Source of the DNA: an uncultured virus (IMG/VR IMGVR_UViG_2636416135_000002)
Lineage: Duplodnaviria > Heunggongvirae > Uroviricota > Caudoviricetes
Reading direction: 5' to 3' (one strand)
Virus record (IMG/VR): IMGVR_UViG_2636416135_000002
DNA: 20,000 bases
The position numbers were made by a program, and so were the translations under genes. The notes beneath the pieces are model-generated. The model was not told where the DNA came from. It ran no database searches and worked only from the letters and a program-made list of their open reading frames with translations. Positions 1 to 20,000 of this stretch are shown one piece after another. Position 1 is the stretch's first letter. Each line of letters starts with the position of its first letter.

Positions 1-1
1 A

Positions 2-877
2 GCATTGGAAAAAGCAAACCCGAACCACTTTGCAGTAAGGCAGTATAAAAAATTCAAATTAGCCGCTGGCAAGACTTCAAAATCGATCCTTATTTCATGC
101 GGAGCAAGGCTTGCACCGTTTGACATTGAAGAACTTAGAGAGATAACTGCTTATGATGAACTGGAACTAGATACCCTTGGAGATAGGAAAACAGCATTGT
201 TTTTGATTATGTCCGATACTGACGGAACCTTTAACTTTCTGATTTCCATGATCTATACGCAGCTTTTCAATCTGCTGTGCGAAAAAGCTGATGATGTGTA
301 TGGCGGAAGACTTCCTGTTCATGTGAGGTGCTTGATTGATGAAGCTGCTAACATCGGTCAGATACCCAATTTGGAAAAATTAGTAGCAACGATCCGAAGT
401 CGTGAAATTTCAGCCTGCTTGGTACTTCAGGCACAGTCGCAGCTGAAGGCAATCTATAAAGACAATGCTGACACGATTATCGGAAATATGGATTCAAGAA
501 TATTCCTAGGCGGAGCTGAGCCGACAACACTAAAGGAACTTAACCAAGCTCTGGGCAAGGAAACGATCGACACCTACAACACATCGGATACCAGAGGAAA
601 CAGTCCGTCATACGGAACAAATTATCAAAAGCTCGGCAAGGATCTGATGACGGTTGATGAGCTGTCGGTACTGGACGGTTCCAAGTGTATTTTGCAGCTT
701 AGGGGCGTCAGACCGTTTCTATCGGATAAGTATGATCTGACGCAGCACCCGAACTACAAGCTCACATCGGACTACGACAAGAAGAACACATTTGATATCG
801 AGAAGTTCTTGAACCGAAAACTAAAACTGAATCAAGATGATGTCTATGAAGTCATAGAGATCGATAAAGAAACCTAA
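2..877 (+). CDS. virD4: VirD4/TraG-family type IV coupling protein, C-terminal part (5'-truncated by window edge)
   Basis: Motifs AGKTSKSILISCGARLAPFD, LIDEAANIGQIP (Walker B region), ATIRSREIS, LQAQSQLKAIYKD; frame open from position 2. Confidence 0.93.
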   Translation, partial: ALEKANPNHFAVRQYKKFKLAAGKTSKSILISCGARLAPFDIEELREITAYDELELDTLGDRKTALFLIMSDTDGTFNFLISMIYTQLFNLLCEKADDVYGGRLPVHVRCLIDEAANIGQIPNLEKLVATIRSREISACLVLQAQSQLKAIYKDNADTIIGNMDSRIFLGGAEPTTLKELNQALGKETIDTYNTSDTRGNSPSYGTNYQKLGKDLMTVDELSVLDGSKCILQLRGVRPFLSDKYDLTQHPNYKLTSDYDKKNTFDIEKFLNRKLKLNQDDVYEVIEIDKET

Positions 878-919
878 ATCTATCCTCTGCCGGTGCAGAA
901 AAACGATAGGTTTATTTTT
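875..919 (+). terminator. Putative intrinsic terminator/hairpin after virD4
   Basis: TAAATCTATC (875-884) pairs with GATAGGTTTA (905-914, one G.U); inner stem TCTGC/GCAGA (886-890/895-899); followed by TTTTT (915-919). Confidence 0.5.
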
Positions 920-1041
920 ATGCCTGAATGCTCTGCACAGGACAAGCTGACATGGCAAATGAAGTGAAAAGAAAGGTCGAAAGGTGCAGGCATAGGCGAA
1001 CACACAAAAAACAAAAGTTAAAAATATGGAGGAAATGAATC

Positions 1042-1254
1042 ATGGAATTTTTTAACAGTGCAGTAGATGTATTACAGACTTTGGTAGTGGCTCTTGGAGC
1101 AGGACTTGGCGTATGGGGAGCAATCAACTTGCTTGAAGGCTACGGTAACGACAATCCGGGTGCGAAATCGCAGGGAATGAAGCAGCTTATGGCTGGTGGC
1201 GGAGTTGCTCTTATCGGTATCACTCTTATTCCGCTTCTTTCTGGATTGTTCTAA
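1042..1254 (+). CDS. Maff2-family small membrane protein (VirB2-like pilin candidate)
   Basis: 70 aa, two hydrophobic segments around LLEGYGNDNPGAKSQGMKQLMAGGG; GGAGG RBS upstream; expected position after virD4. Confidence 0.88.
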   Translation: MEFFNSAVDVLQTLVVALGAGLGVWGAINLLEGYGNDNPGAKSQGMKQLMAGGGVALIGITLIPLLSGLF

Positions 1255-1272
1255 GAGATGGAGGGCTAGCAT

Positions 1273-2139
1273 TTGGAAGGCATACTCGAACAGATAACCA
1301 ATTGGTTGAAGGAAATGCTCGTTGGCGGCATTATGGATAATCTGTCGGGGATGTTTGATTCTGTCAACCAGCAGGTTGGCGAAATTGCGGTAGAAGTGGG
1401 AATGACTCCGGAAGTTTTTTCACCCGGAGTCTTTTCCATGATTCGTAATGTATCCGAATCAGTCATTATCCCGATTGCAGGATTGATTTTGACTTTTATC
1501 GCCTGTTACGAGCTGATACAGATGATTATCGATCACAATAATCTCAACAATTTTGAAACATGGATCTTTTTCAAGTGGATCTTCAAGACCTTTGTTGCTG
1601 TCATGCTGATAACCAACACTTTCAATATCACGATGGCTGTCTTTGATATAGCAAATCATGTGATAGAAGCAAGCGGAGGCATTATTTCCGGCGATACAGC
1701 GATAGATCCGGGAATGCTGGACGCTCTTGAAGAAACGCTGATGGAAATGGATGTCGGACCGCTTCTTGGTCTGTTCCTTCAGTCGCTGATCGTGCAGATT
1801 ACGATGTCGGTGCTGTCGATTGTGATTTTTATCATCGTCTATGGAAGAATGATTGAGATCTATTTAATGACGAGCTTGGCTCCTATTCCGTTATCGACAT
1901 TCGGAAACAGAGAACAAAGCCAAGTCGGACAGAACTATCTGAGGTCGCTGTTTGCATTAGGTTTTCAAGGCTTCTTGATCATGATATGCGTCGGTATCTA
2001 TGCGGTACTGATCAGTGAGCTGGCATTAAGCGATGACATCATCATGTCGATATGGGGAATCATGGGTTACACCATTCTGCTTTGCTTTACGCTGTTCAAG
2101 ACAGGAAGCTTGGCAAAGAGCGTATTCAATGCCCATTAA
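1273..2139 (+). CDS. VirB6/TrbL-like polytopic conjugation membrane protein
   Basis: 288 aa with multiple hydrophobic helices; motifs YGRMIEIYL, LAPIPLSTF, GQNYLRSLFALGFQGFLI; TTG start after GGAGG. Confidence 0.85.
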   Translation: MEGILEQITNWLKEMLVGGIMDNLSGMFDSVNQQVGEIAVEVGMTPEVFSPGVFSMIRNVSESVIIPIAGLILTFIACYELIQMIIDHNNLNNFETWIFFKWIFKTFVAVMLITNTFNITMAVFDIANHVIEASGGIISGDTAIDPGMLDALEETLMEMDVGPLLGLFLQSLIVQITMSVLSIVIFIIVYGRMIEIYLMTSLAPIPLSTFGNREQSQVGQNYLRSLFALGFQGFLIMICVGIYAVLISELALSDDIIMSIWGIMGYTILLCFTLFKTGSLAKSVFNAH

Positions 2140-2150
2140 GGAGGTCGCAG

Positions 2151-2711
2151 ATGAAGAAATACAATGTAATCTATGTCGATCCCCCTTGGAGCTATCGTGT
2201 ATGGAGCGACAAAGGAAAAGGACGCTCTGCGGAAAGCCATTATTCGACGATGAGTATTGAGGATATCAAGAAGCTGCCCATAGGAAAACTGGCAGATAAG
2301 GATTGTGCTTTGTTTATGTGGATCACATTCCCTTTGCTTGAAGAAATGGGCGAAGTATTGAAGGCTTGGGGATTCAAATACAAGACGGTGGCTTTCGTAT
2401 GGATCAAGCAGAACAAGAAATCGGATTCTTTGTTCTGGGGAATGGGTTATTGGACAAGAGCCAATGCAGAGATCTGTATCTTGGCGACAAAAGGAAGTCC
2501 GAAACGATGTTCCAAAGGGATTCATCAAGTCATCGTTTCCCATATTGAAAGGCACAGCAAAAAACCGGAAGAAGCAAGAAAGCGTATAGAGAAGCTGATG
2601 GGCGATGTTCCTAAGATTGAACTGTTTGCAAGAGAAAAAGCAGAGGATTGGGATACTTGGGGAAATGAAGCACCTGATGGCATATCTATACCGGAATTGG
2701 AGGTGGTCTAA
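2151..2711 (+). CDS. MT-A70-family adenine methyltransferase (orphan)
   Basis: IYVDPPWSY catalytic motif, GMGYWTRANAEICILATKG, HSKKP, IELFAR. Start moved to ATG 2151 behind AAGGAGGT; the ORF-track start 2052 overlaps the previous gene. Confidence 0.9.
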   Translation: MKKYNVIYVDPPWSYRVWSDKGKGRSAESHYSTMSIEDIKKLPIGKLADKDCALFMWITFPLLEEMGEVLKAWGFKYKTVAFVWIKQNKKSDSLFWGMGYWTRANAEICILATKGSPKRCSKGIHQVIVSHIERHSKKPEEARKRIEKLMGDVPKIELFAREKAEDWDTWGNEAPDGISIPELEVV

Positions 2712-3161
2712 ATGGCAGCGTATGTACCGGTTCCTCGTGATCTGACACGAGTGAAATCGAAGATATTTTTTAATTTGACGAAAAGGCAGCTGCTTTGTTT
2801 TGGTGCAGCGGCACTGATTGGCTTGCCGGTATTCTTTCTGCTACGAATGAGTGGCAATGTGAGCTTGGCAGTCATCGGCATGATGATCGTCATGCTTCCG
2901 CTGTTCTTTCTTGCAATGTATGAAAAAGACGGACAGCCGCTTGAAGTCATAGCGAAGCATTTTATCGAAAGCAGATTTATTCGTCCGAAGGAAAGACCTT
3001 ATAGGACGGACAACTATTATGCGGCATTGATGAGGCAGTGCCAGCTAGAGAAGGAGGTAGAGGCGATTATTTTCAATTCTCAAAAAGAAAAAATCGGCAG
3101 ACATCAATCTGCCAAGCAATCTGACAAAAAAACAAGAAAAAGAAATCAGGAAGCTGATTGA
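2712..3161 (+). CDS. prgI: PrgI-family conjugation protein (VirB3-like)
   Basis: YVPVPRDLTRVKSKIFFNLTKRQL N-terminus, two TM helices, YEKDGQPLE and RPYRTDNYY motifs; directly before virB4. Confidence 0.9.
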   Translation: MAAYVPVPRDLTRVKSKIFFNLTKRQLLCFGAAALIGLPVFFLLRMSGNVSLAVIGMMIVMLPLFFLAMYEKDGQPLEVIAKHFIESRFIRPKERPYRTDNYYAALMRQCQLEKEVEAIIFNSQKEKIGRHQSAKQSDKKTRKRNQEAD

Positions 3162-5499
3162 AAATGCCAAGAGATATGACGGGATTCCAAGAACTGCACA
3201 GCAGTCGATTCCTTTTCAGAGAATGTTTCCCGATGGTATTTGCAGAGTAAGGGAAAATTACTATACAAAGACTTTGCAGTTTCAGGACATCAACTATCAG
3301 CTTGCCCAGCAGGAAGATCAAAAGGCAATCTTTGAGGAATGGTGCAGCTTTCTTAATTTCTTTGACAGCTCGATTCACTTTGAGCTGTCTTTTATGAATA
3401 TGAGTACGGACGCTGAAAGCTTTGAAAAGAATATCCGTATCCCCCATCAGAAAGATGAGTTCAATCCGATACGAAACGAGTATACGCAGATGCTGAAGTC
3501 GCAGCTTGCTCAAGGAAACAACGGACTTACAAAAGCCAAGTATCTGACTTTTGGTATCGAAGCAGAATCCATGAAGCAGGCGAAGCCAAGACTGGAGCAT
3601 GTGCAGACGGATTTGCTGAACAATTATCGAAGATTGGGCGTTAGTGCAAAGGTATTGAATGGGAAGGAACGCTTGCAGCTTATGCACTCCATTTTTCACA
3701 TGGGAGATCAAGAGAAGTTTATGTTTGAATGGGAATGGCTTGTAGAATCCGGTTTATCGGTAAAAGATTTTATTGCACCGACTTCATTCGGCTTTCATGG
3801 AAACCGAGTGTTTCAGATGGGCGAAGTCTACGGAGCGATGTCCTATCTTGCGATTACTGCTTCTGATTTAAGCGACCAGATGTTGAAGGATTTCTTGGAT
3901 ATGGATTCCTCGCAGATCGTTACTATGCATATTCAGTCGGTGGATCAGACTTCAGCTATCAAGAAAGTGAAGCATACGATTACGGAACTTGACCGTTCCA
4001 AGATCGAGGAGCAGAAGAAAGCAGTTCGCTCCGGTTATGATATGGACATCATTCCATCAGATTTGGCGACCTATGGGAAAGACGCAAAGGCACTCTTGAA
4101 AGAGTTGCAGAGTCAGAACGAGCGAATGTTCTTATTGACATTCCTTGTTATGAATATCGGCAAGACGAAACAGGAACTTGAAAACAATGTGTTTCAGGCG
4201 AAATCTATTGCTCAGAAGCACAACTGCATTTTAAGAAGGCTTGATTATCAGCAGGAGAACGCTTTGATGAGTAGCCTTCCTTTAGCGAACAATCTCATTG
4301 AGATCCAAAGAGGACTGACGACCTCAAGCACAGCGATCTTCGTTCCTTTTACGACGCAGGAGCTTTTTCAAAGCGGAAATGAATCTCTTTACTATGGACT
4401 GAACGCTCTTTCCAACAATCTGATTATGGTGGATCGCAAGAAACTAAAGAATCCTAACGGGTTGGTATTGGGAACGCCGGGTTCTGGAAAAAGTTTCAGT
4501 GCAAAAAGAGAAATTGCCAACTGCTTCTTGGCAACCGATGATGACATCATTATCTGTGATCCGGAGTCGGAATATACAGCACTTGTATATAAGTTCAAGG
4601 GACAGGTGGTAAAGATCAGTCCGAGCAGTACGCAGTTCATCAATCCGATGGACATCAATGCCAATTATTCGGAGGAAGATAATCCGATTGCATTGAAAGC
4701 TGATTTTGTCTTGTCTTTATGCGAGCTTATCGTTGGTGGAAAAGATGGATTGCAGCCGATTGAAAAGACGGTAATCGACCGTTGTGTTCATCAGATTTAT
4801 CAGCGATATTTTGAAAATCCGGTGCCGGAGAATATGCCGCTTTTAGAGGATTTGTATCAAGCGTTATTGGCACAGGAAGAAAAAGAAGCTCATCATGTAG
4901 CCACAGCCCTTGAAATCTATGTCAAAGGTTCGTTGAACCTGTTCAATCATAGAACGAATGTGGATATCAATAACCGATTGGTGTGCTACGACATCAAGGA
5001 GCTTGGAAAACAATTAAAGAAAATCGGAATGCTTGTGGTACAGGATCAGGTATGGGGACGAGTAACCGCAAACCGTAATGCAGGTAAAGCGACACGCTAT
5101 TATATGGACGAGTTCCATCTGCTTCTAAAGGAAGAACAGACAGCAGCGTATTCGGTTGAGATCTGGAAAAGATTTCGTAAATGGGGCGGTATCCCGACAG
5201 GAATTACCCAGAATGTAAAAGATCTTTTATCAAGTCGAGAAGTAGAAAATATCTTTGAAAACTCTGACTTCATTTATATGCTGAACCAAGCGTCCGGCGA
5301 TAGGCAGATTCTAGCCAATCAGCTGAATATCTCTCCTCACCAGCTTTCTTTTGTAACGCATTCCGGTGAGGGCGAAGGCTTGCTGTTTTATGGCAATGTG
5401 ATTCTGCCATTTGTAGACAGATTCCCGACTGACCTTGAGTTGTATCGCATAATGACGACAAAATTATCTGAAGTAAGCGAGAAAGCTGAGGTGCAGTAA
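3067..5499 (+). CDS. virB4: VirB4/TrsE-family conjugation ATPase (start uncertain: TTA 3067 at the RBS versus first ATG 3223)
   Basis: Walker A GTPGSGKS, IIICDPESEY, Walker B YMDEFH, KRFRKWGGIPTGITQNV. Frame is open from 3061 and encodes the TAQQSIP motif upstream of ATG 3223. Confidence 0.92.
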   Translation, partial: LFSILKKKKSADINLPSNLTKKQEKEIRKLIENAKRYDGIPRTAQQSIPFQRMFPDGICRVRENYYTKTLQFQDINYQLAQQEDQKAIFEEWCSFLNFFDSSIHFELSFMNMSTDAESFEKNIRIPHQKDEFNPIRNEYTQMLKSQLAQGNNGLTKAKYLTFGIEAESMKQAKPRLEHVQTDLLNNYRRLGVSAKVLNGKERLQLMHSIFHMGDQEKFMFEWEWLVESGLSVKDFIAPTSFGFHGNRVFQMGEVYGAMSYLAITASDLSDQMLKDFLDMDSSQIVTMHIQSVDQTSAIKKVKHTITELDRSKIEEQKKAVRSGYDMDIIPSDLATYGKDAKALLKELQSQNERMFLLTFLVMNIGKTKQELENNVFQAKSIAQKHNCILRRLDYQQENALMSSLPLANNLIEIQRGLTTSSTAIFVPFTTQELFQSGNESLYYGLNALSNNLIMVDRKKLKNPNGLVLGTPGSGKSFSAKREIANCFLATDDDIIICDPESEYTALVYKFKGQVVKISPSSTQFINPMDINANYSEEDNPIALKADFVLSLCELIVGGKDGLQPIEKTVIDRCVHQIYQRYFENPVPENMPLLEDLYQALLAQEEKEAHHVATALEIYVKGSLNLFNHRTNVDINNRLVCYDIKELGKQLKKIGMLVVQDQVWGRVTANRNAGKATRYYMDEFHLLLKEEQTAAYSVEIWKRFRKWGGIPTGITQNVKDLLSSREVENIFENSDFIYMLNQASGDRQILANQLNISPHQLSFVTHSGEGEGLLFYGNVILPFVDRFPTDLELYRIMTTKLSEVSEKAEVQ

Positions 5500-7217
5500 T
5501 GAAGAAAAAGACGACACGCTTGAAATTCACAGAAGATGATCTTCGTAATGACAAGGTGGCGAAAGCACATCAGAAGGCAGAAAAAATCGCAGATAGGTCG
5601 GATAAGGCAAAAAGCAAGATAATTACTGACAAGGAAAGGGCAGCAACCCGTTCTGAAAAGCTCCGATTTGCTAAGGCGGAGGTGGCAATGGAGAATATCA
5701 AGACGCCATCAAAGCTGAAGCGAGCTGCTACGCTTGGAGGCACTGCGGTGGTTTCTAAAGGCGTGCATGAGGTTCTTTCCAAGAATGAAGATGAAAATGC
5801 CGGTGTAGATTCAGCTAGGCAAAGCGGAAGCTTGGCAGAAGCTTCAGTTCGCAGTTTGGAACAGGCTCATTACAGCCATAAGATGAAGAAATACAGCAAG
5901 GCAGAACGATTGGAAAAGAAGGCGGACAAAGCCAATATCAATACGCTTTATGAAAAGCAGAAAAGCGTAGAGCCTTCTTCCAATCCTTTTTCACGATGGA
6001 AACAGAAGCAAGCTATCAAGAAAGAATATGCAGCAGCCAAGGCTGGGAAAGGAGCGAAAGAAGCAGCCGGTACGACTAAGACTGCGACCAAGAATACGAA
6101 GAAATTTACTGAAAAGATCGGTGGATTTGTATCGAAGCATTCCCATACGATTTTGCTTGTATTGGGGTTCGGTCTTGTCCTTACGCTTCTTCTTGGAGCA
6201 TTTTCTTCCTGTTCCGTCATGTTTCATGGCGGTATGAATACAGTCCTTGGAACTTCCTATACAGCAGAAGATGAGGACATCATCGGAGCAAATGATGATT
6301 ACAAAGCACTGGAAGCCGGCTTGCAGTCAAAAATCAACAATATCGAAAGCACCCACTCCGGCTATGATGAGTACCGATACCAGTTGGACGAAATCAACCA
6401 CAATCCCTATGAGCTGACTTCCTATCTGACAGTTATGTTTGAGGATTACAGCAGAGCAGAGGTACAGGATATTTTAAGAGAACTATTTGAGCGTCAGTAT
6501 GAGCTTTCCACAAGGGAAGAAATTGAGATAAGAACAAGAACGGAAACAAGGACTGGGACAAGAGAAGTTACAGATCCCGAAACAGGAGAAACAACGACGG
6601 AAGAATATGAATATGAGGTAGAAGTTGAATATGAGTATCGTATTCTTCATGTAACGCTGAAAAACAAGGGACTTGGAACAGTCATTGCCGGTATGGGCAT
6701 GAGTGACGATGAGATGGAGCGATATGCAGTATTGCTTCAGACACGAGGCAATCGAGCCTACTTGTTTGAAGATGATATTTACTCCAATCCGACCGGACCA
6801 TATACGGACTATGACATTCCGGGAGAGGCACTGACTGATGAAAAGTTTGCCAAGATGATCAAAGAAGCAGAAAAATATCTCGGTTATCCTTATGTGTGGG
6901 GTGGTTCTTCTCCGTCAACAAGTTTTGACTGCTCTGGATTTGTATCGTGGGTAATCAATAACTGTGGGAATGGTTGGAATGTCGGCAGGCAGACTGCTGA
7001 GAGCTTGCGAAGAATGTGCGATATTATCCCACCAAGCGAAGCAAAGCCGGGTGATCTTGTTTTCTTTCAAGGCACTTATGAAACAAGCGGAGCTTCGCAT
7101 ATCGGTATCTATGTAGGAAACGGTATGATGATCCATTGCGGGAATCCGATTTCTTATGCTTCGATTGAAGTACCATACTGGCAGCAGCATTTTTATTGTT
7201 ACGGAAGATTGCGTTAA
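5499..7217 (+). CDS. Conjugation cell-wall hydrolase with C-terminal NlpC/P60 peptidase domain
   Basis: Lys/Ala-rich N-terminus, one TM segment, C-terminal YLGYPYVWGG...FDCSGFVSW...PGDLVFF...HIGIYVGNGMMIH; TAATG stop/start overlap with virB4. Confidence 0.92.
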   Translation: MKKKTTRLKFTEDDLRNDKVAKAHQKAEKIADRSDKAKSKIITDKERAATRSEKLRFAKAEVAMENIKTPSKLKRAATLGGTAVVSKGVHEVLSKNEDENAGVDSARQSGSLAEASVRSLEQAHYSHKMKKYSKAERLEKKADKANINTLYEKQKSVEPSSNPFSRWKQKQAIKKEYAAAKAGKGAKEAAGTTKTATKNTKKFTEKIGGFVSKHSHTILLVLGFGLVLTLLLGAFSSCSVMFHGGMNTVLGTSYTAEDEDIIGANDDYKALEAGLQSKINNIESTHSGYDEYRYQLDEINHNPYELTSYLTVMFEDYSRAEVQDILRELFERQYELSTREEIEIRTRTETRTGTREVTDPETGETTTEEYEYEVEVEYEYRILHVTLKNKGLGTVIAGMGMSDDEMERYAVLLQTRGNRAYLFEDDIYSNPTGPYTDYDIPGEALTDEKFAKMIKEAEKYLGYPYVWGGSSPSTSFDCSGFVSWVINNCGNGWNVGRQTAESLRRMCDIIPPSEAKPGDLVFFQGTYETSGASHIGIYVGNGMMIHCGNPISYASIEVPYWQQHFYCYGRLR

Positions 7218-7227
7218 GGAGGACATG

Positions 7228-7464
7228 ATGATAACGAGATTAGATAAAATCAAAGCAGATTTAGATAAAGCAAGGACAAAGCGTGATGAGTGGGAGCAGA
7301 GAGTGAAAGACCTTGAGAAAAAATACAAGGAAATGGAAAACACCATGATTCACGACATGGTTCATGCAGCAAACATTACACCGGAACAGTTGGCAGAGCT
7401 TATTCAAAAAGCAAATACCGCTGTTCCTTTTAAAATTACGGAGGGTATGGAAAATGACGATTAA
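7228..7464 (+). CDS. DUF4315-like small coiled-coil protein
   Basis: 78 aa, LDKIKADLDKAR...KYKEMENTMIHDMVHAANITPEQLAELI; AAGGAGG RBS at 7216-7222; usual position after the hydrolase. Confidence 0.8.
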   Translation: MITRLDKIKADLDKARTKRDEWEQRVKDLEKKYKEMENTMIHDMVHAANITPEQLAELIQKANTAVPFKITEGMENDD

Positions 7465-8122
7465 AAGAAGATTTGTATTGCCGGTTCTTATGGCAGTTAT
7501 GGTTATGGGACTTTTCGTGCCGACAACAGCTTATGCCAAAGCAAGCGAACAGCCGCCAGCGGAAACGACAGAAGAAACGAAAGAAGAACCAAAGCCGGAA
7601 AAGCCTTTGACACCAGACGGAAATCTTACGCTAGTTGATGATGTAGGAGCTGAATCAAGCGTAGGCAAGCAGTTTGTTACTTTGGTATCGAAGAACGGAA
7701 ACTATTTCTATTTGATTATCGATCGAGATGATAAGGGCAAAAGTACCGTTCATTTCTTGAACCAAGTCGATGAAGTGGATTTGATGTCGTTGATGGAAAC
7801 TGAGGACGCAGAAAAGCTTCAAGCAGAGCTGAATCAGAAAGAAGAACCAAAAATCGAGGAACAACAGCCAGAAGAAAAAGTTGAGGTCATAGAAGAACAT
7901 GAACCAGACAAACCAATGAACTTGCTTCCAGTCGTAGTTCTTGTGATTGTAATCATTGGTGGAGGTATCTTTGCGTTTATGAAGCTGAAGGAAAAGAAAA
8001 AGGCAGAAGAAACCAAACCAGATCCGGACGCTGACTACAATGATGATGAACTGGACGAAGATGATGAGCTTGATTACTTTGAAATTAACGAGGAAGATGA
8101 AGAAACAGAGGAAAAAGCTTAG
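7454..8122 (+). CDS. DUF4366-like surface/membrane protein
   Basis: Signal-peptide-like N-terminus (TTAYA), LTPDGNLTLVDD, KQFVTLVSKNGNYFYLIIDRD, VHFLNQVDEVDL, C-terminal TM helix and acidic tail; GGAGGG RBS before ATG 7454. Confidence 0.85.
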   Translation: MTIKRRFVLPVLMAVMVMGLFVPTTAYAKASEQPPAETTEETKEEPKPEKPLTPDGNLTLVDDVGAESSVGKQFVTLVSKNGNYFYLIIDRDDKGKSTVHFLNQVDEVDLMSLMETEDAEKLQAELNQKEEPKIEEQQPEEKVEVIEEHEPDKPMNLLPVVVLVIVIIGGGIFAFMKLKEKKKAEETKPDPDADYNDDELDEDDELDYFEINEEDEETEEKA

Positions 8123-8128
8123 TAAAAA

Positions 8129-8147
8129 GGCAGTCGTGAAGGCTGCC
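8129..8147. terminator. Short hairpin at the backbone/island junction
   Basis: GGCAGTC-GTGAA-GGCTGCC preceded by AAAAA (a T-tract on the - strand); no T-tract on the + strand. Confidence 0.35.
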
Positions 8148-8189
8148 GATACATATTTAATAAATTTTATAAATTTTTGCAATAACATA

Positions 8190-8219
8190 TTGACTGCACA
8201 ATTTGTGCAGGCTTATGAT
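8190..8219 (+). promoter_or_regulatory. Sigma70/A-type promoter with MerR-type operator
   Basis: -35 TTGACT (8190-8195), 18-nt spacer, -10 TATGAT (8214-8219). Perfect dyad CTGCACAA-T-TTGTGCAG (8194-8210) overlaps the -35/spacer. AT-rich ATAAATTTT x2 (8160-8177) lies upstream. Confidence 0.8.
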
Positions 8220-8244
8220 TTACTTGAAAAGAGAGGAGCTTAAC

Positions 8245-9294
8245 ATGAAAAAATTAAATGAAGTTTGCAAAATTGTTGGACTAAATAGAAGGACGATTCA
8301 AGAATACGAATTCAATGGTTTAGCAAAGACTCCTGAAACAAAAAATAAATATGGACATTTGTTATATTCTGATGAGGATATTGAACGACTGTGGCAACTT
8401 AGATTCTATAAAGAATTGGGATATAAAAAAAGAGACATAGAAAAAATATTTAACGATCCTAAATATGACAAGCAAAAATCATTAGAAGCACAAATAAAGC
8501 TACTTGAAAAAAAGAAACAAGACTTAGAAAATCTGATTAACGTTGCAAAAGGGATGAGTACAATGGGAGTGAATACTTTCTCTCGAAAATCCAGTTCAAC
8601 ATTATTGGATGATATGCCTTTTGATACAGCAATATCTGTGCTTGGATTAGCTTTTAAAAATTTGTCAGATGAGGACGATTTGGATGAAATGATTACAGAT
8701 TCTTTAAATGAGGATGATTTAGATCTTTGGTTCGAAAATATTGAGAAGATCATGGAACAAGGGGGAAAAGGAAAAGCTTTTGATAATATAGAAGTGCAAG
8801 ATTTAGTTCATAAATTATATGATCTTACATCACCGTTATTCTCGCCATCTATGATGATGTTTGAATGGGCATATTTATGTTTGGTACCGGGATCTGAATT
8901 TGCTAATGAAATAGATCAGATTTTTGGAGTTAATAAATCTATTTATCTATTTGAAGCTATACAAACATTTATTAAGAATAATAAAAATAATGCTTATGAT
9001 AATGAATTACTTGATTGTTTTGAAAATATTAGAAAGTTGGGCTTAAAAAAATATCCAGCTAATTCGGATGAAGTGCAGGAAGAGGTAAGAAAAATTCATA
9101 GACTGATAGAGCAGATGAAGATTTATAACGAAAAAGGTCAAATGAATCTCATGACTTCATTTAGTAATTTATTTGCGAGTAATGAATATAAACAAATTAT
9201 TGATGGCGGAAAAGATAAAGGTGTTTCTTGGTTTATATCCAGAGCTCTTGAAATTTATATAAAAAATATAGAAGGAGGAAATGCTAATGAGTAA
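8245..9294 (+). CDS. MerR-family transcriptional regulator with two TipAS-like C-terminal domains
   Basis: N-terminal HTH LNEVCKIVGLNRRTIQEYEFNGL...GHLLYSDEDIERLWQLRFYKELG, then coiled coil. Repeated motifs FDNIEVQDLVHKL..YLFEAIQTF and ANSDEVQEEVRKIH..FISRALEIY. GAGGAG RBS before ATG 8245. Confidence 0.82.
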   Translation: MKKLNEVCKIVGLNRRTIQEYEFNGLAKTPETKNKYGHLLYSDEDIERLWQLRFYKELGYKKRDIEKIFNDPKYDKQKSLEAQIKLLEKKKQDLENLINVAKGMSTMGVNTFSRKSSSTLLDDMPFDTAISVLGLAFKNLSDEDDLDEMITDSLNEDDLDLWFENIEKIMEQGGKGKAFDNIEVQDLVHKLYDLTSPLFSPSMMMFEWAYLCLVPGSEFANEIDQIFGVNKSIYLFEAIQTFIKNNKNNAYDNELLDCFENIRKLGLKKYPANSDEVQEEVRKIHRLIEQMKIYNEKGQMNLMTSFSNLFASNEYKQIIDGGKDKGVSWFISRALEIYIKNIEGGNANE

Positions 9295-9661
9295 TCGAAG
9301 TAAAGAAATTATGGAACTTCTGAATGATAATGGTAAAAATGCTACTGATATGACGAGTGCATTAAAGAAAATTGGTGATGGGGATATGCAAAAAGGATTA
9401 AATACACTAGCAAGTTACTTTAAAAATACCGGAATTAATATAGGTGAAAAAAGTGGTTGGGTTAAAGGATCAGCCACTACACTTGGAGTGACACTTGCAA
9501 TAGGAGGAGGAGCTTATCTTATTGATAGATATAAAAAATACAAAGCAAATAAGGAATTAGAAGCTGAAGGTGAAAAAATTTATGAAGCGCTAAAAGAGAC
9601 AATTACTGTAGAAGAAAACGAAGGAGGTGAAGATGATGAGCGAGAGATTTCCGAATATTGA
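9287..9661 (+). CDS. Hypothetical single-TM protein (124 aa)
   Basis: AAGGAGG RBS, overlaps the merR stop; Gly-rich hydrophobic segment GSATTLGVTLAIGGGAYLI followed by basic residues. Confidence 0.75.
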   Translation: MSNRSKEIMELLNDNGKNATDMTSALKKIGDGDMQKGLNTLASYFKNTGINIGEKSGWVKGSATTLGVTLAIGGGAYLIDRYKKYKANKELEAEGEKIYEALKETITVEENEGGEDDEREISEY

Positions 9662-9818
9662 TTGGTACTGTGACCGTTGCAATGCTTACTTAAATTCACA
9701 GCCGGGATTTGATGACCATAAATATACATGGAAGTGTACAGAATGTGGTCATAAGAATAGTATTTCTTCCGATGATATTTATGAATCAGAAGAAGATTTC
9801 AGGAATGTGAATGATTAG
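9636..9818 (+). CDS. Small zinc-ribbon protein (CxxC-x18-CxxC), 60 aa; alternative start at 9633
   Basis: WYCDRC...WKCTECGHKN; AAGGAGGTGA RBS at 9621-9630; acidic tail. Confidence 0.8.
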   Translation: MSERFPNIDWYCDRCNAYLNSQPGFDDHKYTWKCTECGHKNSISSDDIYESEEDFRNVND

Positions 9819-9829
9819 GAGGAAGCCAT

Positions 9830-10039
9830 ATGTTAGTTCTTGGAGTTAATAAAATTCTTAATTGGTGTCAAATTGTATCTGGTGGTAGAAGATATACTTG
9901 CCCAACGAAAGAAATTGATGGGAAACTATTGTTTGCGTTCAAAAAAGCATGGCATCCAGTTGAAGAATATATTACCGAACATACGGATGAACTTGTTGAA
10001 GAAGGCGGACGAATTTTCTCAAGACCATTTAAAAAGTAA
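9830..10039 (+). CDS. Hypothetical protein (69 aa)
   Basis: AGGAGG RBS at 9817-9822, tight operon spacing; no family recognised. Confidence 0.7.
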   Translation: MLVLGVNKILNWCQIVSGGRRYTCPTKEIDGKLLFAFKKAWHPVEEYITEHTDELVEEGGRIFSRPFKK

Positions 10040-10053
10040 TATGAGGTGAAAAA

Positions 10054-10191
10054 ATGAACAGAGAAGAATTGAAAGAACAGATTGATGAGCTAATGAGACA
10101 GTATGCAGATGAAGAAATTGACGGAGCTACTTACGCACAAAAAATGATGGAGTTAACAACATCTGCTCAAAATGAAAACGACGAAGATTAA
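10054..10191 (+). CDS. Small acidic hypothetical protein (45 aa; not in the ORF track)
   Basis: Manual translation MNREELKEQIDELMRQYADEEIDGATYAQKMMELTTSAQNENDED; GAGGTG RBS at 10043-10048. Confidence 0.7.
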   Translation: MNREELKEQIDELMRQYADEEIDGATYAQKMMELTTSAQNENDED

Positions 10192-10256
10192 TCGGATAGT
10201 TTGCTTTTGTAAAGAAAATCACTAAAGAAGAATAAATCTAAACTTTACAAAAATTA

Positions 10257-10299
10257 TTACATAGCAGTCTTGTACTAATTGCAGTATGAGGCTGCTTTT
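10257..10299 (+). repeat. 43-bp direct repeat, copy 1 (folds as an intrinsic terminator)
   Basis: TTACATAGCAGTCTTGTACTAATTGCAGTATGAGGCTGCTTTT; 41/43 identical to 10753-10795. Confidence 0.95.
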
Positions 10300-10300
10300 T
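10263..10300 (+). terminator. Intrinsic terminator closing the MerR operon
   Basis: 14-bp stem AGCAGTCTTGTACT/AGTATGAGGCTGCT (3 G.U pairs), 6-nt loop, T-tract. Confidence 0.75.
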
Positions 10301-10343
10301 AATATCTACAATCAGTAATTTTATTGTTCTGTAGTCAGCATGA

Positions 10344-10373
10344 TTGTTTTAGCTAAAGTATTTATAGTATAGT
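10344..10373 (+). promoter_or_regulatory. Possible promoter for the 10405 gene
   Basis: TTGTTT (10344-10349), 18 nt, TATAGT (10368-10373); weak match in an AT-rich context. Confidence 0.35.
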
Positions 10374-10404
10374 AATTGCGACAGATATACGGGAGATAAG
10401 GAAC

Positions 10405-10740
10405 ATGTGTAAAAAAGCTGCGGCAGAAATTGAACAAAAGAAAACAGATATTTATTTAGCAGTCAGAGAGTATGAATTTATGAAGGCTTTAGCTGAAGAT
10501 AGCGATTTTAAAAGAACCGAAAATGCTATTAGCGACATTATAGAAAAGGAACGGATCATTTCTACAATGATGGACAACTATCTGACAGGTGTTGAGAAAA
10601 TCAGTGATAATGATTTGGCAAATCAATTCTTTCACTTCTATACAAACTATCGTGAACAGGAAGAAATGATGGAACAGAAGATGTATCTTCGAGGATTTAA
10701 GGATTGTATAGAGCTATTGAAGAAAACCGGTGTCATTTAG
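10405..10740 (+). CDS. Hypothetical helical protein (111 aa), DUF6809-like C-terminus
   Basis: ORF between the two 43-bp repeats; C-terminal YLRGFKDCIELLKKTGVI resembles small clostridial mobile-element proteins; GGGAG/AAGGA upstream. Confidence 0.7.
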   Translation: MCKKAAAEIEQKKTDIYLAVREYEFMKALAEDSDFKRTENAISDIIEKERIISTMMDNYLTGVEKISDNDLANQFFHFYTNYREQEEMMEQKMYLRGFKDCIELLKKTGVI

Positions 10741-10752
10741 ATCAAAAGTAAC

Positions 10753-10795
10753 TTACATAGCAGTCTTGTACTAATTATAGTATGAGGCTGCTTTT
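10753..10795 (+). repeat. 43-bp direct repeat, copy 2 (folds as an intrinsic terminator)
   Basis: TTACATAGCAGTCTTGTACTAATTATAGTATGAGGCTGCTTTT; differs from copy 1 only in two loop bases. Confidence 0.95.
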
Positions 10796-10802
10796 ATTTT
10801 TT
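10759..10802 (+). terminator. Intrinsic terminator immediately upstream of topB
   Basis: Same 14-bp stem as copy 1, followed by TTTATTTTTT. Confidence 0.75.
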
Positions 10803-10829
10803 CCCTAAAAACGAAAGGAGTCGATGAAA

Positions 10830-12887
10830 ATGAAATTAGTATTAGCGGAAAAGCCATCTGTTGCTCAGAGTATCGCCAAAGTTATCGGTGCTGCAAGCAG
10901 AAAAGACGGATACCTTGAGGGCAACGGATATATCGTCAGTTGGTGTATTGGTCATCTGGTAGAACTGGCAGAACCGGAAACCTATGATGAAAAGTACAAG
11001 AAATGGACTTATGATGATTTGCCTATCGTGCCAAGCAAGTGGAAATATGAAGTATCGTCTGCGACAAGAAAACAATTTACAGTATTGAAGAATCTGATGA
11101 AGCGAGAAGATGTTGACAGCCTTGTCTGTGCAACGGACGCTGGGCGTGAGGGAGAACTGATTTTCCGACTTGTCTATCATCAGTGCCACTGTACCAAGCC
11201 ATTTGAAAGACTTTGGATTTCTTCCATGGAAGATAGTGCAATCAAAGATGGATTTGAAAACCTAAAACCTTCCTCAGCTTATGACAGGCTGTATGAAGCT
11301 GCGTTATGTCGAGAGCGAGCCGACTGGCTAGTTGGTATCAATGCTACTCGGCTTTTTTCTTGCCTATATAGGCAGTCTTTAAGTGTTGGACGAGTGATGA
11401 CACCGACGCTTGCAATGACGGTACAAAGAGAAGCAGCTATTTCAGCTTTTAAGGAAGAAAGCTTTTATACGGTAGAGGTTGATTGTGATGGATTCATTGC
11501 AAGTAGTGAGCGTTATCAATCAAAAGAAGAAGCTGAAGCAGACAGAAAGAAATGCGAAGCGAAGGAAACGATTGATGTCATCAAAGTACGGACTAAGGAA
11601 AAATCAGAAAAAGCACCGGCTTTATATGACCTTACAAGTTTGCAAAGGGATTCCAACAGACTGCTTGGATATACAGCGAAGCAGACGCTTGATTATGCTC
11701 AAAGCCTATATGAAAAGAAGCTGATCACCTACCCTCGTACCGATAGCCGATTTATTACTGAAGATATGGAAAACGGTCTGTCTGAGCTGTTTGAACCAAT
11801 ACAAAAGTTCACAAAAAAAGAGCTTGCCGAGGTTGAAAAGAAGCAGATCATCAACAACAAGAAAGTAACAGACCATCATGCCATTCTTCCGACAAAAGAG
11901 ATTACCGGTATCAGCGAATCTGAGCTGCCAAGTGGCGAATTATCTATCTTGAATCTTATATGCCAGAGATTGCTGGTATCTATCAGAAAGCCTTATATCT
12001 TTGAAGAAACAACGGTGGAGCTTGCTTGTGGTGGCTTGCCTTTCAAAGTCAAAGGAAAAACGGTTTTAAGCATAGGCTGGAAAGCACTGAATCCAAAGGA
12101 AGAAAAAGAGAAGAATCAGATTCCAAAGCTGAAGGCAGGAGATGTTTTGAATATCCAAAAGGCAGAAGTCAAAGAAGGAAAGACATCACCACCGAAACAT
12201 TTTACAGAAGATACCTTGCTGTCAGCTATGGAGAATGCCAGTGCTGATGAAATGCCAAAAGAAGCAGAACGAAAAGGAATCGGAACACCTGCAACAAGAG
12301 CCGGAATTATCGAAAAACTGGTGCAGAAAGGCTATGTCAAACGAGTTGGCGATAAAAAGACAAAGAACCTCATTCCTACTGATGTTGGGGTTGCTCTTGT
12401 AACGGTTATGCCGGAGCAGATCCAATCGCCGACAATGACAGCCGAGTGGGAAGAAAAACTTATCGGAATTGAAAAAGGAGAAACGGAGGGAGAAGCGTTT
12501 ATGGAAGATATTCAGACAATGGTTAGAGATTTAGTAGGAACATACGAAGTTGTGAAAGGAGCAGATGTTATTATGCCAAATAAAAATCATGCAGTAGGTC
12601 GTTGCCCTCATTGCGGCAGTGAAGTAATCGAGCGTCAGAAAGGCTGGTTCTGCGACAACAAGCAGTGCCGATTCGTGTTATGGAAAGACAATGCGTTCTT
12701 TACCTATATCGGCAAAAAGATCAATCCTCATATTGTGGATCAGCTGCTTCGTGATGGAAAAGCAAGGCTCAAGGACTGCAAATCCAAGAAAACAGGCAAA
12801 AGCTACAATGCCGATGTGCTGTTAAGTACGGAAGCTGATGGTAGAGCAAAGTTTTCGCTGTCCTTTGAGCAGAAAGGAAAAAGGTAA
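10830..12887 (+). CDS. topB: Type IA DNA topoisomerase III (ICE-borne)
   Basis: Toprim LVLAEKPSVA, CATDAGREGELIF, SVGRVMTPTL, catalytic LITYPRTDS, GIGTPATRA, C-terminal Cys ribbon CPHC..C..C. GAAAGGAG RBS favours ATG 10830 over 10824. Confidence 0.95.
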   Translation: MKLVLAEKPSVAQSIAKVIGAASRKDGYLEGNGYIVSWCIGHLVELAEPETYDEKYKKWTYDDLPIVPSKWKYEVSSATRKQFTVLKNLMKREDVDSLVCATDAGREGELIFRLVYHQCHCTKPFERLWISSMEDSAIKDGFENLKPSSAYDRLYEAALCRERADWLVGINATRLFSCLYRQSLSVGRVMTPTLAMTVQREAAISAFKEESFYTVEVDCDGFIASSERYQSKEEAEADRKKCEAKETIDVIKVRTKEKSEKAPALYDLTSLQRDSNRLLGYTAKQTLDYAQSLYEKKLITYPRTDSRFITEDMENGLSELFEPIQKFTKKELAEVEKKQIINNKKVTDHHAILPTKEITGISESELPSGELSILNLICQRLLVSIRKPYIFEETTVELACGGLPFKVKGKTVLSIGWKALNPKEEKEKNQIPKLKAGDVLNIQKAEVKEGKTSPPKHFTEDTLLSAMENASADEMPKEAERKGIGTPATRAGIIEKLVQKGYVKRVGDKKTKNLIPTDVGVALVTVMPEQIQSPTMTAEWEEKLIGIEKGETEGEAFMEDIQTMVRDLVGTYEVVKGADVIMPNKNHAVGRCPHCGSEVIERQKGWFCDNKQCRFVLWKDNAFFTYIGKKINPHIVDQLLRDGKARLKDCKSKKTGKSYNADVLLSTEADGRAKFSLSFEQKGKR

Positions 12888-12890
12888 GCT

Positions 12891-13460
12891 ATGAGTAAAG
12901 AAATTCGATTTATCAACAGCAAGTATGATGATTTGTTCCGCATTCCGGACGGAGCAACAATCCAGATTGAGTTTTCCAATGAGCCGGTCATCAAGACTTG
13001 CAAATATATTGATGATTATCATACCAAGATCGGAAGCGAGCTATTTCACATCTGTCAGTTTGCAGAGATGATGGAGCGTGTCGGAGCAAAGTATTATCCG
13101 GAAGATGAGATTATAGACGAACAAGCAGCATGGAAAGTCGGTCAGAACCATTATCTTGCATTGCAGACCTCGGAAGATGGGTATGACTACACCCTGTATG
13201 ACAAGAACTTCAATGAGATCGATGGCGGTCAGCTTGATGATCCAGAGCTTTCAATGAAAGAAGCCAGAAAAGAAATCTTGAACGACTTTAAGCTTGGCAG
13301 AAAAGACTTAGTAACAATTGACTATGATGATCTTCTTGAAAAAGTGGAACAGGTCGAAACCAAACAGATTTCTTCAGTGCTTGAGAAGCTTAACAGCCAT
13401 AAAAAATCCATTTTGGAAAATAAACAGTCATCAGAGATGTTCTTTGATGAGGAAAGATAG
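12891..13460 (+). CDS. Polyvalent-protein-associated gene with LPD16-like domain
   Basis: IRFINSKYDDLFRIPDG..YIDDYH..FHICQFAE N-terminal module plus YLALQTSEDGYDYTLYDKNFNEIDGGQLD (LPD16-like). Confidence 0.7.
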   Translation: MSKEIRFINSKYDDLFRIPDGATIQIEFSNEPVIKTCKYIDDYHTKIGSELFHICQFAEMMERVGAKYYPEDEIIDEQAAWKVGQNHYLALQTSEDGYDYTLYDKNFNEIDGGQLDDPELSMKEARKEILNDFKLGRKDLVTIDYDDLLEKVEQVETKQISSVLEKLNSHKKSILENKQSSEMFFDEER

Positions 13461-13468
13461 AGGAAACT

Positions 13469-14062
13469 ATGATGAAGATAGAAAAATGGGACGAAATCAA
13501 TGGAGCCAGCCATGAGAAAAAGCTAGAAGCATTTATTGAATCGACCAACGACTGCTATGCCATCATGCAGCTTAAAAGAACGGAAGAAACAGCAATGGAA
13601 CGATTTGCTTCGATGACAGAGCTGAACTATTTGGGAAAGACGCCACAGATCGATCATTATGAAATCGTTTATGTCGCACCTATGGAATCGACTGAACCGC
13701 AGAGCGTTCTGCTTGAAAGCCTATACGAAAAATTCAACCTCTATCATCCGGAAGATTTTCGAGGACATAGTTTATCGGTCAGCGACATCGTGGCATTGAA
13801 AACAAATGATATGGTATCCTGCCATTACGTTGATACGATTGGTTTCAAAGAACTGCCGGACTTTATGAAGCCTGAGAACTATTTGAAAAATGCAGAAATG
13901 TCGATGGAAGATGATTATGGAATGATTGACGGTGTCATCAACAACGGAAAAGGCATGGATAGTCTGGAGAAACCATCTGTTTTAGAAAAACTGAAAGAAC
14001 CGTCAGCCATAGGAGAAATCAAAAAGCCTTCCAAAGCACATTTGGAAAGAGAGCTGGAATGA
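13469..14062 (+). CDS. YodL-domain / DUF4316-like protein
   Basis: YodL signature LESLYEKFNLYHPEDFRGHSLSVSDIV..HYVDTIGF; DUF4316-like ENYLKNAEMSMEDDYGMIDGVINNG. Confidence 0.85.
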   Translation: MMKIEKWDEINGASHEKKLEAFIESTNDCYAIMQLKRTEETAMERFASMTELNYLGKTPQIDHYEIVYVAPMESTEPQSVLLESLYEKFNLYHPEDFRGHSLSVSDIVALKTNDMVSCHYVDTIGFKELPDFMKPENYLKNAEMSMEDDYGMIDGVINNGKGMDSLEKPSVLEKLKEPSAIGEIKKPSKAHLERELE

Positions 14063-14268
14063 TGGAATTTACGCATGATGAAAAAATATTGATACTGATT
14101 TATCAGACAGGAACAAGAAAAGATTTGATTGAAACATTGGAACAGATGAAAGCACAGCTTGATTATGATGAAACAGAACTAAAGGAAATGAGCGAATCGC
14201 TTCTTCTGAAGCTGAACAGGATGAGCGACAAGGAATTCGACGGTCTGTGCTTTTATCCAGACATTTAA
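14059..14268 (+). CDS. Transposon-transfer-assisting (TTRAP-like) small protein
   Basis: FTHDE..LI.IYQTGTR..LIE.L..M...L..DETELKE...SLL.KL..MSD.EF..L.FYPD pattern; ATGA overlap with the previous gene. Confidence 0.78.
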   Translation: MMEFTHDEKILILIYQTGTRKDLIETLEQMKAQLDYDETELKEMSESLLLKLNRMSDKEFDGLCFYPDI

Positions 14269-14285
14269 GGACGGGAGGTTAGCAG

Positions 14286-17200
14286 ATGAATCAAAAAGAA
14301 AAATACTATGCCAGCGTAGCTGCAAGTACGATTAAGGAAATCTCAAGCAGTGTGGAATCATGGACTTCGTTTCTTACGACGATGGGAAAGAACTATGATT
14401 TCAGCTATCCGGATCAAGTGATGATCCATGCCCAGCGACCGAATGCGACGCTATGTATGGAATTTGACCAGTGGAAAGAAGAAAAGTACAGATATGTGAA
14501 GCGAGGCTCTAAAGGAATCGCCTTGTTCGTTACGGATAGCGAAAAACCTTATCTTAGATATGTATTTGATGTTTCGGATACCGGCAGCCGAAGAAATTCT
14601 CGTGAGCTTGAAAAACTATGGAAATTTGATGACATTCATCGTATTCCGATTCAAGAAGCTATGGAGAAAGCTTATGGAGCTAAAAAAGAATGGAACATGG
14701 AAATGCAGCTTCAAAATGTTGCAGAAAAGCTTGCGGAAGAATATTTCAACGACAGAAGAAACGAGATGGCTGACATCATTGCGGAATCTTTCTTAGAAGG
14801 TTATGATGAACTTAACATAGAAGTAGCCTTTACAAGAGCAGTATCAACAAGCGTTGCCTACAGCCTTTATTCAAGATTGACGGATAATGCGGAAGCCTAC
14901 TTCGATGAGGAAGATTTCAGAAATATCTTTGAATTCAACACAAGGAAAAGCATCAATGCTTTAGGTACAGCAGTCAGCACAATCAGTACCGAGATGTTTC
15001 TTGAAATCGAAAAGACAGTGATTGCATTTGAACAACAAAAAGAGGTCGAAAGGAGCGAGAGATATGACGACACAGATGAACTACAGCCAGATTGGAGAAT
15101 ATTTGATTCCGGAAATTCAGTTACAGAACACAGAAGCGAAGCCATTGGGAAAATACGCAAGGATGAGGAGAGCGTTCCTCAAGGAGAACAAACCGATGAC
15201 TTACAACGACATGATTTTGACGGAGACATTGTTTCCGCACCTTTGGGAAGTGGACGAAACAGCGAACAAGAGAATGGAAGTGCTGATGAGCCAGTTGCTG
15301 GAGAAGAATCCGGCACCGAGCAAGAAGGAAAACCAGATGTCTTGGGTGCAGCACATGAACGCACTAAAGGCACAAGCCGAAGAAATGATTATGACGGAGT
15401 TAATCAACAACTAACCTTAGACCTGTTCCTAAGCGAGCAGGAACAGATCAGATGGATAGATGAAGCGGAGAGCGTAGAAAGCAATGCGACCTTCGCTTTT
15501 TCTTTTGCCCAAGAAGATATTGATACCATCCTGATCCATGGAAGCAATACTGATAATGCCAGAATGATGGTTGCGACAGAATTTATGAAGCAGAAATCAG
15601 CTGATGAAATTGCTGAAAGCTTGAAAACAATCTATCATGGCGGATACGGTCTTAAAACAAGTAGAGGTGCGGTTTCTGCTTGGTATGGAGAAGATGGCAT
15701 TCACTTGGCTAAGGGAAATACAGCAAGATATTCTGATGTGAATATCATTTCTTGGAAAGAAGCGGCAGAGCGTATCAGTGAACTGCTTGAAAACGGGCAG
15801 TTCGCAACCAATGTGGAGCTTGTTGAAGCAGAAAACTTTGAAAAAACACAGATTGCACAGAAACTGTGGTATCTTGTGCGTGATTTCAGCGATGAAAGCA
15901 AGGAACTTCATCTTTTTCCAAGTCTTTCAGATATCAGAGGCATTGGATTTCCGAATGAAACCAAGGAGCTTGCTCAAAAACTGAATGATACTCACTTCTG
16001 CAATCAGCTAGCTGCTGAATATGAAGATTTTATCCGGAAGTACGAAGCAGACAGAAGCATTCTTCGTTTTCACTATCATCGTGTATATGATTTGGAAAAA
16101 TCAATCAAAGAACTTTTTCTTGAACGAAGGAACTATCAAACTGAAATGTTCGACTTCCCTGAAAGAAAAACCTTTATTACGGACGATGAAATCAACGCAG
16201 ACCTTGCAAGAGGCAGCGGCTTTTCCGGTGGAAAAGGAAGAATCTATGATTATTTTACGGAAAGCCACGATACGAAAAGCAAGGCAGACTTTTTGAAAAA
16301 TGAGTTCGGTACAGGTGGTCATTCTCATGCCTTGTCCGGTGCGACTCATAGCGGACAGGATCATAGTGCCAAAGGAATTGTTTATAAAAAAGAGGGCTGT
16401 GAAACTGTCAATCTGAACTGGACGCAGGTAGCAAACCGTATCAGCGAGCTGATAAAAAAAGACCGTTATCTGACAGCTGAGGAGCTTGAAAAAAGACAAT
16501 TAAAAGAAGCCGAGCCATTAGGAGCTGAGGTGGTGAAAGAAGCGACAATAGAAGCAGATGAAGTTTTAGAAGACATTGCTGCTGAAGAAGTATTAGAGGA
16601 CTATCCTTTTGCGGTCGGTCAAAGAGTGTTTCTTGAAGGTACGGAGTTTGAGATTACAGAAATCAGAGAGCATGAAGTACAGCTTCTTGATCCGTCTTTG
16701 CTCTATCCGATCTTTCGAGTGGAAAGCAAAGCTGATTTTGAACGATTGGTGGAGCTTGAAGAAAAGAATGAAGAAATCAAAGAAGAAACTGTTGAGATAC
16801 CGGCAGCCAACTACACCATCAGCAACGAGCATTTAGGTGAAGGCGGTCCGAAACAGAAGTTTGCAAGAAACATTGAAGCAATAAAACTGCTTTATGACTT
16901 GGAAAAAGAAAATCGGAATGCGACTTTTGAAGAACAGGAGATATTGTCGAACTATGTCGGCTGGGGTGGACTTGCTGACGCATTTGACAGCAATAAGCCA
17001 AACTGGTCAAACGAATATCAGGAACTGAAGAATCTGCTTCCAGAAAAGGAATATGAGATGGCACGAGCTTCGACGCTGAACGCCCATTATACAAGTCCGG
17101 TAGTCATTAAGGCGATGTATGAAGCGTTGTCGCAGATGGGATTTAAAACAGGGAATATCTTGGAGCCATCTATGGGGATTGGCAACTTCTTTGGGCTTCT

Positions 17201-20000
17201 TCCGGAATCCATGAGAGGAAGCAATCTTTACGGAGTTGAGCTTGATTCTATCACTGGTCGTATTGCCAAAAAGCTTTACCCGAATGCTGATATTAAAATT
17301 AGCGGATTTGAAAAAACAGATCGAAGGGATTTCTATGATATATCTATCGGCAACGTGCCTTTCGGGAATTACAAGGTCAGTGACAAACCATACGACAAGC
17401 TTGGTTTTTCAATCCACAACTATTTCTTCGCTAAGGCTCTGGATCAAGTAAGACCGGGCGGTATCGTTGCTTTTGTTACAAGTCGCTATACGATGGATCA
17501 GCAGAGTCCCGATGTCAGACAATATCTTGCTCAAAGAGCAGAGCTTCTTGGTGCAGTCAGACTTCCCAACAACGCATTTAAAGCCAATGCCGGAACAGAT
17601 GTTGTGTCAGATATTATCTTCTTGCAGAAACGGGATCATCCGATTGACATTGAGCCGGATTGGGTGCATTTGGGACAGAGTGAAGATGGATTTGCCATTA
17701 ACAGCTATTTTGTCGAAAATCCTCAGATGGTGCTAGGAAGGCTTGAAAGTCAGTCAACCCAGTACGGTAAAGAAGAATGTACGGTTGCTCCGATTGAGGG
17801 TACAGAACTATCAGAGCTTTTAAGCAATGTAATCAAGAATATTAACGGAAGCTATGTTGAAGCAGAGGTATCGGAACAGCCACTTGTGGGAGCTGCGGAA
17901 ACTATTCCGGCAGCACCGGATGTAAAGAACTTCTCTTATGCTGTGGTTGATGATGAAATCTATTTCAGAGAAAACTCAGTGATGAGGCTTTGTGATTTCA
18001 ATGATACTGCCAAAGGCAGAATCAAAGGCATGGTAGAGCTGAGAAAAATCGTCAATGAGCTGATTGACTATCAGTTGAATGATTACTCCGACGAGGATAT
18101 CAAAACGAAGCAGAAAGAGTTGGATATAGCTTATGATGAATTTTCATCTAAGTATGGCTTGCTTAATTCAAGAGCCAACTCGATGGCATTTGCAGATGAT
18201 TCTTCCTACTACCTTTTATGCTCCCTTGAGAACATTGATGAAAACGGAAATCTTGAAAGTAAGGCGGATATGTTTACCAAAAGAACGATCCGACCGGAAG
18301 TTAACATTACAAGCGTGGATACGCCGATTGAAGCGTTGGCAATCTCCATCGGAGAAAGAGGTGTGGTAGATCTTCCGTATATGGCAGAGCTTGTAGGTAC
18401 GCCAGATGAATTTGAGGACATCATCAGCGAGCTAAAAGGTATCATTTTTAAAAATCCATTGGCTTCAGATAAGGATTTTGACGGGTGGCAGACTGCTGAT
18501 GAGTATTTGTCCGGCAATGTGCGTGAGAAGCTTAAAATCGCCCGTCTGGCAGTCCAAAACGATAACAGATATGCTTCTAATGTAGAGGCACTGGAAAAGG
18601 CACAGCCAAAGGATTTGGACGCTTCTGAGATTGATGTAAGAATCGGTGCAACATGGATCGACAAGGATTATATCCAGCAGTTCATGGAAGAAACATTTGA
18701 AACACCGTTCTATATGAGAAGAAGCATTGAAGTGAAATATGCTCCTTTGACAGCTGAGTGGCAGATTACGGGTAAATCCGTACCGGGCAGACATGATGTC
18801 AATGCATATGTAACCTATGGTACGGACAGAGCCAATGCTTATCGTATTTTGGAGGATTCTTTGAATCTGAAAGATGTGCGTATCTATGATACGATTGAAG
18901 AACCGGACGGAAAGCAGAAACGAGTGCTGAACAAAAAGGAAACGACGCTTGCTCAGCAGAAGCAGCAGGCAATCAAGGACGCTTTTCAAGACTGGATATG
19001 GAAAGATCCGAAAAGAAGGCAGGAGCTTGTTGCGAAGTATAATGAGATGTTCAACTCTACACGTCCTCGTGAGTTTGACGGTTCTCATATTCGCTTTGGT
19101 GGAATGAACCCGGATATCAAGCTGAGGGAACATCAGAAAAATGCGATTGCTCATGTCCTATATGGCGGCAATACTCTTCTCGCTCATGAAGTTGGTGCGG
19201 GAAAGACTTTTGAAATGGCAGCTTCTGCAATGGAAGCGAAACGATTAGGATTGTGTCAGAAATCGCTCTTTGTCGTGCCGAACCACTTGACGCTTCAATG
19301 GGCAAATGAATTTCTAAGGCTTTATCCAAGTGCCAAGCTGCTTGTAGCAAGCAAGAAAGACTTTGAAACAGCCAATCGAAAGAAGTTCTGTGCAAGGATC
19401 GCTACCGGTGATTATGACGCTGTGATTATCGGTCATTCGCAGTTTGAAAAGATACCGATTTCAGCAGAAAGACAAGAAAAGCTGCTAAGGGAGCAGATTG
19501 ATGAAATTGAAAATGCTTTAGCAGAAATGAAGTACCAAAGAGGTGAAAACTTTTCTATCAAGCAGATGGAAAAGACAAGAAAGTCGTTGCAGACAAGACT
19601 GGATAAGCTGCTTGCCAACGATAAGAAAGATGATGTCATTACCTTTGAACAGCTTGGTGTTGACCGTCTGTTCGTTGATGAAAGTCATAGCTTCAAGAAT
19701 TTATTCCTCTATACAAAAATGAGGAATGTAGCCGGCTTATCAACATCAGAGGCTCAGAAGTCATCAGATATGTTTATGAAGTGTCGCTATATGGACGAAC
19801 TGACAGACGGAAAAGGTGTCATCTTTGCAACAGGAACTCCCGTCAGCAACTCAATGACGGAGCTTTATACGGTTATGAGATATTTGCAGTACGGAACACT
19901 TCAGCAGAAGAGTTTGACGCATTTTGACTGTTGGGCTTCGACCTTTGGAGAAACAGCGACAGCAATAGAACTTGCTCCAGAGGGCTATACTTTAGTAGGA
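14286..20000 (+). CDS. Giant ArdC-N / N6-adenine methyltransferase / SNF2-like helicase (DarB-like), >=1905 aa, open at window end
   Basis: GGAGG RBS, ATG 14286, no in-frame stop seen to 20000. ArdC-N-like QVMIHAQRPNAT..YVKRGSKGI..YVFDVSDT; MTase LEPSMGIGNF (17160-17189) and GNVPF (17349-17363); helicase AHEVGAGKT (19182-19208), DESH (19677-19688), ATGTPVSNS. Confidence 0.93.
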   Translation, partial: MNQKEKYYASVAASTIKEISSSVESWTSFLTTMGKNYDFSYPDQVMIHAQRPNATLCMEFDQWKEEKYRYVKRGSKGIALFVTDSEKPYLRYVFDVSDTGSRRNSRELEKLWKFDDIHRIPIQEAMEKAYGAKKEWNMEMQLQNVAEKLAEEYFNDRRNEMADIIAESFLEGYDELNIEVAFTRAVSTSVAYSLYSRLTDNAEAYFDEEDFRNIFEFNTRKSINALGTAVSTISTEMFLEIEKTVIAFEQQKEVERSERYDDTDELQPDWRIFDSGNSVTEHRSEAIGKIRKDEESVPQGEQTDDLQRHDFDGDIVSAPLGSGRNSEQENGSADEPVAGEESGTEQEGKPDVLGAAHERTKGTSRRNDYDGVNQQLTLDLFLSEQEQIRWIDEAESVESNATFAFSFAQEDIDTILIHGSNTDNARMMVATEFMKQKSADEIAESLKTIYHGGYGLKTSRGAVSAWYGEDGIHLAKGNTARYSDVNIISWKEAAERISELLENGQFATNVELVEAENFEKTQIAQKLWYLVRDFSDESKELHLFPSLSDIRGIGFPNETKELAQKLNDTHFCNQLAAEYEDFIRKYEADRSILRFHYHRVYDLEKSIKELFLERRNYQTEMFDFPERKTFITDDEINADLARGSGFSGGKGRIYDYFTESHDTKSKADFLKNEFGTGGHSHALSGATHSGQDHSAKGIVYKKEGCETVNLNWTQVANRISELIKKDRYLTAEELEKRQLKEAEPLGAEVVKEATIEADEVLEDIAAEEVLEDYPFAVGQRVFLEGTEFEITEIREHEVQLLDPSLLYPIFRVESKADFERLVELEEKNEEIKEETVEIPAANYTISNEHLGEGGPKQKFARNIEAIKLLYDLEKENRNATFEEQEILSNYVGWGGLADAFDSNKPNWSNEYQELKNLLPEKEYEMARASTLNAHYTSPVVIKAMYEALSQMGFKTGNILEPSMGIGNFFGLLPESMRGSNLYGVELDSITGRIAKKLYPNADIKISGFEKTDRRDFYDISIGNVPFGNYKVSDKPYDKLGFSIHNYFFAKALDQVRPGGIVAFVTSRYTMDQQSPDVRQYLAQRAELLGAVRLPNNAFKANAGTDVVSDIIFLQKRDHPIDIEPDWVHLGQSEDGFAINSYFVENPQMVLGRLESQSTQYGKEECTVAPIEGTELSELLSNVIKNINGSYVEAEVSEQPLVGAAETIPAAPDVKNFSYAVVDDEIYFRENSVMRLCDFNDTAKGRIKGMVELRKIVNELIDYQLNDYSDEDIKTKQKELDIAYDEFSSKYGLLNSRANSMAFADDSSYYLLCSLENIDENGNLESKADMFTKRTIRPEVNITSVDTPIEALAISIGERGVVDLPYMAELVGTPDEFEDIISELKGIIFKNPLASDKDFDGWQTADEYLSGNVREKLKIARLAVQNDNRYASNVEALEKAQPKDLDASEIDVRIGATWIDKDYIQQFMEETFETPFYMRRSIEVKYAPLTAEWQITGKSVPGRHDVNAYVTYGTDRANAYRILEDSLNLKDVRIYDTIEEPDGKQKRVLNKKETTLAQQKQQAIKDAFQDWIWKDPKRRQELVAKYNEMFNSTRPREFDGSHIRFGGMNPDIKLREHQKNAIAHVLYGGNTLLAHEVGAGKTFEMAASAMEAKRLGLCQKSLFVVPNHLTLQWANEFLRLYPSAKLLVASKKDFETANRKKFCARIATGDYDAVIIGHSQFEKIPISAERQEKLLREQIDEIENALAEMKYQRGENFSIKQMEKTRKSLQTRLDKLLANDKKDDVITFEQLGVDRLFVDESHSFKNLFLYTKMRNVAGLSTSEAQKSSDMFMKCRYMDELTDGKGVIFATGTPVSNSMTELYTVMRYLQYGTLQQKSLTHFDCWASTFGETATAIELAPEGYTLVG
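15064..15414 (+). CDS. tnpV: TnpV-family protein (116 aa) nested in the +1 frame of the helicase gene
   Basis: AAAGGAG RBS at 15049-15055, ATG 15064. Sequence Y..IGEYLIP..PLGKYARMRRAFLKE..Y..MIL...L.PHL.EVDE.A..R...QMSWVQHMNALKAQAEEMI..ELI matches the TnpV pattern along its whole length. Confidence 0.8.
   Translation: MTTQMNYSQIGEYLIPEIQLQNTEAKPLGKYARMRRAFLKENKPMTYNDMILTETLFPHLWEVDETANKRMEVLMSQLLEKNPAPSKKENQMSWVQHMNALKAQAEEMIMTELINN
19980..20000 (+). mobile_element. Probable left end (attL) of a Tn4451/TnpX-type serine-recombinase element inserted in the helicase gene
   Basis: GA-GGGCTATACTTTAGTAGGA resembles the Tn4451 left terminus as I recall it (GA dinucleotide, then GGGCTATACTTTAATAG); contains the -10 box TATACT (19986-19991). 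Only 21 nt visible. Confidence 0.55.

Follow-up and report, generated by a model that had tools for sequence, protein, structure and literature searches.

The nested gene and its host gene

The window, by which we mean the whole 20,000-nucleotide stretch of DNA analysed here, carries genes for VirD4/TraG, TrbL_2, PrgI, a VirB4-like protein, NlpC/P60, a CD1107-like protein, TTRAP, YodL/DUF4316 and LPD16, together with the 5′ part of a very large gene for a polyvalent protein. A second, complete gene of the TnpV family lies wholly inside the latter in the +1 frame. A megablast search of 14286-16200 against plasmids gave no match. The features of the locus are as follows.

14286..20000, + strand: 5′ part of the polyvalent protein gene, 1904 codons (ORF listing); open at its 3′ end, where it leaves the window
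14286..15062, + strand: head domain, residues 1-259, predicted to be folded and probably ArdC-N-like and ssDNA-binding (AF2, Foldseek, tblastn)
15019..15021, + strand: TGA stop of the +1 frame, which shuts the TnpV frame upstream, 42 nt 5′ of the tnpV ATG
15048..15055, + strand: predicted internal Shine-Dalgarno (SD) sequence GAAAGGAG of tnpV, ending 8 nt 5′ of the ATG
15064..15414, + strand: 116-codon tnpV with a TAA stop, frame +1 with respect to the polyvalent gene (Pfam, PHROG, conservation)
15063..15431, + strand: helicase-frame reading of the overlap, residues 260-382, a D/E/G/S/R-rich spacer predicted to be disordered, which separates the head from the next folded domain (AF2)

A sequence-only reading of this DNA had described a 116-codon +1-frame ORF with an AAAGGAG ribosome binding site wholly within the helicase ORF, and both the ORF listing and the translation agree, with the +1-frame ORF spanning 15022..15414, AAAGGAG at 15049-15055, the ATG at 15064 and the TAA at 15412-15414. 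The helicase frame runs across the overlap without a stop, as had been claimed, and its translation includes the quoted segments ERYDDTDELQPD..., GEESGTEQEGKPD and GVNQQL. The nested product aligns over the full Pfam TnpV profile PF14198, positions 1-111 of 111 (E 8.9e-37; 125.9 bits, cut-off 27), which is the outcome that the sequence-only reading had expected of this search. It also matches PHROG 24764 (E 9.7e-31), which carries no functional assignment, and as a small protein (116 aa, the family having about 110-125 aa) on a mobile element of Bacillota it is a TnpV in context as well as in sequence. The AF2 model has a mean pLDDT of 85.8. NCBIfam holds no family for TnpV, a PDB sequence search found no relative (best E 0.088), Foldseek returned nothing at E<=0.001 (best E 0.86) and the best VIA-align match (Z 5.7) covered a short helical stretch within the range common for the tool, with no solved structure alike.

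With regard to function, one paper offers an Xis-like role of TnpV as a postulate (PMC3158075), and another states that PF14198 proteins 'may be involved in transfer' (PMC12084326). We infer that TnpV is a small accessory factor at a DNA-processing or establishment step of mobile-element transfer. Since free-standing tnpV occurs in elements without the polyvalent protein, TnpV cannot absolutely depend on it.

The full-length database protein that is 100% identical to the part of the polyvalent protein in the window (P0003) has 2446 aa. In the window, an SNF2-rel_dom match (E 3.8e-10, 39.8 bits against a Pfam cut-off of 24.9) identifies the product as a SWI2/SNF2 protein and is accompanied by a Pfam ResIII match (E 3.7e-8). 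A methylase-like region matches Eco57I under the Pfam cut-off (E 4.5e-4, 20.8 bits, cut-off 25.3) and an NCBIfam MAD2 methyltransferase far under the family cut-off (E 3.4e-5). The label ArdC-N, given to the head domain in the sequence-only reading, is weakly borne out. Residues 1-259 have no Pfam match at E<=0.001, but the top three Foldseek rows are all ArdC of R388, if weak (E 0.19-0.41), and tblastn finds 27-32% identity to coding sequences annotated 'ArdC-like ssDNA-binding domain-containing protein'. The AF2 pLDDT of this domain is mostly 70-90.

In the spacer that follows (residues 262-382) the pLDDT is about 25-28 and the model has no secondary structure. The spacer aligns without indels among homologues and is at least 111 aa long in 102 of 103 representative homologues; one homologue (P0191) is entirely without it, in what looks like a secondary deletion, which makes loss of the spacer from the polyvalent protein possible. 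The host-gene family comprises 8,797 representative clusters at E<=0.001, and thousands of predicted full-length proteins of about 2450-2800 aa span the region.

Conservation and selection in both frames

Relatives in genomes were gathered with alignment A1, a query with the single protein having confirmed no relative. All 45 genome loci spanning this region have an intact +1-frame tnpV of 114-117 aa, with the large ORF open across it; among them are relatives with as little as 34-39% identity in the head domain, and 24 of the 45 share one identical tnpV sequence. Over all fetched loci the helicase frame has no stop in any of 124 nested copies, compared with 1-18 stops (median 7) in 37 free-standing copies, while the remaining alternative frame has 9-20 stops in nested and 5-17 in free-standing copies. 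The nested class required a complete tnpV ORF, so that an intact gene in 124 of 124 is partly a matter of definition, and the metagenome sample, having been collected with queries of the nested type, is biased towards the nested arrangement. The expectation that both frames and the ribosome binding site would stay intact held among the homologues. The nested ORF at 15064-15414 is confirmed, and the sequence comparisons indicate genuine, conserved dual coding, with neither reading broken in more than 100 related elements.

Among 17 loci, helicase codon position 3 is the most variable in the flanks (0.42-0.46) and the least variable in the overlap (0.119), where variability by TnpV codon position 1, 2 and 3 is 0.187, 0.114 and 0.294; the periodicity within the overlap thus switches to the TnpV frame, the result foreseen for a frame-specific substitution analysis. 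In the same loci mean amino-acid identity is 0.765 for TnpV against 0.594 for the spacer. When the synonymous codons of TnpV were redrawn with its amino acids fixed, none of 5000 redraws for the window preserved an open helicase frame, and the open fraction was at most 0.0004 for 20 of 21 distinct sequences and 0.019 for the other one (L045). T-ending TnpV codons occupy none of 22-32 'dangerous' sites as against 6-16 of 44-60 safe ones. At equal TnpV identity, synonymous codon differences are fewer between nested than between free-standing pairs in eight of eight identity bins (for example 0.38-0.40 against 0.58-0.59), with sequences reused among pairs that are not independent. The sequence-only reading had placed the constraint on the nested gene, and it is indeed stronger there, but the helicase frame is selected too; because that frame is kept stop-free and synonymous change in tnpV is suppressed, the constraint does not lie on the nested gene alone.

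The arrangement extends to plasmids of Virgibacillus, C. perfringens, C. botulinum, Listeria and B. cereus, in which a +1-frame TnpV lies about 700-760 nt into SNF2/helicase coding sequences, the one from Listeria barely passing Pfam (29 bits). Among the TnpV genes of five gut genomes 14 of 28 are nested. It had been proposed that annotation discards such genes, and this is true for six plasmid records, pathogen plasmids included, whose listed gene tables give the large coding sequence alone; in records from other depositors the nested gene is annotated, under the name 'hypothetical protein'. With the large gene alone in the tables of those six records, a conserved protein of conjugative elements is systematically under-counted. 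A literature search of titles, abstracts and main-text passages, with most subscription journals lying outside it, found no paper that describes the nesting of tnpV.

Start site, expression and competing explanations

Of the 90 distinct nested loci, 81 have a GGAG or GAGG tetramer no more than 20 nt from the start and 89 have an SD-like tetramer, with no clear SD at the chosen start of two divergent nested copies (L194 and L199). Read in the helicase frame, GAAAGGAG encodes Glu-Arg-Ser, and E255, R256 and S257 are invariant in alignments A1 and A4. The 60-nt window around the start folds at -2.5 kcal/mol, compared with -10.2 +/- 3.2 elsewhere in the gene, where none of 259 background windows is as weak. 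Each of the 21 loci compared has weaker folding in the start window than the mean of its own gene's background, and in five of the 21 this is unremarkable, with more than 20% of background windows equally weak. These features suggest that TnpV is translated from the ATG at 15064 by internal initiation. No promoter-like site was found on the + strand within 14286-15064, and the three in 13400-15600 compare with 4.7 +/- 2.5 expected; tnpV is probably co-transcribed with the large gene. RNA libraries of one study hold contigs of a relative about 92% alike across 14000-15931, a kind of match that cannot show transcription, starts or translation. As index shares were 0.05-0.16, no habitat is claimed.

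The explanation that best accounts for the whole, and which we regard as very likely, is that this is DNA of a conjugative element of gut Bacillota that is read in two frames, both under selection. One mRNA probably serves both readings. Ribosomes coming from 14286 would read 15063-15431 as a disordered spacer of roughly 120 residues, tethering the ArdC-N-like head to the methylase/SNF2-helicase body in a protein of about 2446 aa. Other ribosomes would bind the internal GAAAGGAG in a weakly folded, purine-rich window, start at the ATG at 15064, make the folded 116-aa TnpV in the +1 frame and end at the TAA at 15412-15414. In the sequences compared, the amino-acid sequence of TnpV dominates the substitution pattern, the helicase frame is held open because TnpV codons that end in T are avoided ahead of AAx, AGx and GAx, and the length of the spacer almost never falls below that of tnpV. 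Nesting may in this way couple both the inheritance and the expression of TnpV to the polyvalent protein.

An SD-like sequence inside an ORF can also stimulate frameshifting, as in prfB and dnaX, and the +1 frame in the window is open for 42 nt before the ATG, which might point to a programmed +1 frameshift that fuses the head domain to TnpV (about 375 aa) with no separate TnpV made. The +1-frame stop, however, lies anywhere from 3 to 798 nt before the ATG (median 87 over the 90 distinct nested loci), with no fixed place, and in one locus (L046) it overlaps the SD. An ATG stands at the homologous position in all 90 of these loci, partly by construction because the nearest ATG was chosen, and free-standing TnpV begins at the same residue; we consider such a frameshift highly improbable. 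Slightly less probable again is a +1 ORF that is decaying, or that is open by chance, and is carried along by the need of the helicase for a spacer. The helicase frame is selected to stay open, as this would require, but substitutions follow the codon periodicity of TnpV and not that of the helicase, the TnpV sequence (0.765) is better conserved than that of the spacer (0.594), all 124 nested loci have an intact ORF (a complete ORF being the condition of entry) and the start of the ORF combines an SD with weak folding. The sequence-only reading had also named an assembly or sequencing frameshift, by which the 'helicase' would be separate genes around an ordinary tnpV, as what could overturn it. 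To this we assign next to no probability, the comparative data ruling it out: both open frames recur in complete chromosomes, isolate drafts, plasmids and metagenomes of many sources, and the predicted full-length proteins that cross the region number in the thousands.

Origin, known systems and significance

How the two genes came to share one stretch of DNA can be read in either direction. The sequence-only reading derives the polyvalent protein from a read-through fusion over an older tnpV. This may be so, and it fits the contrast between a folded TnpV and a disordered spacer as well as codon usage, for which the TnpV frame is the better match to the host gene in 13 of 20 loci, about as good in roughly five and worse in two (L001 and L002). 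However, no unfused intermediate, with head, tnpV and helicase as separate genes, was found among 48 free-standing loci, none of which carries the head or the downstream domain, and in these loci tblastn with the N-terminal query matched only the alternative frame of tnpV itself. The TnpV tree, unrooted, with 116 columns and from a nested-biased sample, places free-standing clades within nested clades and implies 10 changes between the two states, at least three of them forced by well-supported branches, and gives no direction of change.

The opposite history, to which we give roughly one chance in four, is that the TnpV family was born by overprinting in the spacer of the polyvalent protein and that free-standing tnpV genes are later escapes. 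Nesting recurs at one place, about 240-290 codons into the gene, in each of the ArdC-N-like/SNF2 lineages that were looked at and extends to TnpV copies that barely pass Pfam, as in Listeria; the position of the free-standing clades and the absence of the unfused arrangement would agree with it, and an escape would require merely the copying of a segment that already bears an SD and an ATG. On the other hand it is TnpV that is folded and better conserved and the spacer that is disordered, while in known cases of overprinting the younger frame is usually the disordered one. The better fit of the TnpV frame to host-gene codon usage in most loci also argues against overprinting, and the tree that might favour it has the limits given above. 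Somewhat more doubtful still is a fuller version, in which the whole TnpV family goes back to the nested site and TnpV is a partner of the polyvalent protein, synthesised in cis so that it can target either the head domain or the transferred DNA while the element establishes itself in the recipient, with the free-standing tnpV of Tn4451-type transposons, mobilizable elements and resistance plasmids as repeated escapes. If this were true, the pair would be an ancient two-in-one module of Bacillota.

The host gene has the architecture of the ArdC-N/methylase/SWI2-SNF2 polyvalent proteins described by Iyer et al. 2017 in a conjugative T4SS context (PMC5512222), and the main text of that paper contains 'TnpV' 0 times and describes no nested gene. 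The TnpV of Tn4451/Tn4453 belongs to the same family PF14198 but is free-standing, beside a TnpX-like large serine recombinase according to PMC3158075, and in free-standing copies the helicase frame, open here, is broken by 1-18 stops. In the loci we examined free-standing copies likewise adjoin TnpX-like large serine recombinases, and free-standing PF14198 proteins are given for 16 of 24 MOBQ2 mobilizable elements of Faecalibacterium in PMC12084326.

The closest parallel to the nesting is comS within srfAB of Bacillus subtilis, described as a small protein whose translation begins internally, on the shared transcript and in a different frame from the very large multidomain host gene (PMC12915044; bioRxiv 10.1101/520783). 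The likeness is that of a small gene in the other frame of a very large multidomain gene, the internal start being inferred in our case. comS, which is restricted to Bacillus, encodes 46 aa and lies over a catalytic NRPS module, whereas tnpV, with a predicted product of 116 aa, belongs to a family that is also free-standing, overlaps a disordered spacer and occurs across several orders of Bacillota. According to the Ribo-RET preprint (10.1101/520783), comS and rpmH/rnpA were the only two out-of-frame nested cases described before it. rpmH inside rnpA of Thermus thermophilus is likewise an out-of-frame bacterial pair on the same strand, but consists of two housekeeping genes in one lineage, unlike the tnpV/polyvalent pair on mobile elements. 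In Rz/Rz1 of phage lambda one gene is wholly embedded in the +1 frame of the other, also on a mobile genome, and the two products are subunits of one spanin complex, a partnership that is hypothetical for TnpV and the polyvalent protein.

Out-of-frame nested genes in bacteria are very few, and tnpV is a candidate with strong comparative support that is very widespread. One protein family found under both single and double coding offers a natural experiment on the constraint that an overlap imposes, and a hidden gene can be the reason for both the length and the sequence of a 'disordered linker' in a giant protein. By tying TnpV to an anti-restriction/establishment protein of conjugative elements, the nesting also provides a tractable start on its function.

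The element and its two overlapping reading frames

The window belongs to a conjugative element of Bacillota and its ORFs match the VirD4/TraG coupling protein, TrbL_2, PrgI, a VirB4-like ATPase and an NlpC/P60 hydrolase, with further family matches to CD1107-like, topoisomerase, LPD16, YodL/DUF4316 and TTRAP. A MerR/TipAS-type regulator gene (8203-9294) lies amid the transfer genes, and an MT-A70 methyltransferase ORF (2052-2711), if begun at its first ATG, shares 88 nt with the 3' end of the TrbL_2 ORF (1273-2139); its true start may be further downstream. SNF2/ResIII helicase motifs are present in the large ORF, as is a weak match to an Eco57I-type methylase, and a database protein 100% identical to its product is 2446 aa long. 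ORF listing and translation reproduced the coordinates, length, ribosome binding site and helicase-frame strings that a sequence-only reading had given for a TnpV-like gene nested in this ORF, and the Pfam TnpV profile was covered over its whole length by the 116-aa +1-frame product (E 8.9e-37, 125.9 bits, cut-off 27).

Features of the two ORFs (window coordinates, strand)
14286 to window end, +, large ORF, a single ORF of 1904 codons
15019-15021, +, TGA upstream of tnpV in the +1 frame, after which the +1-frame ORF opens
15048-15055, +, Shine-Dalgarno (SD) sequence GAAAGGAG, with 8 nt between its end and the ATG
15064, +, ATG start of tnpV, +1 frame
15412-15414, +, TAA stop of tnpV, +1 frame

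Among 90 distinct nested sequences GGAG or GAGG occurs within 20 nt of the start in 81 and an SD-like tetramer in 89, the commonest gap being 8 nt (53 of 90 loci); all 90 have the ATG where it is expected, a count partly true by construction because the nearest ATG was picked. Two divergent nested copies in one genome (L194 and L199 in G002; profile scores 75 and 66) are without a recognisable SD at the chosen start, and their true starts may differ from those chosen. A stop closes the +1 frame 3-798 nt before the ATG (median 87), and as this closure has no fixed place it argues against a frameshift fusion of the head to TnpV, which we disfavour. The 60 nt around the start in the window fold at -2.5 kcal/mol compared with -10.2 +/- 3.2 in 259 windows from the same gene, none of which folds as weakly. 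The start was weaker-folding than its own background mean in 21 of 21 loci, with on average 9% of background windows folding as weakly (24-32% in five loci). No promoter-like site was found on the + strand within the head-domain coding region of the window, so the simplest reading is that tnpV would be co-transcribed with the large gene.

Conservation of the nesting and constraint on both frames

A search that used the first 560 residues of the large protein gave 7,539 proteins at E<=0.001 (7,992 scored), and all of the best 120 cover the whole query. In 17 of these 120, with identity down to 52%, the linker is without any indel, and across the 17 its edges are fixed, beginning with Glu-Arg-Ser and a Tyr/His/Asn/Asp-Asp/Glu/Gly pair and ending with Gln-Gln-Leu-Ser/Thr, edges whose DNA supplies the +1 frame with its SD, ATG and stop codon. 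A genome scan with the large-protein alignment gave 47 loci, two of which (L042, L043) stop short of the region; the remaining 45 all retain an intact +1-frame tnpV (114-117 aa) under an open large ORF, preceded by GAAAGGAG or a close variant, as expected if both frames and the ribosome binding site are kept. In L019 the large ORF meets a stop 68 nt past tnpV, close to the contig end. The nesting is the same in three loci (L044, L045, L046) whose head domain is just 34-39% identical. The 45 loci and the window together have 21 distinct tnpV sequences, one of them common to 24 loci (within L010-L038) with near-identical flanks and records labelled as many different genera, including Phascolarctobacterium and MAGs called Prevotella, Paludibacteraceae and Bacteroidales, a pattern explained either by one element having moved widely and very recently or by mis-binning of contigs.

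Substitution patterns differ between the overlap and its flanks. The flanks show normal coding-region periodicity and the overlap that of a gene whose codons begin one base later.

Mean pairwise difference at helicase codon positions 1/2/3 (17 loci)
Head domain: 0.185/0.141/0.418
Overlap: 0.292/0.191/0.119
Next 300 codons: 0.285/0.188/0.459

Over the same number of loci TnpV has a mean amino-acid identity of 0.765, compared with 0.749 in the head, 0.657 downstream and 0.594 in the spacer. In an RNA-library contig of a relative (run X3, depth 9) a 1-base insertion and a 1-base deletion lie 10 nt apart within the overlap (window 15146/15156), a compensated shift changing three codons in both frames that may be an assembly error.

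When the TnpV residues of 21 sequences were fixed and codons redrawn by each locus's own usage (5000 draws), the helicase frame was open in 0 to 0.0004 of draws for 20 sequences and in 0.019 for L045. A helicase-frame stop arises from a T-ending TnpV codon before AAx, AGx or GAx, and T-ending codons number 0 at the 22-32 stop-making sites versus 6-16 at the 44-60 other sites. Scans with the TnpV alignment (35 viral-collection and 80 metagenome loci, plasmid records added) gave 161 complete ORFs of 100-135 aa, with short or cut ORFs left out (including L058, L078-L084, L086, L087 and L138). The 124 nested copies contain no helicase-frame stops, and their covering ORF begins ~780-880 nt upstream wherever the contig allows, whereas the 37 free-standing copies have 1-18 (median 7), with 8-13 even where TnpV is up to 77-79% identical to a nested copy; stops in the other alternative frame number 9-20 in nested and 5-17 in free-standing copies. 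At equal TnpV identity same-residue codon differences are lower in nested than in free-standing pairs in 8 of 8 bins (0.38-0.40 versus 0.58-0.59 at 50-70% identity, 0.27 versus 0.43 at 70-80%), the pairs not being independent. Taken at the level of sequence comparison, support for dual coding of tnpV and the helicase gene is strong.

The two products and the origin of the nesting

TnpV is predicted with confidence (46 sequences, pLDDT 85.8) to fold into a beta-hairpin and, after it, four helices. In a model of the first 572 residues of the large protein folded parts flank residues 262-382, the overlap, on both sides, and these residues have a pLDDT of ~25-28 and no secondary structure. Both domain edges are visible in 103 of the 150 best among 8,797 representative homologues. 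In 102 of these 103 the spacer measures 111-332 aa (median 122), and in the other (P0191) 19 aa, so that it can exceed tnpV and almost never falls below it. P0191 keeps Glu-Arg-Ser and Asn-Asp, the SD and ATG remnant, with the next domain following directly, and has the look of a precise, secondary loss of tnpV by deletion.

The sequence-only reading had the polyvalent gene arise by read-through across an ancestral tnpV, and an older tnpV overprinted by the spacer is the origin we think somewhat the more probable: the models show a folded TnpV opposite a disordered spacer, TnpV is the more conserved of the two, and in 13 of 20 loci its frame has the better fit by codon usage (mean 0.069 versus -0.056; control windows 0.139). 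Birth of tnpV within the spacer, with free-standing copies as later escapes, would be in keeping with nesting in every host-protein lineage examined, with no unfused intermediate found among the free-standing loci, and with free-standing clades inside nested ones in a 112-sequence TnpV tree (10 changes, at least 3 forced) that has no root, is short and rests on biased sampling; we regard it as a real but lesser possibility.

Breadth, annotation and free-standing relatives

A tblastn search with TnpV matched 39 plasmid records, nine under a CDS named SNF2-related, helicase-related or, once, pentapeptide-repeat protein. In each of six plasmid records (Virgibacillus, C. perfringens, C. botulinum, Listeria innocua pLIS40, B. 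cereus pBFI_3 and Anaerococcus) the large CDS contains, ~700-760 nt from its beginning, a TnpV-like +1-frame ORF that has an upstream start. Pfam scored the first three at 76-86 bits and Listeria at 29 bits; our own profile gave 61 bits for B. cereus and weak scores of 18-21 bits for Anaerococcus and S. agalactiae. The gene tables of all six list the large CDS and leave the nested gene unlisted, although these PLSDB tables are incomplete and original records may differ. The reverse holds in a Cohnella herbarum plasmid (L051): its table gives a 'TnpV protein' and a short hypothetical gene on the opposite strand, and omits the ORF of more than 6 kb that covers tnpV in the other frame. For the commonest element, protein databases carry the nested TnpV from at least 1000 contigs, named as a 'hypothetical' or 'uncharacterised' protein. 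Five gut Clostridia genomes with such elements (G001-G005) contain 28 TnpV matches (14 nested, 14 free-standing); each carries 4-8 TnpV genes, unusually many copies for a protein without known function.

Free-standing tnpV lies directly 3' of TnpX-like large serine recombinases (L050, L066, L067, L071, L072, L085, L168, L192), between a double-HTH gene (HTH_3 x2) and restriction-modification or other cargo (L054, L055, L092, L096, L097, L121, L133, L137, L142), in some cases with ATPase cargo genes downstream, or after Mob_Pre relaxases or VirD4. A DUF6809 gene often follows (noted in L056, L172, L182 and L195). Free-standing tnpV seems to mark the core/cargo border of small mobile elements. 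Two loci (L064, L065) encode a 124-aa TnpV with a single helicase-frame stop and a very long branch inside a nested clade, flanked by a DUF6017/HTH gene on one side and an AbiEii-like ATPase on the other; they may represent a recent escape from a nested position.

Nested tnpV, if translated as its sequence suggests, would follow the same mechanism as comS in srfAB and rpmH in rnpA. Unlike these, it overlaps the disordered tether of a polyvalent protein, has free-standing relatives that act as a built-in control, and occurs across many genera. Lambda Rz/Rz1 offers another parallel. A Ribo-RET preprint (10.1101/520783) gives comS/srfAB and rpmH/rnpA as the sole two such bacterial cases described before it. 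TnpV is absent from the main text of the polyvalent-protein survey (PMC5512222), and our literature search found no published description of tnpV nested in a polyvalent gene.

Sequence, family and structure searches found no fold or sequence relative of TnpV with known function. For Tn4451 transposition TnpX alone suffices. One report (PMC3158075) has TnpV 'postulated' as Xis-like, and another (PMC12084326) places it, with function unknown, in 16 of 24 MOBQ2 mobilizable elements of Faecalibacterium. We infer that TnpV may assist DNA processing or establishment during transfer as a small accessory factor.
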